A DNA stretch of 64,000 nucleotides, from positions 248,001 to 312,000 of IMG/VR virus record IMGVR_UViG_3300002143_000235, one strand, 5' to 3'. Shown here one piece after another: positions 1 through 64,000 of the stretch. The notes under the pieces are model-generated. The model was given only the letters and a program-made list of their open reading frames with translations. It had not been told where the DNA came from and did no database searches. Numbering within the stretch: position 1 is the stretch's first letter; every line of letters starts with the position of its first letter. The translations under genes and the position numbers were made by a program.

Positions 1-1
1 T

Positions 2-304
2 GTACTTGCGGTAATTCAATTACATAAGCGTTACATTAATAGTGGTCTTCTATATAACTATAATGTATTAGGTAATATTTCAGGTTTTGCTAAATATGTA
101 AGTAATTATGTTGAAGTTAATAGTGGCACATCACCAACTCCAACGGTTCATACTAAAAAGCTGAATTTTTATTTACAAGATGAGAATAGTCCACAACCGT
201 TCACATTTCAGTTAACATTTAATATTACACAATTTAAACCATTAGTTATTTCTCAAAGTCAAAGTAACACTATAATACAAGGTCTTTCTTTAGGTGGATT
301 CTAA
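2..304 (+). CDS. 3' end of a gene truncated by the window edge (possibly structural)
   Basis: Open frame from base 2 to TAA at 302-304 (...FQLTFNITQFKPLVISQSQSNTIIQGLSLGGF*). Confidence 0.6.
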   Translation, partial: VLAVIQLHKRYINSGLLYNYNVLGNISGFAKYVSNYVEVNSGTSPTPTVHTKKLNFYLQDENSPQPFTFQLTFNITQFKPLVISQSQSNTIIQGLSLGGF

Positions 305-374
305 TATTTAAGTAAAAAATTGCTAAAATTGAGAACTTTTTTCCATTTTTATTTTTATATGTGGAAAAAAGTTC

Positions 375-402
375 TATCTTTGTATTGTTCAATTAATAAT
401 TA
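375..402 (+). promoter_or_regulatory. Bacteroidota-type -7 promoter box plus conserved downstream leader motif
   Basis: TATCTTTG (TAnnTTTG) followed by GTTCAATTAATAATTA; same motif at 1153-1180, 7744-7771 (-), 41032-41069 (variant), 48171-48198. Confidence 0.75.
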
Positions 403-413
403 ATACAGAAAAT

Positions 414-1070
414 ATGAAAGCAATTATCGCAACACTTATTCTTACTTTGATTTCAACATTTACATCAGCACAGACCTTTGAAGCGACATTTGTTGACGGA
501 ACAGAGTATTCAAATTCATCTAATATAATTGATGTGTATGATTCATACACAGGATTAGATACATTTTTTGTATACTCTCATTCAACTTATCAGTTTTTTT
601 ATGAAGAAACATCACTTGGAACATCATTGTATACAATATCTGGTAGTTCAGTATTTTCATATGATGATACGAATACTACTGATTTTATTACTACAATTGA
701 AATTGACTTTTCATTAGTGCCCGTTGATTCTTCTTATATTTTAGATTTTCAATTTCCAGGTAACGGAAATTTACGATGTGTTATCAAAGTTATTGATGAT
801 ACAAACCTTGGAATCAACGAGACTTTTAAAGAAGATGTTCAGTTAAGTGTATTTCCTAATCCAGTTGTTGATTACGTGACTGTACGATTCAATACTGAGA
901 ACAATGATGTTCCGGTTTATGTTTACACACTTGGTGGTCAATTAGTTTATACAGACAATGCTTCTCGTTATACTGGAGCAAATGTTGTGACTGTTGACTT
1001 TAGCTCTTTCAATACAGGTATCTATCTTGTTAAAGTTGGTGGATCTACTTTCAAAGTGATCAAGAACTAA
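414..1070 (+). CDS. Secreted protein with T9SS type A C-terminal sorting domain
   Basis: Signal peptide ending SA-Q; C-terminus LSVFPNPVVDYVTV...VYTLGGQLV...GIYLVKV...FKVIK typical of Por secretion tail. Confidence 0.85.
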   Translation: MKAIIATLILTLISTFTSAQTFEATFVDGTEYSNSSNIIDVYDSYTGLDTFFVYSHSTYQFFYEETSLGTSLYTISGSSVFSYDDTNTTDFITTIEIDFSLVPVDSSYILDFQFPGNGNLRCVIKVIDDTNLGINETFKEDVQLSVFPNPVVDYVTVRFNTENNDVPVYVYTLGGQLVYTDNASRYTGANVVTVDFSSFNTGIYLVKVGGSTFKVIKN

Positions 1071-1090
1071 GATACAACAAAAGGCTTTTA

Positions 1091-1118
1091 AAAACTGAGT
1101 AATTTACTCAGTTTTTTT
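1091..1118 (+). terminator. Intrinsic terminator
   Basis: AAAACTGAGTAA/TTACTCAGTTTT hairpin plus T tract after stop at 1070. Confidence 0.7.
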
Positions 1119-1152
1119 TACTTCAAAAGTTAAACGTATGAATATTTTTACG

Positions 1153-1180
1153 TATATTTGTATTGTTCAATTAATAATTA
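1153..1180 (+). promoter_or_regulatory. TAnnTTTG promoter plus GTTCAATTAATAATTA motif
   Basis: TATATTTGTATTGTTCAATTAATAATTA immediately upstream of ATG 1187. Confidence 0.75.
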
Positions 1181-1186
1181 GAGACT

Positions 1187-1471
1187 ATGAAAAGCTGGAC
1201 CGTAACAGAATGTACGATTGGTGAGCTATTAGCTTGGTATACTGGAAATAACATTGAAGATCGTGAATTGATAACCGATTCATTTTTAAATCAATTTGAT
1301 GAAGAGCTTACTCAAGAACAAATGGGTTACTTATATGAAGATTTAGATAAAACAATCAAGATCACTACCAAAAATTTAGACAATGTGTATTTTAACACAT
1401 TTCAAATTCCAGGGCTTTATTGTTCATTTGATAGTATCTCAAAACCTGGTGTTGACCCTAACGAAGATTAA
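1187..1471 (+). CDS. Hypothetical phage protein
   Basis: ORF directly after promoter motif, first of a tightly packed run. Confidence 0.65.
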   Translation: MKSWTVTECTIGELLAWYTGNNIEDRELITDSFLNQFDEELTQEQMGYLYEDLDKTIKITTKNLDNVYFNTFQIPGLYCSFDSISKPGVDPNED

Positions 1472-1472
1472 G

Positions 1473-1925
1473 ATGGAAGTACTACTTAAGAAACTCGATT
1501 ATGAGAAGATCGAAATCAATTGGAACGAGAATCCTATTAAGATGGATTTGTTCTTGTCTTTTATTACAGTACCTGTAGAACGTAGCAGAGATCATTTAGG
1601 ATCTAGCAACGGGTGGACAAAGCTTTTCAATAAAGAGCACAAATTAATTATTTGTGGTGGTTGTATGCAAGGTGGAGAGTACATTGACCATCTAGAGTAT
1701 GGAGAGAAATTGCACAACCGATTCAACAATTGGGTGAATCCGTTCTTCTTGTTTCCAATTATGACACAAGAAGGTAAAGATTTTTTCTTGGACTATTACA
1801 AGAAAGAAATTACAGAAGTGATTCAGAAACAGAAGAATGTTGTTACCTATGCTAAAGCAAAGTTGAAAGCTGAGAAAGACGCACTTATTGAATTACAGGC
1901 GGCATTTGTTGAACTCAAAAAATAA
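1473..1925 (+). CDS. Hypothetical phage protein
   Basis: ORF track 1383..1925; likely start is ATG 1473 (MEVLLKK) just after the upstream stop. Confidence 0.6.
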   Translation: MEVLLKKLDYEKIEINWNENPIKMDLFLSFITVPVERSRDHLGSSNGWTKLFNKEHKLIICGGCMQGGEYIDHLEYGEKLHNRFNNWVNPFFLFPIMTQEGKDFFLDYYKKEITEVIQKQKNVVTYAKAKLKAEKDALIELQAAFVELKK

Positions 1926-2112
1926 TTTTAAATATGAAAATTAAGAATACTTACATCGTTTTTTATAGTTCTGGATACGGATTAGTAAAATTGTATGAAT
2001 GTCATAGTGAAAGTGAAATTTCAATTAAACGTAAATTTTATCTTGAATTAGGTCGAGGATTAACAGAAATTACTGAAAAAGAATTTAATAGGTTAACACA
2101 ATAACTATAATT

Positions 2113-2478
2113 ATGCAAGAACAAATAGTAAATTTTGAAACAGCTAAATTAGCAAAAGAACGAGGTTTTACTGAGTCTTGTTGGCAGTGGTACGACACCA
2201 TCGGTAATATCAAAGAACATAAATTTAGTACAACTAGCAATCGATATGACGATGAGCTAGCCGCTCCAACACAATCATTACTTCAAAAATGGTTAAGAGA
2301 AATACATGGTATTCATATAGATTTTCAGTATGATTTAGAATCTGATATGAAAACAATAAATGTTTCGTTTTCTGTTATAAACAATGAAGGATCTTTATAT
2401 AATGAGAAAAAAGAATATCTTAAATATGAAGAAGCTTTAGAAGAAGGATTACAACAAGCATTAGAATTAATTCATTAA
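2113..2478 (+). CDS. Conserved hypothetical protein of Bacteroidota phages
   Basis: VNFETAKLAKERGF...APTQSLLQKWLREIHGIHI...YEEALEEGLQQAL pattern recalled from flavobacterial phage proteins. Confidence 0.65.
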   Translation: MQEQIVNFETAKLAKERGFTESCWQWYDTIGNIKEHKFSTTSNRYDDELAAPTQSLLQKWLREIHGIHIDFQYDLESDMKTINVSFSVINNEGSLYNEKKEYLKYEEALEEGLQQALELIH

Positions 2479-2481
2479 ACA

Positions 2482-2991
2482 ATGCATTTACAACTCAAAA
2501 CAATTCGTGCATACATCCCATTCAAACCAACTGAAGAAATTCCTACATCATACGCACACACCGATTATAACACATATATTGATGAAAAGAAGAAATATGC
2601 ACTAGAACAGTTAATTGAGTTACCAGAAGTCACCAAAATGCTTGCAGTGTCAACTGGTATGACGTTTGATGAACTTGTTCAACTTATTATTGATGTATAT
2701 GATAAAGTAAAAGATAGCGATAGATTTACTATTTTGTATACACAATTGAACGATGTGATTGATTTTGTTTCAATGATGGGTTATGATGAAATTAAATCTG
2801 ATAGTGATGAAGCGTTTCATACTTATACACTATTGCGTTATAATTCTATATTGTGTATGTTTGATTTTTCATTGAAGAATTATATAGCATCATTAATTCA
2901 TGCTTTTTATATTAAATTAAAGTTTCCTACACCAGAAACAGAGCCAGCAAAGAAAGTTGTCATTCGACGCTTAAAAAAGAAAAAAATGTAA
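2482..2991 (+). CDS. Hypothetical protein
   Basis: ORF in co-directional run. Confidence 0.6.
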   Translation: MHLQLKTIRAYIPFKPTEEIPTSYAHTDYNTYIDEKKKYALEQLIELPEVTKMLAVSTGMTFDELVQLIIDVYDKVKDSDRFTILYTQLNDVIDFVSMMGYDEIKSDSDEAFHTYTLLRYNSILCMFDFSLKNYIASLIHAFYIKLKFPTPETEPAKKVVIRRLKKKKM

Positions 2992-3014
2992 AATAATTTA
3001 CGTATATTCGTATC

Positions 3015-3350
3015 ATGGAAACATTTAATGAATACCTAGACGTTGCCGTCAATAATCTTTTAGAGATAGCTGTAGAACAACCTGAAATAATTCGTAACAT
3101 TGTAAATAATGATATTAATATTACGTATGATGAGTTTGTAATTATGTTACATAAACTAATTATTGAATTTCATGATAATCCAGAATGGACTAATCATTAT
3201 AATAAAATGATTAGAGCAATCCAATTACTTAATTCTTTTGGACAACCAGATGTGGCTGAAAAACTTTTTGATTCTTTTGGTGCTAAAATATTAGGAGAAC
3301 TTTGTACACAAATTACAAAAACTCTTTTAAAACCTGCAACTGTTAATTAA
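3015..3350 (+). CDS. Hypothetical protein
   Basis: ORF preceded by TATATTCG promoter-like box. Confidence 0.6.
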   Translation: METFNEYLDVAVNNLLEIAVEQPEIIRNIVNNDINITYDEFVIMLHKLIIEFHDNPEWTNHYNKMIRAIQLLNSFGQPDVAEKLFDSFGAKILGELCTQITKTLLKPATVN

Positions 3351-3470
3351 AAAATAATTTATTTCACTACTTATCAGACCGTTACATATTTTTTAAAATA
3401 TATTTTATCAATTATATTTTTTAATCAAAAAAAAGAATTATATATTCGCTTTCATTAACAAACTTTAATT

Positions 3471-3917
3471 ATGACAATAACTGATTTCAAAGCCGACATT
3501 CAAGCACAAACTGTTACTGCTATGAAAGAAAAGAACCAACTTCGTGTTGAAACACTTCGATCAATCACTAATTCTATTACAGTGCAGGAGAAAAAAACTC
3601 CAGGAAAAGATATTAATCATATTGATATCTTGTCAACTATGTCAAAACAACGTACACAATCCATTGATGCATATACTGCTGGAGGAAATATTGAAGCAGC
3701 AGACAAAGAACGTCAAGAACTTGTTATCTTACAAGAGTTCTTACCTAAAACAATGAGTGATACAGAACTTGTATTAGCACTTAACGAAGTTGTAAATTCA
3801 ATCACACCGGTTCCAACCATCAAAGAGATGGGTAAAGTTGTTGCAACATTCCGTACAATGTATCCAGGTCAAGATATGGGTAAAGTATCAGGCATGGTTA
3901 AAACAATCCTTGCATAA
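3471..3917 (+). CDS. GatB/YqeY domain protein
   Basis: AMKEKNQLRVETLR...KQRTQSIDAYTAGG...E..IL.EFLPK.MS..E...KEMGKV YqeY signature. Confidence 0.9.
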   Translation: MTITDFKADIQAQTVTAMKEKNQLRVETLRSITNSITVQEKKTPGKDINHIDILSTMSKQRTQSIDAYTAGGNIEAADKERQELVILQEFLPKTMSDTELVLALNEVVNSITPVPTIKEMGKVVATFRTMYPGQDMGKVSGMVKTILA

Positions 3918-4663
3918 TGACAGATATCAACAACAAAGGTGAATTTTATTCATCTATGGTCAGACTACATAAAAAATGCGGTCAGGGAACTTCTGGAATT
4001 GTACGTATGAATGTACAGTACAATTCCTATATGGATGAATTGATTGAAGAAGGTTTGATGACTGTTACACATAGCGGTGGATCAATTGGACATCCAGAAT
4101 CAAACCAATGGTATGTACCTACAGGTGTTTACAATGTATGGCAAGATGAAGGCACTGATGGTGAATATCAAAAATTTAAAGGACGCTATTTGCGTTTTGT
4201 GCGTTTCTTTTTAGGTATTCTTGAAGCTGAAGAGACAAGAACGATGTTAAGTTCTCCAGAATTCATGCAGAAATACGCTGAGTGGTTGGAACGTAACAAG
4301 GAAGCTCTTGATACAATGATTAATCAAGACGAAGCATATCCTGGTTCAACTGTTTTATCTAATGATGTCATTCAATGGGCAATGGAAAAAAAATGGTATG
4401 AAGAAAATTTACCAATTAAAACATGTTACAAACAATCTGTTGAAGGAATGAATAGTACTGATCAACAAATCATCTCAATGACTAATGAACTAATTGATTT
4501 GTACAAGAAAAGTGGTAAACCAGAACACATAGAACAAATTACTGAAGCTGAACAAGAAATTTTACAAATGCAAGGTAATCGTAAAAAAATACATATTTGG
4601 TTTGAAATGCAGGACCAAGAACTATTGATTCAAGATGCGTTTGCAACACTTACATCAGCATAA
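3917..4663 (+). CDS. Hypothetical protein
   Basis: 248-aa ORF coupled (TAATG) to the yqeY-like gene. Confidence 0.7.
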   Translation: MTDINNKGEFYSSMVRLHKKCGQGTSGIVRMNVQYNSYMDELIEEGLMTVTHSGGSIGHPESNQWYVPTGVYNVWQDEGTDGEYQKFKGRYLRFVRFFLGILEAEETRTMLSSPEFMQKYAEWLERNKEALDTMINQDEAYPGSTVLSNDVIQWAMEKKWYEENLPIKTCYKQSVEGMNSTDQQIISMTNELIDLYKKSGKPEHIEQITEAEQEILQMQGNRKKIHIWFEMQDQELLIQDAFATLTSA

Positions 4664-4673
4664 ATTTTATACC

Positions 4674-4705
4674 TTTTGCCTGGACCTAATTAGGTCCAGG
4701 CAAAA
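4674..4705. repeat. Perfect 32-bp palindrome (terminator or binding site)
   Basis: TTTTGCCTGGACCTAATTAGGTCCAGGCAAAA equals its own reverse complement. Confidence 0.85.
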
Positions 4706-4789
4706 AATCAAATCACTATTCTCTTTTTGGAAGATTTCTGCTGGTGATATTACAGGTTCGATTCCTGTCTTCTGTCTAAAAATTAATAA

Positions 4790-5221
4790 ATGTATAAATA
4801 TAACAGCCTACAAATATTTCTAAACGAGGAACGACAAAAAACACAAGACTTACTAATCGACAACAGCAACCACACCCGAATTACTGCTGAAATATTTGGA
4901 TTATCTTTTAATGAATTTGTATCCAAATTTCTTACTGTAATTGATACTGCTCAACACAACAAAGAATTATGTGAAACATTTCATAAAATGAATGAATTAC
5001 ATGAAATGTTTGAAGATGAAGATAATAATATTCGTCAAATTGTTTTATCTGAAACAAACACGTTGGAAATTGCCTTGAATTTATTTAAAATGAAATCACG
5101 TCAACTTATTTGGAATTCTTTTGTTAGTATTACAAAAATAAACAATGATGTCTTTATAGATGAACGTCAAGATGATATTGCTACAATTATTAAATTTTGG
5201 AACGACTGGAAGACTTTTTAA
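4790..5221 (+). CDS. Hypothetical protein
   Basis: 143-aa ORF. Confidence 0.6.
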   Translation: MYKYNSLQIFLNEERQKTQDLLIDNSNHTRITAEIFGLSFNEFVSKFLTVIDTAQHNKELCETFHKMNELHEMFEDEDNNIRQIVLSETNTLEIALNLFKMKSRQLIWNSFVSITKINNDVFIDERQDDIATIIKFWNDWKTF

Positions 5222-5258
5222 ATTTTTAAAACACTATATAAAAGAAAATTCTTGAACT

Positions 5259-5642
5259 ATGTTCACAAAAATATCTGGCTATAAATTATCATTAAAAGAA
5301 AATTTTGATTCAATTTTTAAAAGAACTGAGCAGGAAAAAATTGATTATCTTTTATCAAATACATCGACAAATGATTTATTATCTTTAAAGCAACAATTAA
5401 AAAATGAATTAAATTTTGATTTTGTTTTTGAAAATTATGCTAAAGATGAATACGGTCAAAAACATTTAGTTATATATGGATCAACTGCTGAAAGTATTGC
5501 TGAAAATGATAAATTATGTGAAATAGTCAATGTATGGGAAAAACAAAAAGGATTGACACAGACGATAGAATATAGTGGTAAACCAGATGAAGATGAATAC
5601 GAGTATATTGCAATTCGAATTAATCTTTTTCTTATAAAATAA
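5259..5642 (+). CDS. Putative internal head protein with capsid-targeting-like N-terminus
   Basis: Starts MFTKISGYKLSLKE; TATATA upstream at 5235. Confidence 0.55.
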   Translation: MFTKISGYKLSLKENFDSIFKRTEQEKIDYLLSNTSTNDLLSLKQQLKNELNFDFVFENYAKDEYGQKHLVIYGSTAESIAENDKLCEIVNVWEKQKGLTQTIEYSGKPDEDEYEYIAIRINLFLIK

Positions 5643-5654
5643 AAAAATATTTTT

Positions 5655-6248
5655 ATGTACACAAAAATATCTGACTTTAAAAAGTCACAATTGAATGAAT
5701 CTTTTGGTTCTAATTATACAAATCATCCAATGTCAAATCATGTCATAACAGTTGATGATGCTAAAGCTTTATATGCTTTAGAAGAAAGAGATTTAGGACT
5801 TAATGGTGATAATCTCGATATGGATTTTAATGAATTCTGTGAAGACATCGTTGGAGAAACTTTATCAAATTATGCTACATGGAGATGGCCAGACGAACCG
5901 CAACAACAATTTGATATGGCACTTGAAGTATTAGGTAATAGAATGCATGAATCAAAAAAAATAATTGTTGAAGCACTCGATCGTACTCAAGTATTTAGAC
6001 CGAGTATAGGTATGACTGTTGAAGACATAGCTGAAAATCTTTATGAAATTATTCAAGATGAATATTCTTCTGAAAATGATATTTCAGGTGTTAATGCAAT
6101 AATTTCAAAATTGACTCCAGAAATATGTCAATATTATGTTGATACAGCAATATACGAGGGTGGTGATGATGATGATGAAGAATATAGTCGAATTTATAAT
6201 GTTAAACTTGAAATATTAAAAGAATTGGGTATTGATGTAGAAGATTGA
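5655..6248 (+). CDS. Putative internal head protein with capsid-targeting-like N-terminus
   Basis: Starts MYTKISDFKKSQLNE; acidic body. Confidence 0.55.
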   Translation: MYTKISDFKKSQLNESFGSNYTNHPMSNHVITVDDAKALYALEERDLGLNGDNLDMDFNEFCEDIVGETLSNYATWRWPDEPQQQFDMALEVLGNRMHESKKIIVEALDRTQVFRPSIGMTVEDIAENLYEIIQDEYSSENDISGVNAIISKLTPEICQYYVDTAIYEGGDDDDEEYSRIYNVKLEILKELGIDVED

Positions 6249-6265
6249 ATTAATCTTTTTTTTAT

Positions 6266-6306
6266 AAAATCAAAAAGACCTCATAATGTGAGGTCTTTTT
6301 GATTTT
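6266..6306. terminator. Bidirectional intrinsic terminator
   Basis: AAAATCAAAAAGACCTCA / TGAGGTCTTTTTGATTTT inverted repeat between convergent genes. Confidence 0.85.
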
Positions 6307-6317
6307 GAATCTTTTCA

Positions 6318-6614
6318 TTATTTAGTACGATGCTTTTGGATTTTTCGAAGCTCTAAACATAAATCTAATGCATCATTGTATAGATCATCCATTGGCCAAT
6401 TTTCAACAGAACCATCTGAATTAATATCTATTCGAATAGTGCCATAAATAAAATAATAACCAGTTAACTCTTGTTCAGCAATATCTAAACGAACACGAAG
6501 TGCTTCTACATTATTGTTTACCAAACCTATAAACTCATCATCTGTGTTGAAAAGTTTTATTTGTGCCGGTGTGTACTGTCTAATCCTGATAGGATCATTG
6601 TTTGTATTTTTCAT
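6318..6614 (-). CDS. Hypothetical protein
   Basis: Overlaps stop of the upstream minus-strand gene by 4 nt. Confidence 0.65.
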   Translation of the reverse strand: MKNTNNDPIRIRQYTPAQIKLFNTDDEFIGLVNNNVEALRVRLDIAEQELTGYYFIYGTIRIDINSDGSVENWPMDDLYNDALDLCLELRKIQKHRTK

Positions 6615-7303
6615 ATTATTTTTTTATAGTGTAACAATTTATTTCTTACTTCAACACCATCTCTATGGTATTTACGTATTGGTAAAAGCGGATTTGGTGT
6701 ATTATTGTCATCCATAATTTCGATTGGTGTGAATGAGATCCGAACGAATGTACGTTTAGTTCCATCAGGAATTTGTGTACGTCGGTGAACAATGTATGGA
6801 TCCAATACATACAACATATTAGGTTCAGCAACTTTGATATCACTAGGAATGATATGATCATTGAAAAACAAATGAACATTATGCATGTCTGGATTGAAAT
6901 CATTTGGAAAATCAAATGCACGTTCTACGTACTCTGTAGGATAACAATCACTAATGATATAGTTTTGCTCAGGAAGATGTGAAATAGTTGTTGAGAATCC
7001 ATCTGTATGCCACATATCATCATTTTCTGAACGTACAATTCCGTGTCGAACAGTTATGTAGCAAAATGGTTGGCGAATTCCCATTGCATTTTGCATATCG
7101 ACAGCATCCATAATCATATCACTTAACCATTCAAGCTCGGTAGGAATTTTAAAATCCTGGTGTGGAACTTTAACAATCATACGTAAAATGTACTGATCGT
7201 CATATGGACACTCAAATTTATATTTTTCTAATTTGACAATTTTGTTTGCGTCCTTAAACGGTTTAAGACTTAACATTTGTCTTGCTCTTTCGTCTAATGT
7301 CAT
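6611..7303 (-). CDS. 2OG-Fe(II) dioxygenase-like protein
   Basis: WHTDG (HxD), distal H (IVHRR) and RTFVRISF substrate-binding strand. Confidence 0.7.
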   Translation of the reverse strand: MTLDERARQMLSLKPFKDANKIVKLEKYKFECPYDDQYILRMIVKVPHQDFKIPTELEWLSDMIMDAVDMQNAMGIRQPFCYITVRHGIVRSENDDMWHTDGFSTTISHLPEQNYIISDCYPTEYVERAFDFPNDFNPDMHNVHLFFNDHIIPSDIKVAEPNMLYVLDPYIVHRRTQIPDGTKRTFVRISFTPIEIMDDNNTPNPLLPIRKYHRDGVEVRNKLLHYKKII

Positions 7304-7349
7304 AACTTATTGTTTTGGAGATTTGTAAATAAGAAATTTTTTTTTATTA

Positions 7350-7559
7350 CTATGCTCTATATACTTTTTGAATAAAGAATTCATTGTAATAAAGTTCACC
7401 TTTTTTAGCTCTTTTTTCAAGCTCGTCTTCGGCTTCTTTTTCAGAATCACATGAATATATTTCGACTAACATAACATCTTTATCTGATATGTCTGATTCG
7501 TCTCCTCTTAAAATAAATTCAACATCAATTAGTGCGAATATTACATATACCTTTTTCAT
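7350..7559 (-). CDS. Small hypothetical protein
   Basis: ORF track 7350..7592; likely start MKKVYVIF. Confidence 0.5.
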   Translation of the reverse strand: MKKVYVIFALIDVEFILRGDESDISDKDVMLVEIYSCDSEKEAEDELEKRAKKGELYYNEFFIQKVYRA

Positions 7560-7743
7560 ATTAAATTTAAAATTTTGAAGTAAATCTTTCAATGAATTGT
7601 TCTTTTGTAATTTCTGTTACATCATATGAATAAAGAACATAAAAACGCTTAGTACAATTCGGACCGTGATGTCCAAGGCTTTTCATTTTTGTCAAAATTT
7701 CACTTGGACTTAAATTTTCTGGATTATTGTAAAATATCATATG

Positions 7744-7771
7744 TAATTATTAATTGAACATTACAAATATA
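7744..7771 (-). promoter_or_regulatory. TAnnTTTG promoter plus GTTCAATTAATAATTA motif (minus strand)
   Basis: Reverse complement reads TATATTTGTAATGTTCAATTAATAATTA, driving the minus-strand run. Confidence 0.75.
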
Positions 7772-7832
7772 GTAAAAAAAATGATCCGTGGTATTTTTTT
7801 AGATAAAAAACTTTCTGTTCGATATATACAGT

Positions 7833-10800
7833 ATGACTACAGGATCTATCTCTTTATTACGTGCTAATGTTGCATTAACTACCAATGTGAAGCTCATGGT
7901 TGATTCCAAATATAATTTGTACCTTGAGAGCTACTCATCTAATACAGAGCTATCAGATCGTAAGTATAAGAAGTTTCAGATTGGTCCGGATGTGTTTATC
8001 TCTGAACGCTACGCTAAGTTCTACCAGGGACTTCCAGCTGATCTTGCTTTTGCTGTAAAGAATGATGTGAAGTCAGACAGCATCCAGTCAATGTATGGAA
8101 ATCAGTTTGATGATATTTATTATTCAGGACCTAGAAATGTTGAGGACAACCGATACATTGAAGAATTTCAATACAATACAACATTAAGAATCAATCCAAC
8201 AAAGCTTCCAAAATATTTCTTCATCTTCCGTAAAGATGAACCAGGATTATTAGATTTGAATCGTTCTAATGCCTCGAATTTTTTACACGATCTCAAATGT
8301 GTTAATGTTGTTGATTTAACACCAAAGACAACAATTGGTCAATTATGGAAAAAGAATTATATTGATGATGATGTAATCCCAGCTTCGCCGTTCGAATTAA
8401 ATTTAAATACAGATGAATTTAGTCAATGGAATGGATACGATTATACTTCAGGTGGAACTGTTTCGAAATCGTTTTTACTTGATGATTTCATGCAAAATCA
8501 ATTGTCTGACTTTGAATTTGAATCATACCTTACAGACGGATTCAGAAAAAATGGTGTAATTGCATCAAATTATGCAAATATCTCTTACCTTTTTGATGAT
8601 ACTGTATCTGGTATTTTCATTCAATCAACACTGGGTGATGAGCATCGTTACTATGAAGACGAGTACCCATTTATATTTCAATTAATTAGATCTAATAAAA
8701 TTACATCAAATCAGTATACAAAAAGTATAGATACTTCAGGTGTTGTTGGTCGTATTTACTACACATTTAATATACATATACCATATAGAAAAAAATGGAC
8801 AATCAATCGTTATACAGGTTATTATGTTGATGATTTAAAACGTGTTGCACAATTATCATCTTACATGGGTGGTGTATTTGTCGATGATGCTGCAATAGAG
8901 ATCATTGATAATACTTTTATGAAATATGATTCAGGATTAGGTGAATATGTTTCAGTTTCTCCATTAGTTAATGCATTTGTAGATACACTACCAATTCACT
9001 TTAAGATTGGTGAAGTATTTCATCTAGTTGAAAAAGATGGAAACAATTATAGATTAGTTTCAGAGAATTCGATTAATGGTAACATGCTTGCGTTAAAATC
9101 TACTGGTACACAATCTATTAAGATTGATTTTGAAGATTTTGGCTCTGGTGAATTCAAGAGTGTTTTAAAAAATGTAGATAATACATATTATTACAATAAA
9201 GATTTTACAATATACCGCGATGGTATATGTGTAATTAAGCTGCTTGATACATATTATACATTACATATTGATTATTCCAACCAACAAGTTTACATCAATA
9301 CAGATGAATACATTACATGTGATAGTAACGTTCTTGTACGTCAATTAGGTGAAGGTGTAAAGCGATTTGATAATTTACAAGTAATTACAAAAGATAATGC
9401 TATTGAATACTTTGAAGTTTTCTTTTTACAATTTACAGACATTGCTGATTGGGATTTTAATCATACAGATACAGATCACACAAAGATTGAATATGATACA
9501 GATAATGCTATCAATTACAATCGTCCATTTGTGCATGCTTTAGATATCAAGGATCTTGCATTGCCTGTTGATTTACAGTACGAGAAAGATTACAACATTG
9601 TTGAACCAGGCGGTACACCAGTTATTAATTCACCATTTATATTTCCTGTAGCATCTGAGTATGCTGCAACTGGTGACTTGTACATGTTAGATAATATTAA
9701 TAAATTGACACGTATTTGGAATATTAATCAGAGTGTAAATAAATTTGGTCTTAGTGGATCAGTTGGTCCAAACAGTGTACCATATAAAATCAATAATAAC
9801 TTAACTGTTTGGGGACAATTAAATTTAAATCCTAACATGTATAGTGCTTCAAAGAGTATTAGTGATTCAAATCTTGATTGGTTTTATACATTTGGAAGAC
9901 CAATCGATTACATAGATTATGATTCACTTGAAGCATATGATTTATCATATAATCCACATATTATTCAACGTACATTAAATATTGATACACCTCGAACAGT
10001 AAACATTACTGGTGCATCAACAACAGTTCAGAATAATTTACGATTTAATTATAGATTTGATTTAGAATACTATAAACGACAATCAACAACGTTTGATTAT
10101 TTTTCATACATGATGGATATGCCGGTTTCATTAGATTCAAATGGTTTATTTGAATTTGATAAACGCATGACTACACGTGCTGCTGTTCTTTATCCAAATG
10201 ATGGTGTTAATGGTCCAAGATTGTATTTACGCGGAATGTGTGCTTATTTAGAGTATGTAACATTAGCTAATCCAAATATCTGTTCCGAAGGTGTTACGCC
10301 TCGTCCAGCAGATGATTTGAGTGGTTATCGTTTTGGAACGGTATTTGCACCAAAATATACAGAAGATGTTGCTCTTTGGGGTAAATCTGGTATTGATATT
10401 GTATTGAATAAAAAATTTAAAAACATACTTATTCACATTTATATTTATGTGCCGATCAATTCATATACATCACTTGATTATAGACGACGTGATGTAAATT
10501 ATAATGAAGATCATGTCATGTATAGTTATTTTGATGCAACAATTAATGATATGGTATTTACTGCATCAGAGCTTGCCACAGCTGATTTGACGCTGAATAA
10601 TTTTTTAAATATTCTCAATAAATGCGAACTCGATTCAACTATTTTTACACTTGGTATTAATTATCAAGTATTGGATACAGTTCAGTCTGTTGGTTATTTA
10701 ATAATTAACGCTTATGAAGATCCTTTGGATACAACACGTCTTTTTATTGAATTTGAAAGTGAACCAAATCTTAAGGAACACGATTGGATGTATTTTGAAT

Positions 10801-11879
10801 TATTTGGTATTAATTTACAAATTGTTACTAAATTGAATAATCGTGTTTATGTCTTTAATATTCAAGATGGTACAGCTGCAACATATGCTGCTGCTATTAT
10901 TGCCGCATTAATTATTGATCCTGTCTATGTATTGAATGCTAAAAGTGTTTTACCATTTCGTTTTCGAATTATTGAACCCAATATTGTACGTATAAATACT
11001 AATGTTAATATTGTTACAGGTGATGATTCATCACCAATTAGACCGATCAATAATACATACAATACTGTAAATCCAACAACAACACCTGGTGAAAGTGTAT
11101 TTCCTAATATTTATAGAGATGATATGATATCAAGACGTAAATATGTTGACGATACACGTAAAACAACAACATTATCAGATATTAAAAATCTCCCAGGTAT
11201 TGTTCGATTTAGTGGTGGTTATGAACCAATTTTACGCATGCTTCCAATTTTTAATTCAACAACATTATTGTCAATGAATAATGCATCAGTAGCATCGCCA
11301 ACTGTATTTATTAATGCAGCAAAAGTTCAAAAAATGTCATTAGTTGCAGTTCCTGTTTCAGTAGGTACAGGTTTCTATCTTGAAGTACATCTTATTGATG
11401 TACTTGATCAACTTTTAAATGTGAAAGTAGGTGATGTATGGCATATGGGTGATGCAAATGCTTTTCCATATATTGCAGGACAAACCGGAGAAATTATTGA
11501 AGCTACAACATATGTTCAAAGTTTAATAACTTATTACAAATATACATTAGATATTATTTATGATGTTGCTCCATTTATTGGTACAATTATTCCAGATAAT
11601 ACCCAACCATCGTTCCTTTATATCATGCGTCAAATTGACAAAAATATGTATTTTGATTATCAATATGTAGATTTTGCTACAGTTACAGATTTAACAATAG
11701 CTAAAACTTATTCTGTTGTAAATCCTTTAAGATCATCAAAAACTGTAAACAATACAACAAATAGGTATCCGTTGATTGATGAGCATGGTTCAACAAACAT
11801 TGATAGAATGGCACTTAAATCATCATGGGATGAGATATTTTATTACATGACACTTTCTAACAAATACAACACATTATAA
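7833..11879 (+). CDS. Large putative virion structural protein (1348 aa)
   Basis: Long Asn/Tyr/Asp-rich beta-type ORF, no catalytic motif recognised, TATATA upstream; structural role is inference. Confidence 0.6.
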   Translation: MTTGSISLLRANVALTTNVKLMVDSKYNLYLESYSSNTELSDRKYKKFQIGPDVFISERYAKFYQGLPADLAFAVKNDVKSDSIQSMYGNQFDDIYYSGPRNVEDNRYIEEFQYNTTLRINPTKLPKYFFIFRKDEPGLLDLNRSNASNFLHDLKCVNVVDLTPKTTIGQLWKKNYIDDDVIPASPFELNLNTDEFSQWNGYDYTSGGTVSKSFLLDDFMQNQLSDFEFESYLTDGFRKNGVIASNYANISYLFDDTVSGIFIQSTLGDEHRYYEDEYPFIFQLIRSNKITSNQYTKSIDTSGVVGRIYYTFNIHIPYRKKWTINRYTGYYVDDLKRVAQLSSYMGGVFVDDAAIEIIDNTFMKYDSGLGEYVSVSPLVNAFVDTLPIHFKIGEVFHLVEKDGNNYRLVSENSINGNMLALKSTGTQSIKIDFEDFGSGEFKSVLKNVDNTYYYNKDFTIYRDGICVIKLLDTYYTLHIDYSNQQVYINTDEYITCDSNVLVRQLGEGVKRFDNLQVITKDNAIEYFEVFFLQFTDIADWDFNHTDTDHTKIEYDTDNAINYNRPFVHALDIKDLALPVDLQYEKDYNIVEPGGTPVINSPFIFPVASEYAATGDLYMLDNINKLTRIWNINQSVNKFGLSGSVGPNSVPYKINNNLTVWGQLNLNPNMYSASKSISDSNLDWFYTFGRPIDYIDYDSLEAYDLSYNPHIIQRTLNIDTPRTVNITGASTTVQNNLRFNYRFDLEYYKRQSTTFDYFSYMMDMPVSLDSNGLFEFDKRMTTRAAVLYPNDGVNGPRLYLRGMCAYLEYVTLANPNICSEGVTPRPADDLSGYRFGTVFAPKYTEDVALWGKSGIDIVLNKKFKNILIHIYIYVPINSYTSLDYRRRDVNYNEDHVMYSYFDATINDMVFTASELATADLTLNNFLNILNKCELDSTIFTLGINYQVLDTVQSVGYLIINAYEDPLDTTRLFIEFESEPNLKEHDWMYFELFGINLQIVTKLNNRVYVFNIQDGTAATYAAAIIAALIIDPVYVLNAKSVLPFRFRIIEPNIVRINTNVNIVTGDDSSPIRPINNTYNTVNPTTTPGESVFPNIYRDDMISRRKYVDDTRKTTTLSDIKNLPGIVRFSGGYEPILRMLPIFNSTTLLSMNNASVASPTVFINAAKVQKMSLVAVPVSVGTGFYLEVHLIDVLDQLLNVKVGDVWHMGDANAFPYIAGQTGEIIEATTYVQSLITYYKYTLDIIYDVAPFIGTIIPDNTQPSFLYIMRQIDKNMYFDYQYVDFATVTDLTIAKTYSVVNPLRSSKTVNNTTNRYPLIDEHGSTNIDRMALKSSWDEIFYYMTLSNKYNTL

Positions 11880-11880
11880 T

Positions 11881-12624
11881 ATGAGAAAAGACGGCATTGT
11901 TAAGGAATTCAAAAACGCTTCAGTTTATGGCGCATATGTTATGCGTGAAAAAACTAATTTTTTGTGTGGTAAAATGATGGATATTGAAGATATTATACAT
12001 ATTACTTATCCATATACATATGATGAACTGTTAGGACTTATAGCGCTTGGACCTGTTAGTGAAACAATGGTAAAAAGTGCTTCTAACTATTCATATGATG
12101 AAGTGAAGAAAAAATACATTACTATAAAACCTGATCAAACACAAGCAACACAGGATGCCAATGCAAATACTCGATGGATATTTGAATTTGATTCTAAATC
12201 ATTATTAAAAGATTATCTTTATAATGAAATTTATACAATAAATCCAGCATCACCATTCAAACAAATACCACTAGTACAAACACCAGCAAATAATGTAAGT
12301 ACACTTTGTCTTGATTACATTAATGCGAATGTAATGGACAGATACAGATTAAAAGAATTTATTCTTTATGCCGAGTATTATGAGCTTAAGACTGGAACAG
12401 TTCCAGGTACTGGTGGTGGATTTGATACACCTGTTCCATTATTGTATAAAAATCCTGTATTTCATTTAATTGCTATTCCTGAAACGAATTCAGATAAAAA
12501 CAAAGAGACAATTGCAATGAAAGAATACAATGATGGATTTTATGAAATTGCTTATAAACAAAAAAAAAGTTCACAATTTTATACATTTGTTTACTACTAT
12601 GATGTAATTTTTGAAAAGATTTAA
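11881..12624 (+). CDS. Putative structural protein
   Basis: Coupled to the 1348-aa gene, similar composition. Confidence 0.5.
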   Translation: MRKDGIVKEFKNASVYGAYVMREKTNFLCGKMMDIEDIIHITYPYTYDELLGLIALGPVSETMVKSASNYSYDEVKKKYITIKPDQTQATQDANANTRWIFEFDSKSLLKDYLYNEIYTINPASPFKQIPLVQTPANNVSTLCLDYINANVMDRYRLKEFILYAEYYELKTGTVPGTGGGFDTPVPLLYKNPVFHLIAIPETNSDKNKETIAMKEYNDGFYEIAYKQKKSSQFYTFVYYYDVIFEKI

Positions 12625-12668
12625 ACTTTTGCTACATGTCTTGAATATAATAACATATTTAAGCATTT

Positions 12669-13172
12669 ATGACAACAATACAAGTAGCAAAATATAATGA
12701 AACACTTCTTCAAATTGTTGAAGAAAAACGTACAGAATGGACTGATAATATTAAAGGTTTAGCTCCACTTATTCGGAGTAAAGATCCACACGATATGACT
12801 GAAGCACAAGCTCTTGCTTTATCTTATCGTAGTATTATACTTGAAGAAATTGCATATTTTATAACAAAACTTGGTCAAACTCAGAAAACATTAAAAGTTT
12901 TAAAATCTGAACGTTTTACATTATATACAACTGGACATTTTCCAGATGGAACACGCGCAACAGGAAATGTTGCAGCTCATCCACTTATTGGAAACACTAA
13001 ACTATCTGGTTCACAGCGTGATATGATTATTTCAGGTGATCTTGCAGATCATGAACACACTGATGATATTTTGGAACAGATTATTTTACATTTACGTGAA
13101 TGTATTAAAACTATTGATCAATACATGTACGCAATCAAAAACAGACTAGAGTTATTTGTACTCTTTAAATAA
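12669..13172 (+). CDS. uvsY: UvsY-like recombination mediator
   Basis: Helical protein; ERFTLYTTG...ISGDLAD...ECIKTIDQYMYAIKN parallels T4 UvsY (RLDYYSG...LSAD...ALDAIKSRGFAIKH). Confidence 0.6.
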   Translation: MTTIQVAKYNETLLQIVEEKRTEWTDNIKGLAPLIRSKDPHDMTEAQALALSYRSIILEEIAYFITKLGQTQKTLKVLKSERFTLYTTGHFPDGTRATGNVAAHPLIGNTKLSGSQRDMIISGDLADHEHTDDILEQIILHLRECIKTIDQYMYAIKNRLELFVLFK

Positions 13173-13681
13173 ATAAGTTTTAATACAAATGAATATAGAA
13201 GACAGAAGCGCACTAGCATTTAAGATTGGTGAAGCATTACGTATTTGGGAACAAATTACTGTTGATCAAGTTGTGCAACAGGTTGCAATCAATGGTGTGT
13301 CTGAATCGTGGATGCTTTATATTGAACGTGATATGCATGATCATAAAGAATGTCTAGAATTTCTTTACTTTGGATCAGACAAAAATACAGACAAATAACA
13401 ATAGGAGTGTAAATAACATGAAAAGTAATCGAAGTTTAAGCAAAAGAGAAATCCGTAACGAATTGTTTGGAATATTAGCAATGTGTGATGGATTTACAGA
13501 AGATGGTAGTATGGCTGGCGGTAAAAGGAAGGAAGAATTAATTAAATACCTTCCTAAATTAATAGCATCAAGAATTATGGAACTACAAGATTTAATAGAT
13601 AATTGTAGTTTGAGCGATTAATTTATTTAGTTGTTTTTGGCGGTAGTTGAATATGAATAAAATGTAAGAGAAAAAAAAATA

Positions 13682-14272
13682 ATGGAAGAATATAGAATAG
13701 ATCGATCAGGTCGTGTTTGGACCAAAATGCAATATGTCTTAGCAAACAATCCAAACCATGCTATTAGTACCATTGGAATGAATGCTAAATGGGATGCGCT
13801 TACTCCAGTAAACATTCAAGCATATGATTCGAAAGCTGACACACTTGAACACATCAAACATGTGAATACGTTCTTGTTAAATTCAGCACATGAAATAATT
13901 GAACGTGCTAAGAAACATGATAACTCGAAACTTGATGGGATTGAGAAAGAATTGTTTGACAAGGAGACACCAGTTCTTAAAGGATTAACATATGGTTCAC
14001 CAGAGTATAAAGATTCATTAACAAGATTGAAACCAGCGCTTGACAATCATTACGCGAACAACTCACATCACCCGGAACATTGGAGTAATGGCATTGATGG
14101 AATGGACCTGTTTGATATTCTGGAAATGTTAAATGACTGGAAGGCTGCAACAATGCGCACAGCTGATGGTGACATCGTTAAGTCACTTGAAATTAACAAA
14201 ACGCGATTCAATATTTCTGATCAAATGCAACAGATCTTATTGAACACTGTTGAACGTTACGGTTGGTTATAA
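13682..14272 (+). CDS. DUF5662-like HD-related protein
   Basis: HDNSKL...HYANNSHHPEH..GIDGM.L.DILEM..DWKAA. Confidence 0.75.
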   Translation: MEEYRIDRSGRVWTKMQYVLANNPNHAISTIGMNAKWDALTPVNIQAYDSKADTLEHIKHVNTFLLNSAHEIIERAKKHDNSKLDGIEKELFDKETPVLKGLTYGSPEYKDSLTRLKPALDNHYANNSHHPEHWSNGIDGMDLFDILEMLNDWKAATMRTADGDIVKSLEINKTRFNISDQMQQILLNTVERYGWL

Positions 14273-14289
14273 ATAAAACAAGAACAAAT

Positions 14290-14853
14290 ATGCTGAAATC
14301 ATTAGAAACACCAATGCAACGAAAGTTGTTTTTTACTCAACAGGTGACACAGGCTTCTATTTCTGATCTTACACAAAAGATTATTGAGATAAATGACAAT
14401 GATGAAAAACTTGAACAAGTTACAAACATTTATGGTATGCACTATGAACGTTTACCAATTGAGATTTATATCGATAGTTATGGTGGTGCTGTTTATCCAT
14501 GTTTTGGTTTATTATCAGTTATAGAAAATAGTGTAACACCAATTCATACAATTGTTACAGGTTCTGCAATGAGTTGTGGATTTTTAATTTTACTTAGTGG
14601 ACATTTACGTTTTGCTTATAAACTATCTACAGCAATGTATCATCAAGTATCTAGCGCAACTGGTGGTAAATTAAAAGATATGCAAGAAGATTTAGAGGAA
14701 ACTGAACGGTTGCAACAAATTATTAATGATCACACGTTTAGTAAAACAAACATAACACAAAAAAAATTAGATAAAAATTTTAACGGAAAGAAAAATTGGT
14801 TCATTGCCGGTGAAGACCTTATCAAATTAGGAATTGTGGACAAAATTATTTAA
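14290..14853 (+). CDS. clpP: ClpP-like serine protease
   Basis: IYIDSYGG, TIVTGSAMSCG (catalytic Ser), MYHQ (catalytic His); likely ATG at 14290. Confidence 0.85.
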   Translation: MLKSLETPMQRKLFFTQQVTQASISDLTQKIIEINDNDEKLEQVTNIYGMHYERLPIEIYIDSYGGAVYPCFGLLSVIENSVTPIHTIVTGSAMSCGFLILLSGHLRFAYKLSTAMYHQVSSATGGKLKDMQEDLEETERLQQIINDHTFSKTNITQKKLDKNFNGKKNWFIAGEDLIKLGIVDKII

Positions 14854-15344
14854 TGTCACGATATCTGTATAGAAGTACAGCATTTAATATGCTTAATGTT
14901 GAACACGAGTTTGATGTGCTATGTTATCGTAAATCAAAATTTGAACAATTATTACGTGGTGTAGTTGATCAGTATAATGTTGAACAGACTGATGTTATGT
15001 ATATTTCAATTCTAAATGTTGGTGATGATACAGGCTATTTCAAGAAGAATTTTCAAAATGTTCTAGTATTGCATTTTGATGATATCACTGATGTCAGGTC
15101 TGATTTGGCATTTAATCAAGATCATGCCGAACAAATAATCGATTTCATTATCAAGAATAAGTATAAATCAGAATGTATGGTACATTGTTCTGCTGGAATT
15201 AGTCGTTCTGGAGCTGTTGGTCAATTTATTAATGCGTGTTTTGGCGTAAATAATGATTATTTTTTAAATATGAATGTCAACGTCAGACCAAATCCGATGA
15301 TACTAGAAACATTAGAAGAAGTTTTCAATAAATTAAATAAATAA
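14853..15344 (+). CDS. Cys-based protein tyrosine/dual-specificity phosphatase-like
   Basis: HCSAGISRS (HCX5R) P-loop, FDD acid loop, PNP motif. Confidence 0.85.
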   Translation: MSRYLYRSTAFNMLNVEHEFDVLCYRKSKFEQLLRGVVDQYNVEQTDVMYISILNVGDDTGYFKKNFQNVLVLHFDDITDVRSDLAFNQDHAEQIIDFIIKNKYKSECMVHCSAGISRSGAVGQFINACFGVNNDYFLNMNVNVRPNPMILETLEEVFNKLNK

Positions 15345-15350
15345 TTAATA

Positions 15351-16031
15351 ATGATTTACAACAATATAAAAATTACAACAACCATGAGTGAAGAAAACAA
15401 ATCACTCTTTATTACATCATTCAAAAACACTAAACGTGAAACTGGTGTTTGTTACGGTGCATATTTTGATGAAGATCCATGCATGGTGGGATTGTTTGCT
15501 ACCAGTAAACATATTGCATTCGCAATTACTGATATATACGTACTTGATGACGAGATGTTTATGGATATCAAAATATTATCAACATTCAATGGTAAGAAAC
15601 TGAAAGAACGCTTGCTTGGTAAACATGAATTTGGTGTAGATTTGCATACGGCAACATATGCCCAAATCACTGTAGATAAACAAGACATATCTACAGTCAG
15701 TAAATTTATATCAATTAACATCAGCGAAACATATGTTGAAACTGATACAACATGTGGTGTCGTAGCTACAACCAGTACAATCAGTCAGGATCACTACGAA
15801 CTCAAAGAATCCGAATTAAACAATGTGGCATTTGATCCGTTTGAAAGCACTGATGATCTTGATATAAAGGCATTGGATTTTTTACAGATGAAATTAAATC
15901 TTGTGGATACGATGTATAACGCGTTCAAACGAGAAGATGATAAACCATATTTTCATCTTGATTTTTTACTACAAAAATACTTAGGTATGAGTCAGGCTGA
16001 CATTGATAAGATGAAGAATACTGAAAAATAA
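15351..16031 (+). CDS. Hypothetical protein
   Basis: 226-aa ORF. Confidence 0.6.
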   Translation: MIYNNIKITTTMSEENKSLFITSFKNTKRETGVCYGAYFDEDPCMVGLFATSKHIAFAITDIYVLDDEMFMDIKILSTFNGKKLKERLLGKHEFGVDLHTATYAQITVDKQDISTVSKFISINISETYVETDTTCGVVATTSTISQDHYELKESELNNVAFDPFESTDDLDIKALDFLQMKLNLVDTMYNAFKREDDKPYFHLDFLLQKYLGMSQADIDKMKNTEK

Positions 16032-16091
16032 TTTACATGGGATGCATTTAGCATCCCATTTTTTTCTATCTTTGTAATATAAAACAATCAA

Positions 16092-16370
16092 ATGAACCAA
16101 ATAATTTCAAATAAACGCATGTGGGTGATTATGTCAAAAGATAGAACACTTATAGCAAAAGGAACAACGTATCGTCATTTAGTATCAGTGTCAAACAAAA
16201 GAGATGAGAAAAAAATCTTGACATATCGTTCTAAAGCTACTGCAGAAAATGCTTTTAAAAAATATGATTGGTTTTATGATACAGAATTAATTACAAATTA
16301 TGATTCTAGTAAACCATTATCAGAATACTTAGAAGCTGTTGAGGTTTCGTTTAAAGTTGAAATTTTATAA
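16092..16370 (+). CDS. Hypothetical protein
   Basis: Preceded by TATCTTTG box. Confidence 0.6.
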   Translation: MNQIISNKRMWVIMSKDRTLIAKGTTYRHLVSVSNKRDEKKILTYRSKATAENAFKKYDWFYDTELITNYDSSKPLSEYLEAVEVSFKVEIL

Positions 16371-16372
16371 AT

Positions 16373-17050
16373 ATGGAAACAATTTATCGTATGGAATTTG
16401 ATTATGGTCGTATGGGATCATTATCTGGATTATTTATTGCAGAAAGTGATGAGATTGATACATTAATAACATCTGAACGCGAAATCAACTTTGGTGAAAT
16501 TTTAGGTAAACATTCAGACGTATGTTGTTCACTAACTCGCAGTGATATTGATGTTATATCATCTGATCCCGCTGACATTGAGTTTTTTAAAAGACTTAAT
16601 CTTCAAACTGGTTATAATCCACTTGATTTCCTATCTGAAGAAGATTATGAAGAAGAAGATTATGAAGAAGAAGATTATAACGATGAAGACAATGATATAG
16701 AAGACGAACCTTCACCCGAAGAACAGTTGTTAAAAATACTTTCTGATGAAAATTATAATTCATTTCATAATCGTACAAAATATGAAAATCTTTTAACAAA
16801 ATGTACCCAAGCAATTGAAAAGTACCCAATGTATGTTGGATTTAAACTGTTGATTATTGATGTCGAATGCCGACGTTTAGATTATGCAACGTTTGAATAC
16901 TTAGAGATGCAAAAGAAACCAAATGTTCTTAAACCATCTCATTGGACACCAGAGTGGATTGCAGAAAGAGAAATTGAATACAAACAACAATCAGAAAAAC
17001 GTTGGGCACAAAGTATTATTGATAAAGAAAAGTTATTGAATGAAAATTAA
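16373..17050 (+). CDS. Hypothetical protein with acidic EEDY repeat linker
   Basis: ORF; GAAGAAGATTAT repeated three times at 16637-16678. Confidence 0.65.
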   Translation: METIYRMEFDYGRMGSLSGLFIAESDEIDTLITSEREINFGEILGKHSDVCCSLTRSDIDVISSDPADIEFFKRLNLQTGYNPLDFLSEEDYEEEDYEEEDYNDEDNDIEDEPSPEEQLLKILSDENYNSFHNRTKYENLLTKCTQAIEKYPMYVGFKLLIIDVECRRLDYATFEYLEMQKKPNVLKPSHWTPEWIAEREIEYKQQSEKRWAQSIIDKEKLLNEN

Positions 17051-17501
17051 TGTACTCAGTAAAATAGAGTTTGAAGATCTCATGATCAACAAAAATATCG
17101 ATGATTCTAATGTTGAATCGTTAGATACTATCATGTTCATTAGTATTCTCAATACAGATAGCGTTGGTGATAATATAGGTCATTTTAAACACAATCATAA
17201 AAATGTATTGATTCTAAATTTTGATGATGTTGAATTTGATATTATTGATACTGATATAAAAGCTGTTGCTTTTACAGAAGAACAAGGACATCAATTGATG
17301 TCTTTTATTGATAGCAACAAGGATAAAAATCAGTGTATAGTACATTGTTCTGCTGGTATTAGTAGATCAGGTGCTGTAGGAGCATTTATAAGCGATTACT
17401 TTAATCAAAGTTATGCAAGCTTTAAAAAAATTAATCCATACACTAAACCAAATCCTAGAGTCATGCGTATAATGAACAGAATTTTAAGACAAAAAGAATA
17501 A
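17040..17501 (+). CDS. Cys-based phosphatase-like protein (paralog of 14853..15344)
   Basis: HCSAGISRSGAVG identical to the paralog. Confidence 0.85.
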   Translation: MKINVLSKIEFEDLMINKNIDDSNVESLDTIMFISILNTDSVGDNIGHFKHNHKNVLILNFDDVEFDIIDTDIKAVAFTEEQGHQLMSFIDSNKDKNQCIVHCSAGISRSGAVGAFISDYFNQSYASFKKINPYTKPNPRVMRIMNRILRQKE

Positions 17502-17625
17502 TGGAACCGATATTTACATGTGTGATTATTTACGATCTAAAGGTTATGCTGTAGATTGGATGGGATTAACGGTTAATCAAATGATTAATTACGGCTGGAT
17601 TAAATTACAAGAAGAACAATAAATT

Positions 17626-17934
17626 ATGATTATTAAACCAATTACACCAGAAGAACTGGACGATATTATTCCAATTCCTGATTTTGTTATCGAAGCAATA
17701 AACAATCTTATTAAAAAAAATTATCGTGGGTCATCTTTTACTATTAAATTACAAGAAATTGTACAAGCAATTATTGCAAATAGTAGGGGTTCTATTACAC
17801 AAGATAAAATCTATGCTGAAAAATGGCTTGATTTTGAATACATTTATCGTAAAAATGGTTGGAATGTTATTTATGATAAACCAGGATATGATGAAACATA
17901 TGATGCATTTTTTAAATTTTCAAAACAAAAATAA
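17626..17934 (+). CDS. Conserved hypothetical phage protein
   Basis: IPDFVIEAIN...WLDFE..YRKNGW.V.YDKP pattern. Confidence 0.65.
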   Translation: MIIKPITPEELDDIIPIPDFVIEAINNLIKKNYRGSSFTIKLQEIVQAIIANSRGSITQDKIYAEKWLDFEYIYRKNGWNVIYDKPGYDETYDAFFKFSKQK

Positions 17935-17935
17935 T

Positions 17936-18529
17936 ATGAAAAAAATAATTATCATGTTGACAATATTATTGTCAACAATCTGTCTTGGACAGACATCGTA
18001 TGAGTATCCAACTGAAGAGATACCAGTAAATAAATTGAATGCTGATTCACGTATTGTGTTACACTATGGCTATGAAAATATTTTGGCTATGGATTCAATT
18101 GATTTTGAAATAGCTAAATACTATTTAACAGAATCATATACAATGGATGTTATTGGATTTGATATTGAACATTTTGATATTACAAAATACGAAAGATATC
18201 GTTCTGATTCAATTTATAACACACATTTTTTATTAAGTGGTGGTGTACAAGTTGTGTTTATTCCTCGTAGTATGATGACTTACAAAGTCAAACCTACATT
18301 TGAGTATACATTTATCATATATAATGTACAGACAACAAGCATTGCAAAAAATGTTTACAATGAACTTTATAAGATTTTATCTAAAGATATTGTAAATTAT
18401 TTATTTACGAAAAATGTATTTACATTTCAATCTACAAAAAATATGAGTGAAATCTATTTTAGTGAATCAATGAGTAATGCTGGATATGTCGTAAAAGATT
18501 TTAATAAAAAACTTATCTTAAAACAATAA
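17936..18529 (+). CDS. Secreted hypothetical protein
   Basis: Likely start MKKIIIMLTILLSTICLGQ (signal peptide) at 17936. Confidence 0.65.
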   Translation: MKKIIIMLTILLSTICLGQTSYEYPTEEIPVNKLNADSRIVLHYGYENILAMDSIDFEIAKYYLTESYTMDVIGFDIEHFDITKYERYRSDSIYNTHFLLSGGVQVVFIPRSMMTYKVKPTFEYTFIIYNVQTTSIAKNVYNELYKILSKDIVNYLFTKNVFTFQSTKNMSEIYFSESMSNAGYVVKDFNKKLILKQ

Positions 18530-18531
18530 CT

Positions 18532-19515
18532 ATGAAAAGCTTAAAATTATTTTTGTATGCTTTGATGTTGTGGTTCTCAATCGGAACAGCAGCAGCACAA
18601 ACAGTATATCCATCAACAGAACAATTCAATCCTGGAACGACTTGGACCTTTAACAATGGCTCAGGTGTGCAAAATTATGGTCCGCCTGAAAATTTTGCAA
18701 CAACTAATGTTGGAACAACTCCATATCCGAATGGAGCAAATATTACAATTACAAGTCCTACAATGAATTTAACAAATTGTTTAGGTGTTTTAACTGTTTC
18801 ATTTCCTCTTACTGGAATTATTGAGAATGGATGGGATTTTCTACGTTTTCAATATCAAATAGGTGCAGGTCCATGGATTACAGTACAATCTTTTACTGGT
18901 AATCAAAATGCAACTTTTAGTTATACTTCTCCAACAATTCCAAATACCGCAACACAATTTCGATTTTTATTACAAACAGACAACACAGTTAATACTTACA
19001 CAACTGGTCCATGGTGGAATCCCACTACTAATGTTTACTATTATGATATAGCATATTTTAGAATTACCTGTAGTGCAGTTCTTCCTATTGAACTCGTTTC
19101 ATTTAAAGGCGTATTTAATCAAAAATCAAATAATAATGATCTGACTTGGATTACTGAATCAGAACGTGATAATGATTACTTTACAATTGAAAGACGTGCA
19201 AATGATTTAGATGGAACCTGGGTAAATATAGCAACAATTAATGGTGCAGGCAACTCAATTGTTACATCCAATTACTTATTTCAAGACAATGAATATACAA
19301 GTAATGTGATTAACTATTACCGCATTTCACAAACTGATTACGATGGTAAAAAAGAAGTATTTGATGATATGATTATTGCTATTGATAATCGAGATAAATA
19401 TAAAAAAATTATTAAGATAGTTAATATTTTAGGTCAAGAAATTAAATCAGATACACCTGGTGTTGTAATTTATATTTACGAAGACAATACAATTAAACGT
19501 TTTGTTAATATGTAA
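18532..19515 (+). CDS. Secreted protein with Bacteroidota LPIEL Ig-like module and T9SS-type C-terminal tail
   Basis: Signal peptide; LPIELVSF...LTWITESE.DNDYFTIER...YYRISQTDYDG; tail KIVNILGQE...GVVIYIYED. Confidence 0.8.
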   Translation: MKSLKLFLYALMLWFSIGTAAAQTVYPSTEQFNPGTTWTFNNGSGVQNYGPPENFATTNVGTTPYPNGANITITSPTMNLTNCLGVLTVSFPLTGIIENGWDFLRFQYQIGAGPWITVQSFTGNQNATFSYTSPTIPNTATQFRFLLQTDNTVNTYTTGPWWNPTTNVYYYDIAYFRITCSAVLPIELVSFKGVFNQKSNNNDLTWITESERDNDYFTIERRANDLDGTWVNIATINGAGNSIVTSNYLFQDNEYTSNVINYYRISQTDYDGKKEVFDDMIIAIDNRDKYKKIIKIVNILGQEIKSDTPGVVIYIYEDNTIKRFVNM

Positions 19516-19572
19516 ACTAATATACTAAACAAGAAAGCCTTTGCTCAATATAAAAACAAAGGCTTTCTTATT

Positions 19573-19911
19573 ATGAAACAATATCTTTATCACATTACAC
19601 CCATACGAAACATTCACAATATTCAACAAGAAGGTATTATTCCTGCAGCTAATAATAGTGGAATCACCACAAGTTATGGAAAAAAACATAATACTGTATT
19701 TCTTACAAATGATGTAGAACGAATTCTTGTTACACAATGTGGATCGGATTGGTTAGAACATAATCCAGTTGCAATTCTAGTTATTGATATAGAAGGATTA
19801 GATATAAAACCACATGAGTATCACGGTGGTGGAACTTATACAATTTCAGATTTTGAATACACAACAGGCACGATTACACCTGATCGCATTGTTGAGATCA
19901 AGTATGTATAA
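19573..19911 (+). CDS. ADP-ribosyltransferase-fold (Tpt1/KptA- or DarT-like) protein
   Basis: LYHIT...NI..EGI.P, VFLT, terminal ITPDRI pattern. Confidence 0.55.
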   Translation: MKQYLYHITPIRNIHNIQQEGIIPAANNSGITTSYGKKHNTVFLTNDVERILVTQCGSDWLEHNPVAILVIDIEGLDIKPHEYHGGGTYTISDFEYTTGTITPDRIVEIKYV

Positions 19912-19951
19912 TTTGGTGATATTTAATATATAAGAAAACAACTTTTATATC

Positions 19952-20437
19952 ATGTATACAACTATAAATGAATGGAAAATGAATGAAAATTCTTCTAATA
20001 TTGAATCATTTTTATCATTAGAAGAATTAGAGCGAATTCATAATCAATTAGTACATTATAATTATAAAATAATTGATTCATCTACTATTGAATTTACTGC
20101 TAATGAAACAATTGAAATTGATGGAACAGATATTCAAGGATTAGAAAATGTAATAGATATTGGATATATTTATAAATTTCAATATAATCAATCCGAAACA
20201 ACATTAACAGTTGATTTTATATGTGATGCTTCTCAAAAAGATGTTAATTGGACATGGAATTATAATAATCATAATGTAATCACGATTGAAGGTTCTATTG
20301 AGTCTACAATTTTTGATTATCTTGATGATACATCAGAAATACAAGATGCAGATCACGACGCTGTTGAATCTCTTAGAAAATATATGGAGGAAGATGACAA
20401 TTATGATTATGAACCTGAAATGGCTGATTTATATTAA
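19952..20437 (+). CDS. Putative internal head protein with capsid-targeting-like N-terminus
   Basis: Starts MYTTINEWKMNE; TATATA at 19927. Confidence 0.5.
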   Translation: MYTTINEWKMNENSSNIESFLSLEELERIHNQLVHYNYKIIDSSTIEFTANETIEIDGTDIQGLENVIDIGYIYKFQYNQSETTLTVDFICDASQKDVNWTWNYNNHNVITIEGSIESTIFDYLDDTSEIQDADHDAVESLRKYMEEDDNYDYEPEMADLY

Positions 20438-20460
20438 GAAATAATTTGAATACTAAACAT

Positions 20461-20497
20461 GAAAGGGTTTATTCTGTATAAGAGTAAACCCTTTTTC
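20461..20497 (+). terminator. Intrinsic terminator-like hairpin
   Basis: GAAAGGGTTTA...TAAACCCTTTTTC. Confidence 0.6.
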
Positions 20498-20502
20498 ATG
20501 CT

Positions 20503-22146
20503 TTGAAATTAGAATACCTTCCAGAATACGAACGCATAAAGATACACACAGCTGATAATACTGAGCTTAGAGGTATAAAATCATACCTTAACAGATATGT
20601 TGATGGTTACATGTTTGATCCAATGTTTAAGAATAAACTATGGAACGGAAAACGAACACAGTACCATGAGGAAACTAACACCATCCCACTTGGACTTTGG
20701 AAAGAGATATTTAAGTGTTGTGAAGAATTCGGTTATCCATTTCAATTTACAAATAAAGAAGAATTTCCTATCAATCGTGAAATCAAGAAAGCTGACTTTA
20801 TCAAGTTTATCGATGAGTTCTTTGATGGATATATGATTGATGGTATTCCATTTAAACCTCGTGATTATCAAATCCGTGTTGCATTAAATATTCTTAAGAA
20901 TCGTTACTGTAATATTGCTGTTGCTACATCTGGTGGAAAGACACTCATTTACTCGCTTGTGATGTTCTATTTAATGTCAAGGTATCCAAACCGTAAGTTT
21001 CTTCTTGTTGTGCCTTCTAAGACGCTCGTAACACAGTTTTACGATGATGTGAGCGCATTTAACTGGAGAAATCAACTTGATATCAATGCACTGGAAATAT
21101 TTGCTGAAAATGAAAAACCAAGACAAACTGATCTTGAAAGAGAACCAAACTTTGTCATTGCTACATTCCAGTCATTGACTTATGAAGAGAAAGTACCAGA
21201 TCCAAAAGCACGTAACAAAACAAAGACCCGAACAATTTTGAAATATGAAAAAAATTGGTTTAAACAGTTTTGGTCTGTTGTTGTTGATGAAGCGCACCGT
21301 GGTAAATCGGAATCATATTCTAAGAAAATTCTTAAATATACACTTAATAATGCTTATTACCGTTGGGGAATGTCTGGTTCATATCCTGATGAATCCACCT
21401 ACGAGATGATGGAAATCATGGCAAAAACTGGTCCAATTGTAGATACTGTAAAAGCACGTGTTCTTATGGATGAGGGATTCATTACACCTGTTAAAATTCG
21501 TGGTGTATTGATGAAGCATAACGATTTTGAATTTACTGAACAACTAAAACTTGTTGCGAGTCGTGATAAGAAATCTGCATATGATCTTGAATGTACTAAA
21601 ATACAAGAGTCTGAACAACGGTTATTGGTTATAAATAAAATTGTATCACAATGTAAATCAAACACACTTGTTCTTTTTCATAACACAGAATATGGACAGA
21701 AATTGCTTGCATACTTATCTGAACGGAATCCGGATATGGAATTTCATTATATTGATGGAAGTGTCAATAATAAAAAACGTAGTGTAATTAAACTTGCAAT
21801 GGAAGATACAAGCAAGGTAAAAATTCTTGTTGCGTCATTTGGGTGTTTATCAACAGGTGTGTCAATCAAGGCAATAACAAATATTATCTTTACACAATCA
21901 TTTAAGAAAGAACAAGTAATCATTCAATCAATTGGTCGTGCACTTCGTCTTCATGCTGAAAAATCAATGGCATATATTTTTGATCTTGTTGATATTTTTA
22001 ATGAAGATGATTTTGCATCCAGGTATAAATTGACATTTAAAAATATACTTGCTACACACTTTGACAAACGATGCAAGATATATCAATCTGAACAATACCC
22101 GTACTCATTTATTGAAATGAATTTAAAATCACCATACGACGATTAA
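20503..22146 (+). CDS. uvsW: UvsW-like SF2 DNA helicase
   Basis: PRDYQ, ATSGGKT, DEAH, GMSGS, QSIGRALR; N-terminal Y.FDP.FK..LWNG as in T4-like UvsW; TTG start. Confidence 0.85.
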   Translation: MKLEYLPEYERIKIHTADNTELRGIKSYLNRYVDGYMFDPMFKNKLWNGKRTQYHEETNTIPLGLWKEIFKCCEEFGYPFQFTNKEEFPINREIKKADFIKFIDEFFDGYMIDGIPFKPRDYQIRVALNILKNRYCNIAVATSGGKTLIYSLVMFYLMSRYPNRKFLLVVPSKTLVTQFYDDVSAFNWRNQLDINALEIFAENEKPRQTDLEREPNFVIATFQSLTYEEKVPDPKARNKTKTRTILKYEKNWFKQFWSVVVDEAHRGKSESYSKKILKYTLNNAYYRWGMSGSYPDESTYEMMEIMAKTGPIVDTVKARVLMDEGFITPVKIRGVLMKHNDFEFTEQLKLVASRDKKSAYDLECTKIQESEQRLLVINKIVSQCKSNTLVLFHNTEYGQKLLAYLSERNPDMEFHYIDGSVNNKKRSVIKLAMEDTSKVKILVASFGCLSTGVSIKAITNIIFTQSFKKEQVIIQSIGRALRLHAEKSMAYIFDLVDIFNEDDFASRYKLTFKNILATHFDKRCKIYQSEQYPYSFIEMNLKSPYDD

Positions 22147-22814
22147 TATGTATTTACCAAAGATGAAAAATGGATGGCCTAACATAATGAATTTACCAAG
22201 TGTTAAGCCAATTTTAGCGATACAATCATATACACATGTAATTGACGGTATCGAGTATGAATTCATTCACTTAAATGATGGGCGATTTGTAAAATCATAT
22301 GTGGAAGAATTAGTAGGAAGTACAAGTAAAATGTATAATACTGTACCCTCAACAAAAGAAGAATTTAAACGATATAAGCCATGAGCATGACATTTACACC
22401 AAGAACAGGACCATCAATGGTTACAAAGATACATTATAAAAAATTTCGTATTCCACGAAAAAAGAAGAAAGCACTCAAGAAGAGAATGCAATACGAGAAG
22501 GAACCATTGCTCAGACAGGAACTACTTAAACGAATAACTGAAGCAGCTCACGCTATCACTAAATACGGCCGAATAAGCAAAGCTGATTATGTATTCCCTA
22601 ACCCTGTGTATGCGCCATATCTTCCAATGGTTGAAACAATTCAAATAGACCCAAAAAATTTAGATATATCTAAATACAGTCGATATGTATCCGGAACATT
22701 TTACATACCACCATCTCAAGAGATTATAATTGATATAAAAAATAATATGTATTGAATTAGTGATAAAATACGTCACTTGTTTTGTATATCATTTATTTTT
22801 TATATATTCGTGTT

Positions 22815-23435
22815 ATGAAAACAGGTAATGATTATTCAATAAATGAAATAGCAGAACAATTCAAAGACATTATTAGTCGTGATGAATTGTTTGCACTCAT
22901 GCTTAAACTTAAACAAAGTTCTGAATTTGGAATGCTTACAAATTGGCCATTATTATTGTCAACATTAGGTACTGTTTATAATATTGATCGGCCATTTTAT
23001 GTTGCTAAAGAATACACGCTTGAGAACATGGGTCCGCATTATTTTATTGATAGTAATAATATTTTCTGTTTTGGTTCAAATACAGAAGGTAGACATGATG
23101 GTGGTGCAGCACTGTTTGCTGAAGACAACCTTGGTGCAATTTATGGACAAGCTCGTGGATTGCAAGGAAATTCATATGCAATTGTAACTATTGATTATAC
23201 CGGAAACAATAGTGTAACACTTGATACAATTGCTGAAGAAATAAATGAATTGTTTAAATTTGCACTTGAGAATCCTCAATTGAAATTTTATGTAACAAAA
23301 ATTGGAACAGGTATTTCTAAGTATAATATTCTTGATATTGCTAATTTATTTAAAAACAAAATTATTCCAACTAATATTATTTTACCTATAGAATTTGTAA
23401 ATAGTGATAACATAACACGTTTCAGATTCTTATAA
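22815..23435 (+). CDS. Macro-domain-like phage protein (A1S_2505-like family)
   Basis: IFCFGSNTEGRHDGGAALFA...GAIYGQARGLQGNSYAI...FYVTKIGTGI. Confidence 0.75.
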   Translation: MKTGNDYSINEIAEQFKDIISRDELFALMLKLKQSSEFGMLTNWPLLLSTLGTVYNIDRPFYVAKEYTLENMGPHYFIDSNNIFCFGSNTEGRHDGGAALFAEDNLGAIYGQARGLQGNSYAIVTIDYTGNNSVTLDTIAEEINELFKFALENPQLKFYVTKIGTGISKYNILDIANLFKNKIIPTNIILPIEFVNSDNITRFRFL

Positions 23436-23445
23436 AACATTTACT

Positions 23446-24201
23446 ATGAAAAACATACACATAATTCCTACAGATAAACCAAGTAAAATATATTCTAAAG
23501 ACCATAATTATAAGTTAGCTAATAGTACTATAGCTATGGATTGGTATATATCATCAGTTGGTTATAAACCTCAAAACATCTACATCACTTCTGATGAAGA
23601 AATTAAAAATGGAGATAGTGTTATTTTAAAAAATGGTAGATTAACTAAAGCAGAAACACGACATGGAACATTAGGGTTTCAAACTATTGATGGTATTGCA
23701 TTTTTATACTTTCAAGATGGTGATAAAAAAATTATCATAACAACAGACAAATATTTGATTGCTGTTGGTGTACAAGCTATTCCTGATGAGTTTTTAGAAT
23801 GGTTTGTTAAAAATACACGTTGTGAGAGTGTTAAAGTTGAAAGTGTTTGTTTAGATGAAACATCTTTTATGTATAATATTATTACTTATGAAATAATCAT
23901 TACAGAAGAAGAAATTAACCCATTTGAATTACCAAAAGCATTACCTGATGATGTTTTTAATGAATTTTTAGAACATAAACAGGAAACTCTTGCACAAGCT
24001 GCTCAAAATTATTTACATAAAGTAGCCGATGGTTTAAGGACTACAGGTTATGCGGACGAAGATTTTGTAGAAGATGCTAAATGGCAAGCAAAAAACATGT
24101 ATAGTGAAGAAGAAGTTTTAGAATTTCTTAACTTTTGGACAGACGCAAGTAAAGAGTGGGGGTTAGCTTCTGCATGGTTTGAACAATTTAAAAAGAAGTA
24201 G
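23446..24201 (+). CDS. Conserved hypothetical protein of flavobacterial phages
   Basis: MKNIHIIPTDKPS...QNIYITSDEEIK...KKIIITTD...GVQAIPDEFLEWFVKN pattern. Confidence 0.65.
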   Translation: MKNIHIIPTDKPSKIYSKDHNYKLANSTIAMDWYISSVGYKPQNIYITSDEEIKNGDSVILKNGRLTKAETRHGTLGFQTIDGIAFLYFQDGDKKIIITTDKYLIAVGVQAIPDEFLEWFVKNTRCESVKVESVCLDETSFMYNIITYEIIITEEEINPFELPKALPDDVFNEFLEHKQETLAQAAQNYLHKVADGLRTTGYADEDFVEDAKWQAKNMYSEEEVLEFLNFWTDASKEWGLASAWFEQFKKK

Positions 24202-24204
24202 TAA

Positions 24205-24693
24205 TTGAAAAATATTCATGCAATGATAGAATTACCAACACGTATACATTTTGATCCAAAAGACTTGACTCGCAAACACCAAGAGCAGCGTTCATGGAAA
24301 CGTGTTGTCCTTTGTGAAACAGATTGTGACATAGAGTCTTATTATGCATGGTTTCTTAAAAAACGTTTCAATTTAAAATTGAATGCACCAATGCGTGGTG
24401 CTCATATTACAATTGTAAATGATAAAGTGCCTGATATTGAATTATTTAATCAAATGCGAGAATTATTTCACAACAAGGAATTGATTTTTAAATTTGATCC
24501 ATCAGAGATTCGATCAAATGCACGACACTGGTGGATGCGTGTTCATTGTGAGGATGTTGCAAATATTAGAACAGTGCTTGGACTTGATCCAAAACCACAT
24601 TTTGGATTACATATGACTATTGGAATGGTAAATGATAAGAACTTATTTCATTCTCAATATATTCACGATACTATAATGCGTTACAGTTTATAA
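24205..24693 (+). CDS. 2H phosphoesterase-family protein
   Basis: Two HxT motifs: AHITIV and LHMTIG. Confidence 0.7.
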   Translation: MKNIHAMIELPTRIHFDPKDLTRKHQEQRSWKRVVLCETDCDIESYYAWFLKKRFNLKLNAPMRGAHITIVNDKVPDIELFNQMRELFHNKELIFKFDPSEIRSNARHWWMRVHCEDVANIRTVLGLDPKPHFGLHMTIGMVNDKNLFHSQYIHDTIMRYSL

Positions 24694-24702
24694 TTATTTA
24701 TT

Positions 24703-25041
24703 ATGATAAAATTTAATAACATACAAGTAGAAGTCTCAACACATTTTGTTGAGCGGTACCGAGAACGTATGCTTGACATGGCTCCAGCTATGTGGAAGAA
24801 TTATAGTACCGATTATAAATACAAACTACGTACTGATATGCGTAATGTTATTCAAAAATGTGAGAAAATTTTGTTTCGTGACTTAGACAAGCCGATTCAA
24901 GATCGTATTCATCAACGGTATAGAACAAACAATATGGTGTTTTTTAAACGTAATAATGTTTATTACGTTGGTGCTTATATTAAACATAGATTTACAAATC
25001 AAGAAACCGTACTTTTGGTTACGGTATTTCGTAACAAATAA
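24703..25041 (+). CDS. Hypothetical protein (possible RelE-like fold)
   Basis: STHFVERYRER...LVTV termini; weak. Confidence 0.5.
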   Translation: MIKFNNIQVEVSTHFVERYRERMLDMAPAMWKNYSTDYKYKLRTDMRNVIQKCEKILFRDLDKPIQDRIHQRYRTNNMVFFKRNNVYYVGAYIKHRFTNQETVLLVTVFRNK

Positions 25042-25043
25042 TT

Positions 25044-25457
25044 ATGACAGAAGAAAATAAACTTCGATTGAAAATTTCGAATATCAATATCAAAATGGTA
25101 CAATTAAGTATTGAAAAACGAGAACTTGAAAAACAACTTCTTAATTCTTATACAACAGATATAGAAAAATTCATATATTGGTTGCATTCAGATCAACAAT
25201 CTAATCACTTAGATCTAATTACATTCAGAACACTATGTCCTTTAACAAGCACAAATATAGAAAATAGATGGGATTTAGACAGATGTAAAACCTATGATTT
25301 AACTGAATGGTTTGGTGATGATTTTTATTGGGCATTTGAAGCATCCGATGAAGAATTAGTTAAAGCTAATATTAAACGTGAAGAATATGTTGACATTATT
25401 CCCGTTGGTATAGAATTAATGAATGCTAATGTTAAATCTTTTACATATGATTGGTAA
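25044..25457 (+). CDS. Hypothetical protein
   Basis: ORF whose 3' end is duplicated at 26384-26436. Confidence 0.65.
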   Translation: MTEENKLRLKISNINIKMVQLSIEKRELEKQLLNSYTTDIEKFIYWLHSDQQSNHLDLITFRTLCPLTSTNIENRWDLDRCKTYDLTEWFGDDFYWAFEASDEELVKANIKREEYVDIIPVGIELMNANVKSFTYDW

Positions 25458-25503
25458 AATGGATAAGATAATTAAAGCCGCAAAAAATGAATCAGAATGG
25501 TTA
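25405..25503 (+). repeat. Diverged ~99-bp direct repeat, copy 1
   Basis: Shares TGATTGGTAAAATGGATAAGATAATTAAAGC exactly with 26384-26482. Confidence 0.85.
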
Positions 25504-25583
25504 CAGCTATACGTCAGGTTTTTCAGATGTAATTTTATCCTTTTTTGAGCGTGGGATGCTCGTAAATATAAATAATAAATAAA

Positions 25584-25889
25584 ATGAAACCAAAAGTAAA
25601 AAAAGAAAAAACGTTGTTTGATGTTTACAGGAATCAAGCAAGTAAAGGATTTAATTATCCTACAATTGAAATGTGTAGTGATGGAGATGTGATTACCTAT
25701 TTAAATTCAATTACATCTAAAAAAGTAAGTGAACTGATTAAATCTAAAGATTGTCCATTACCATTGGAAGTACTTCCAAACCAAATGGGAATAAATCTTT
25801 GTTCAGTTGAATCAGTTTCGTGGAACAAACAAAATGATGGACAATTGACAACATTAACAATAGAGTTTATTCCATCTGAAAAAAAATGA
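25584..25889 (+). CDS. Hypothetical protein in cassette-like unit 1
   Basis: Followed by attC-like hairpin at 25925. Confidence 0.65.
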   Translation: MKPKVKKEKTLFDVYRNQASKGFNYPTIEMCSDGDVITYLNSITSKKVSELIKSKDCPLPLEVLPNQMGINLCSVESVSWNKQNDGQLTTLTIEFIPSEKK

Positions 25890-25924
25890 TTAGAACAATG
25901 CGGTGGCAGGGATAAAATTATTTC

Positions 25925-26054
25925 TGCTAACGTATGGTGCTATACGAAGGAGGTGATTATTAGCACTAAAGTTGATGCGGAGTACAAATGTTGAATATAG
26001 CATAATGTTTCTGCGGAGTACCGAACCGCCTCTTTTGTATAGCATTTGTTATAA
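25925..26054 (+). mobile_element. attC-like recombination site
   Basis: TGCTAAC...GTTATAA ends; inner arms TGCTATACGAAGGAGGTG / CGCCTCTTTTGTATAGCA. Confidence 0.65.
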
Positions 26055-26066
26055 ACAGTTATTATT

Positions 26067-26258
26067 ATGAAAATTTTAGCAATTAACACAAAGAAAAAAT
26101 TTATTGGAAATGCACCAAATGAAATGCACGACCATATACCAAACAAAGGTGATTCAATTTTGTTTGAAGAAAAAAAATATAAAGTTATTTCAAGACATTT
26201 CCAATACAGAAATGAAGAACTTGAAATAGTTAATGTATATGTAAGAAAATTGAAATGA
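26067..26258 (+). CDS. Small hypothetical protein in cassette-like unit 2
   Basis: Single promoterless ORF between two attC-like sites. Confidence 0.65.
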   Translation: MKILAINTKKKFIGNAPNEMHDHIPNKGDSILFEEKKYKVISRHFQYRNEELEIVNVYVRKLK

Positions 26259-26276
26259 TGGGATTTTTATAATTGT

Positions 26277-26349
26277 TTATAACGGTTACACCTATACGTC
26301 AAGTTTTTCACAAAACAAAACAAAACCTGACGTATACGTGGTGTTAGCA
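26277..26349 (+). mobile_element. attC-like recombination site
   Basis: TTATAAC...GTTAGCA ends; inner arms CACCTATACGTCAAGTTTT / AAAACCTGACGTATACGTG. Confidence 0.65.
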
Positions 26350-26383
26350 TCACAACCGGATCATTATGAATTATGGTTTTCTA

Positions 26384-26482
26384 TTGGTCTTGAATTGATG
26401 CGTGAAAATGTTAAATCTTTTGAATTTGATTGGTAAAATGGATAAGATAATTAAAGCAGCAAAAACCGAATCAGAGTGGTTA
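26384..26482 (+). repeat. Diverged ~99-bp direct repeat, copy 2
   Basis: See 25405-25503. Confidence 0.85.
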
Positions 26483-26755
26483 AGACATTACTCACATACT
26501 GATTCCAAAAGAGACGAGCAGTTCGAAGACTTTCTATTCTACGATCGCATGCTTCCAAACGGTTATGCTAAAGTTTACATGCCGTTACATCAAAGATGTC
26601 CAATGGGTTACATACAAGGTTTAGATGTTACAGACAACAAAGATATTATTTATGGTCCTAGAAATCATGATAAAGGTATTTATACTGTATTAGAGTTTGT
26701 AATTTACAACAAGCTTCCTGGATATCAAGAAATGATTGACTATGTGAAATCTTGA
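26438..26755 (+). CDS. Hypothetical protein
   Basis: Likely start MDKIIKAAK at 26438, whose first codons are also present at 25459. Confidence 0.65.
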   Translation: MDKIIKAAKTESEWLRHYSHTDSKRDEQFEDFLFYDRMLPNGYAKVYMPLHQRCPMGYIQGLDVTDNKDIIYGPRNHDKGIYTVLEFVIYNKLPGYQEMIDYVKS

Positions 26756-26790
26756 GATGAATATATATTACAAACAAAAATATTAATACT

Positions 26791-27147
26791 ATGCCAATTC
26801 TATCAGCTACGCACAAACTCGACAAATATATTGATGTTTCTGTTACAGACAGTCGCTATGATGATATTGAAAATTCATCAATTACATTTATTACAAGTTA
26901 TATAGTTGATGTTAATGTAGAAGGATTATCATTTGATATACAAGAAATAACTGATATTAAACTTAATTATACAGGTATTAATTTTACTGATGAAGATGAT
27001 ATAGAACATCCAATATCATTTACAGTTCTTGATTTTAATAAAGAAGTAACTATTGATAATGCTGGGGGTGATCGTCAAATGCTTCAACCTTCTGAAGTTG
27101 AAATAAATATCGATGAAAGTAAAATTCGTTTTTATTTCTTGTATTAA
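26791..27147 (+). CDS. Hypothetical protein (possibly late/structural)
   Basis: TATATA upstream; beta-rich acidic sequence. Confidence 0.55.
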   Translation: MPILSATHKLDKYIDVSVTDSRYDDIENSSITFITSYIVDVNVEGLSFDIQEITDIKLNYTGINFTDEDDIEHPISFTVLDFNKEVTIDNAGGDRQMLQPSEVEINIDESKIRFYFLY

Positions 27148-27164
27148 ATTCGTATGTTTACAGG

Positions 27165-27524
27165 ATGAAAATATCATTTGATTTTGACTCTTGTTTATCT
27201 ACTAAACGTATACAACGTCTTGCAAAGACATATATCGATCAAGGACATGAAGTATGGGTTACAACATCTCGTTTTCCTAGTTCTGATGAAATTGTAAGTA
27301 AATGGCCTTGGATTAAGAATCAAAATCAAATGTTATTTGAGATTTTAACTGAACTTGGAATTCCACACGATCGTGTAAATTTTACAGCAATGGTTGACAA
27401 GTGGACAGTTCTAGATGGATTCGATATACATTTTGATGATGATCAAACTGAAATAGACTTAATTGATGAGAATCTTTCATCATGTATAGGTATTCTTATT
27501 TTAACACCATATATTTACGAATAA
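27165..27524 (+). CDS. HAD-superfamily hydrolase
   Basis: ISFDFDSCL (DxD), VTTSR, K, HFDDD motifs. Confidence 0.8.
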   Translation: MKISFDFDSCLSTKRIQRLAKTYIDQGHEVWVTTSRFPSSDEIVSKWPWIKNQNQMLFEILTELGIPHDRVNFTAMVDKWTVLDGFDIHFDDDQTEIDLIDENLSSCIGILILTPYIYE

Positions 27525-28558
27525 TGAAGAGTAAACTGTTGCAGCAGCTTGAAGAACGCCCAATACTTGCTAAAACATATTGGAAAGATCTTTATAATAT
27601 TGATATTGAGGAACTTAAAAAAATGTATTCACATCCTAGTCGTGGTTATCATAACTGGGAACATGTCGATAATGTACTTTACCATATTGAGCAGAGTATA
27701 GGTTACGATGATAATGGAATGGTCCTCAGAATTGCTGCATTATTTCATGATGCTATTTATGATAGTCGTAGAAATGATAATGAGGTAAAGAGTGCTAAGC
27801 TTGTGCATGATATCAAACTAAGTGATCCACTTAAGAAACGTATCATGGATATTATTCTGTTCACTACTTATACACGTGAGCCAGAAACGGAAGAAGAATC
27901 AATTTTTATGGATGCTGATTTGAGTATCTTTAATGGTACACAAGAAGACATGGTAGCTTTTGAACTTGGTATTTTACATGAATATTCTTGGGTACCACTC
28001 AATGTTTATATCGAAGAACGGTGCAAAGTGCTCGAGAAAATTCGAGACAAATTTCATATTGATACATGGTTTAATATTACATGGTTGAGAACAAAAATTT
28101 GGAATATTGGTGTCTATGCTGGATCTTTCTATCCAATGACTATCGGACACATGGACATCTTGAATCAGGCACGAAAGATTTTTGATCGTGTCATTGTTGT
28201 AAAAAGTTCAGACGATCGTGTACAACGTAAAACAAAATTTGAATGGGATGATTTTACATTTGGTAGATTAAATAAATGTCTTGACAATTTTGAAACGTAT
28301 CAAGTAAAAGATTTGATCACTGACAACTTACGTGATATAAAGGAAATGTACGGTAGTGCAACACTTATTCGCGGGCTCAGAAATGGTTCAGATCTTCAAT
28401 ATGAACAAAATTATTTACAGACACTTCGAGAAATTGATCCATCTGTGCAGTTTGTAACATTTCTTTCCAGACCTGAATTTGCACACGTATCAAGTTCTAT
28501 GGTTCGTGAGTTGTTATCAGTAGATCCTAAACTAGCAAAACGTTATTACGAGTTCTAA
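27524..28558 (+). CDS. coaD: HD-domain / phosphopantetheine adenylyltransferase fusion
   Basis: N-term RGYHNWEH...LFHDAIYD...NE..SA...DADL; C-term GVYAGSFYPMTIGHMDI...IRGLRNGSDLQYE...VSSSMVREL. Confidence 0.8.
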   Translation: MKSKLLQQLEERPILAKTYWKDLYNIDIEELKKMYSHPSRGYHNWEHVDNVLYHIEQSIGYDDNGMVLRIAALFHDAIYDSRRNDNEVKSAKLVHDIKLSDPLKKRIMDIILFTTYTREPETEEESIFMDADLSIFNGTQEDMVAFELGILHEYSWVPLNVYIEERCKVLEKIRDKFHIDTWFNITWLRTKIWNIGVYAGSFYPMTIGHMDILNQARKIFDRVIVVKSSDDRVQRKTKFEWDDFTFGRLNKCLDNFETYQVKDLITDNLRDIKEMYGSATLIRGLRNGSDLQYEQNYLQTLREIDPSVQFVTFLSRPEFAHVSSSMVRELLSVDPKLAKRYYEF

Positions 28559-28587
28559 TTCAAACTTTCTGAAATGTCTGTAGTATA

Positions 28588-29157
28588 ATGTGCATGAATA
28601 ACAGCACAGTGACTACAGATCAAAAAAATCTTCCAAATACACGTATTAAACTCATTATAGCTATTGATAAGAACGGTGTAATGGGAATTGATAATAAACT
28701 TCCTTGGCGTCTTTCAGAAGACCTAAAACAATTCAAGAAAGAAACTGATGGATACCCATTAATTATGGGTTCTGCCACATTCAAATCACTTCCAGGTATT
28801 CTTCCTAACAGAGAACATTTAGTGCTCTCAAAATCACTCTATGGAGACGAGGACAAGTCTGTCTTCACATCTATCAAAGAGTTAATTGATTACCTAAACG
28901 ATTCAGGATACGAAAGTGCTTATGTTATAGGTGGAGCAAATGTTATTTCTCAATTTACTTACATGAATCTTATTGATGAATTGATAATAACACATGTTGA
29001 TTGTGAGGTAGAAGGAGACACTATTCTAAATATTGACACAGATCTTAAAATTCATTCTTGGTCACTTTATCGTAGTGAAAAATACACTAAAAACGAAAAG
29101 AACCAATACGGCTTTACAATCAATCGATACACACGTACAAAAAAAAGATTCTATTAA
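28588..29157 (+). CDS. folA: Dihydrofolate reductase
   Basis: AIDKNGVMGIDNKLPWRLSEDLKQFK..T..MG..TF.SL...LPNR...VIGGA...GDT. Confidence 0.93.
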   Translation: MCMNNSTVTTDQKNLPNTRIKLIIAIDKNGVMGIDNKLPWRLSEDLKQFKKETDGYPLIMGSATFKSLPGILPNREHLVLSKSLYGDEDKSVFTSIKELIDYLNDSGYESAYVIGGANVISQFTYMNLIDELIITHVDCEVEGDTILNIDTDLKIHSWSLYRSEKYTKNEKNQYGFTINRYTRTKKRFY

Positions 29158-29160
29158 CAT

Positions 29161-30009
29161 ATGACTATTAAAAACAAAATAACTGAAATACACAATCATT
29201 TGGTTAAGATATTTACTGAGATAATGTCATATCCACAATTGTCAACTTATGACTACAATACATTCATAATTGCAACTTTAGATAGTGATCAATATTTACA
29301 ACAGTTGGAAAAAGAACATTTTGCACCAGTTACACAATTTATTGATCAGTACATACAGATGGATCTAGATTGGTTAAATAATGTTCGTAATGATATCTGT
29401 TCGATGTCAAAAGCAGCATTTGATAAACGATTAAATTCTATCGATACTGCTCGTGATGTGCTAACTAGTAATGAGATTATTTCCAATTTAAAACAGATGT
29501 TAAAAGAATCGAATAATTTTAAAGAAGCTCATATTGAATTTAAAGTCGAAAAAAATCCGACAAACGAATTCAAAGAACAAGAAATTGACAATGAACTGCT
29601 GGATAATATTGCTGCTCGTGTTGATGATGCTTTTACTGAGAAATGGCCACTTCTAATGAATAAACATATCGTTAATCAAACATTAAAATGTAAAGAATTT
29701 GAAAAAATATTCATAACTGAGGCTGAAACATTAGAAGAACTTTTTGATATTGAAGAAGTAAGTAAACCAAATTACGTGCATGTTGATCTTGAAAATCGAG
29801 CAGAGTTAAAACTATTTGCAAACATGACAAATCTTGACATTAAACAATTAATTATTGATGACGTCAACGGATTGTTTTATGACACTACGAATGATGTAAT
29901 TCTCATTCGTTACATAAACGGTAAATCAGAATTTCCAAGCCTTACAGAATATATGAATTCACAGGAACCATTTAGTGCTTCATTTTACCAAACCGACGGA
30001 CAATTGTGA
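29161..30009 (+). CDS. Hypothetical protein
   Basis: 282-aa ORF. Confidence 0.65.
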   Translation: MTIKNKITEIHNHLVKIFTEIMSYPQLSTYDYNTFIIATLDSDQYLQQLEKEHFAPVTQFIDQYIQMDLDWLNNVRNDICSMSKAAFDKRLNSIDTARDVLTSNEIISNLKQMLKESNNFKEAHIEFKVEKNPTNEFKEQEIDNELLDNIAARVDDAFTEKWPLLMNKHIVNQTLKCKEFEKIFITEAETLEELFDIEEVSKPNYVHVDLENRAELKLFANMTNLDIKQLIIDDVNGLFYDTTNDVILIRYINGKSEFPSLTEYMNSQEPFSASFYQTDGQL

Positions 30010-30313
30010 TGAGTATAAAAGAAAAAAAATCAACATCTTGCTGAGAATATTGATGCATTGATTACCGATTTTATAGAATCGTATCAATCTGGTCCAGCAG
30101 AAACACTATACTATAATACGTATTCTACAACTTGTATAAAATATTTGAGTGAGTGTATTGACCTATTTAATACTTTTTTACCGTTTGACCCAGATAGTGA
30201 ATTGTTAAAAGATTACGTGTACCTTCAATACTTACGCGAGATCATGTGTGATACGATGAAAGAAAGAAAGAAAATACTTAAAATGTTATGTTCCAGGTAA
30301 CGAGCATAAAAAG

Positions 30314-30343
30314 GAAGAGGAGATCAATTGATCTCCTCTTTTT
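30314..30343. terminator. Bidirectional terminator
   Basis: AAGAGGAGATCAA/TTGATCTCCTCTT between convergent genes. Confidence 0.75.
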
Positions 30344-30346
30344 CAT

Positions 30347-32266
30347 TTATGATATTTTGTAATATCCTTGTTTTGTAATTCTAAAAACTATGGTTCCAGA
30401 ATTATATTTTGTTAAAAATTTCACATAATTTATTAAAGCTGAAATACTACCAGCAGTAGCGCCTGAAACTGGTCCTTGTGGTGGATATACATAATGTATA
30501 ACATCACCATTTTGGTATTCCGGCCAGGCATCAGGTGTTTCTGTTTGTGTAAATATTCTAAAAGCTTGACCAGCACTATCAGTAATACGAGCCTGTAAAA
30601 ATATATTTTTTAAATACTCAGCACCACTTACAATTTCAAATTCTAAAAATGGTGAAATTGTGTTGACACCAGAAATTGCAATTGATCCGAAATTAAAAGT
30701 TCCAAAATTAGTTACGCCTGTGTTACCTGTAAATGTACATAACATACCAGGATTCTTAGCTGTAAAAACAAATGTACCGCCTGTTAATCCTGTAGTAACA
30801 GTACCTGTGGCTACAGTACCTGTAGCTGGTGCTTGTGCTGCAATTGACCCTAATAATGTATAATTAGTAGAAACAATTGGTTTTTTACGCAACCAATTAT
30901 TAGAGATACGACTAAATGTATCAGCATTAATTCTAGCATTTCTTAATGTCCCTTTTACATTGGGGTGAACACTATTATCAGTAAATGGACAATGTGTGAA
31001 AGTTACAGTTGTATTTGTTCCTGATGCTGAAACTGTATAAGTACCAATGTCACCTGTTCCTGTTCCAAATGCTGTAATATAAAATGTTGATGCACCAATA
31101 AAAAAATAACTATTGATTTCTAATGGTACTACTGGTGATGACGTTACTGTAAGTGTTGTTCCACTGCGTGAACCTTGAACTGGGTATGTAATAGGTATTG
31201 ATAGATCTGTAGGCTCAGAATATGATATCAGATCACTGCAAAATATTGTGTCATTATTATCTAATGATAATATGTAATCACGTATTTCCGCATAATTTGT
31301 TTTAAGTGTTGGTGTGGAATATGATAATGATGGGTGGGGGGTATTCAATAATATTTTAACACCAACCCATCGTTCCTGAACCATATTAATCCACTTATCA
31401 ATTGAAATTATCATCTGTGGTACTGTTTGTCCAGCGACAATATCATTTTCAACAAGTGCATACCCAATCGCAATATCAGGATATGGATTGTAATTTGCTA
31501 ATCCAATTGGATTGAACCAATGTGTTTCTATATCACCAAGCATGGTAGCGAGAGTAGCTCCGCCTCTACCATAGATTCCAAATGCATCACAATATGTAGT
31601 TATAGTTGTTGGTGTGAACTCCATACATGAATCAGATATAGAATTTGCTATATGAATACCCTTTTGCATTCCTGATGATTGAGTAGATTGTGATAATACT
31701 GCAATAGAATTTCCAAATGCTACAGCTTTCATTAAATTCATTGAATCAGAAATCAAAACATATTTTGTTCCGTTCCATTTGTATGTTGTTCCCGTTTCTA
31801 AATTCAAGTACAGTCTATTAGACATACCAGTATCTGGAAAATCCGCAACACTTGAATAACCAATTGTTGTAAAGAATGTACCAACTACAGCAGGAGTAAT
31901 TGCTGATCTTGGATATTCATAACTCAAAAATGATATAAGATTACGTGGTTGATAGATATCAAGAAATGTTTCACTAACAGATGGAATTGCTGATAAATAA
32001 TATCTATCAGTCCAATCAGCAGTTGGGATGTATTGATCAAAATCTGCTGCATCAATTTCATCACGTGTATATACAGCAAGATGACCGTCACGATCCGTAT
32101 TCATAAATATGAAAAATTGTCTATAATCAAATGTTGGATCAGGTGTTGCTGGAAGTGCTGGTATAGATGATTCTTCTGGAAAAAATGTCTTGTATGCAAA
32201 TAATTGTTCAAGCATTTTACGATCGTGATCATTTTCTGGTACAATTTTAAATGTTCTGCTAGCCAT
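30347..32266 (-). CDS. SGNH-hydrolase-domain protein, probably virion/tail associated
   Basis: FGNSIA (block I), GRGGAT (II), ENDI (III), DNSVHP (V); Thr/Gly-rich beta regions. Confidence 0.65.
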   Translation of the reverse strand: MASRTFKIVPENDHDRKMLEQLFAYKTFFPEESSIPALPATPDPTFDYRQFFIFMNTDRDGHLAVYTRDEIDAADFDQYIPTADWTDRYYLSAIPSVSETFLDIYQPRNLISFLSYEYPRSAITPAVVGTFFTTIGYSSVADFPDTGMSNRLYLNLETGTTYKWNGTKYVLISDSMNLMKAVAFGNSIAVLSQSTQSSGMQKGIHIANSISDSCMEFTPTTITTYCDAFGIYGRGGATLATMLGDIETHWFNPIGLANYNPYPDIAIGYALVENDIVAGQTVPQMIISIDKWINMVQERWVGVKILLNTPHPSLSYSTPTLKTNYAEIRDYILSLDNNDTIFCSDLISYSEPTDLSIPITYPVQGSRSGTTLTVTSSPVVPLEINSYFFIGASTFYITAFGTGTGDIGTYTVSASGTNTTVTFTHCPFTDNSVHPNVKGTLRNARINADTFSRISNNWLRKKPIVSTNYTLLGSIAAQAPATGTVATGTVTTGLTGGTFVFTAKNPGMLCTFTGNTGVTNFGTFNFGSIAISGVNTISPFLEFEIVSGAEYLKNIFLQARITDSAGQAFRIFTQTETPDAWPEYQNGDVIHYVYPPQGPVSGATAGSISALINYVKFLTKYNSGTIVFRITKQGYYKIS

Positions 32267-32316
32267 GTATCAATGATTTTATTTTTATATATAGAATAAA
32301 GCTAGTTTTCACTTAC

Positions 32317-33057
32317 ATGATCACATCAATAAACGAATTTAAACAATACATCAACGAAACAATAGATGTAAAAGACTCAGCATTTGATAAATTTATTAGG
32401 ACTAATGCAGATAAATTAGTAAATAGAACATCTAAATATTTGCCACAAATAAATAAATTATTTGCTGGCTCTGGGTTTATGGTAATAATTGATGATAATA
32501 ATAGTAAATATAAGTATAAAATTATTAATGCAGCTGGTGAAACAGTATTATCTTCACGTATGTTTAGAGATTTAATGGAAAAAATTAGAGATCTTGCTCG
32601 TCCTTATGCAACATTAAAACAATCACATACTAAAGAAACACCTACAGTATTAAATAATAACGGAACAACAAAAGTATCTGTAACAAAAACACCAGTATTA
32701 AATACAGAAATTATGTCTCTTGAAGATCTTAGTAATAATTTAGAAAATAAAAGTTATAAGTCTGGTCGTTTTGACATTGATTTTGATATACAAAAAACTG
32801 GTGATAATATTAGATTATTAATTGCTGCACATGGTAAACGCGGTTATCCTAGAGAAGCATATTTAAAAGCACTTAGCACACCATTACCAACATTACCAAA
32901 TGGCTATGAATATGTCGATCGTAAACCAAAAGATTATACAGGTAATATTATGACTCCAACGTCAATAAAATCTGATGATGATAATTATGATGATCGTGGT
33001 TATATCGATTCAGAATTTTCTGGTGTAGTCTATTACAATGTACAAAAAACATCATAA
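32317..33057 (+). CDS. Putative internal head protein with capsid-targeting-like N-terminus
   Basis: Starts MITSINEFKQYINE; TATATATA at 32286. Confidence 0.55.
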   Translation: MITSINEFKQYINETIDVKDSAFDKFIRTNADKLVNRTSKYLPQINKLFAGSGFMVIIDDNNSKYKYKIINAAGETVLSSRMFRDLMEKIRDLARPYATLKQSHTKETPTVLNNNGTTKVSVTKTPVLNTEIMSLEDLSNNLENKSYKSGRFDIDFDIQKTGDNIRLLIAAHGKRGYPREAYLKALSTPLPTLPNGYEYVDRKPKDYTGNIMTPTSIKSDDDNYDDRGYIDSEFSGVVYYNVQKTS

Positions 33058-33104
33058 AGTTTTTTATATCAAATAAAAATATTACATTTGAAAAAATTAA
33101 AAAA

Positions 33105-33461
33105 ATGATATTTATTATAATCGCAATATTTTTAATAATAATATTTACATGTACTATTAACATATACAAAAAAATCAAAATAGTTGATGATAAAATGTGG
33201 AGTTATATTGCTACTCCATGTGAAACAATATTCAATGTAACTAATTTTAATAATTGGTTTTGTGATCCAAACAATAATGCTGTTTATGCACATAGTGGTA
33301 TTTATGGTCGCTGTGATAAATTAAGTATTGCGCATATTGAAGATTATATGCTTAAATGTTATGGAATAAATGATAAGGATAAAACTTTATGTCATGGTCA
33401 TTCAAAACAACAACTGATTGATGATTTTTATCAAGATATTAGAAAAGATTGGTTAAAATAA
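33105..33461 (+). CDS. Membrane-anchored hypothetical protein
   Basis: N-terminal hydrophobic helix. Confidence 0.55.
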   Translation: MIFIIIAIFLIIIFTCTINIYKKIKIVDDKMWSYIATPCETIFNVTNFNNWFCDPNNNAVYAHSGIYGRCDKLSIAHIEDYMLKCYGINDKDKTLCHGHSKQQLIDDFYQDIRKDWLK

Positions 33462-33492
33462 AAAAATATTTTTTTATTTGAAAAAATAGTTG

Positions 33493-33500
33493 TACATTTG
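33493..33500 (+). promoter_or_regulatory. TAnnTTTG promoter of the leader-tRNA operon
   Basis: TACATTTG 37 nt upstream of the leader ATG. Confidence 0.65.
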
Positions 33501-33537
33501 TCAAACAAAAGAAGAATTAAAACATATATAACGTATA

Positions 33538-33627
33538 ATGAAAACAATTACAAACATATCATCAAGCTCACGCAGCCGACGCTCGTCATCAAGACGTAGT
33601 GGATATGTATTGTCTGAGGTTTTCTAA
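33538..33627 (+). CDS. Ser/Arg-rich leader peptide MKTITNISSSSRSRRSSSRRSGYVLSEVF
   Basis: 29 codons with 14 consecutive Ser/Arg codons (33559-33600); not in the ORF track. Confidence 0.85.
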   Translation: MKTITNISSSSRSRRSSSRRSGYVLSEVF

Positions 33628-33692
33628 CATTATAGAAAAATATTATCTCTTAGGAGATGTTAAAGCCTCAGATATTATCTGAGGCTTTTTTT
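33611..33692 (+). promoter_or_regulatory. Attenuator: antiterminator (33611-33630 with 33657-33674) versus terminator (33662-33692)
   Basis: TGTCTGAGGTTTTCTAACAT can pair with ATGTTAAAGCCTCAGATA, excluding hairpin AAAGCCTCAGAT/ATCTGAGGCTTT plus T7. Confidence 0.85.
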
Positions 33693-33707
33693 ATTTAATA
33701 AAATTAT

Positions 33708-33797
33708 GGAAGATGAATCAGTCCGGCGACTGACCCTGTCTTGAAAACAGTGGGTTCCTCAGAGATGGGGGATTGGGATCGACACCTACTTCTTCCT
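33708..33797 (+). tRNA. tRNA-Ser(TGA)
   Basis: Acceptor GGAAGA/TCTTCC, anticodon loop CTTGAAA, long variable arm, atypical T loop ATCGACA. Confidence 0.85.
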
Positions 33798-33829
33798 CAT
33801 TGACTTTTTAGTGAAACAAATATAAAAAT

Positions 33830-33914
33830 AGAGAGTAAACTTGAATGGCTCAAGGCTCGCCTGCTAAGCGATGCGTACCCGAAAGGGTATTTGGTTCGAC
33901 TCCAATTCTCTCTA
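33830..33914 (+). tRNA. tRNA-Ser(GCT)
   Basis: Acceptor AGAGAG/CTCTCT, loop CTGCTAA, long variable arm TACCC-GAAA-GGGTA, T loop TTCGACT. Confidence 0.9.
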
Positions 33915-33920
33915 CTTAAT

Positions 33921-33991
33921 GCCTGCTTAGTGTAATGGAAGCACATGTGGATTCTACCCACAGAGTGAGGGTTCAAGTCCTTCAGCGGGTA
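33921..33991 (+). tRNA. tRNA-Arg(TCT)
   Basis: Cloverleaf; anticodon arm TGTGG-ATTCTAC-CCACA; T loop TTCAAGT. Confidence 0.88.
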
Positions 33992-33998
33992 CTAAAAT

Positions 33999-34073
33999 GC
34001 GCTTGTAGTTTAATTGGAAAAATACTCGGCTACGAACCGAGAGACGTGACGGGTTCGACTCCCTCCAGGCGTA
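33999..34073 (+). tRNA. tRNA-Arg(ACG)
   Basis: Anticodon arm CTCGG-CTACGAA-CCGAG; T loop TTCGACT. Confidence 0.9.
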
Positions 34074-34078
34074 CTTAA

Positions 34079-34150
34079 GTTTCTGTAGTTCAACGGATAG
34101 AATGACCGGTTTCGGCCCGGTTGATGTGGGTTCAAATCCCGCCAGGAACT
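34079..34150 (+). tRNA. tRNA-Arg(TCG)
   Basis: Anticodon arm ACCGG-TTTCGGC-CCGGT; T loop TTCAAAT. Confidence 0.9.
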
Positions 34151-34152
34151 CT

Positions 34153-34698
34153 TTAAATAGTTGTATTCGATTCAGACTGGTCGTTGAGTTCTTGATTCAA
34201 ATTATAATCCTTGATCTCATCGACCTTTGCCGGTCTTAAGTCTGTACCTTCTGTATTCACATTAGCAGCGACAATCGTATCAGTTGCTGGTTGTGTGGTT
34301 CCTGTATTAACATTCTCAGTTGGATCCAATTCATTAGTCTGACGAGGTTCAGAGAAGTTCACATTACCAATATCAGAAGGAACTGTGTATGTGTAAACAT
34401 CCATCGGTACGTAATCAAGTGTTACAGGTTTTTCAATAGCTGCTGGTGCATTATTAACTTTCTTTAATGATTGTGCAGTAACTATTGGTTTATTATCTGT
34501 TTTATCATAAACATTACCACCAAGTAATGGTTTAACTACTGGTGTAATATTATTTATATTTCCAAGATGCTTATTATTTTCATTTGGTGTTGTAGGACCA
34601 TTAATATTTCCCAACGGCTTATTAAACGTTGAAAGATTTACTAACTGTAAATCTTCTTTGTATACATTTGTTACTGATTTTACCTGTCGCTTAGCCAT
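34153..34698 (-). CDS. Hypothetical protein (low complexity, possibly late)
   Basis: Coupled to the upstream minus-strand gene. Confidence 0.6.
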   Translation of the reverse strand: MAKRQVKSVTNVYKEDLQLVNLSTFNKPLGNINGPTTPNENNKHLGNINNITPVVKPLLGGNVYDKTDNKPIVTAQSLKKVNNAPAAIEKPVTLDYVPMDVYTYTVPSDIGNVNFSEPRQTNELDPTENVNTGTTQPATDTIVAANVNTEGTDLRPAKVDEIKDYNLNQELNDQSESNTTI

Positions 34699-35552
34699 TA
34701 TACAATCTCTTCATTATTTTCAATATCACCTAATACCATGAGTTGATTTTGAAACCATTCAGAACATTCAGATGTAATTCGTGTTTTATTTAACGTATAG
34801 AAGTCTTTGATGTAACGTTTGATAATCTCACCTGAAACATTCAAACATTTTTTACGTTGACCATTCATTGAATCGATCATGATTATATCTGTTTCATTAT
34901 CAGTAGGATAATCAAGCATAGCAAAGAAATTGTTTTTGAATTCTAAATCGTTAACTGTATCATCATCAGTAAGAGCTTCTGAAACTTTTGATTTAGAAAG
35001 ATCTAAGATAGGATTTTTTACAATTGGTGTTCCTTTGTGTGTTTTTATTTTCTTACGTTGTTTAATGCGTTCTTTAGGCAGAATTTCAAGTCCAATTGCA
35101 TTAGCTGGAAGTTTCTTTTGTACTTTCATTTTTGTAGCTGGTTTATCACCAGAACCAAATGATCCCATCATTCCTGGAGTTGAATTGATACCAGGCATAA
35201 CAACCGCACCCATTCCTGCAGTATTAGCTGGTCCTGCAAGTGATGCATCTTCAAAAATTGTGGTAACGTCTTGCTCTTTAGCAATACGATCAACAAGTGA
35301 ACCGATTGCATTTCTGAGGGTACGCTCATCAATTTTACATTTTTTTACAAATGAATGTGGTGTAATATCTTTAATAAGGTTTTTTTCAATAGCAATAGTT
35401 CTATAGATATACTGCTCAACTTTTGGATTCTCTTTATAACGAACACGTACAACGATAATACTATCTTGTACTTCAGTCACATCAAAATACCATTTATTAT
35501 TGAGAAAAAGTTGATCACCGGGAACCAATACGTTTGTTTCAGTTGAATTCAT
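34698..35552 (-). CDS. Hypothetical protein (possibly late/head associated)
   Basis: 284-aa ORF; TATATA just upstream. Confidence 0.65.
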   Translation of the reverse strand: MNSTETNVLVPGDQLFLNNKWYFDVTEVQDSIIVVRVRYKENPKVEQYIYRTIAIEKNLIKDITPHSFVKKCKIDERTLRNAIGSLVDRIAKEQDVTTIFEDASLAGPANTAGMGAVVMPGINSTPGMMGSFGSGDKPATKMKVQKKLPANAIGLEILPKERIKQRKKIKTHKGTPIVKNPILDLSKSKVSEALTDDDTVNDLEFKNNFFAMLDYPTDNETDIIMIDSMNGQRKKCLNVSGEIIKRYIKDFYTLNKTRITSECSEWFQNQLMVLGDIENNEEIV

Positions 35553-35796
35553 GAATTATATATTAAAAATACAAAATATTGCAACCAACGTAACAGTATT
35601 ATCACTATATTTGTATTCTAAATAAATGTCATGGATACACTTCTGTATAAAATGTTAGTCGACGAGCTTGCCTACTATAATGGTTTAAATCTTAAATGGG
35701 AACCAAATGAGTATATAAAAAAGGTAACAACTAAAATTGATTACTTAGAAGATTTAATTGCAAAAGCTGATACTATCATTAAAAAACAAGAAACAA

Positions 35797-36204
35797 ATGC
35801 TTAAAATATGTCATATCCTTCGAGCTGTGCCCGGAGCTGGAAAGTCTACACTTGCCGAATCACTTACAGACAATAATCGTTCATCAACAATTTGTTGTGC
35901 TGATGATTACTTTATGCATGGTGACGAATACCGTTTTGATCCGGAAAAAATTGGAGCAGCACATCAATGGTGTCAGAAGATGTTTGATGACGCTACAACT
36001 GAAGGTGTTGAAATTGTAGTAGTAGCAAATACTAATACACATGAACGTGATGTGAATCACTACCGCAATCTTGCAATAGAACGTGGATATATGGTTTTTG
36101 TAACTATCGTTGAAAATTGGCACAATGGTAATGATGTTCATAATGTTCCATCTGAAGTAAAAGACAAAATGCGAAATGCTATTAAACAAAATATAAAACT
36201 TTAA
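35797..36204 (+). CDS. P-loop kinase (AAA_33 / polynucleotide-kinase-like)
   Basis: ILRAVPGAGKST, CADDYF, AHQWCQ, ANTN, HNVP. Confidence 0.8.
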   Translation: MLKICHILRAVPGAGKSTLAESLTDNNRSSTICCADDYFMHGDEYRFDPEKIGAAHQWCQKMFDDATTEGVEIVVVANTNTHERDVNHYRNLAIERGYMVFVTIVENWHNGNDVHNVPSEVKDKMRNAIKQNIKL

Positions 36205-36205
36205 T

Positions 36206-36523
36206 ATGAATAAAATTCAATACATTAAGCTTCTTGAATTAAGAGGTGTTACAGTACTTAATGGTACAACTCTTGCTGACGCAGTAAAAAAAACAGGTGG
36301 TGATCCTACTATAGCCGAAATGGTTGAAGTGAATAAATTATCAATGTTTTATTTTATGGAACAATATAATGAGCAAAAAGCATTAAATGAACAATTGAAT
36401 ACAGAAAACATTAAATTACAGGAAAGATCTGATTGGTTATCATGTCTTGAAGCAGCTGGGGTTGATAACTGGGAAGGATATGACATTGCATACGATATGC
36501 AAGATGAACTCTTTCCAAAATAA
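36206..36523 (+). CDS. Conserved hypothetical phage protein
   Basis: C-terminal WLSCLEAAGVDNWEGY motif common in phages. Confidence 0.65.
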   Translation: MNKIQYIKLLELRGVTVLNGTTLADAVKKTGGDPTIAEMVEVNKLSMFYFMEQYNEQKALNEQLNTENIKLQERSDWLSCLEAAGVDNWEGYDIAYDMQDELFPK

Positions 36524-37310
36524 AAATAAAATGATTAATAGAGGGACATTAGGTAGTGAGAATCGGTATCCAGTTCTTAGCTATATTTATGATAATTACG
36601 AAAACTGCACACCAAGTATTCAGAAACGAATTTTGAAGTTTGGCAAACTTGTTAACACATCTATTTGTGATCTGAACAATGTATCAGATAAATCATTTCG
36701 GATGCGTGTGATACAATTGTGTAAGAAAGAAGTGATTCAAATTGCACACGAATTATTTACATCTGATGAGAAAGAGATGTGTAATCGTTTATTAAATTTT
36801 ACACATGCACGATTTGCAAACATCATGCATGACACACGGGTATCACATACAATAGATATTAATAGATTCAAAGCTGAGCAACGCAGAATTTCATTAGAGC
36901 AAAATAAAAAAGAGAATATATAACATATGTTATTAAAAGTACGTGTTAAAGATAAGAAAGTTAAACAGCTTCAAATTAATCTGAAGCGTCTTCTCTTACA
37001 TAATAATACCATTTATATTATTCATAGTTTTCGTTCTGAAACTGAAATCAAACAACGTAATTTTCTTGGTATCAAAAGTGAAATAAGTAAAACATACATT
37101 AGAGAAATTGATTTACGTATTTATAACCGTGCTAAAGATGAATACCAATCAATTGAGGATATTCCGATTATAATTGATTTCATACATGCAAACATTTTAG
37201 TGATGCGTTATAATTTCTTAAATTATATCAAATATCCATTAATGTGTCTTGGTGTTAATTTTTTGAAAGATTGATTTCTTTTTCTCGTTTTTTCTAGTTA
37301 TATTTGTAAT

Positions 37311-37937
37311 ATGAAAAATTATATTATCTATTATTTGTATACACTAAAGTATACATTCACAATCCTTTTCAACTACCTCTTTGCAAAAGACGATTATCAA
37401 CAAAGCTTACACAGTGCAGAATGGTTTGCTTTTAAAGAACATTTTAAAGCACGTCAACGTTACGATAAAAAATATCCATATTATTATCATCTTTGTATGG
37501 TATGTGATAATGTAAAGCGTTTTGGTAAAAATCTGAATCGTGAGGAATTTAGAATTGTCTACATCACAGCATTATTACACGATTTCATCGAGGATCTTAC
37601 ATTTACATATAACGATATTAAAGATTTGTTTGGTATTGAAATAGCTGATGCTGTATTTGCATGTACTGAACTTCGTGGAAAGAATCGTAGAGAACGTCAC
37701 GGCCCATTATATTACAAGGGTTTAGGTGAAAATCGACATGGTGGTTTTGTTAAATTATGTGATGTTCATGCAAATATGACAATGGGTAAACGAACTGGAT
37801 CACGTATGCTTGATATGTATCAAAAAGACTATCCATTCTTCAAGAAAAAACTTACAATGTATACTACAGAATTTAAAGATGTTTTTCAATCTATTGAATT
37901 TGAATTGATGCCAGCATCAACTCGTGGTACTTATTAA
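37311..37937 (+). CDS. HD-domain hydrolase, Mesh1/SpoT-like (small alarmone hydrolase type)
   Basis: PYYYHL..V, ALLHDFIED, FG.EIADAV...T, VKLCD..AN. Confidence 0.8.
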   Translation: MKNYIIYYLYTLKYTFTILFNYLFAKDDYQQSLHSAEWFAFKEHFKARQRYDKKYPYYYHLCMVCDNVKRFGKNLNREEFRIVYITALLHDFIEDLTFTYNDIKDLFGIEIADAVFACTELRGKNRRERHGPLYYKGLGENRHGGFVKLCDVHANMTMGKRTGSRMLDMYQKDYPFFKKKLTMYTTEFKDVFQSIEFELMPASTRGTY

Positions 37938-37954
37938 CAATTAAACACAAATAT

Positions 37955-38818
37955 ATGACTAAAGCGATCCAAACAAAGATCAATGAACAAAAATTAGACG
38001 ATGCTAAAACATTTTTAACTCGTGTTTATCGTGCCACTCATGAAGGATATACAACAATTGGTTTATCTGATTTAAGTGCAAAATTTAGCCTTGATCGTAC
38101 ATTTACATCAAGAGCAATGGTTAATCTAAAAATTCTTGATGTTCAAGGTAAACTTCGTAGTACAAAATACCTGTGGACTAGTAGTGATATGCCAAATTTA
38201 AAAATGGCTGGTGACTTAATCCGTGAAATTACACGTTTAAGTATCAATTATCAAAACAAAGTAAATGAAGACAAGAAAGCTAAACAACTTATTGCTGATC
38301 GTTTGATTGAAAAATCAAAAGAAAAACGTAATCAAGTTGTTGTGCAACCTAAAACTACACGTAGTTCTATTTATGATAAGTATATTGATGTTTGTACGGC
38401 TTTTATCAATAAATATAAAAAAACACCATTTGAAATATCAATGTCACAAGCTTTGATTGATTACAGTTTACCTCCATATTTTGGTGCAGTTTTAAATCAA
38501 AATGCTTTCATTGAAAACAAAAAAATTGTATCAAGTGTGACAGTTGACAATTTTTTATATTTAGCTACTAAATACAATTCTAATTTAGCTACTAAACGTA
38601 CGTTGAAAACAACAGTAAATACAGATGAACCAAAAACAGAATTTGAAAAAGTTATTGAAAATACTTCTTCAATTGTAACTGGTGTATCTATTCAATCATT
38701 AATTAATCGTCGTAATGAACTTTACGATACCATCAACAGTGCAACGACTGAGATTGAAAAAGTTGAAAAAGTTATTACAGCATACGAGGTTATTGAACAA
38801 TACACAAAGAAAATCTAA
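37955..38818 (+). CDS. Hypothetical basic protein
   Basis: 287-aa ORF. Confidence 0.65.
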   Translation: MTKAIQTKINEQKLDDAKTFLTRVYRATHEGYTTIGLSDLSAKFSLDRTFTSRAMVNLKILDVQGKLRSTKYLWTSSDMPNLKMAGDLIREITRLSINYQNKVNEDKKAKQLIADRLIEKSKEKRNQVVVQPKTTRSSIYDKYIDVCTAFINKYKKTPFEISMSQALIDYSLPPYFGAVLNQNAFIENKKIVSSVTVDNFLYLATKYNSNLATKRTLKTTVNTDEPKTEFEKVIENTSSIVTGVSIQSLINRRNELYDTINSATTEIEKVEKVITAYEVIEQYTKKI

Positions 38819-39660
38819 TGTATATTGTTGGAATAACGGGATTAATGGGTTCTGGAAAATCTTTTATTTCTCAACATTTAGAAAGCATGGGTGACTGTGC
38901 TTTCTTCAATTCAGATAAGATTGCAAAAGATATTCACAAGAATGAAATGCGTGAATTATTGATTGAAAGACATGGACCACAGTATTTCAAAGAAGACGGT
39001 GAGATTGATGTAGAATACACTCGCCCACTTTACTTTTCTGGTTCCGATCTTGCAAAGGAGAATCTTGTATGGCACAAGGAAGTTATAAGTAAAATATTTG
39101 ATGCTCGTTTAATAAAATTTGCAAAAGAGACAGACAAATCATATGTGCTTCTTGAGTCTGCATTACTTTTTGAATACAATCTTATTACTTATTGTGATGA
39201 AGTAATATATGTGGAGAATGAAGATGCCAAATTAAATGCAATAAATAGAGACGGAATATCTGAAGTTGAGTACAATAAACGAATGAGTACACAAATACCG
39301 CTTGAACAGAAGCAACGTGAGATTGATTACATCATCACTAATAGGACTTATGATGAACGTGTATTTGATTGTGTCGGTTGGGTAAATGAACAAATCGTTC
39401 GTCATGCAACAGTTGATCAAGCAAGTTTCAAGGTGAAGAAGTTCGCAAGAATGATGGTTCGTGAGCTGTATGCAAATGAACATAAAGGAGACTGGCAAAA
39501 TTTTACAGATACCAACAATATCTTCATGGAAATTGATTGGCATCAACAAAAATTGAATGGCGCATTGGATATGGAAGATGTATCATGTATTAAAGAATAC
39601 GCTGCAGATTGCGCAAATAATTACATGTTCCTGCTTAATGCATTGGGACACTTAAACTAA
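38818..39660 (+). CDS. coaE: Dephospho-CoA kinase with C-terminal MazG-like helical extension
   Basis: VGITGLMGSGKS, NSDKIAK, ESALLFE...CDEVIYV, RMSTQIP; tail NEHKGDW...EYAADCANNYMFL. Confidence 0.8.
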   Translation: MYIVGITGLMGSGKSFISQHLESMGDCAFFNSDKIAKDIHKNEMRELLIERHGPQYFKEDGEIDVEYTRPLYFSGSDLAKENLVWHKEVISKIFDARLIKFAKETDKSYVLLESALLFEYNLITYCDEVIYVENEDAKLNAINRDGISEVEYNKRMSTQIPLEQKQREIDYIITNRTYDERVFDCVGWVNEQIVRHATVDQASFKVKKFARMMVRELYANEHKGDWQNFTDTNNIFMEIDWHQQKLNGALDMEDVSCIKEYAADCANNYMFLLNALGHLN

Positions 39661-39667
39661 TAAAATC

Positions 39668-40000
39668 ATGAAGAAAATAATTTTTGGTTTCATACTAGTG
39701 CTTGTTTTTTCATCCTGTAGTGATGGACCATTTACTGGTTATGTTGTAGGTAAGGAACATACAAGAGAACATATGAGCAATGAAAATGTGCAAACAGAAT
39801 CTGTTTGCTCTATAACTGCTCCTACACCAACATTAACTTATGCATATATTCCAGTGCATGTTGCGTCGCACCCTAAATCACATAAAGTGAATGAATCATA
39901 TGTACTATATGTTGCAAACAAACATACACTTCGACAGTTTAATGTTTCACAAAAAATATTCAATCAATATCATTGTGGTGATCAAATTACACTCAAATAA
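39668..40000 (+). CDS. Putative lipoprotein
   Basis: Signal with lipobox FSSC. Confidence 0.65.
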   Translation: MKKIIFGFILVLVFSSCSDGPFTGYVVGKEHTREHMSNENVQTESVCSITAPTPTLTYAYIPVHVASHPKSHKVNESYVLYVANKHTLRQFNVSQKIFNQYHCGDQITLK

Positions 40001-40005
40001 ATAAA

Positions 40006-40977
40006 ATGAAACAACATTTAATTAACAAAGAAGTAGCTGAAGATAGTGATGGATATTCTATCTATGCTAACCCAAACAAAGAGTTGAAACAAGAGATCAT
40101 TGATTTTGTTGCGAACTATGCACCAACTGAAGTGACTATTGGTTGGCCACCAAAAAAGTGGGAAATCATTGAAAAAGATGGTGCAGATTATAAACTTCAA
40201 AGTGGACGTGATACAAAATATGTATCAGTAATTGAGGTTGAGGAAGCTAAAGCTGATGGATTAAAAGCAGCTGTGAATGAAACATTTATCACAGGAAAAT
40301 ATTTTCATGAATGCTTCGGCACTTTGTATTATTATAAAGAATGCGATACGTCTCCATCATTACACATCATAAATATTACTGATGTTGTTGATATCACTGA
40401 TACAACAAAATTTCCTAATTCAATGATGGCTGGTACTAAATTTACAAATAATGATCTCAATTGTTATCAATCAGATGTCGAGTATAAAATGGAAACATAC
40501 AATGAAATAACTATGAAAGTTAGACCTGGTGTATGTGGAATGTTTTTTTCTTTCACTAATGATGGTGATTTTCGTAATCGTAATTACAATAAAAATCTTA
40601 ATTATTTTAACAACACTGTAATTGATCCACAAATCATGCTTGAAAATTTTAAAAACATGATTCGTACAAGTATTGGTAATAAGTTAGTTGTTAAAGGACT
40701 CAAAGGAAATAATTACTTTACCGACAACATGCTTTACATTCCATATTTTGTTGATGATCGTGGTGATTATAAATTTGGTGTTGAAATGATTAAAAGTCGT
40801 GCCGATGGAATTTCCTATCAGGAGTGTTCTGGTTATACTATTTATAAAAAACCATCAAAAACTGTAGATGTAACCGTAGATGAACTTATTAATCATATTA
40901 TGAGTTTAATTCCAGTTGAAGTAATGAATTTTTTTAATTTGGAATTTGTACTTAATTATAAATACGACTTCAATTAA
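40006..40977 (+). CDS. Hypothetical protein
   Basis: 323-aa ORF. Confidence 0.65.
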   Translation: MKQHLINKEVAEDSDGYSIYANPNKELKQEIIDFVANYAPTEVTIGWPPKKWEIIEKDGADYKLQSGRDTKYVSVIEVEEAKADGLKAAVNETFITGKYFHECFGTLYYYKECDTSPSLHIINITDVVDITDTTKFPNSMMAGTKFTNNDLNCYQSDVEYKMETYNEITMKVRPGVCGMFFSFTNDGDFRNRNYNKNLNYFNNTVIDPQIMLENFKNMIRTSIGNKLVVKGLKGNNYFTDNMLYIPYFVDDRGDYKFGVEMIKSRADGISYQECSGYTIYKKPSKTVDVTVDELINHIMSLIPVEVMNFFNLEFVLNYKYDFN

Positions 40978-41078
40978 TTATACATATTAAAAATAAATTG
41001 AGAACCTGGTACATTGTATCAGGTTTTTTCTTATATTTGTATCACTAACGTTTATTGTTCAATTAATAAAAAGATATT

Positions 41079-41612
41079 ATGTCAACTTGGGTAACAGAAA
41101 ATTGGGAGACTATGTGTCCAAAAGCAGATAATGAAATTGCTGCTATTATTAGTGAATTGTCGAATAAACAAATTACAATATTTGATGCATTTTTAGCTCT
41201 TGATAGAGTGCCATATGAATTTCCTGATGCCGACATTGCCAAAGAGACCATCAACAAATTCATGAACTATGCCGAAGAAGTGACTGATATTTCAGCGGAA
41301 GAAATTGAAATAATTTATCATATTGTTCAATGGGTTACATATGGTGCATCAGTGTCTTCATTAACATTTAATATGGAAACATTACAACCAGGACGTTCAG
41401 AATTTGTATCATTCTTTGTTGCAAAATTATTGAAAGCTTTCGGATACAATACACTTTGTGCTAATTACTACATGAGTTCTGGAAAATTCTTTGATTTTGA
41501 ACGACCAGCAAATCACAATGCAGAGATGGGTAAAATTAAATACTCTGCACCAAATCCAATCGAAGCTAGAGCTTTTCTTGAAAGCAAAGGTGTAACATTT
41601 ACAGAAGATTAA
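41079..41612 (+). CDS. Hypothetical protein
   Basis: First gene after promoter motif at 41032-41069. Confidence 0.65.
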   Translation: MSTWVTENWETMCPKADNEIAAIISELSNKQITIFDAFLALDRVPYEFPDADIAKETINKFMNYAEEVTDISAEEIEIIYHIVQWVTYGASVSSLTFNMETLQPGRSEFVSFFVAKLLKAFGYNTLCANYYMSSGKFFDFERPANHNAEMGKIKYSAPNPIEARAFLESKGVTFTED

Positions 41613-41614
41613 TT

Positions 41615-42193
41615 ATGAAATATACACAAAAAGATATCGATGCGTACAATGAACGTGCAATCGAAGAAGAAGGATACGAATTTGAAAGTTGGTTAAAATT
41701 ACAGCAATTACGTCATGGACGTAATGTAGAGATATACCACAAGCAAATCAAAGGAAAATACAAAGACAATATAAAACCGCTCCAAGTCAAAGATCGTGTG
41801 ACATTTTATGTTACAAAAAATAAGAATGACGAAGTGGTTTTTATACGTGGTTTGTGGTATGAATCAAAAAACAAAGTTTCATTGATTGGTTATATTACAG
41901 CTATCAATACAAAAACCGTAACAGTGCAAGTTGGTGAGCGTGAATTTACAATGGCACCAAAATATGTTTATCCAAAACTATCTTTTCATAAGACGGATAT
42001 TGAAATTCCTGAAGAATTGAAAAATGTATCTACTAAACGACTATTACAAATGCGTGATAGTTCTTTTAGTGGTTGGAGTCCAACTCACATGGGTACAGAA
42101 TTTACCATGGATCAAGTGTATGCTGAATTAGCAAATCGACCACATGTTCCCAACAAGAAAGAAAAGAAATTTTTTGGAAGTTTTAAAAAATAA
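41615..42193 (+). CDS. Hypothetical protein
   Basis: 192-aa ORF. Confidence 0.6.
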   Translation: MKYTQKDIDAYNERAIEEEGYEFESWLKLQQLRHGRNVEIYHKQIKGKYKDNIKPLQVKDRVTFYVTKNKNDEVVFIRGLWYESKNKVSLIGYITAINTKTVTVQVGEREFTMAPKYVYPKLSFHKTDIEIPEELKNVSTKRLLQMRDSSFSGWSPTHMGTEFTMDQVYAELANRPHVPNKKEKKFFGSFKK

Positions 42194-42404
42194 AAATGAA
42201 GTACTGGAAAAGGTTTTTTAAGCGTTTATTTTGTGTTCATGATTATGAAATGACACACGAATTTGAAATTCCATCAAAAGCTGATATGATTTCTAGTTTG
42301 GGTCTCAAACCAAATACACATACATCATTCAAACGCAAGTACATAACTGATATGAAGTGTACTAATTGTAAAAAACATAAACGTTTAACCGAATACACAT
42401 CATT

Positions 42405-43205
42405 ATGAATATTCATTTTACTGATAAAGAACTCTTTGAAAAACTGAAAGCGGCTTCGATCGTTCGTGTATTGGTTGGTTCTCATATGTATGGAACAAAC
42501 AATGCTGATTCAGATATTGATTATTTGTATATCTATGCTACTTCTGATAACGAGCTTAATTCGTTCATCCAGACGCATCATCAGCTTCAATATAAAGAAG
42601 AAGGTATCGATCATAATTTCGTATCATTACACACGTTCTTAAAGAACACAATCAATGGTGATTCACCAATGAATTTTGAAGTGATTCATTCTGGAAGCTT
42701 TCAAGGAACTATGCTTGAGTTTTTGTATGACAATCGTAACAGATTCAATACGTACACTGTCTTAAAAGCATATTTAGGAATGGCTCGTCGTGATGCAAAA
42801 TTTTATCACAAAGAATCCACAACTAAAGGTAAAGCCAAAAAGCTTGGTCATGTACAAAGAGCTGATATTTATTGTCATACACTATTAAATCATAATTTTG
42901 ATTTTACAACATGTAACATTATTCTCAAAGATGTTATTAAAAATAATTTGACTTTAGTAGAAAACAATTTTGCGATTCGTTCAGCTGATGAAAATATTTC
43001 TCGATTGAGAAATTTAATGAATGATCACCTTAATGCTGGCACACTTGGTATGGCTCAGAAAATGGATATCATAGATTCAAAAATCTTGACATGTGCATTA
43101 CAAGAGCTGATGATGAATAATACATATTTATCACATAAAGCAGTATTAGAAAACTTTGACATCGGAATGTTCTTGAATGCATTTGAAAATTGGGTTGAAT
43201 ACTAA
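42405..43205 (+). CDS. Pol-beta-superfamily nucleotidyltransferase (YcgL/RlaP-like)
   Basis: VGSHMYGTNNADSDIDY (GS...DxD). Confidence 0.8.
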   Translation: MNIHFTDKELFEKLKAASIVRVLVGSHMYGTNNADSDIDYLYIYATSDNELNSFIQTHHQLQYKEEGIDHNFVSLHTFLKNTINGDSPMNFEVIHSGSFQGTMLEFLYDNRNRFNTYTVLKAYLGMARRDAKFYHKESTTKGKAKKLGHVQRADIYCHTLLNHNFDFTTCNIILKDVIKNNLTLVENNFAIRSADENISRLRNLMNDHLNAGTLGMAQKMDIIDSKILTCALQELMMNNTYLSHKAVLENFDIGMFLNAFENWVEY

Positions 43206-43988
43206 AATTATTATACATGTTTGATAAAAATATACGAGTTAACAACTCATCGCAACATTTTAATAATCAAGAACTAACTGTTAATAATAATCAAGAAGCT
43301 GTAGGTAATATATCTAAAAGCTCCAATCAATCTCGATTTATCATTATTAATCAAAACAGTAAATCTTTTGCGTCGTTAAATTCACGTTCACCATACTATA
43401 TAGAAACCATTACAACTTCATCATTATTTAATGATGCACCACATCATCGACGTGATATGACATTTATAAGTAAAAAATATGTAATAGTCACCAATCATGT
43501 AAATGTTGATGTTCTTAATATTTTAATTGTTGGTAAACTCATTACATTTGAAGTTGTTGAAAAAGATGTTATTGCAGTTGATAACGATTCAATATATCCA
43601 TCTAATTCATCATATAAATTTATAAGTGAAGGATCCTCTATTATTTAATTTCTATATGTCAATTTGAATTCGCATATTTGCTTAAAACATATTATACATG
43701 TCAGAATTTAAAACACGAGATGAACTAGCAATCAGCATGCCGATGGATGCATTACCTGAATTAAAAACTGCCCAAAGCATAGAAATAGCTGCAAAAATTG
43801 TTGGTATTGATATTGAAAATTTCAATGAAGATAATGAAGAAGAAGGTCTTATCATGATGTCAAATTTATCACATCGTTGGCACGCATATAATCGTTATCT
43901 CTATGCTGATGCAATGATTGCAATGCGTGAGGAAACACTTAACAATCAATCAGATACAACTGATCGAGAAGGAAAAGCTTAATTTTAA

Positions 43989-44062
43989 GGTCCTGTAGCT
44001 CAGTTGGTTAGAGCATTCGACTCATAATCGACAGGTCGTGGGTTCAAGTCCCTCCGGGACCA
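43989..44062 (+). tRNA. tRNA with CAT anticodon, most like Ile2 (lysidine type); Met not excluded
   Basis: GGTCCTGTAGCTCAGTTGGTTAGAGC...CTCATAA...GGTTCAAGTCC...GGGACCA. Confidence 0.9.
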
Positions 44063-44368
44063 CAAAACTATTAAAATGTCTAAAATAGAACAAAAATATA
44101 GATTCAAACCAACCGAAATGAATTTACGTTGGAAAGAAGGTCTTGCATTATATAATTTCAAAAATAATACAAATCATACATATGATCAGTTTTTGAATGA
44201 GCTTGTTGATGAAGATTTCAATTCAGCGTTTGATAAATGTGTTGATGAAATTCATGCTTTTGATAATCTTTTAATAGAAGATTATCAAAAAGCAATGAAA
44301 TTGAAAGATTCTAAATATGCATGTCTTGATTCATATTTAGAACTTGTTGAAGATAAATACAATTAATT

Positions 44369-44896
44369 ATGAGAACATCAACAGAATGGTGGGCTGAAAC
44401 AAAAGCCGATTCAGAAAAAATTATAAATTGGTTGAAGAACCAATACCACGGAGAAGCTGTTGCTTCCGAACGTATTCGTAAATTTATTCTTCCAACAATG
44501 GATGGAAAATATCAATTTATGGTTGAACGTATTGCAGATGATGAGGAAAAACATGCATCATGGGTAGGCGAATTGCTTGCTACACGTGGAATTACACCAG
44601 CAATTCTACAGAAAGAAGAACGTTATTGGAAAGAAGTAATTACAGAGGATTTTACATCTGATGGTAATTATGCTGCGGCTGTTGCTGCACATGCTGAAGA
44701 AATGCGATTAGAACGCATCACAGTTATCATGAATGACGAAGAAGCTCCCGCTGATATAAAAAAATGTTTTACAAACATCTATAAAGATGAATTGTTTCAT
44801 GCAAAAGGATTCAAATTAATTGCTGGTGATACATATTACAACCAAGCATCAGCACAACATGCCAAAGGCTTAGAAGCTTTGGGTCTTATAGTATAA
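44369..44896 (+). CDS. Ferritin-like di-iron protein
   Basis: E...DEEKH...EE...DELFH four-helix ligand pattern. Confidence 0.75.
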   Translation: MRTSTEWWAETKADSEKIINWLKNQYHGEAVASERIRKFILPTMDGKYQFMVERIADDEEKHASWVGELLATRGITPAILQKEERYWKEVITEDFTSDGNYAAAVAAHAEEMRLERITVIMNDEEAPADIKKCFTNIYKDELFHAKGFKLIAGDTYYNQASAQHAKGLEALGLIV

Positions 44897-44899
44897 GTT

Positions 44900-45529
44900 A
44901 TGGAAACTATCAAAATTGATTTATCGTTACAAGACAATCAAGTTTATCATAAAAAAACAAATAAGTTATTGCATTTTGAAGAATCTTTCATGTCTATAGA
45001 TGAAACATTAGCAAGATATTTTCTAGAGAATACAAAGCTTGATTTAAGTCAATTTAAAAATAATGAAGTCATTCGTTTAGAAGGTCGAAGAATTCATAAT
45101 AATACAGATGATTGGTTTAATATTGCAACAAAAAAAATAGAACACTGGCAAGGTAGTTCTAGTAGTAGACCTAAAATATATGGTATGTCTACATATAGCG
45201 GTTCTAATGCTGAACACGCTATTTTGACAAAAGCTATTTTTGAGTTAAAAAAACAAACAGTGAACATTGCTATTGCTGACAAAAAGTTTTTCGTGGGTTT
45301 TTTGTCAGCGAAATATTGCAATCCTGATGAATTAGTATGCAAAGAATTTGAAGAAGGTCTAATTGAACGTCTTGACGAAGAACAAATTGCTAGTCGTAAA
45401 CCAGGAAGTGGTTATTTTAACGATTTAGGTTATGCATTTAAGTATACCGATAACAAAGAAAATTACACTGATATCAATTATTTGATTGATTTAATCAAAG
45501 TAAATAATTGTGAAATTAAAATATTTTAA
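44900..45529 (+). CDS. Hypothetical protein
   Basis: 209-aa ORF. Confidence 0.6.
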   Translation: METIKIDLSLQDNQVYHKKTNKLLHFEESFMSIDETLARYFLENTKLDLSQFKNNEVIRLEGRRIHNNTDDWFNIATKKIEHWQGSSSSRPKIYGMSTYSGSNAEHAILTKAIFELKKQTVNIAIADKKFFVGFLSAKYCNPDELVCKEFEEGLIERLDEEQIASRKPGSGYFNDLGYAFKYTDNKENYTDINYLIDLIKVNNCEIKIF

Positions 45530-45531
45530 CT

Positions 45532-45927
45532 ATGGAAATCAATTTTAGAAAAATAGAAGAATCACGTGCAGGTAAAGTTTATCTGAATGTTGTATACATG
45601 GGCGGTGATGCTGATACATCACATCCAGAAGAAATCTTGTTAGATGGTATTACATTTGACAATATCGGTGAGAAGACTGAAGAGATTGCTGCGTTAATTA
45701 AACCGTATGTAATTCTGCAAGACTTACTGGATGTTAATTCTTCAAGTTATACGGAAAATTATGCTGATGTTCTTGAGGAACATGGTGAAGAAATTGCAAA
45801 GTTATTTGACAACGTACCAGGTGATCCTACAACAGATTTTCAGTATAACTGTAGTATACGTTATATTGAATTAGTAGGATATGATTCAACTGGTGCAAGA
45901 CACAAAAGCGCAATTGATCTACGATAA
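45532..45927 (+). CDS. Hypothetical protein
   Basis: Contains YMGGDAD motif. Confidence 0.6.
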   Translation: MEINFRKIEESRAGKVYLNVVYMGGDADTSHPEEILLDGITFDNIGEKTEEIAALIKPYVILQDLLDVNSSSYTENYADVLEEHGEEIAKLFDNVPGDPTTDFQYNCSIRYIELVGYDSTGARHKSAIDLR

Positions 45928-46213
45928 TGAACTGGAAATTACCACAGTTTGAACAGTTCTATGATATCGAAGAGAAGGTACCAAGTATTTGGTCGACTTG
46001 GGAAGAAGCTGGAATTGCATGTGCTCAAGCGATTGCTTTTACTTGGGATATCAAAGATGCTGAACTTATTCATAGTATTGCTATAATTAGTTATCGTGTA
46101 CCAGGTTTAAAAATTACAAAACATGTTGATCCAATGTTATCATTTGCAATGCTATATCCTGCAGTAATGGTGAAATATGATCGATACGGAAATAAATATA
46201 ACATTCATTAAAA

Positions 46214-46486
46214 TGATCAGTGTAGGAATCGTAGTGGTTAGGCTTAGCCGTTGAAAGAGGTCAGTGACACGATGCAGGACTAATAGGGACTCAAGGTTTA
46301 AGTAACGTTGGTGCAAACCAGATACACCGAAGAGAAAACAGAATACCTGTGCTACACAATAAGGTCAGTTGACAGAACCGCATACTAGTTTGGTTTGGGT
46401 CAGGATGCAACTTTTAAAGGGAACACCGATTCAGTAATGATGATCACCCGATTAAGAAGCCGTCGGTTCGAGTCCGGCACTGATCA
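46214..46486 (+). ncRNA. ~270-nt structured RNA with tRNA-like acceptor stem and T arm (tmRNA-like layout)
   Basis: 5' TGATCAGT pairs with 3' ACTGATCA; T arm GTCGG-TTCGAGT-CCGGC; GC-richer than flanks; no long ORF. Confidence 0.7.
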
Positions 46487-46499
46487 CTAATTTTTTACA

Positions 46500-46976
46500 A
46501 TGACAAAAGAAATTATTGAAGAACAAATAACAGTTATTGACGAGCAGCTTGAAAAATATAAAAATGCCTTAAAAGAGATAGATAATCTTAAAAAATAGAA
46601 AACACAACTAAAAAATAAACTTGAGTTATTAAAACCAATACAAATTGAGGATTCACTTATTGTATCATTAACTGATGTTGAAGATAATAAAATTGATGCA
46701 TTAATTACAACTGCTATTAATGGTAAAATTAGAGATTGGGTTAATTATTATTTTGATGCTGATGATTTAGATGCTGATGATGTAATATATACAACACATA
46801 TGCTTATTGGATCTAGATTATTTGTAGTTGATATTAATTATGAAACTGAATGGCTTTCTGAATGGTATTCAGTTGATAGTTCTACTGGTAAGTTTATAAG
46901 TAAAAAAGAAATTTTTAATTTCACGGTTAACTGGAATAATGATGATATGTTTAATGCTACTTATCCACGACAGTAA
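46500..46976 (+). pseudogene. 158-codon frame interrupted by one in-frame TAG (46596-46598)
   Basis: MTKEIIEEQ...DNLKK*KTQLKNKLELL...ATYPRQ*; coiled-coil periodicity continues through the stop. Confidence 0.65.
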
Positions 46977-47099
46977 TTAAATTTAGATATTATTTATTGT
47001 GTATTAAGCAGTTTAAAAATAAATCAAAAATATTTTCATAAAATAACGTTTGATTTAAAAATAATGTGTATATTTGTATCACAATCAAACGAGATTGTA

Positions 47100-47174
47100 G
47101 ATAAGGTAGTTTAAGATAAAACATCCATAGAAGCTTTAACGCAGGATTTAAAGGTGCAAGTCCTTTTCTTATTA
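47100..47174 (+). ncRNA. tRNA-like RNA with expanded anticodon arm
   Basis: Acceptor GATAAGG/TCTTATT, D arm, T arm AAAGG-TGCAAGT-CCTTT; no 7-nt anticodon loop. Confidence 0.5.
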
Positions 47175-47280
47175 CATATAAGTTCTTTGAAACTTGACTA
47201 GAGACGGCAGAGTAGAGTAATTATGTTGGTAATAAGACTTCATAATGAAATGAATTGTCGTTTCTCAGTTCTAAAAAAAT

Positions 47281-47455
47281 GCGTAACTAAAAGACAGGTA
47301 GTTAGTAAACTAGATAAAAAATTTCGAAGCGATCGATAGAAGCACAATATATTCTAGTATGAAAGCAAACAATGGTTGTGTATCCTGCGCCGAAACATTG
47401 ATGGAGAATTCTAAGTCAATGTGGAATTAAATGGGTTCGAGTCCCTAGTTACGCT
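47281..47455 (+). ncRNA. ~175-nt RNA with tRNA-like acceptor stem and T arm
   Basis: GCGTAAC/GTTACGC closing stem; GGG-TTCGAGT-CCC T arm. Confidence 0.6.
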
Positions 47456-47550
47456 CAATTTTGCCGCCAAAAGGAGAACCGTGAGTCTGAGGTGTAAAAA
47501 CTGTACGACGAGCATACGTCATACCTTGCGGCGCCAAAACATTAAAAATA

Positions 47551-47632
47551 TTCTTGTGGTGTAATTAGCACGGTCCACTAAGTGGGAGAAGTTTGGGTAG
47601 GCGATTAACGCTATTTAAATCCCAACAAGAGC
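47551..47632 (+). ncRNA. Degenerate tRNA-like RNA
   Basis: TTCTTG/CAAGAG stem, D arm GTGT/GCAC, short anticodon loop, T loop carrying an insertion. Confidence 0.45.
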
Positions 47633-47889
47633 GGTATTCCAGGTTATCAATCTCCTTATGATTGGTTAGTTATGTCGGCACTAAAAGTTCGATCCTTGTT
47701 TAAAGTTTTTTATTGGTTAACAAAAACTACTTTATCTGTTCAATATGCGTGAACAGACGGTTTTATCTTAAACCGTATGCATAGATCGTTTAGTATATTA
47801 GCGTCAAAATATACAGACATACTAAGATATGTAACATCGTTGTCACTATACGCACTATGGAAATGTGTTTAAAAATGATGACGATAAAT

Positions 47890-47975
47890 GCGGAGGTGGC
47901 GAAATTGATTAACGTTTACGGACAAGTTTTCGTAGATGAAAAAATTCAATGTTGGTTTGAGTCCAACCCTCTGCA
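47890..47975 (+). tRNA. tRNA-Leu-like RNA with aberrant 10-nt anticodon loop (pseudo-tRNA)
   Basis: GCGGAGGTGGCGAAATTG start, variable arm, T arm GTTGG-TTTGAGT-CCAAC, acceptor GCGGAGG/CCTCTGC. Confidence 0.6.
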
Positions 47976-47982
47976 CTAAAAT

Positions 47983-48053
47983 ACAGGGTTAGTTTAAAGT
48001 TAAAACGCGGATCGTTGGGATCCGAGATGTTGGTTCAATTCCAATACGCTGTA
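47983..48053 (+). tRNA. Atypical tRNA (TTG/Gln if 7-nt loop CGTTGGG; identity uncertain)
   Basis: Canonical spacing of all arms but G33 in the loop and a G-G acceptor mismatch. Confidence 0.6.
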
Positions 48054-48170
48054 CAAATATTATTGATTGAACACCAATAAACGCAATGGTGAGACGGTAG
48101 TAATACCGTCTCATACAGGACCGATAAAGAAATTTATTGGTCCTTTTGCATTTTATATCAGTATTTTATC

Positions 48171-48198
48171 TATATTTGTACAGTTCAATTAATAATTA
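48171..48198 (+). promoter_or_regulatory. TAnnTTTG promoter plus GTTCAATTAATAATTA motif
   Basis: TATATTTGTACAGTTCAATTAATAATTA upstream of ATG 48208. Confidence 0.75.
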
Positions 48199-48207
48199 CA
48201 AATAATC

Positions 48208-48696
48208 ATGGAAGTAAATTTCAAACCTGAAAAATTTATCAATGCAGATCCACCAGAATTAACTGATGGAATGATTGATTGGTTTTATTCAAATCTGTGG
48301 TCTTGGCAACGTAATCGCTATGAATTTTGCGATATAAAGAAAATTGATACAATTAATGTACGATTAAACACATCGTACAATGGTTGGACTATTATATATT
48401 TTTACATCTCAATCAATGGTGGTCCTGAATTTTGTGCTGAATTTGATAAAACATACTACAGTGATTTTCACGATCGTTGGAAGAAAAACTATGGACGAGC
48501 ATTCAACCGCGATAAAGAACTTTGTACGCTTATTAATGTCAATGGTGTTGACATAGGTGATAATGGGCCAGTAGAACGTGAAGAAAGACGCATTGAACTT
48601 GCGGAATTAAAACGAAATGCAAAACAGCATGTTAAGCGATTACGTTCAACCTGGGAAAGTTACGTGCGTCTAAAAGCATATTTTAATATTGATTAA
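48208..48696 (+). CDS. Hypothetical protein
   Basis: First ORF after promoter. Confidence 0.65.
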   Translation: MEVNFKPEKFINADPPELTDGMIDWFYSNLWSWQRNRYEFCDIKKIDTINVRLNTSYNGWTIIYFYISINGGPEFCAEFDKTYYSDFHDRWKKNYGRAFNRDKELCTLINVNGVDIGDNGPVEREERRIELAELKRNAKQHVKRLRSTWESYVRLKAYFNID

Positions 48697-48698
48697 TA

Positions 48699-49082
48699 AT
48701 GTCTATTATTTCTATTACATACGACGAACCAAATACTGACACGTACCAAAGTGTTAAAGCATCTTTAAGTTTTAAGGATGATAAACGTGAATTTACTTCA
48801 GGTAATTTTATTAAAGATTGGTATGATGCTATTAAGTTTCTTATACATGAATCAGAAGATGGAGAACCGTGGTCACAATCCTCAAGTGTTGATCATTTTA
48901 TTATGGATGGTGCACAATTTAAAAGTGCTTATTTATGTAAAGACAACTTGATTGGTGGATGGCATCTTGTTTATGATTACGATGAAGTATCTTATGGATC
49001 AGGTATTGAGTTTTTTGTTGAAAAAAATACTCGTCCAACGTGGGATGAATTTAAAAATGAAATGGAAAAAATTAATGTATGA
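48699..49082 (+). CDS. Hypothetical protein
   Basis: 127-aa ORF. Confidence 0.6.
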   Translation: MSIISITYDEPNTDTYQSVKASLSFKDDKREFTSGNFIKDWYDAIKFLIHESEDGEPWSQSSSVDHFIMDGAQFKSAYLCKDNLIGGWHLVYDYDEVSYGSGIEFFVEKNTRPTWDEFKNEMEKINV

Positions 49083-49255
49083 ATGAATACAGAAAAATAG
49101 ATCTTGACAAACTTATTTCACAAGCAGGAAAAGTTAAAGTTACAATTATTAACGATGAGACAGGAGCAATTTCAGAAACTACATTTACTGATTATGAAAC
49201 AGCAGTACATGAGATTGAAATTCTTGAAAATGAAAATACAATTTACTTTTAAAAG

Positions 49256-49966
49256 ATGAATATTCCAATCACTAAAGAGCAACATGAACGATTTGCTGAC
49301 GTTCATAAATATGATCTTATTTTTGGATCACGATTATTCGGTGTACATAGAGAAGATTCAGATTTTGATATAATTTCACTCTATAAATACGAAGATGTTT
49401 TCGGACCAAAAATATATTATCATAGTCTTCCAAATATTCATTCATTTAAATATGAGGATACAGAAAAAAATGAGGATCGTATTTACATGACTTACGAGCA
49501 GTTTTGGAAAGCTTTCTATGATGGTGATGGTACAATGTATGCAGATATTATCTTGTTTGGTGATTATTTTGCTCTGGATGCACTCAAACTATGTAGAGCA
49601 TATAAAGTTATTAAAGGTTATTGTGGTACAGCCAAACGCGATCTTTTAGCTGCTAAACGTTGCACACCAGAAGAACGAAAAAAGATTTTTCATCGTTCCG
49701 CAAAAAATCTTTATATTACTGGTTGTCTTATAGATAATGAATATCCAGATATTGAACACATCAGAAATGTTATATTTAAACAAGCAGAAGGTGTCACAAC
49801 ATCAATAGATACACTACTCAAAGTAGAAACATATCTGAGGGAGGAAGCCAATAAGCTCTTCAATTCACATGAGATTGAAAACTACCACATTCCGACAACT
49901 GACGATGAGCTGCTGAACATCATGCTCAGTGGTAACAACCTCAAAGAATACATCTTCAAGAAATAG
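49256..49966 (+). CDS. Pol-beta-superfamily nucleotidyltransferase (paralog of 42405..43205)
   Basis: FGSRLFGVHREDSDFD; KGYCGTAKRD parallels KAYLGMARRD. Confidence 0.78.
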   Translation: MNIPITKEQHERFADVHKYDLIFGSRLFGVHREDSDFDIISLYKYEDVFGPKIYYHSLPNIHSFKYEDTEKNEDRIYMTYEQFWKAFYDGDGTMYADIILFGDYFALDALKLCRAYKVIKGYCGTAKRDLLAAKRCTPEERKKIFHRSAKNLYITGCLIDNEYPDIEHIRNVIFKQAEGVTTSIDTLLKVETYLREEANKLFNSHEIENYHIPTTDDELLNIMLSGNNLKEYIFKK

Positions 49967-49998
49967 AAAAGGACCTCAATTGAGGTCCTTTTCTTTTT
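49966..49998. terminator. Bidirectional terminator
   Basis: GAAAAGGACCTCAA/TTGAGGTCCTTTTC between convergent genes. Confidence 0.75.
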
Positions 49999-50413
49999 GT
50001 GATGAGAACCAAATCTCACCAGTTAATTCATCCATTACATGTATGCGATCATCATTGTGTGGTGATGGAAAACAATATTCCTTTGTAAAGGGAAGGTTTT
50101 TAGAACCAAGAATACAAATCTCACCAGTTGTATCATCGAACACAACATAGTCTTTATAATCAGTAATTAATTCTGAAATTTGTTTCTGTGCTTCTTCCAC
50201 AGACAATCCATTTGTTGGAATAGTGTAGATTCGATGAATTGTTGATCCTGGATAATTTACCATCAATCTTGGATCAAACATGGGTTTGAATCTGAATGTC
50301 CCATCATCATTCATTGGATAGAATGATGATAGATCAGGATTTAGAAGCCGATAGATTTCCATTCGAATACATTCAAACGTCAATCTCAATTTGAAGATCA
50401 AGTTACTGCGCAT
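49976..50413 (-). CDS. Hypothetical protein
   Basis: Last gene of the minus-strand run. Confidence 0.55.
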   Translation of the reverse strand: MRSNLIFKLRLTFECIRMEIYRLLNPDLSSFYPMNDDGTFRFKPMFDPRLMVNYPGSTIHRIYTIPTNGLSVEEAQKQISELITDYKDYVVFDDTTGEICILGSKNLPFTKEYCFPSPHNDDRIHVMDELTGEIWFSSQKEKDLN

Positions 50414-51461
50414 TGAACAAGCGTGATCCTTTTTTCTTCTTCTTCATGTCGTACTCATGCACTTTAACAATTGCACCATCAAGTGTTTGAAGATTTAATT
50501 TGTTAATTGGTTTAATATAAATGTCATTTACTAATTCTGGTGAATGTGAACCAGTAATATCACTTTTCCAAAAATCAAACTTGAATAAGAACCCAATTAA
50601 ATATGGATCTTTTTTATTGTCAACTACTGCATACATATCAGTTTCCTGACGATTTTTTGTAATTTTCAAGTTTGTATCAGAAGTAGATTTCACATCAATG
50701 TTGTAATGTTTACCATTCTTGTGAACAACAATATCAATACCTAAATCATCGCCAGCAACCCAATCCATTGTAACATCTTCTCCATCTTTTAAAAGATTTA
50801 AATAGATCATGATTTGTGCATAAAGCCCAGTTGCAATGTTTTTGATTTTAGTTTTTGTTGAACGTTGCGTTGTATCAGCAAAACGTTTGTGAAATTCTTC
50901 AGCGTATTTTTGACAAATATCTTTGATTTCTTTTTTACTATAGTGTGGTAAACATGTTACAAATACATCGCTTACCAATTGTTTTTTATTTTTACTGTAT
51001 TTGTTTGGTAAATCTTTATTCCAAAAGTAAGTTGAGTGTCCGTTACGTCCACGTGACGCATTGTGGACAAAATCGTGTGCGCTGATCATAGCAAGAAATG
51101 CTATATCTTTACTAACATCGTCATAAAAATAAAGTGGACATTCAATAAGATCTACAATTTGATGATCTTCTAATCCTGTAAGCCATGTATGATCATTTGA
51201 ATTAAGTGCACTTTTAACAACATTTAAGTAAGCATTGTTCCATGTGATTGTATTCATTGATGAAAATATCGGAAGGATGACACGTACAGGTTTATTGTCA
51301 ATAGTGATAACAAAAAGCGTTTCACATAAACCGTTGCGGTATTCGTTGCTGAATGTCAGCTTGTATCCTTTTGTTAGATCATTTTTATAACATTTTAAAA
51401 TATTTATAAAATTTTGATCCGCTAGGATTTGATCAACAATTGATAATTTTGTTGTTGTCAT
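50403..51461 (-). CDS. Protein with C-terminal PD-(D/E)xK nuclease-like domain
   Basis: GLYAQ...DLGIDIVV...NIDVKST. Confidence 0.55.
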   Translation of the reverse strand: MTTTKLSIVDQILADQNFINILKCYKNDLTKGYKLTFSNEYRNGLCETLFVITIDNKPVRVILPIFSSMNTITWNNAYLNVVKSALNSNDHTWLTGLEDHQIVDLIECPLYFYDDVSKDIAFLAMISAHDFVHNASRGRNGHSTYFWNKDLPNKYSKNKKQLVSDVFVTCLPHYSKKEIKDICQKYAEEFHKRFADTTQRSTKTKIKNIATGLYAQIMIYLNLLKDGEDVTMDWVAGDDLGIDIVVHKNGKHYNIDVKSTSDTNLKITKNRQETDMYAVVDNKKDPYLIGFLFKFDFWKSDITGSHSPELVNDIYIKPINKLNLQTLDGAIVKVHEYDMKKKKKGSRLFNAQ

Positions 51462-52079
51462 TACTATTTATCTCCGTCGACGAAGATTTTACATCCGTCT
51501 GTTTTTTTCTAATTGTACACGAAATTCCTCTATTTGTTTGGAATATTCTGTTTGTGTTTTTTCCCAAATTAAAGGAAAAAATGATTCTAAACGCTTTGTT
51601 ACATTTGCAGCAATAAGTTGGTTCACTTGGTTATATACAAATGCATAGATTTCAACTGGTATTGTTGATGAGAAAGATGGATCATGAATATTATCATTCA
51701 TATATTGACAGAACAAATTATTTACAGCATTCATTCTTCTGTGTCTTTATGTTTTGTTGGATTACGTTTTGAATTTTCTTCAGTATTTTCCTCTTCTGTT
51801 TGACAAAACAATTTAAACACTTTACCAGTATTTGGGCAAGTGAACTGTATAAAATTATTATCTGGTGAATTAATTAATTCAAAACTGATTGCATCATTGT
51901 TGTTGATGTCCTTGTAAAGAAGAACATCCTCATCATTATCAAAACGCACATAAACATTATATGTGCCTGATTTTGCACGTTCTTCTTCCTTTTTTTGTTC
52001 AGGACTTTTATAATTTCCTATTAGATCATCGAAAAGACTCATACCAAAACATTTTCAAATTTATAGAGTCTAAAACTCA

Positions 52080-53720
52080 TTAATCTATATATTGAACAGC
52101 ATCTAATACCCATTTTGGAAAATAATGACTATTCCAACGAAGAAGATCTGCAAAACAACCATCAAGAACATATGTTGATGCATGATCATCCATACTTCTA
52201 ATTGATCGTCCATATGATTGAACTACATCCCTTACTGTAGCTAAAGGATAATATTCTTTCATTGTATCCATACGCTTTTTGATCTTTTTAGATCCAAGGT
52301 TTGGATACGGTATTTTTAATATTGTTTGATGTCTGGATAAATCATCGGATAAATCTACACCAACCATCATAGATGGTGATACAAGTACTGTTGGTTCATC
52401 AATTGTCTGATGTTGTTGAAGTATTTCTGATCTGTTTGATGAATCGTGTGCAAGCATTCTGTTTGAATCAAATGCTTCGCTTACCCAACGTTGAAGTTCG
52501 TAATTTGCAGTATGAATAATGCCTTTCTCTTTTGCATGTCGCTTCATGATTTTCTTAAGAACCTCAAGCTGCTTGGGCCAGACAATTTCTTTTGTTTTAA
52601 ATGTTTGTTTACCAACATTTTTAAAAAAATAAATTGGTCTATTTGCTACAGGAAAAGGTGAATCAATACAAATATAATCAGCCATACTAGCATCAATACC
52701 ATTCATTTTTGAAAATGCAATCTTGTCTAAAATTGTACCAGACATAAAAATAATATAATCGTATCGACTCCAAACATATTCATCAAGATATGGATATGCC
52801 CAAACTGGTTGTGCTGTCATCTCTACATATTCATCACTAACACCACCACCTTTACTAAATTTTTTAATACGTTCAGCTTCTAAGATCCAATTGTCTTTTG
52901 TTTTTTCAAATTGTTCAGAAAGTGAATCCCATTTCATCATATTGTTTCCAAGTGATTGAATTGTATTTAACGCTTCCATACTACCTTCTTCGGCTTCACG
53001 TGATAAACGATTCATTACTGATTTAGCAATATTCAAAAAAGGCTCTTTAACAATTTCAATGAATTCTTCAATTAAAAGATCTTCAGGATAGTCACCAAAT
53101 AATGCCATTGCTCGGTGTGTGTCATCATCAGTAAAGCCATTTCTTTTGAGTAATGGTTTACTTATTTTTGTTGTAATAAAGTCTGCGAATACATTTTCAA
53201 AGTCGTGCGCCTCATCAATAATAAGAACACGTGATTGTCTTTTCCAAGCCATAGGCATGAAGACTTTGTATGTTAAAAATAAATGAAAATTAGTTAATGC
53301 AACATCACCATTTTCAAACTTATACTTTGCTTCTTTATACGGACAATTTTCACATTGAACACCCTGTATTTTACACCAATCCATTCCAGATCCACAGTCT
53401 GTATTGAAAGTTTCACAAGAATAAGATCCTTTTCCCCATAATGAATTCATGAAGTCAAAATCGTTTGTATATTGTTCTTGAAGAATTTTAGAATTTGTTA
53501 AAATATCAAAGTTTGCTGAAATATCATACTCTTTCTTAAACCAATCCATAAACATTACAGAATAGTACGACTTACCAATACCAACAGGTGCATCAATAAG
53601 AATAAATTTTTTATTATTCATAATTGCTTGTTTGGTAAAATTAAGCAATTCTGTTTGCTGTGGTCTTGGGTTTTTACTGAGCTTGATGCGCTCTATATTG
53701 TAGATGGAAACGTCTTTCAT
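52080..53720 (-). CDS. DinG/YoaA-like SF2 helicase
   Basis: PRPQQ, APVGIGKS, four-Cys cluster, IIDEAH, MSGT, SPFPVANRP, KIPYP, QSYGRSIRS..D; likely start ATG 53720. Confidence 0.88.
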   Translation of the reverse strand: MKDVSIYNIERIKLSKNPRPQQTELLNFTKQAIMNNKKFILIDAPVGIGKSYYSVMFMDWFKKEYDISANFDILTNSKILQEQYTNDFDFMNSLWGKGSYSCETFNTDCGSGMDWCKIQGVQCENCPYKEAKYKFENGDVALTNFHLFLTYKVFMPMAWKRQSRVLIIDEAHDFENVFADFITTKISKPLLKRNGFTDDDTHRAMALFGDYPEDLLIEEFIEIVKEPFLNIAKSVMNRLSREAEEGSMEALNTIQSLGNNMMKWDSLSEQFEKTKDNWILEAERIKKFSKGGGVSDEYVEMTAQPVWAYPYLDEYVWSRYDYIIFMSGTILDKIAFSKMNGIDASMADYICIDSPFPVANRPIYFFKNVGKQTFKTKEIVWPKQLEVLKKIMKRHAKEKGIIHTANYELQRWVSEAFDSNRMLAHDSSNRSEILQQHQTIDEPTVLVSPSMMVGVDLSDDLSRHQTILKIPYPNLGSKKIKKRMDTMKEYYPLATVRDVVQSYGRSIRSMDDHASTYVLDGCFADLLRWNSHYFPKWVLDAVQYID

Positions 53721-54109
53721 ACAATCTTTTATCTGAAAAAGATTAAAGTGTTTAAAAAATAGAGAAAAGAAAAGAATTAAAAAATGTGCCACATATGTAT
53801 TATATGCATACACATGAGAAATATTAAATTATTTACGACCTACTATACTTGTTTTTTTAACTTTAAAAGGTGGTTGACCATAATATGGACTTGATTCCTC
53901 CATTTCAACTGTTACACTATCTTTTCCAGAATTCGTAACTATTACTGATACAACGTCTTCTGTAATTGGATGATGAACAAATACTATATCACCTGCAGAA
54001 AGTTTCATTCCTTCATATAAAGCTAAGAGTCTATCTTTACCATAAATGTGTATCATATGCTTCTATATATCAAAAAAACAATGTATCATTGCAACATTCA
54101 AAAGATTAT

Positions 54110-54559
54110 ATGAAAGGCGTTATACTAGGAGTTAATCTCCATGATTACAAGACAGAATTAAAAACTGGTGAATTAGTTTGTATAGACAACGAGTTTTACA
54201 AATTAGAAAAAATTGATCCTACATTTGGAGATGTTAAATATTTTGTAAATTCAAAAATTAACAACGAACCAATGAATTTTGAAAGAAGTGAAATATCGAA
54301 AGCTACAATACAGATTTTTGATTCATTGATTTATTATGGTGAAGGCAAACAAGTACGTATTGGATATTTATCGCCATCAGATATTCGAAATATGCGTGCT
54401 AAAACAGTTATTGAAATGGATCTTCCATCTTCAGAAATTGATAATATACACGATGTAGATCTTATTGGACATGAATTTGATGGTAATGTATTAATCAAAC
54501 AAGAACAAGATTACGAATTTATTACACATCCTGTTGCTTATTTTAAAGTTTTAACATGA
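54110..54559 (+). CDS. Hypothetical protein
   Basis: ORF track 53966..54559; likely start MKGVILG. Confidence 0.55.
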   Translation: MKGVILGVNLHDYKTELKTGELVCIDNEFYKLEKIDPTFGDVKYFVNSKINNEPMNFERSEISKATIQIFDSLIYYGEGKQVRIGYLSPSDIRNMRAKTVIEMDLPSSEIDNIHDVDLIGHEFDGNVLIKQEQDYEFITHPVAYFKVLT

Positions 54560-54815
54560 TAATAGTAACAATTAGTGCGTGTATATTAATAATCGTTGGA
54601 ATTATTATAATGATGTCATATCTTCACCGTAAGGAAATTAAATTCTTTGAGGATGCAGAACGTATGGAAATTCTTTTAAAGACGAATAACATCACCTATG
54701 ACGCTGCTATTGAAGATTTGAACAAACTTAGGAAAAATGTTAAGAACCGCGACGAACGTCACAGGTACTATCAGATTGTGAAACTCATTGAACTCAAATT
54801 CAATACTGACATTGT

Positions 54816-55670
54816 ATGAAAATTAGAACTGATATTAATGCTAACTATAAAGCGGTATTCTTCAACTATAAAACAGTTAGGATGCGTATCGATAATTCCA
54901 AACCAATTACTGCTCCAAAACATCCAGAAATTGAAGATGTTGCAATCAATTCAAAATGTCTTGCTGCTTGTTCATACTGTTACACATCAGCTCTCAAAAC
55001 AGGTGTAAATTTTTCAGATATTGTAGGAAAGGCAACAGCTGTCTGGGGATCATTGAAACCAGAAGACAGACCGTTCCAGATTGCAATTGGTGGTGCAGGT
55101 GAATCAACAATGCATCCAGATTGGGTTGATTTTGTAAAACATGTAAGTGAGTTGGGTATTGTACCGAATTATACAACAAATGGTATGCACCTCACACCTG
55201 AAGTTCTTGAAGCTACAGAAAAGTATTGTGGTGGTGTTGCATTAAGTTATCATCCACATATCAAAAAAGTATTCACTGAAGCAATGGATAAATTGAAGCA
55301 GATTGATACTAAATTGAATACACATGTAATTATTGGTGATAAACAATCTTTGCTTGACTTACAAAACATTTTTGATACGTATAAAGACGATATGGATTAC
55401 TTTGTAGTTCTTCCATATCAAGCTGCAGGTCGAGCTAAAGAAATTGATACAACAGAAACTTGGAAAGAATTGTTTCTCTGGATTGAAACTTTATCTGACG
55501 AACGCAAGAATCAATTTGCATTTGGTGCGCTTTTTTACGAATACCTGTTAATAAACAAACCAGGATTTGAAATTAATATCTATGAGCCTGAAATCTATTC
55601 TGGTTACAGACTTATGGATAATACATTTAACACATTAAGAAAATCGAGTTATGACCTCACAGAAAAATAA
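54816..55670 (+). CDS. Radical SAM enzyme
   Basis: CLAACSYCY (CxxxCxxC), QIAIGGAGESTMHPD, PNYTTNG. Confidence 0.9.
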   Translation: MKIRTDINANYKAVFFNYKTVRMRIDNSKPITAPKHPEIEDVAINSKCLAACSYCYTSALKTGVNFSDIVGKATAVWGSLKPEDRPFQIAIGGAGESTMHPDWVDFVKHVSELGIVPNYTTNGMHLTPEVLEATEKYCGGVALSYHPHIKKVFTEAMDKLKQIDTKLNTHVIIGDKQSLLDLQNIFDTYKDDMDYFVVLPYQAAGRAKEIDTTETWKELFLWIETLSDERKNQFAFGALFYEYLLINKPGFEINIYEPEIYSGYRLMDNTFNTLRKSSYDLTEK

Positions 55671-56058
55671 AGTACTTGCTTTCATTCGAATTGATTCGAT
55701 AATTGACATCATTACAAATTCTAGTTCAGAACTTTTTGTTATTGAGAACAAAATGGCAATTCCTATTTTAGTTGAAATGACAAACTCAGTGCTTTCAGGT
55801 ACCGGTTTCTCTATCACTGAATCATGTGTGGAAAAACGCCTTGTTCAAGATCAACAAGATCACGAAACAGAATGGAAAATTAATGAAGCTCTTGTTTTGT
55901 TTCCTGAACATGTTCGTGAAGAACTAAAAGCAAAGTATTTGACAGAACCAAACTGGTATGGTATTTCATTTGATCGTGATGATATTTATCGAAACAATGA
56001 TGATATAAGAGGAAAATTAATAAGTATCGGTTATGAACTTATTGATACTGACTATTAA
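55651..56058 (+). CDS. DIITNSSSE-motif protein
   Basis: N-terminal IDSIIDIITNSSSELFVI; overlaps the radical SAM stop. Confidence 0.7.
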   Translation: MTSQKNKVLAFIRIDSIIDIITNSSSELFVIENKMAIPILVEMTNSVLSGTGFSITESCVEKRLVQDQQDHETEWKINEALVLFPEHVREELKAKYLTEPNWYGISFDRDDIYRNNDDIRGKLISIGYELIDTDY

Positions 56059-56897
56059 ATAACAAACAAATATGGGATTTTCATATCACAAAACAAAGGA
56101 CGACTATTTTATCACAATTAATGATAAACCTTTCACTGATTATCATCCAAACGATGTAGCTTCATTGATTAATAGTCTTCCTGAAGATCAAAAAGTCATT
56201 GTAAAGGAAATGATTCGTCAAAAACCAGAGCATATGTATGAAGATATGACTGGTGTTGAACTACCTGATGATTATGCTGTTGCTTATGGACGACCGTCTA
56301 TATCTGAAGTACCATTCATGGGTTCTGAAAATGATGGTTATCCATATCTTCCGGGTCATAATCCTATGTGTAATGGAAAACCATATCATAATGGTATGTG
56401 TAAATGTAAGTACACAGAGTGGAATATGCCTGATGGTAAAGTAGACCGATTTCATACACAAATGTGGCCAGGTGGGCCATGTATCGATGATTTTGATATG
56501 TAAATTATGAATGTTCAATACAATAATACTAGAGAACTTGAACGATTTCTTCAACCGTTTGCTAAACTAGTATTGCTTAAGCGTGTTGGTAATCAAAAAA
56601 ATAATTCATATTTTTTAAATACTTTCAATCTAATCATTGAATTGAATAAAATAACATTTAAAGAGCATTTATACAGAAAAGATGCTTGGGGTCGTGGATA
56701 TTTTGGGACATGGTTAAAGGAACAATGTAAAACTGTAGGTTATCATTGTCATATAATTGATTTTAAACCATGTGAGGGTAATAAAAATCCCATCACTGGT
56801 GATAACTTAATATTTAGTAAATTGATGAGTGATTACGAAACACCTAGTTCAGAATATTATAACAATGTAGAATTTCAAATTTCAAAAATAGAAAACA

Positions 56898-57425
56898 ATG
56901 AGTAAAACACTTTATATTTTTAATGTCGATAATGCGATTGACATCATTACAAATTCAAGCTCTGAACTTTTCATTTTAAATGGTCAAAGCACAGAAATGG
57001 TCAATCAAATGATTGAATCAGTGTATCCAGACTATAGATCTGAATACGAAGAAGTTGTTGCATTAAAAAATGCTTCACCAGATCAAATCAATACATACAT
57101 TTCATGGATTGAAGATCCATGGCATAGTAATTATAATCGTGATCGTAATTTAACAGAAAAAGAAAAACGAGCTAAAGAAATTAAAACTGCTGAGGATAAA
57201 GCTTTAAAATTTGGAATGAAACCAGGTCTTTTCTATTCCAATTGGAATGAACGTAACAAAGATGGTTGGTGGTTTATTAATATTTCTGATCGAGGTCTTC
57301 GTAAAGCGGCTGAAATGTTAGATCCAAATGGAACTATCTTTATGTTATTTTCATTTGATGAGAATCCTAACTGGGACTATCAAGAAAAGTTGATGGATAT
57401 TGGACAACGCCATCACTTAGGATAA
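56898..57425 (+). CDS. DIITNSSSE-motif protein (second copy)
   Basis: N-terminal VDNAIDIITNSSSELFIL. Confidence 0.7.
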   Translation: MSKTLYIFNVDNAIDIITNSSSELFILNGQSTEMVNQMIESVYPDYRSEYEEVVALKNASPDQINTYISWIEDPWHSNYNRDRNLTEKEKRAKEIKTAEDKALKFGMKPGLFYSNWNERNKDGWWFINISDRGLRKAAEMLDPNGTIFMLFSFDENPNWDYQEKLMDIGQRHHLG

Positions 57426-57569
57426 TGGCATATTTACCATGTGACTGGTGTGGAAAAATAACTGACACACAAGGAAGTTGGGATACACTAATAACAATTA
57501 TATGTGGGCCATGCTATGATAAACGTGAAGCAAAAAAACAAAATAATACTACAGATAAAAAATCTACAA

Positions 57570-57821
57570 ATGAACACATATCCAGTAATCAACGGAATAT
57601 ATCAACATTACAAAGGAGGAATCTATAAGGTACTGTTTCTCTCAAAACATACAGAGACTGAAGAGGTTATGGTAAATTACAAATCATTGCTCTTTGGTAG
57701 TTTTCATTCTCGTCCAATAGATAAATGGTTGGAAGAATTGGAAAAAGACAAACAGTCGGAGGTTCAAAAATCTCGTTTTTTGCTTATTAATGATCCAAAA
57801 GAATACGAGCCATGCGTATAA
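57570..57821 (+). CDS. DUF1653-like protein
   Basis: GIYQHYKGGIYKVL...HTETEE.MV.YKSL.....SRP. Confidence 0.75.
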   Translation: MNTYPVINGIYQHYKGGIYKVLFLSKHTETEEVMVNYKSLLFGSFHSRPIDKWLEELEKDKQSEVQKSRFLLINDPKEYEPCV

Positions 57822-58408
57822 ACCGTGTGAGTCCGTTGAATCCAATGCCGTCAGATATTCCAGGTAAAGGACATCCAGGAGGCTTTGGTACACCAAGAAA
57901 GTTTGATATCCATACAGGAATTGATCTTTATTGTGAAAACAATGCCGACGTGTTTGCTATTGAACATGGAACAGTTGTTGCCATTGTAGGATTTACTGGA
58001 CCATCAGCTGACTCTGCTTGGTGGAATGATACTGATGCAATCATTGTCAAGTCAAAGAAGGATGGAAAGTATATTGTTTATGGTGAAGTAATTGCATCAT
58101 GTAATGTAGGTGAAGAAGTAAAAGCGGGTAATTTAATTGGACGTGTTGTAACAGTCTTAAAGAAAGACAAGGGACTTCCAATGAATATGCTTCACCTGGA
58201 GTATTATGATACAGATTTCGATCTTGATCCGGTTGTGTGGAAACTTGATGAGTCACAACCGGAAACACTACTTCATCCGGGTCCGTTATTAGGGTTGTAT
58301 CCACTTATTGCAGAGACACCAAGACCATATCAGGAAATTGTGTTTGGAAGCACACCAGTTGGTATAGAACCACCATTTTCATCACATTATTATAAAAGAA
58401 AAATATGA
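57812..58408 (+). CDS. M23-family metallopeptidase
   Basis: HTGIDL, VFAIEHGTVV, VGEEVKAG..IG, MLHLEY. Confidence 0.8.
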   Translation: MRINRVSPLNPMPSDIPGKGHPGGFGTPRKFDIHTGIDLYCENNADVFAIEHGTVVAIVGFTGPSADSAWWNDTDAIIVKSKKDGKYIVYGEVIASCNVGEEVKAGNLIGRVVTVLKKDKGLPMNMLHLEYYDTDFDLDPVVWKLDESQPETLLHPGPLLGLYPLIAETPRPYQEIVFGSTPVGIEPPFSSHYYKRKI

Positions 58409-59170
58409 AAACAATTTACGAAAGAACAGCAGAGAATTGGTACATTGAACAATTACCAGAAGGAACCCGTGTTATATTCAAATTTAATCCTGACTGTCAA
58501 GGTCAAGGTGTTATTCGTGGAATAGTTAATGATAGTGTTCCACTTTTGGGTAAAAAATATATTGTTGAAGTTGAAACTATGCATAATAGTATAAATGAAA
58601 AGTTAAAACATAATTATACATGTTATGCCTTTTCTGAAGTTTTTTTACAAGTTATTTAATAAATTCAGTATGTCAGTAGCAACAACAATTAAAACAACAA
58701 TCACTAACATTGACGATCTTCCGCTTGAAGTCAAAAATGAACTGGTAGTTATTGCACAATTAACAGAAGATGAAGCAGATCAAATTTTTTCAGACTACGA
58801 TGAAGTTATAGAATTAATTCGTGAATGTGGTGATAGGAACGAGACAAAAGATTCTTGTTATATCTACAAAGAATGGACAATCGATACACCATCATTTTCG
58901 ATAACAGTATTCGGTAGTAATTACCTGAAAGATCGATGCATCTGTGATTTAGAAATGAATGATGAAATTCAGATTATAAATCTTCAGTTACAAAAAGAAA
59001 GACAACAATCAGATGCTGAACGACGCATTGCTAATAACCGATTATTGTGGGCACCAATTATAGAGGGTAAAACAACTGAAGAAATTTTAGATATCTTGCA
59101 GAATTTTACACCAAAAAAGAAATAAATTTAAACTTTTTTGAGTTTAATTTCTATAATCAATCCGGTGCAT

Positions 59171-59182
59171 GTATAATTGCAT
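59171..59182 (+). promoter_or_regulatory. Promoter-like 12-mer shared with the ncRNA array
   Basis: GTATAATTGCAT here and at 62427-62438. Confidence 0.55.
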
Positions 59183-59206
59183 CAATCCAAAAAATAAATT
59201 TACAAG

Positions 59207-60883
59207 ATGTTTAGCAACAAAAAAACACAATTGTTCCCGACGCCTGCGAAAGCCGCGTCCTCGAACAGAGCATCTGCGACAACAAACGCATTTGTTGGGA
59301 CTGCTATGAAGAAAGCAGCTGAGACACGTTCTGAGAACGGTGCTCTCAAATACAAAACTACAGGCGATGATTTCGTTGATCAATTCGGGAAACTGGGTGA
59401 AATGAAACAACCGCGTTCATTTGCAACCATTGCAAAAGATCAGGCATTACTATGGTCACAAAACAAACTACTTACTGTAGCATTCACATTATACATCCGT
59501 ATGATTACTCGTGTAACTAATGTATTTGGAACTGAAACTTCTGTTTCACAGAAAGGTGCAGAACTTCGTCATGAGGGTATTATGCGAATGATTTGGTTGC
59601 ATACAACAGCTCCAAAAACATTTTGGAATAACGTACCACTAATGGTATCAGTTGGTTCGTGGCAAGACATCTTTACGATGCTTCAATACGATCTTGTCTA
59701 TAATGGATGGGAAGGACGTAAACTTGACTGGACAAAGTTCGGTAAATTGATTCTTACTGGTCTTACAGATGAGACTCAAATGAACCTTGTTAAGAAATAC
59801 CTTCCACAAATCAAAGCAAAATCAGCATGTAAGACTGTTGAAGCGCAAGCTGACAACATGATCGGAAAATGGTTGTGTTCTTTGATCTTCGGTACAAAAA
59901 TTGGTCCAGAAGGTGCTACTTACAAAGCTTACCGTAAATTGAAAACTTCCGGAACAGCGCACGAGTGGCAGAAATTGATCTCGCAAGGTAAACACAAACT
60001 GGTTGATTTTAACACGATACACGGACGTGCTTTGAGTAAACTGGTACGTTCTAAATACTTAGCGAACCAGAATCTTACTGAGAAGTATGAAAGCTGGATC
60101 ACAAAAGATTCAACAACTGATGTGAAATACACTGGATTTGTTCACGAACTTTTCGCAGGTCTTCCATCAACAGAAGTTTCATTGGGTGTTGCAAAATCGG
60201 AAACGATCAACAAACAATTTGCAACACTTGTTAAGAAAGGTGGTAAAGGTGCAACAAACCTTATCGTTGTTCGTGATACATCTGGATCTATGGGTTCTAC
60301 AGCAACAGGAACAAACATGAGCTGTTATAACATTGCGAAAGCTTTGGCATTATACTTCTCTGAGTTCTTGACTGGAACATTCCAAGATGCATGGATTGAG
60401 TTTAATAATAATGCACAAATGCATACTTGGAAAGGTACAACACCAATTAATCGTTGGTACAACGACCGTTCAAGCTATGTTGGAGGCACAAATTTCCAAT
60501 CTGTTGTTGACTTGTTCATTAACATGAAACGCCAAGGTGTTGCTGAATCAGATTTTCCATCAGGAATTCTGTGTATCTCTGATGGTGAGTTCAATGCATC
60601 AGATTTAGGTAAAACAAATGTTGAATCAGCTCGACGTAAGTTGACTGCTGCTGGATTCAGTGCTGAGTATGTTCGTAACTTTGTGATTGTTCTTTGGAAC
60701 CTTCAATCTGGATACGGATCACGTGGCAATAAATTTGAAACCAACGGAGACGTTGAGAATGTATTTTATTTCTCTGGTTACTCAGCTGCAACTGTGTCGT
60801 TCTTAACGAATGATATCAAAACTGCTCGTGAGCTTTTCGAAGCTGCGATGAACCAGGAAGTTCTCTCAATGGTTCAAATCTAA
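59207..60883 (+). CDS. DUF2828-like / TROVE(Ro60)-related protein with C-terminal VWA domain
   Basis: SENGA.....T....VD.F N-terminus, GSWQD, KYLP; VWA MIDAS VRDTSGSM, GGTNFQ, CISDGEF, IVLWNL, SGYS. Confidence 0.75.
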   Translation: MFSNKKTQLFPTPAKAASSNRASATTNAFVGTAMKKAAETRSENGALKYKTTGDDFVDQFGKLGEMKQPRSFATIAKDQALLWSQNKLLTVAFTLYIRMITRVTNVFGTETSVSQKGAELRHEGIMRMIWLHTTAPKTFWNNVPLMVSVGSWQDIFTMLQYDLVYNGWEGRKLDWTKFGKLILTGLTDETQMNLVKKYLPQIKAKSACKTVEAQADNMIGKWLCSLIFGTKIGPEGATYKAYRKLKTSGTAHEWQKLISQGKHKLVDFNTIHGRALSKLVRSKYLANQNLTEKYESWITKDSTTDVKYTGFVHELFAGLPSTEVSLGVAKSETINKQFATLVKKGGKGATNLIVVRDTSGSMGSTATGTNMSCYNIAKALALYFSEFLTGTFQDAWIEFNNNAQMHTWKGTTPINRWYNDRSSYVGGTNFQSVVDLFINMKRQGVAESDFPSGILCISDGEFNASDLGKTNVESARRKLTAAGFSAEYVRNFVIVLWNLQSGYGSRGNKFETNGDVENVFYFSGYSAATVSFLTNDIKTARELFEAAMNQEVLSMVQI

Positions 60884-60891
60884 GAATAAAT

Positions 60892-60925
60892 AAAACACTC
60901 AACTGTGAAAATGGTTGAGTGTTTT
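60892..60925 (+). terminator. Intrinsic terminator
   Basis: AAAACACTCAAC / GTTGAGTGTTTT. Confidence 0.7.
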
Positions 60926-60938
60926 CAAAAATAATATC

Positions 60939-61385
60939 ATGTACGGATTAACTATTGATTTTAAAAAAGAAGGTAATTTTTTTACAGTATCAAAAGATGT
61001 AAAAATTACTCACGAGCAATTAGAAAAAATTTGCGATTTATTAAATTTTGATAAAATAAAATTTCAAGAAATTCCAGATTTTGAAGATATAGGTAATTTA
61101 ACAATTGAAGCAGAATTTTACAATGAATGCACAATTGATGATCTATTTGATGATGATCATCAATTAGTTATGAATGGTTATGGACCTAATTTAGCATCAT
61201 TTCTGTCTAATTTAGATTTTGGAATAGATTGGGATGAAGACACCAGTGAAGCTGTAACATCATTTAAAGCTACTATTGAAAATAAATATGTTATTACCTT
61301 TGATATTGAAGAAGGTGATTGTATTGAAGATAGAATCTATGAAACAGATGTAGTTAATCTTAAAATAATTAAAGTTTTACAGTAA
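60939..61385 (+). CDS. Hypothetical acidic protein
   Basis: ORF track 60915..61385; likely start MYGLTID. Confidence 0.55.
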   Translation: MYGLTIDFKKEGNFFTVSKDVKITHEQLEKICDLLNFDKIKFQEIPDFEDIGNLTIEAEFYNECTIDDLFDDDHQLVMNGYGPNLASFLSNLDFGIDWDEDTSEAVTSFKATIENKYVITFDIEEGDCIEDRIYETDVVNLKIIKVLQ

Positions 61386-61428
61386 ACTAAAAGTACTCAA
61401 TAGTCGAGCATAATTTAACAAAATAAAT

Positions 61429-62142
61429 ATGGCAATTAATTTAGAAAAGATTGAAGAACGTAAACAATCCGTTATAAATCTTAAAAAAAACAAAGGTATT
61501 GAAACACAGAAGGCACAAGTTGTTTTATGTTTGGATTATTCAGGATCTATGGATGGTCTTTATCGATCTGGTGTCGTACAAGAAACACTTGAACGTGTTT
61601 TACCGCTCGGTTTAGCATTTGATGATAATGGTGAAGTTGATTTTTATTTGTTTGAATCTGGTATTCGTAAGATGCCATCGAATATCACACTTGGAAATAT
61701 TGATGGTTACATCAATGAAAAAGTGATGAATAAATATAGTATGGGTGGAACAAATTATGCTCCAGCAATCAATGCTATTGTTAATGAATTTGCTGAAACT
61801 ACTAAAAGTGGATTCTTTGGCAGTTCTAAACCAAAACAATTAGATCTTCCAGTATATGTAATTTTTATTACAGACGGTGAAAATTATGATGAAAGAGATG
61901 CAGAACGTGCAATGATTGAAGCATCTAAACATGGTATTTTCTTTCAATTTATTGGAATTGGTAATTCATCATTTCCATTTCTTGAAAAATTAGATGACAT
62001 GCCTGGACGTGTTATTGATAATGCAGACTTTTTCACTGTTCGTGATTTGAAAAACACATCAGACGATGATCTTTACAAAAAAATGATGACAGAATTTCCT
62101 GAATGGATTAGAATGTCACGTCAAGCTGGACAAATTAAATAA
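61429..62142 (+). CDS. VWA domain protein (vWA-TerF-like)
   Basis: LCLDYSGSM..LY..G.VQ...ER.L.L...FDDNG; GGTNYAPAI; VIFITDG; FFQFIGIG; LDDMPGRVIDNADFF. Confidence 0.85.
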   Translation: MAINLEKIEERKQSVINLKKNKGIETQKAQVVLCLDYSGSMDGLYRSGVVQETLERVLPLGLAFDDNGEVDFYLFESGIRKMPSNITLGNIDGYINEKVMNKYSMGGTNYAPAINAIVNEFAETTKSGFFGSSKPKQLDLPVYVIFITDGENYDERDAERAMIEASKHGIFFQFIGIGNSSFPFLEKLDDMPGRVIDNADFFTVRDLKNTSDDDLYKKMMTEFPEWIRMSRQAGQIK

Positions 62143-62145
62143 CAT

Positions 62146-62388
62146 ATGATTAATCAATTAGCTATCGAGTGTTACATGTTAACACAATCACATGAACCAA
62201 TTATTCAGATGCTAGAAGCAGCAGGAATTGAAACTGAAGATGGAGCAAGAATTGCATTGACTGGTGCAGTTAAATCTAATGTGGTTAGTGCTTTATCTTA
62301 CGGATCTTCTTCAGCAGGAATTTCAACATCAAGAACAGCTGGACGTGTTTTAGAGCACTTCAGAAAAAAAGAAGAAAAAAAAGCATAA
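62146..62388 (+). CDS. Hypothetical protein
   Basis: 80-aa ORF. Confidence 0.55.
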   Translation: MINQLAIECYMLTQSHEPIIQMLEAAGIETEDGARIALTGAVKSNVVSALSYGSSSAGISTSRTAGRVLEHFRKKEEKKA

Positions 62389-62483
62389 AAAAATTCAAAC
62401 AAATTTCTGTTATGCGAATATAAAACGTATAATTGCATAACAGAACAAATGCGTTCATTGACATATTGGTACAAAAAAATAAA

Positions 62484-63289
62484 AAATAACATACAGCAAT
62501 GTTTAATAACGGTTATGTCCGAAAGGACCTGTGTGTGAGCTGTCATCTGAAAAGACACGTATTGTAAATGGGATTGAGTAGATAACTCATTAAACGCTTG
62601 GAACCGTCCTGAATTACTTTACGTTATAAGAACTTAGTAAGTAGCATATCATGCAGTGATTGAATTAGCAAGCAGACAGATTGACTTATCATTAGTCTGA
62701 AATTCTTGCATGTTATTTGAACAAAAGATTTCTTACAGCAAATATTCGTTTAAGCATCCTTATAGCTCGTGGTCGTAGGTTCGATTCCTGCTCTCGCAAC
62801 AAATTAAAAAATAAATTGCGAGATAGCTCAGTGGTAGAGCACGTAATAACAAAAACAGAAATCTGATAAGATTAGTTACAGCAAACAAAACAAACATCAA
62901 ACTTTTACTTTGAACACGTTTAAAAACTCTAATCTGATAAGAAGTGTAACAGCAAAATCCTTTATGGTAAAAAATTTGACTCAAACTCAAAAATAGATGG
63001 TTCAAATCCGTCAGCTCGCCGGAGCATAAACGTCAACACTTCTGTACAAAGTCACTTACAGCAATTTTATAACACTGATTTTCTAACTCAATATGTTTAA
63101 AAATGTGACTTGAAAAAAGAGCACTTACAGCAAACTTAAAACTTTACTTTTTTTGGATAAAAGACGGGCAGGTTCGATTCCTGCGGTGCGCGAACACTCT
63201 CGGTGCGGATAAACTACACTGTGCTCTGATAAGGATACTTTCAGCAAATTTAAAAAAATTTCATTTGAAGAAAAAACAACACGTATCCT
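62484..63289 (+). ncRNA. Array of seven stem-bounded (A/T)CAGCAA RNAs carrying tRNA fragments (Y-RNA-like)
   Basis: Units 62484-62718, 62726-62864, 62869-62935, 62940-63043, 63049-63111, 63118-63227, 63232-63289, each closed by its own complementary 7-9 bp stem. Confidence 0.8.
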
Positions 63290-63364
63290 GAATTATTTGT
63301 ACCAATTATGCTTACTGCATAGTCAAAGAAAAACGACTAAATCCTGAGACGGAAATAGTTAATA

Positions 63365-63395
63365 AAAAAGGCCAGTCAAATTGACTGGCCTTTTT
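63365..63395. terminator. Bidirectional terminator ending the ncRNA array
   Basis: AAAAAGGCCAGTCAA / TTGACTGGCCTTTTT. Confidence 0.85.
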
Positions 63396-63544
63396 CTATT
63401 TCTTTAATTTTGCAATACTAAAATTAGAATCAAGTCTGACTCGATTAGTACTTGGCTTCCATTTTATGGTTGGCGTAAATTCTATTCTTTTAGGTAATTC
63501 TGGTTTACCTGAAGAATCTTTATAAGAAATAAAAACTTGTGCCA

Positions 63545-64000
63545 TTATTTAATATACTCTTCTTTAATAAGAGTATAAGTAAATGAATTCCCCCACTTGT
63601 CTCTAGCTTTTCTACAGATCGTCATGAATTCATTAAAATCCTTGATTCGTTTGAAAACAGAACAACCAGCTGACCAATTTTCAACTATTGATGAATCAAC
63701 CCCACCTTTGTGAATATTAATTCCAAAGAGACCTTTCTCTATAGAATTCTCATCATAGATATTGTCTTTGTTACCATCACGGTATACAGCAACTTCTTTT
63801 TGTTGACACAATGCTTCATATTTACCTTGGTGTAAACCAATACGGTGTGAACCTCTGTATTGTCCTGGTACCAATCTTGCACACCCTTTTGAGCTTAACA
63901 ATTTCTTAAACATGTAAAATGATCCTGGATCGGTTGTGTTATTCCAGATATAAAATTGCCATACACCATCAACTTTGAATGATACAGTAATGTAATCATC
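63545..64000 (-). CDS. Partial phage protein, possible cell-wall enzyme (L,D-transpeptidase-like HxxxxxSxGC)
   Basis: Frame open to window edge; TTDPG...YRDGNKD...GINIHKG...WSAGC. Confidence 0.6.
   Translation of the reverse strand, partial: DDYITVSFKVDGVWQFYIWNNTTDPGSFYMFKKLLSSKGCARLVPGQYRGSHRIGLHQGKYEALCQQKEVAVYRDGNKDNIYDENSIEKGLFGINIHKGGVDSSIVENWSAGCSVFKRIKDFNEFMTICRKARDKWGNSFTYTLIKEEYIK

Follow-up and report, generated by a model that had tools for sequence, protein, structure and literature searches.

Integron-like gene cassettes bounded by attC-like hairpins in a Flavobacterium-type jumbo phage

Why should two small genes, each followed by an imperfect hairpin, lie between two diverged copies of the same gene junction in the genome of a giant Flavobacterium-type phage? 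To address this question, we analysed a 64,000-nt stretch (hereafter the window; positions 248,001 to 312,000 of IMG/VR record IMGVR_UViG_3300002143_000235, a virus record of 313,708 bp). An earlier note, made from the sequence alone, had read the locus as two integron-like cassettes with attC-like sites, captured from a Bacteroidota cassette pool, with the flanking duplication recording recombination between related phages. The features that it described are all present, with small coordinate corrections (Table 1), and its peptide readings of the repeated gene junction appear in the ORF translations. Its interpretation is supported and largely right, with qualifications concerning the recombinase, the donor pool and the junctions with the phage backbone.

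Table 1. Features of the cassette-bearing insert and its flanks (window coordinates)
Position	Strand	Feature	Basis
25044..25457	+	geneA (137 aa, no known family), resident backbone gene upstream of the insert	ORF list; syntenic 132/138-aa gene directly before geneB in L077-L079
25405..25503	+	Copy 1 of the 99-nt direct repeat: real 3' end of geneA plus a 45-nt fragment of a geneB start (25459-25503)	86% identity between copies; tblastn of geneB residues 1-18 matches here at 83%
25499..25525	+	Truncated hairpin-2-type site; 5' arm and part of the loop remain, TAAC, 3' arm and GTTA missing; joins the geneB fragment within the microhomology AA(T/C)GGTTA	92.6% identity over 27 nt to 26284-26310
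25504-26482		979-bp insert	Empty site in L077-L079
25524..25540	+	X1, start of cassette 1	Complementary to 25910-25926, 17 nt, 88%; homology with L072 begins at 25526
25584..25889	+	ORF101 (101 aa), gene of cassette 1, function unknown	28 homologues; the best (P0001) is 94% identical and lies in a different gene context
25910..25927	+	X1', end of cassette 1, directly before TAAC	Homology with L072 runs through X1' and TAAC and stops right after TAAC
25928..26051	+	Hairpin 1 (124 nt), attC-like site: TAACG/TGTTA outer helix, asymmetric internal loop, 18-bp stem, variable ~65-nt tip	TAAC 25928-25931, GTTA 26048-26051; covariance model score 127.7 bits
26052..26062	+	X2, start of cassette 2	26048-26062 pairs with 26269-26283, 15 nt, 93%; conserved in L089
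26067..26258	+	ORF63 (63 aa), gene of cassette 2, function unknown; eight residues shorter than its homologues because of TGG to TGA at 26256-26258	Nine homologues of 68-85 aa; in L089 the 71-aa ORF ends in the TAA of TAAC
26269..26279	+	X2', end of cassette 2, directly before TAAC	Homology with L089 stops right after TAAC
26280..26346	+	Hairpin 2 (67 nt), short attC-like site with the same TAACG...TGTTA frame	TAAC 26280-26283, GTTA 26343-26346; arms of 19 nt, 89% complementary
26347..26436	+	Fragment of a second geneA allele (last ~28 codons and stop), starting right after the GTTA of hairpin 2	Translation aligns with the C-terminus of geneA in L077/L078 better than resident geneA does; tblastn
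26384..26482	+	Copy 2 of the 99-nt repeat: geneA-allele fragment plus the real start of geneB	86% identity between copies
26438..26755	+	geneB (105 aa, no known family), intact backbone gene downstream of the insert	Homologues of 58-82% identity; abuts geneA in L077-L079

To establish whether the segment is an insertion, we looked for related phages lacking it. A search for related loci in IMG/VR with geneA and geneB gave nothing, and relatives were found only through a word search and contig look-up. Three related phage contigs (L077-L079) have the same gene order with geneA and geneB directly abutting, representing the empty site. Profile searches of geneA, ORF101, ORF63, geneB and their neighbours against Pfam and PHROG returned nothing useful for these four central genes, and an ESM Atlas look-up of ORF101 gave no usable hit. 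In agreement with the description of the genes as promoterless, no Bacteroidetes -7 box (TAnnTTTG), the only promoter type assessed, occurs on the + strand in 25400-26500, against 0.69 per kb in the whole window.

We next examined the two hairpins. As RNA, hairpin 1 folds at -58.7 kcal/mol (z = -5.65); as DNA, its + strand forms the long stem and its - strand does not. Hairpin 2 gave DNA fold z-scores of -4.3 (+ strand) and -4.6 (- strand). A BLAST search of the 313-kb record showed hairpin 1 to be single-copy, so it is not a dispersed repeat of this phage. An Rfam scan of 24000-28000 at E up to 10 returned only chance snoRNA/miRNA-level hits.

Hairpin 1 nevertheless belongs to a large family. 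An exact 21-base pattern from its 5' arm occurs in 56 IMG/VR contigs and 11 genome contigs, and the score in Table 1 was obtained with a covariance model built from 45 homologues. Hairpin 2 matches this model only weakly (15.8 bits, E 0.0046 over 1.3 kb, full model span, filters off), and its exact 22-mer is absent from IMG/VR. The consensus comprises a 5-bp outer helix, an asymmetric internal loop (about 5 nt versus 3 nt), a 14-18 bp stem and a variable tip of ~65 nt. Over 134 copies, 96.7% of cells are paired, 13 of 14 main-stem pairs show compensatory changes, and the covariation score is 0.439 against 0.10 for shuffles. The TAAC/GTTA box is essentially invariant, the A-U, A-U and C-G pairs of the outer helix being unchanged in 123-125 of 127 distinct family members. 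On the basis of this family-level covariation, we rejected chance hairpins and plain terminators.

The sites form arrays in Flavobacterium phages, with about 15 copies in locus L008, 10 in locus L042 and 12 in Flavobacterium phage hemulen6-1, one per intergenic gap of the leftward operon. The cassette ends follow a rule: the variable three bases after the GTTA of one site fully complement those before the TAAC of the next site in 78 of 108 neighbour pairs, compared with 5.6% for random pairs and 8% for the flanks of the same site. Each gene unit starts right after GTTA with a short sequence X and ends right before the next TAAC with its complement X', and a circularised cassette would therefore rebuild one long continuous stem. 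The complementarity that the earlier note saw in two cassettes is a family-wide rule, which the window's cassettes and the bacterial arrays obey. In contrast, a search of the window for a complementary partner of the sequence after hairpin 2 returned only the self-match, and the backbone after hairpin 2 is therefore not a cassette start.

The bounding of each gene by inverted repeats of 15-20 nt ending in GTTA and TAAC, together with the many copies per bacterial genome, which break assemblies, could also suggest miniature transposable elements (MITE-like or IS-derived) moved by a transposase acting in trans. However, the flanks are complementary rather than direct and show no target-site duplication, copies are arranged head-to-tail in one orientation next to a tyrosine recombinase, and the repeat tips vary freely while only TAAC/GTTA is fixed. 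We therefore rejected this reading, for want of target duplications, as very unlikely.

To determine whether the cassettes move as units, we compared their occurrences elsewhere. The ORF101 cassette recurs in locus L072, with homology ending exactly at TAAC, although the covariance model had no hit in L072-L076, and the ORF63 cassette recurs in locus L089 inside an array of such hairpins, with homology likewise ending at TAAC. Furthermore, one hairpin type plus its downstream methyltransferase gene follows 27 different upstream flanks. This association does not hold in general: when pairs were collapsed into clusters, hairpin identity was only loosely linked to either neighbouring gene, which a single fixed crossover point does not predict.

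This loose linkage, the high conservation of the arms over about 20 nt and the absence of a recombinase from the jumbo phage and from complete array-bearing phages raise the alternative that the hairpins are portable homology blocks, like the PeSL promoter/stem-loop motifs of T4-type phages, whose shuffling with mini-circles is documented (PMC2839356, PMC4122927). As with PeSLs, repeated intergenic stem-loops flank small novel genes in plastic regions of large phages and are linked to insertion, deletion and replacement of those genes. PeSLs, however, are composites of an early promoter and a stem-loop terminator acting by homologous recombination, whereas the insert has no -7 box (sigma-70-type promoters not being assessed) and no T-run follows either stem. 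Moreover, homology between cassette copies ends sharply at TAAC and not inside the arms, the X/X' complementarity has no role in this model, and bacterial arrays end at a tyrosine recombinase and a conserved attI-like core. We regard this alternative as unlikely.

Of 121 sampled genomes of Flavobacterium croceum's genus, 65 have the sites, and in four genomes a Xer/IntI-like tyrosine recombinase lies at the predicted array end. Three of these (G006, G007 and G017) share an attI-like core, ATAT[A/T]AATAA followed by GTTA and then by the X of the first cassette; nothing of the kind is in the window. The recombinase is not a canonical IntI: it scores 216.6 against the TIGR02249 integron-integrase cut-off of 265 and lacks the IntI-specific domain, about 60 residues of VchIntIA corresponding to 18 residues. 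No recombinase is encoded in the window or in three complete array-bearing phages, and no PF00589 match was found anywhere in the 313,708-bp record.

Gene polarity distinguishes the two kinds of array. In bacterial arrays, genes lie opposite the modelled strand (19 versus 3 intervals), as in integrons, whose ORFs lie on the top strand and whose folded, recombined strand is the bottom one; in phage arrays (89 versus 3; 89 of 101 intervals) and in the window they lie on the modelled strand, the strands being named by analogy with the bacterial arrays. The donor pool thus appears to be phage-type rather than bacterial arrays. The phage polarity, the stability of the hairpin 1 RNA fold and several invariant G.U pairs, stable only on that strand, would also fit intercistronic processing or stability signals (RNase III-type sites or protective 3' stem-loops) of early operons, spread simply by exchange of operon segments. 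Yet in bacterial arrays the genes are on the opposite strand, so their mRNA would carry C.A mismatches, and conserved TAAC/GTTA and gene-spanning X/X' pairing are not expected of processing sites. A pure RNA role was therefore rejected and is improbable as the main explanation, although a secondary, co-opted RNA role in phages is not excluded.

Collectively, these observations make it probable that the insert is a fragment of a gene-cassette array that entered the jumbo-phage backbone between geneA and geneB, and that the hairpins, including the truncated third, are single-strand-folding recombination sites working like integron attC sites. We infer that a host-encoded recombinase of this kind cuts at TAA|C on the modelled strand and moves cassettes among phage arrays, although no recombination was observed. 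Entry into the backbone does not appear to have been a clean site-specific event: the left junction lies inside the site's spacer, and the right junction lies at GTTA, which is not the inferred crossover point. Instead, we infer illegitimate or homology-facilitated recombination between two related jumbo phages, leaving a geneB start fragment on the left and a geneA-allele end fragment on the right. The second geneA end resembles the allele of related phages more than the resident geneA does, which supports recombination between related phages.

Compared with integron attC sites and cassette arrays, especially sedentary chromosomal integrons with long uniform repeats such as the Vibrio cholerae repeats, the family shares AAC...GTT core triplets, an imperfect palindrome with outer box, unpaired spacer, inner stem and variable tip, site lengths of 67-146 nt, one-orientation arrays of promoterless small genes and, in bacteria, a recombinase gene and conserved junction site at one array end. 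It differs in its recombinase, in complementary cassette ends of 12 nt or more rather than 6-7, and in the reversed polarity of phage arrays. With two sites 229 nt apart, a truncated third and no tyrosine recombinase in 313 kb, the locus corresponds to a CALIN (cluster of attC sites lacking an integrase), as reported in virulent phages, where methyltransferase genes are frequent cargo (Qi et al. 2023; PMC9892861). One example there, Polaribacter phage P12002L, infects a member of the Flavobacteriaceae, and IntI1 was reported to recombine one of its sites; our model does not hit P12002L, but short TAACGG...TGTTA hairpins of the same frame are visible by eye in its methyltransferase gaps. That study lists 17 CALINs with as few as two sites and does not mention Flavobacterium, whereas the arrays here reach 12-15 sites, fill an entire early operon and are tied to chromosomal arrays in the hosts. 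A hairpin folded from one DNA strand that would present the site to a host Xer-family recombinase also recalls the attP of CTX-type phages used by XerCD, but CTX integrates a whole phage at dif, whereas here many small cassettes are arrayed and no dif-like arms were recognised.

A broader reading remains possible but tentative, somewhat less likely than not: the hairpins may be the sites of a previously undescribed integron-like system of Flavobacterium, run by a Xer-like recombinase without the IntI domain, with chromosomal arrays that may span up to about 200 kb. In this view, Flavobacterium phages build their early operons from the same kind of cassettes in inverted gene polarity and borrow the host enzyme to swap counter-defence genes such as methyltransferases, and even jumbo phages pick up fragments of these arrays.

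Integrons are the textbook engine of gene capture in Proteobacteria, and surveys report them as nearly absent from Bacteroidota, the IntegronFinder 2.0 paper naming one complete integron there. If the family is what it appears to be, detection pipelines keyed to the IntI domain and the canonical attC model may miss whole systems, and the sites give a way to find cassette boundaries, and so units of selection, in thousands of metagenomic phage contigs. For the window itself, comparison with the empty site gives a dated, bounded example of a jumbo phage acquiring two genes. On the same condition, Flavobacterium carries large cassette arrays served by a different branch of tyrosine recombinases, and its phages use the same currency to assemble their early, host-takeover operons, offering a concrete, testable mechanism for the turnover of small 'ORFan' genes and orphan methyltransferases in phage genomes.

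The 313,708-bp IMG/VR virus record that holds the window has an estimated completeness of 80%. Genes near the insert include helicases, and relatives carry UvsW-like and T4 gp13-like genes, so the record represents a jumbo phage. Every element listed in the earlier note, which had described two integron-like cassettes bracketed by a diverged direct repeat, is present, and the corresponding features are compiled in the table below together with those found in other sequences. Compared with shuffled sequences, hairpin 1 folds far better as RNA (z = -5.65), whereas as DNA only its + strand forms the long stem. The end complementarities of the two cassettes are real, extending over 15 nt at 93% and 17 nt at 88%. 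No tyrosine recombinase domain was found in the whole 313-kb record, and no Bacteroidetes-type -7 box lies on the coding strand of the insert.

Coordinates of the insert, its flanking genes and related features in phage and bacterial sequences
Sequence	Position	Feature
Window	24205-24693	162-aa gene matching phrog_12204 (E 3.6e-20) and weakly the 2H phosphoesterase 'Swiss Army Knife' domain (PF22547); the same domain is flagged in the relative L080
Window	25405-25503 and 26384-26482	99-nt direct repeat, 86% identical
Window	25499-25525	Truncated site, matching the 5' arm of hairpin 2 at 92.6%
Window	25928 (TAAC) to 26051 (GTTA)	Hairpin 1
Window	26256-26258	TGA ending ORF63, TGG in homologues
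Window	26280 (TAAC) to 26346 (GTTA)	Hairpin 2
Window	27482-28558 and 28588-29157	Cytidylyltransferase-like gene with an HD-like N-terminal part and dihydrofolate reductase gene, just downstream of the insert; both conserved in the related phages L077/L078
L059 (MN812208.1, phage hemulen6-1)	2062-2772 and 2696-2836	Annotated start of gp005 (a DNA methyltransferase) lying inside the hairpin
L071 (Polaribacter phage P12002L)	about 30010-30080 and 30880-30965, - strand	Short hairpins in gaps between methyltransferase genes
L073, L074, L075, L076 (phage contigs)	L073:4960-5195	Homologues of about 58 aa flanked by a perfect 15-nt inverted repeat
L007, L051, L072 (phage-type contigs)	L007, - strand, oriented position 5651; L051:4605; L072:8343	Array end with X', TAAC and a shared motif
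L061 (Flavobacterium croceum DSM 17960, NZ_PQNY01000029.1)	5434-6365	Methyltransferase cassette in the phage polarity, flanked by two sites
G017:C1; G096:C1; L082, L084, L086-L088 (Flavobacterium chromosomes)	G017:C1 about 885-1088 kb; G096:C1 about 207-243 kb	Large one-orientation arrays of the same sites
A3 (alignment of family copies)	columns 46/228 and 13/246	Two base pairs that are G.U in essentially all 127 distinct copies

To place hairpin 1 among known sequences, we performed a blastn search, which identified a 72%-identical copy between two methyltransferase genes of Flavobacterium phages hemulen and stinky, with compensatory changes in the stem. An exact pattern with 21 specified bases from the 5' arm occurs in 56 IMG/VR contigs and in 11 genome contigs, mostly Flavobacteriales. 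We aligned 45 distinct copies and built a covariance model (R1), whose consensus structure comprises an invariant TAACG/TGTTA outer helix, an asymmetric internal loop, an 18-bp stem and a variable tip of about 65 nt that falls into at least four sequence types. Over 134 copies, 96.7% of cells are paired and 13 of 14 main-stem pairs show changes on both sides, with a covariation score of 0.439 against 0.10 for shuffles and under 0.1 for slid partners. Hairpin 2 is a short member of the same frame, which R1 aligns end to end at 15.8 bits (E 0.0046 over 1.3 kb with filters off), although E-values from R1 are rough.

Application of R1 to the same contigs revealed many more copies, which share one strand and sit one per intergenic gap: about 15 in contig L008, 10 in L042, 8 in L033 and 7 in L016. 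The isolated phage hemulen6-1 has 12 copies, covering the leftward operon gp004-gp022, which holds small hypothetical genes, four methyltransferases and an HTH regulator. In nearly every locus, a same-strand upstream ORF ends 10 nt before TAAC or uses the TAA of TAAC as its stop codon. The reading frame of hemulen6-1 gp005 stays open through the hairpin, and the true start of this gene is probably just after the site, near a GGAGG motif.

The 12 nt after GTTA of one site complement the 12 nt before TAAC of the next site, across the intervening gene. In the three most variable positions, the match is perfect in 78 of 108 neighbour pairs, compared with 5.6% for random pairs and 8% for the two flanks of the same site. 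This is the classical property of integron cassettes, in which a circularised cassette would rebuild one continuous stem, and it is exactly what the earlier note had recognised in the window's two cassettes.

Several comparisons between contigs bear on mobility, although no recombination was observed. One hairpin type, together with the PF01555-type methyltransferase gene after it, follows 27 different upstream flanks. However, linkage between a hairpin and its neighbouring genes is loose, which the simple one-crossover model does not explain. ORF101 has a 94%-identical homologue in a different context in contig L072, where homology with the window begins at X1 (25526; X1 is the start of cassette 1), runs through its end, X1', and TAAC, and stops there. 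Homologues of about 58 aa, matching the C-terminal half of ORF101, lie in ~48-kb phage contigs, where perfect 15-nt inverted repeats ending in GTT and AAC flank them and two contigs diverge right after AAC; no long hairpin is present, which suggests that minimal versions of the sites exist that the model cannot see. Similarly, ORF63 has an 84%-identical homologue in a 174.5-kb contig (L089), inside an array of R1-positive sites, and homology again runs from just before GTTA through X2 (the start of cassette 2), the ORF and X2' (its end) to TAAC, and then stops. The L089 ORF is 71 aa, whereas the window copy, owing to the TGG-to-TGA change, is 63 aa; homologues read on for 8 more codons through X2' and stop at the TAA of TAAC, and the window copy may be a truncated or decaying cassette gene.

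Three Logan contigs (L077-L079; geneB 82% identical) show the same gene order as the window on both sides, including the cytidylyltransferase-like and DHFR genes downstream, but in these contigs geneA and geneB abut, representing the empty site. At the left junction, a 45-nt geneB start is fused to the spacer of a hairpin-2-type site within the microhomology AA(T/C)GGTTA, and that site has lost its 3' half. At the right junction, the backbone resumes directly after the GTTA of hairpin 2 with the last ~28 codons of a geneA allele, which resembles the L077 allele more than the resident geneA does. The sequence after hairpin 2 has no complementary partner in the window. These junctions do not fit a clean site-specific insertion; rather, they fit one illegitimate join plus homologous exchange between two related jumbo phages, one of which already carried the cassettes, a step that is inferred.

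CALINs in phages were reported by Qi et al. 2023, including a Polaribacter phage with methyltransferase cassettes and a site that IntI1 recombined, but that paper does not mention Flavobacterium. R1 does not hit the Polaribacter phage, although short TAACGG...TGTTA or CAACGG...TGTTA hairpins of the same frame, preceded by ATTG(T)TGC-like flanks, are visible in the gaps between its methyltransferase genes. PeSL motifs of T4-type phages are the nearest phage analogue in effect, but they differ in anatomy. The IntegronFinder 2.0 paper names one complete integron in Bacteroidetes, and a 2024 preprint counts Bacteroidota among clades previously found without integrons. We found no description of the present family, or of its large chromosomal arrays in Flavobacterium, in the literature searched, which was incomplete.

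On the bacterial side, Flavobacterium croceum DSM 17960 has at least 63 R1 matches spread over many small contigs, often at contig ends; many contigs of this assembly begin or end inside a site, so the repeats break the assembly. A match at E of 1e-6 or better was found in 65 of 121 sampled genomes of its genus, although only 26 candidates per genome were scored. Some matches spread over large regions, spanning about 890-1088 kb in one complete chromosome and 207-240 kb in another. In four genomes, a tyrosine recombinase gene lies at the array end where an attI would be expected, co-directional with the cassettes in three genomes and divergent in one. Three of these genomes share a junction core (ATAT[A/T]AATAA followed by GTTA), which is followed by a sequence complementary to the end of the first cassette. 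By contrast, in three phage-type contigs an array ends with X' (the end of a cassette), TAAC and then a shared motif (TAACTAYTCGCTARA) instead of a hairpin; this may be an array-terminal site, and it differs from the bacterial attI-like core. The recombinase passes the NCBIfam model named 'tyrosine recombinase/integron integrase' (223.5 against a cut-off of 220) but misses the integron-integrase model (216.6 against 265). Where VchIntIA has about 60 residues, including the IntI-specific domain, it has 18, and it is therefore Xer-like, not a canonical IntI.

To compare strand polarity, we examined the longest ORF between sites. In bacterial arrays, it lies on the strand opposite the modelled one in 19 intervals, against 3 on the same strand, whereas in phage arrays it lies on the modelled strand in 89 intervals, against 3 on the opposite strand and 9 ambiguous. 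The modelled strand therefore corresponds to the integron 'bottom' strand, and its invariant G.T wobbles would make it, and not its complement, fold well. In the family alignment, the two pairs that are almost always G.U never become G-C or A-U; the wobble itself seems to be required, perhaps to make only one DNA strand fold. The asymmetry does not follow transcription, which argues for a DNA-level role. It also means that phage cassettes form a pool of their own, and the window's cassettes have the phage polarity.

What the first reader, a model, noticed from the sequence alone, without database searches (positions are those of the whole stretch)
62427..63395. Array of seven covarying stem-bounded RNAs with a conserved (A/T)CAGCAA motif and tRNA-derived cargo
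Seen: seven tandem units separated by only 3-7 nt. Each opens with a stem strand followed within 0-2 nt by (A/T)CAGCAA and closes with the complement followed by G: AAATAACAT/ATGTTATTT, AGATTTC/GAAATCT, AGATTAG/CTAATCT, AGAAGTG/CACTTCT, AAGTCAC/GTGACTT, AGAGCAC/GTGCTCT, AGGATAC/GTATCCT. Stem sequences differ but pairing is perfect, which is internal covariation evidence for RNA structure; 7 bp equals an acceptor-stem length. Interiors vary from about 35 to 210 nt. The array has its own promoter-like site (62427) and terminator (63365). Inference: a polycistronic precursor processed into a family of small RNAs sharing one protein-binding handle and each displaying a different payload, analogous to Y RNAs. 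It is not a CRISPR array.
Basis: partly seen in the sequence, partly recalled or inferred. Interest (0 to 1): 0.9.

Follow-up and report, generated by a model that had tools for sequence, protein, structure and literature searches.

The report
Y-RNA-like array beside Ro60-like gene
A large phage carries seven back-to-back small-RNA genes that share one "handle" and carry different, often tRNA-like, inserts; they sit next to a gene for a Ro60-like RNA-binding protein. The same protein–RNA pairing recurs, unannotated, in many phages (including Felix O1-type coliphages) and in bacteria, and the handle closely matches the enigmatic Class I RNAs of Dictyostelium.

Summary
Seven units (62484-63290, + strand) each have a perfect 7-9 bp closing stem, (A/T)CAGCAA just after the 5' strand, and a G after the 3' strand.

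The units belong to a conserved RNA family.
- A gene 1.6 kb upstream (59207-60883; Pfam DUF7788, weak DUF2828) is predicted to fold like Ro60: a TROVE ring plus a vWA/MIDAS domain.
- All 19 related viral loci, 20 arrays found from the RNA pattern alone, 6 of 6 bacterial chromosomal DUF2828 loci, a cultured cyanophage and about 240 Felix O1-type phages keep this gene next to such units.
- Stem covariation is overwhelming: 99.9% of cells paired, 226 double-sided changes.
- In 15 of 29 phage genes, including this one, the start codon lies inside a copy of the handle. This suggests autoregulation.
- Payloads include YrlA-like permuted tRNA modules, tRNA bodies and anticodon-arm-like hairpins.

Rfam's only match to the handle is Dictyostelium Class I RNA, just below threshold (37-40 bits; cut-off 41.5).

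Best reading: these are Y-RNA-like partners of an uncharacterised Ro60 paralogue. Transcription, processing and binding are untested. No dictyostelid homologue of the protein was found.

The parts
59207..60883 (+). Gene for a 558-aa Ro60-like protein (helical TROVE-like ring plus vWA domain with a DxSxS MIDAS motif at residues 357-361). It is the proposed protein partner of the RNAs.
   Evidence: - Pfam DUF7788 at 3e-12, plus weak DUF2828.
- PHROG 850 'RNA-binding protein' at 3.5e-36.
- AF2 model with pLDDT 80 and pTM 0.80.
- The top nine Foldseek PDB hits are full-length Ro60/TROVE/Rsr structures, E 2e-8 to 7e-5, TM about 0.5.
- No sequence-level hit to PDB Ro60 and no Pfam TROVE hit.
59205..59276 (+). 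Degenerate handle copy spanning the start codon of the Ro60-like gene (AGAUGUU-U-AGCAA ... AGCAUCU-G). Proposed autoregulatory site.
   Evidence: - The minimum-energy fold closes with this stem and puts AUG inside the helix (-18.9 kcal/mol, z -2.4).
- 15 of 29 distinct phage homologues have AG before the ATG plus CAUCUG 34-67 nt downstream; background is 3% per 110 nt.
- Several of these carry a perfect AACAGCAA motif.
62405..62445 (+). Hairpin with 18-nt arms between the last upstream ORF (stop codon at 62388) and the array.
   Evidence: repeat I1, 89% complementary. No T run follows it, so its role is unknown.
62465..62478 (+). 5' arm of a 14-nt inverted repeat that brackets the whole array.
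   Evidence: repeat I4, 93% complementary with 63293-63306. Flank complementarity is beyond shuffles for this locus, but it is not seen at most other arrays.
62484..62719 (+). Unit 1: handle AAAUAACAU / AUGUUAUUU + G, with a 201-nt payload of unknown kind.
   Evidence: The payload is not alignable to long units elsewhere and is not unusually stable (z -0.8).
62726..62865 (+). Unit 2: handle AGAUUUC(U) / (A)GAAAUCU + G. The payload is a permuted tRNA-like module in the order T-arm, loop-closed acceptor-like stem, D-arm.
   Evidence: - YrlA model positions 24-84 match at 62768-62843 (35.6 bits, E 8e-6).
- The fold shows the three arms.
- Model R1 scores 25.7 bits.
62869..62936 (+). Unit 3: short unit. 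Its payload holds an anticodon-arm-like hairpin, UCAAA-CUUUUAC-UUUGA, at 62897-62913.
   Evidence: R1 scores 52.7 bits. RF01414 scores 24.5 bits.
62940..63044 (+). Unit 4: payload is a tRNA body in native order (anticodon-like arm, T-arm) plus an extra hairpin. The handle stands where an acceptor stem would be.
   Evidence: The tRNA model matches positions 10-63 at 62960-63012 (26.8 bits). The fold has z -3.1.
63049..63112 (+). Unit 5: short unit with handle AAGUCAC / GUGACUU + G.
   Evidence: R1 scores 52.6 bits. RF01414 scores 18.5 bits.
63118..63228 (+). Unit 6: payload contains a T-arm, GCAGG-UUCGAUU-CCUGC, at 63168-63184.
   Evidence: R1 scores 22.8 bits.
63232..63290 (+). Unit 7: short unit, and the best match to the Dictyostelium Class I RNA model.
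   Evidence: RF01414 scores 37.3 bits (gathering score 41.5), E 3.7e-5, over the full model length. R1 scores 58.9 bits.
63293..63306 (+). 3' arm of the inverted repeat that brackets the array.
   Evidence: repeat I4.
63365..63395 (+). Intrinsic terminator that ends the array's transcription unit (it would work in both directions).
   Evidence: 14-bp stem with 6 GC pairs, followed by a T run.

Best explanation
The array encodes seven small non-coding RNAs of one conserved family. They are the RNA partners of the divergent Ro60-like protein (TROVE-like ring plus vWA domain; Pfam DUF2828/DUF7788) encoded 1.6 kb upstream on the same strand.

Each RNA has two parts:
- A constant handle: a 7-9 bp stem joining its two ends (usually 5' AG... 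and ...CU 3'), single-stranded ACAGCAA directly after the 5' strand, and an unpaired G after the 3' strand. The handle is inferred to be the protein-binding site.
- A variable payload between the two stem strands. It can be a YrlA-like permuted tRNA module, a tRNA body, an anticodon-arm-like hairpin, or something unrecognised.

The seven units are probably transcribed together, ending at the terminator at 63365-63395. They would then be cut apart in the 3-6 nt A/U-rich spacers, as in a phage tRNA operon. In Felix O1-type phages the units actually sit between tRNA genes.

The protein probably also binds a handle copy that covers its own start codon, which would limit its own translation.

By analogy with Ro60-Y RNA particles, and given the RNA-repair genes linked to the family elsewhere, the particle most likely acts on tRNAs or tRNA-directed enzymes during infection. 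The payloads would serve as tRNA mimics that tether, gate or decoy such enzymes.

Shown here: the anatomy, conservation, covariation and gene linkage. Inferred: direct binding, processing and the biological role.
For: 1. Anatomy of the seven units.

2. The neighbouring gene is Ro60-like by fold. The AF2 model has pLDDT 80, and its top nine PDB matches are full-length Ro60/Rsr/TROVE structures. It has a MIDAS DxSxS motif and matches PHROG 850 'RNA-binding protein'.

3. Linkage, starting from the protein: all 19 other viral loci carrying a homologue (38-77% identity) hold 2 to more than 10 units on the same strand within about 1.3 kb.

4. Linkage, starting from the RNA: a pattern made only of handle and spacer sequence found 23 viral stretches.
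- 20 are true arrays.
- 15 of these contain the gene in the fetched DNA.
- The other 5 are cut loci, or duplicates of contigs where the gene is adjacent.
- Among 29 pattern hits in bacterial genomes, the single true array (L060) also has the gene.

5. The other neighbouring genes in the window are not conserved with the array.

6. Depth of conservation: chromosomal DUF2828 genes of Bacteroidota and related bacteria are 27% identical to the phage protein. All 6 examined have handle-bearing RNAs beside them. One locus shows a permuted topology, with the handle as a hairpin in the anticodon position of a tRNA-like RNA.

7. Cultured phages:
- Leptolyngbya phage Lbo-JY46 has 5 units right after the gene.
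- Escherichia phage garuso has 4 units inside the tRNA cluster, after its 'vWFA protein' gene.
- The two units searched are conserved and mostly unannotated in about 240 Felix O1-type genomes.

8. Covariation: 102 model hits, 99.9% of cells paired, all 7 pairs covary, 226 double-sided changes. Slid controls pair at 34-55%.

9. Autoregulatory mimic at the start codon in 15 of 29 genes, against a 3% background.

10. Payloads:
- YrlA or tRNA sub-threshold hits lie inside units in several loci.
- 42 of 127 distinct units have a T-loop.
- 30 of 127 have an anticodon-loop-like hairpin, against 3.3 in shuffles.

11. RNA-repair context elsewhere:
- WYL regulator, RtcB and 5 tRNA genes directly upstream in L076.
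- An RNA ligase gene nearby in L077.
- A fusion to a 2H phosphoesterase domain in a Rhizamoeba transcript.
Against: - There is no expression, processing or binding data of any kind.
- The protein has no sequence-level similarity to Ro60 or to Pfam TROVE. The fold match is moderate (TM about 0.5) and rests on a predicted model.
- The handle lacks the GNCGAA(N)G motif reported for the YrlA Ro60-binding region (PMC4201824). How the handle would be bound cannot be inferred from Ro60-Y RNA structures.
- Gene-RNA adjacency could reflect a shared pathway rather than direct contact.
- No RNA-repair gene was found among the window proteins scanned.
- The covariation alignment was fitted to the model, which inflates pairing somewhat.
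- The proposed role (tRNA mimicry for tethering or decoy) is by analogy only.
Confidence: 0.72

Rival explanations
1. The handle is a processing or stability signal read by host tRNA-maturation or decay enzymes (RNase P, Z or E), not by the Ro60-like protein. On this view the array is an extension of the phage tRNA repertoire that yields tRNA-like decoys. The Ro60-like protein works in the same pathway without binding the handle.
For: - The stem has acceptor-stem length and is followed by one unpaired base, like a discriminator.
- In phage garuso the units lie between tRNA genes in one cluster.
- Many payloads are tRNA-like.
Against: - It does not explain why a handle copy covers the start codon of the Ro60-like gene in half of the phage homologues.
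- It does not explain why the gene and RNA stay adjacent across 27%-identity distances while every other neighbour changes.
- Short units lack a T-arm, so they lack the acceptor/T-arm stack that established knowledge says RNase P and RNase Z recognise.
- ARAGORN calls none of the units a tRNA.
Confidence: 0.15
2. The units are canonical bacterial Y RNAs (YrlA family) serving an ordinary Ro60 orthologue. If so, this is a known system that is merely unannotated.
For: The unit 2 payload, and payloads in other loci, match the tRNA-like core of Rfam YrlA. The protein has a Ro60-like fold.
Against: - YrlA scores are 25-38 bits against a gathering score of 69. In the window and two other units they cover only the tRNA-like core (model positions about 23-88), not the Ro60-binding stem; two other low-scoring hits span the full model.
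- Most units have no tRNA-like module at all.
- The conserved motif is ACAGCAA, not GNCGAA(N)G.
- The protein is not detected by Pfam TROVE or by HMMER against PDB Ro60 sequences.
Confidence: 0.05
3. The array is decayed tRNA genes or another non-functional remnant, and the shared motif is inherited from one duplicated ancestor.
For: tRNA fragments occur inside units 2, 4 and 6. The units are tandem.
Against: - Stems differ in sequence yet pair perfectly, with compensatory changes across 101 distinct sequences.
- The motif and end nucleotides are held constant while the interiors are unrelated.
- The family persists next to the same gene in distant phages and in bacteria.
Confidence: 0.02
4. 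The array is a repeat-RNA system of another kind: a CRISPR-like array, an RNA anti-CRISPR, or a type III toxin-antitoxin antitoxin array (ToxI-like) cut by a cognate endoribonuclease.
For: The layout is tandem and closely spaced, with a conserved short motif and a single terminator.
Against: - There is no repeated constant sequence longer than 7 nt.
- Unit lengths range from 58 to 235 nt.
- No Cas or ToxN-like gene was found among the neighbours scanned.
- No Rfam CRISPR repeat or antitoxin family matched the units.
Confidence: 0.02

Closest known systems
Ro60 (Rsr) with its Y RNAs, especially bacterial and phage YrlA (Rfam RF02553; Chen et al. 2014, PMC4201824)
   Same: - A ring-plus-vWA protein is encoded next to one or several small RNAs whose 5' and 3' ends pair into a stem.
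- Some of the RNAs carry a tRNA-like module with a T-arm, a loop-closed acceptor-like stem and a D-arm. The unit 2 payload matches that part of the YrlA model.
- Some family members are linked to RtcB or RNA-ligase repair genes.
   Different: - The protein family is DUF2828/DUF7788, which Pfam TROVE and HMMER do not detect as Ro60.
- The handle motif is ACAGCAA with a 3' CUG, not the GNCGAA(N)G region.
- Most units are about 60 nt and have no tRNA module.
- Phage arrays hold up to 10 or more units.
- A handle copy lies over the gene's own start codon.
- No binding has been shown.
Class I RNAs of dictyostelid social amoebae (Rfam RF01414; Kjellin et al. 2021, PMC7919456)
   Same: - A short terminal stem starts with G and ends with C.
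- (C)UUACAGCAA comes directly after the 5' strand.
- The interior is variable and A-rich.
- The 3' end is CUG(U).
- The short units are about 60 nt.
- The genes are often clustered.
- RF01414 is the only Rfam family that recognises the handle: 37.3 bits here, 39.7 and 39.3 bits in other phages, 30.4 bits in a bacterial chromosome. All hits lie inside units.
   Different: - All scores are below the gathering score of 41.5.
- The units are phage or bacterial, tandem and apparently polycistronic, not individually transcribed from a DUSE promoter.
- Many units are far longer and carry tRNA-like payloads.
- The only known Dictyostelium binder is the RRM protein Rnp1A.
- No dictyostelid DUF2828 homologue was found here.
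- Class I RNAs were reported to be absent outside Dictyostelia.
Polycistronic phage tRNA gene clusters
   Same: - Tandem, tightly spaced structured RNAs on one strand with a single terminator.
- A 7-bp terminal stem followed by one unpaired base.
- In Felix O1-type phages the units are interleaved with real tRNA genes.
   Different: - There is no cloverleaf and no anticodon in the proper context.
- tRNA finders do not call the units.
- The ACAGCAA motif is conserved.
- Payload sizes and types vary.

Membership tests
Rfam RF01414 Dicty_Class_I_RNA | Score at or above the curated gathering threshold (41.5 bits) | tested here: not met
   Best score in the window is 37.3 bits (unit 7). Four other units score 18.5-24.5 bits. 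Related arrays reach 39.7, 34.1, 39.3, 30.7 and 30.4 bits. None reaches the threshold.
Rfam RF01414 Dicty_Class_I_RNA | Short stem joining the 5' and 3' ends, with 5'-most G paired to C, followed by UG(U) | tested here: met
   Five of 7 units read (A)G-N5 ... N5-C-U-G. Across 127 distinct units, 95 start with AG and 86 end with CUG.
Rfam RF01414 Dicty_Class_I_RNA | Conserved 11-nt motif CCUUACAGCAA adjacent to the 5' stem strand, with U3, C6, C9, A10 and A11 near-invariant (PMC7919456) | tested here: inconclusive
   CAGCAA is invariant and ACAGCAA occurs in 112 of 127 units. UUACAGCAA occurs in 4 of the 7 window units. The first four motif positions are not conserved across the phage and bacterial family.
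Rfam RF01414 Dicty_Class_I_RNA | Length 42-65 nt; individually transcribed from a DUSE promoter about 60 nt upstream; found in Dictyostelia | tested here: not met
   Unit lengths are 58-235 nt and only 2 of 7 are 65 nt or shorter. The units are tandem with 3-6 nt spacers, in a phage genome.
Rfam RF02553 YrlA (bacterial Y RNA) | Full-length model match at or above the gathering score (69 bits) | tested here: not met
   Scores are 35.6 bits over model positions 24-84 in unit 2 and 24.6-37.9 bits in other loci.
Rfam RF02553 YrlA (bacterial Y RNA) | tRNA-like domain: T-arm, loop-closed acceptor-like stem, D-arm | tested here: met
   Unit 2 at 62768-62843. The module is present in only a minority of units.
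Rfam RF02553 YrlA (bacterial Y RNA) | Ro60-binding stem region with the GNCGAA(N0-1)G motif (PMC4201824) | tested here: not met
   The sequence shows that the handle positions carry ACAGCAA instead.
Ro60 / TROVE protein family (for the neighbouring gene) | Pfam TROVE domain or sequence similarity to Ro60/Rsr | tested here: not met
   No TROVE hit at E <= 0.01. No PDB Ro60 hit with phmmer or with a 22-sequence profile.
Ro60 / TROVE protein family (for the neighbouring gene) | Fold: helical-repeat ring followed by a vWA domain with a MIDAS motif | tested here: met
   The AF2 model (pLDDT 80) aligns over its full length to 9kop, 9nep, 2i91, 1yvr, 1yvp and 2nvo (E 2e-8 to 7e-5, TM 0.42-0.53). D357, S359 and S361 are invariant.
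Ro60 / TROVE protein family (for the neighbouring gene) | Binds adjacent stem-bearing small RNAs | not testable with these tools
   Only indirect support: strict gene-RNA linkage and the start-codon handle mimic.
tRNA | Cloverleaf recognised by tRNA finders | tested here: not met
   ARAGORN finds none in 62400-63400. The Rfam tRNA model gives only 26.8 bits (gathering score 29), and only over positions 10-63, in unit 4.
CRISPR array / ToxI-type antitoxin array | Near-identical direct repeats of fixed length, with cognate cas or toxin genes | tested here: not met
   The only shared sequence is a 7-nt motif plus 2-3 terminal bases. Unit lengths are 58-235 nt. None of the neighbouring proteins scanned is Cas- or ToxN-like.

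The most novel reading that the evidence does not exclude
The Class I RNAs of dictyostelid amoebae are abundant, developmentally regulated RNAs. Their function has been unknown for about 20 years, and they are thought to be unique to Dictyostelia.

On this reading they are eukaryotic members of the same family as these phage and bacterial RNAs. They would then be Y-RNA-like ligands of a DUF2828-type Ro60 paralogue, shared or exchanged between bacteria, their phages and Amoebozoa.

This would give Class I RNAs a candidate protein partner and a candidate biochemical role in RNA surveillance or repair. It would also define a second, widespread Ro/Y-type ribonucleoprotein.

Evidence that does not exclude this reading:
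- The handle is identical: G-stem, (UU)ACAGCAA, C-UG(U).
- Near-threshold, unit-specific RF01414 hits occur in three phage lineages and one bacterial chromosome.
- Bacterial-type DUF2828 proteins appear in four amoebozoan transcriptomes.

Against it:
- No dictyostelid homologue appeared among the best 120 hits of two searches seeded with the amoebozoan proteins.
- Those transcripts could come from bacteria in the cultures.
- The known Dictyostelium binder is an RRM protein.
Probability: 0.35. Interest if true: 0.92.

Novelty: new variant of a known kind. Interest (0 to 1): 0.85.

Why it matters
- It would define a second Ro60/Y-RNA-type ribonucleoprotein built on an uncharacterised protein family. 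DUF2828/DUF7788 has thousands of members, including 351 cultured phage genomes and many Bacteroidota chromosomes. Its RNA partner is in no RNA-family database under a bacterial or phage name.
- These RNAs lie unannotated inside the tRNA regions of Felix O1-type phages that grow on E. coli K-12. The prediction can therefore be tested at once in a standard laboratory system.
- The payloads are tRNA modules and anticodon-arm mimics, and some homologues are linked to RtcB, RNA ligase or a 2H phosphoesterase. This points to a role in the tRNA-centred conflict between phages and hosts, or in RNA repair. That role would also bear on the unexplained tRNA-like domain of YrlA.
- The handle's near-identity to Dictyostelium Class I RNAs makes an old open question directly testable: what those RNAs bind and what they do.

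Tried and rejected
1. **Nearest phage by DNA.** blastn of the array against cultured phages found only a tRNA fragment match in Aeromonas phages.
2. **Array-wide closing stem.** The 14-nt inverted repeat bracketing the window's array is not a general feature of other arrays. It is kept as a local observation only.
3. **Unit 1 payload.** There is no Rfam family above noise, no alignable relative among other long units, and no unusual stability. Its nature is left unknown.
4. **Promoter.** The consensus scan is not above chance. A shared TATAATTGCA occurs upstream of both the gene and the array, but the surrounding sequences do not align.
5. **Bacterial genome scan with the RNA pattern.** 28 of 29 hits were chance matches in coding DNA.
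6. **Conserved gene neighbours.** The three ORFs between the gene and the array, including a vWA-TerF-like protein, are not conserved beside arrays elsewhere.
7. **RNA-repair genes in the window.** None was found among 19 proteins scanned.
8. **Dictyostelid DUF2828 homologue.** It could not be found or excluded. The searches list only the best 120-150 hits, and those are dominated by bacteria and phages.
9. **Literature.** No paper in the library treats DUF2828/DUF7788 function or links Felix O1-type phages to Y RNAs. Avesson et al. 2011, which lists the four Class I RNA-associated proteins, and the Sim et al. 2020 review are not held.
10. **Sequence-profile link from the protein to Ro60.** None was found. 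Only the predicted fold links them.
Full report
**What is there**

On the + strand between 62484 and 63290 lie seven consecutive units. Each unit has three fixed features:
- It opens with a 7-9 nt strand that pairs perfectly with the strand closing the unit.
- ACAGCAA (TCAGCAA in unit 7) begins 0-2 nt after the opening strand.
- A G follows the closing strand.

Only 3-6 further bases separate one unit from the next, most often AUAA. Unit lengths are 235, 139, 67, 104, 63, 110 and 58 nt.

The surroundings are as follows:
- A strong intrinsic terminator follows at 63365-63395.
- A 14-nt inverted repeat (62465-62478 / 63293-63306) brackets the whole array.
- No ORF of 60 aa or more lies on the + strand between 62389 and 63544.
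- ARAGORN finds no tRNA in the array.

The TATAAT at 62428 sits inside a hairpin, and promoter-like matches in the region are not above chance.

**The payloads**

- Unit 2 holds a circularly permuted tRNA-like module: T-arm, acceptor-like stem closed by a loop, then D-arm. This matches the tRNA-like core of Rfam YrlA (35.6 bits, model positions 24-84, E 8e-6).
- Unit 4 holds a tRNA body in native order, lacking only the acceptor stem (tRNA model positions 10-63, 26.8 bits).
- Unit 6 holds a T-arm.
- Unit 3 holds an anticodon-arm-like hairpin with loop CUUUUAC.
- Units 5 and 7 are short and A-rich.
- The 201-nt payload of unit 1 is unrecognised.

**The neighbouring gene**

The window is the end of a 313.7-kb viral contig. 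The 558-aa ORF at 59207-60883 lies 1.6 kb upstream on the same strand.

Sequence-level evidence:
- It matches Pfam DUF7788 (3e-12) and, weakly, DUF2828.
- It matches PHROG 850 'RNA-binding protein'.
- It has an invariant DxSxS MIDAS motif.

Structure-level evidence:
- An AlphaFold2 model from a 22-sequence alignment has pLDDT 80 and pTM 0.80.
- Its nine best PDB matches are full-length alignments to Ro60/TROVE structures: a phage Trove domain, Xenopus and human Ro60 with and without RNA, and Deinococcus Rsr (E 2e-8 to 7e-5, TM 0.42-0.53).

Sequence methods do not see this relationship. The protein is therefore a divergent Ro60-like protein, not a recognised Ro60 orthologue.

**The gene and the RNAs travel together**

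*Starting from the protein.* Nineteen other viral loci carry homologues at 38-77% identity. Every one has 2 to more than 10 units of the same design on the same strand, just downstream or just upstream of the gene.

*Starting from the RNA alone.* I searched with the pattern ACAGCAA-N30-60-CUGAUAAG-N5-9-ACAGCAA.
- It hit 23 viral stretches, of which 20 are true arrays.
- Fifteen contain the gene within the DNA fetched.
- The other five are truncated loci or copies of contigs where the gene is adjacent.
- In 596 Gb of bacterial genomes the same pattern gave 29 hits. Twenty-eight are chance matches, and the one true array (a Bacteroides MAG contig) has the gene.

The three ORFs between the gene and the array in the window are not conserved elsewhere.

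**Structure statistics**

A covariance model built from 37 short units finds 102 units at E < 0.001 in 425 kb of such loci, apart from one stray minus-strand hit in L003 (E 0.0004). In the window it finds nothing convincing outside the array.

On the resulting alignment:
- 99.9% of 701 cells form standard pairs.
- All seven pairs show changes on both sides (226 cells).
- Sliding the partner strand by 1-3 columns drops pairing to 34-55%.

The alignment is fitted to the model, which favours the structure, but the margin is very large.

**The family is much wider than this phage**

The profile finds 3,590 protein clusters at 50% identity. Homologues are chromosomal in Bacteroidota and other bacteria and are annotated only as 'DUF2828 family protein'. 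They are 27% identical to the phage protein.

All six chromosomal loci examined have handle-bearing RNAs within about 250 nt on the same strand, for example AGAUUAC-CACAGCA(A/C)...GUAAUCU-GUG.

The sixth locus, L078, is instructive. It has two tRNA-like RNAs whose anticodon position is replaced by a hairpin, GUGUCUUG-UA-CAAGACAC, followed by CACAGCAA. That is the same handle, closed at its outer end, with the tRNA acceptor ends left free. This is the circular permutation of the window's unit 2. So the handle and the tRNA-like module are two separable parts that evolution has joined in both topologies.

RNA-repair genes appear near or within some family members:
- One bacterial locus has a WYL regulator, RtcB and five tRNA genes directly upstream.
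- Another has an RNA ligase gene nearby.
- A Rhizamoeba transcript fuses the protein to a 2H phosphoesterase domain.

**Cultured phages**

tblastn finds homologues in 351 deposited phage genomes.
- Leptolyngbya phage Lbo-JY46 (47% identity) has five units immediately after the gene.
- Escherichia phage garuso, a Felixounavirus grown on E. coli K-12 MG1655, has four units. They are interleaved with the tRNA genes downstream of its 'vWFA protein' gene, and one carries a YrlA-like permuted tRNA module.
- The two garuso units searched are conserved at 80% identity or more in about 240 Felix O1-type genomes, and nearly all are unannotated.

No paper in the library connects these phages, or DUF2828/DUF7788, with Y RNAs.

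**A handle copy over the start codon**

In several loci (first seen in L009, L019, L022, L031 and L037) the sequence AG-AUG-UUU-AAC-AGC-AA...AAACAUCU-G forms a complete unit whose 5' strand contains the start codon of the Ro60-like gene.

Of 29 distinct phage genes, 15 have AG before the ATG, and all 15 also have CAUCUG 34-67 nt downstream. Background is 3% per 110 nt.

The window's gene has a degenerate version at 59205-59276. Its minimum-energy fold closes with exactly this stem.

The simplest explanation is that the protein binds the handle and represses its own translation. This is the best available indirect evidence that the protein is what reads the handle.

**Payload statistics**

Among 127 distinct array units:
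- 42 contain a T-loop.
- 30 contain a 5-bp/7-nt hairpin that is not a T-loop and has the anticodon-loop signature (Y-U-NNN-R-N), against 3.3 in shuffles.
- Of 94 hairpins of that geometry, 30 have the signature, against 6.8 expected from base composition.
- The most frequent 'anticodons' are UUU (6), UCU (4) and UUG (3).

This is suggestive of tRNA mimicry, but it is not proof.

**How it most likely works**

*Shown:*
- A conserved RNA family with a constant handle and modular payloads.
- Strict genomic linkage to a Ro60-fold protein.

*Inferred:*
- The array is transcribed as one precursor ending at the terminator.
- The precursor is cut in the A/U-rich spacers, as in the tRNA operons where the Felix O1-type units reside.
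- Each RNA is bound at its handle by the Ro60-like protein.
- The payload then presents a tRNA-like or other module.

In known Ro60-Y RNA particles the RNA gates the protein and tethers it to partners such as PNPase, and YrlA mimics tRNA (PMC4201824). By analogy, and given the RtcB, RNA-ligase and 2H-phosphoesterase associations, the particle probably acts in tRNA or RNA surveillance or repair. Alternatively it may act as a decoy or tether for tRNA-directed enzymes during infection.

I put the partnership at about 0.8 and the specific role at about 0.4.

**Comparison with known families**

*YrlA.* The system works like Ro60-Y RNA, but it is not a member of the YrlA family. Scores are far below threshold, and in the window they are limited to the tRNA-like core. 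The YrlA motif GNCGAA(N)G is absent. The protein is not a recognisable TROVE protein.

*Dictyostelium Class I RNA.* The only Rfam family that recognises the handle itself is RF01414.
- Five of the seven units hit it; the best is 37.3 bits, E 3.7e-5, over the full model length.
- Units in other phages score 39.7, 34.1, 39.3 and 30.7 bits, and a unit in a bacterial chromosome scores 30.4 bits.
- Every hit lies inside a unit. All are below the gathering score of 41.5.
- The two consensus sequences agree closely. Rfam gives GAUcuC-CUUACAGCAA-UuaAAac...AAAAAc...GagAuC-UG. The units give (A)GAUnAC-nUACAGCAA-nUUAAAAAA...AAAAAC-GUnAUC-UG.

Class I RNAs were reported to be unique to Dictyostelia, and their function is unknown; they bind the RRM protein Rnp1A (PMC7919456).

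Bacterial-type DUF2828 proteins occur in four amoebozoan transcriptomes: Rhizamoeba, Dracoamoeba, Pellita and Endostelium. These could be bacterial contaminants. No dictyostelid homologue appeared in the truncated hit lists. Homology is therefore a live but unproven reading.

**Verdict**

It extends to a widespread, undescribed protein-RNA pair. I rate it a new variant of a known kind (Ro60/Y-RNA-type particles), with a substantial chance of explaining a class of eukaryotic RNAs whose function is unknown.

Noticed in passing
L010:4514-4599 (+): A Hatchet self-cleaving ribozyme scores above the Rfam threshold (68.6 bits; gathering score 51). It lies about 1 kb upstream of that phage's unit array (5640-5942) and Ro60-like gene.
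   Followed up: no
L031:2497-2584 (+) and L031:4355-4723 (+): A RAGATH-1 hammerhead-like match (49 bits; gathering score 56.3) lies immediately upstream of the start-codon handle mimic of the Ro60-like gene. A weak tmRNA-like match (23 bits) follows the gene, next to a tRNA.
   Followed up: no
L078:5663-5888 (+): Two tandem tRNA-like RNAs lie downstream of a chromosomal DUF2828 gene. In each, the anticodon position is replaced by a hairpin version of the handle plus CACAGCAA. This is a circular permutation of the phage unit design, and ARAGORN does not call them tRNAs.
   Followed up: partly
L076:2021-8060: A bacterial chromosome (8-Mb contig) has, in order: a WYL regulator, RtcB, five tRNA genes, the DUF2828 gene, and three handle units, one of which is followed by a T-loop-bearing segment. 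This resembles the rsr-yrlA-rtcBA repair operon layout.
   Followed up: partly
window 59172-59181 and 62428-62437 (+): The 10-mer TATAATTGCA occurs exactly twice in the 64 kb: 35 nt before the Ro60-like gene's ATG and 56 nt before unit 1. It may be a shared promoter element, but the flanking sequences do not align.
   Followed up: partly
window 47100-47174 and 47890-47975 (+): Two tRNA-model matches just above the Rfam threshold (34.9 and 34.0 bits) that ARAGORN does not call. They lie beside tRNA-Gln at 47983. They may be unusual or degenerate tRNAs. The window also has three tandem tRNA-Arg genes (33921-34151) and a tRNA-Met (43989).
   Followed up: no
protein P0231 (Rhizamoeba saxonica transcriptome, EukProt): An 843-aa protein fuses DUF2828+DUF7788 to a 2H phosphoesterase / 2'-5' RNA ligase-type domain (PF13563). 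Three other amoebozoan transcriptomes hold unfused homologues that are 53-62% identical to each other.
   Followed up: partly
window 61429-62142 (+): A vWA-TerF-like protein (Pfam 7.7e-61) is encoded between the Ro60-like gene and the array. A homologue lies near the array in only one other phage lineage (L023/L030).
   Followed up: partly
L073:4760-5400 (+): Upstream of the Lewinella DUF2828 gene and its units there are several direct repeats of roughly 150-190 nt. Each contains a long GC-rich hairpin (cagtcgtcggacga...tcgtccgacgac) followed by a T run. Their nature is unknown.
   Followed up: no
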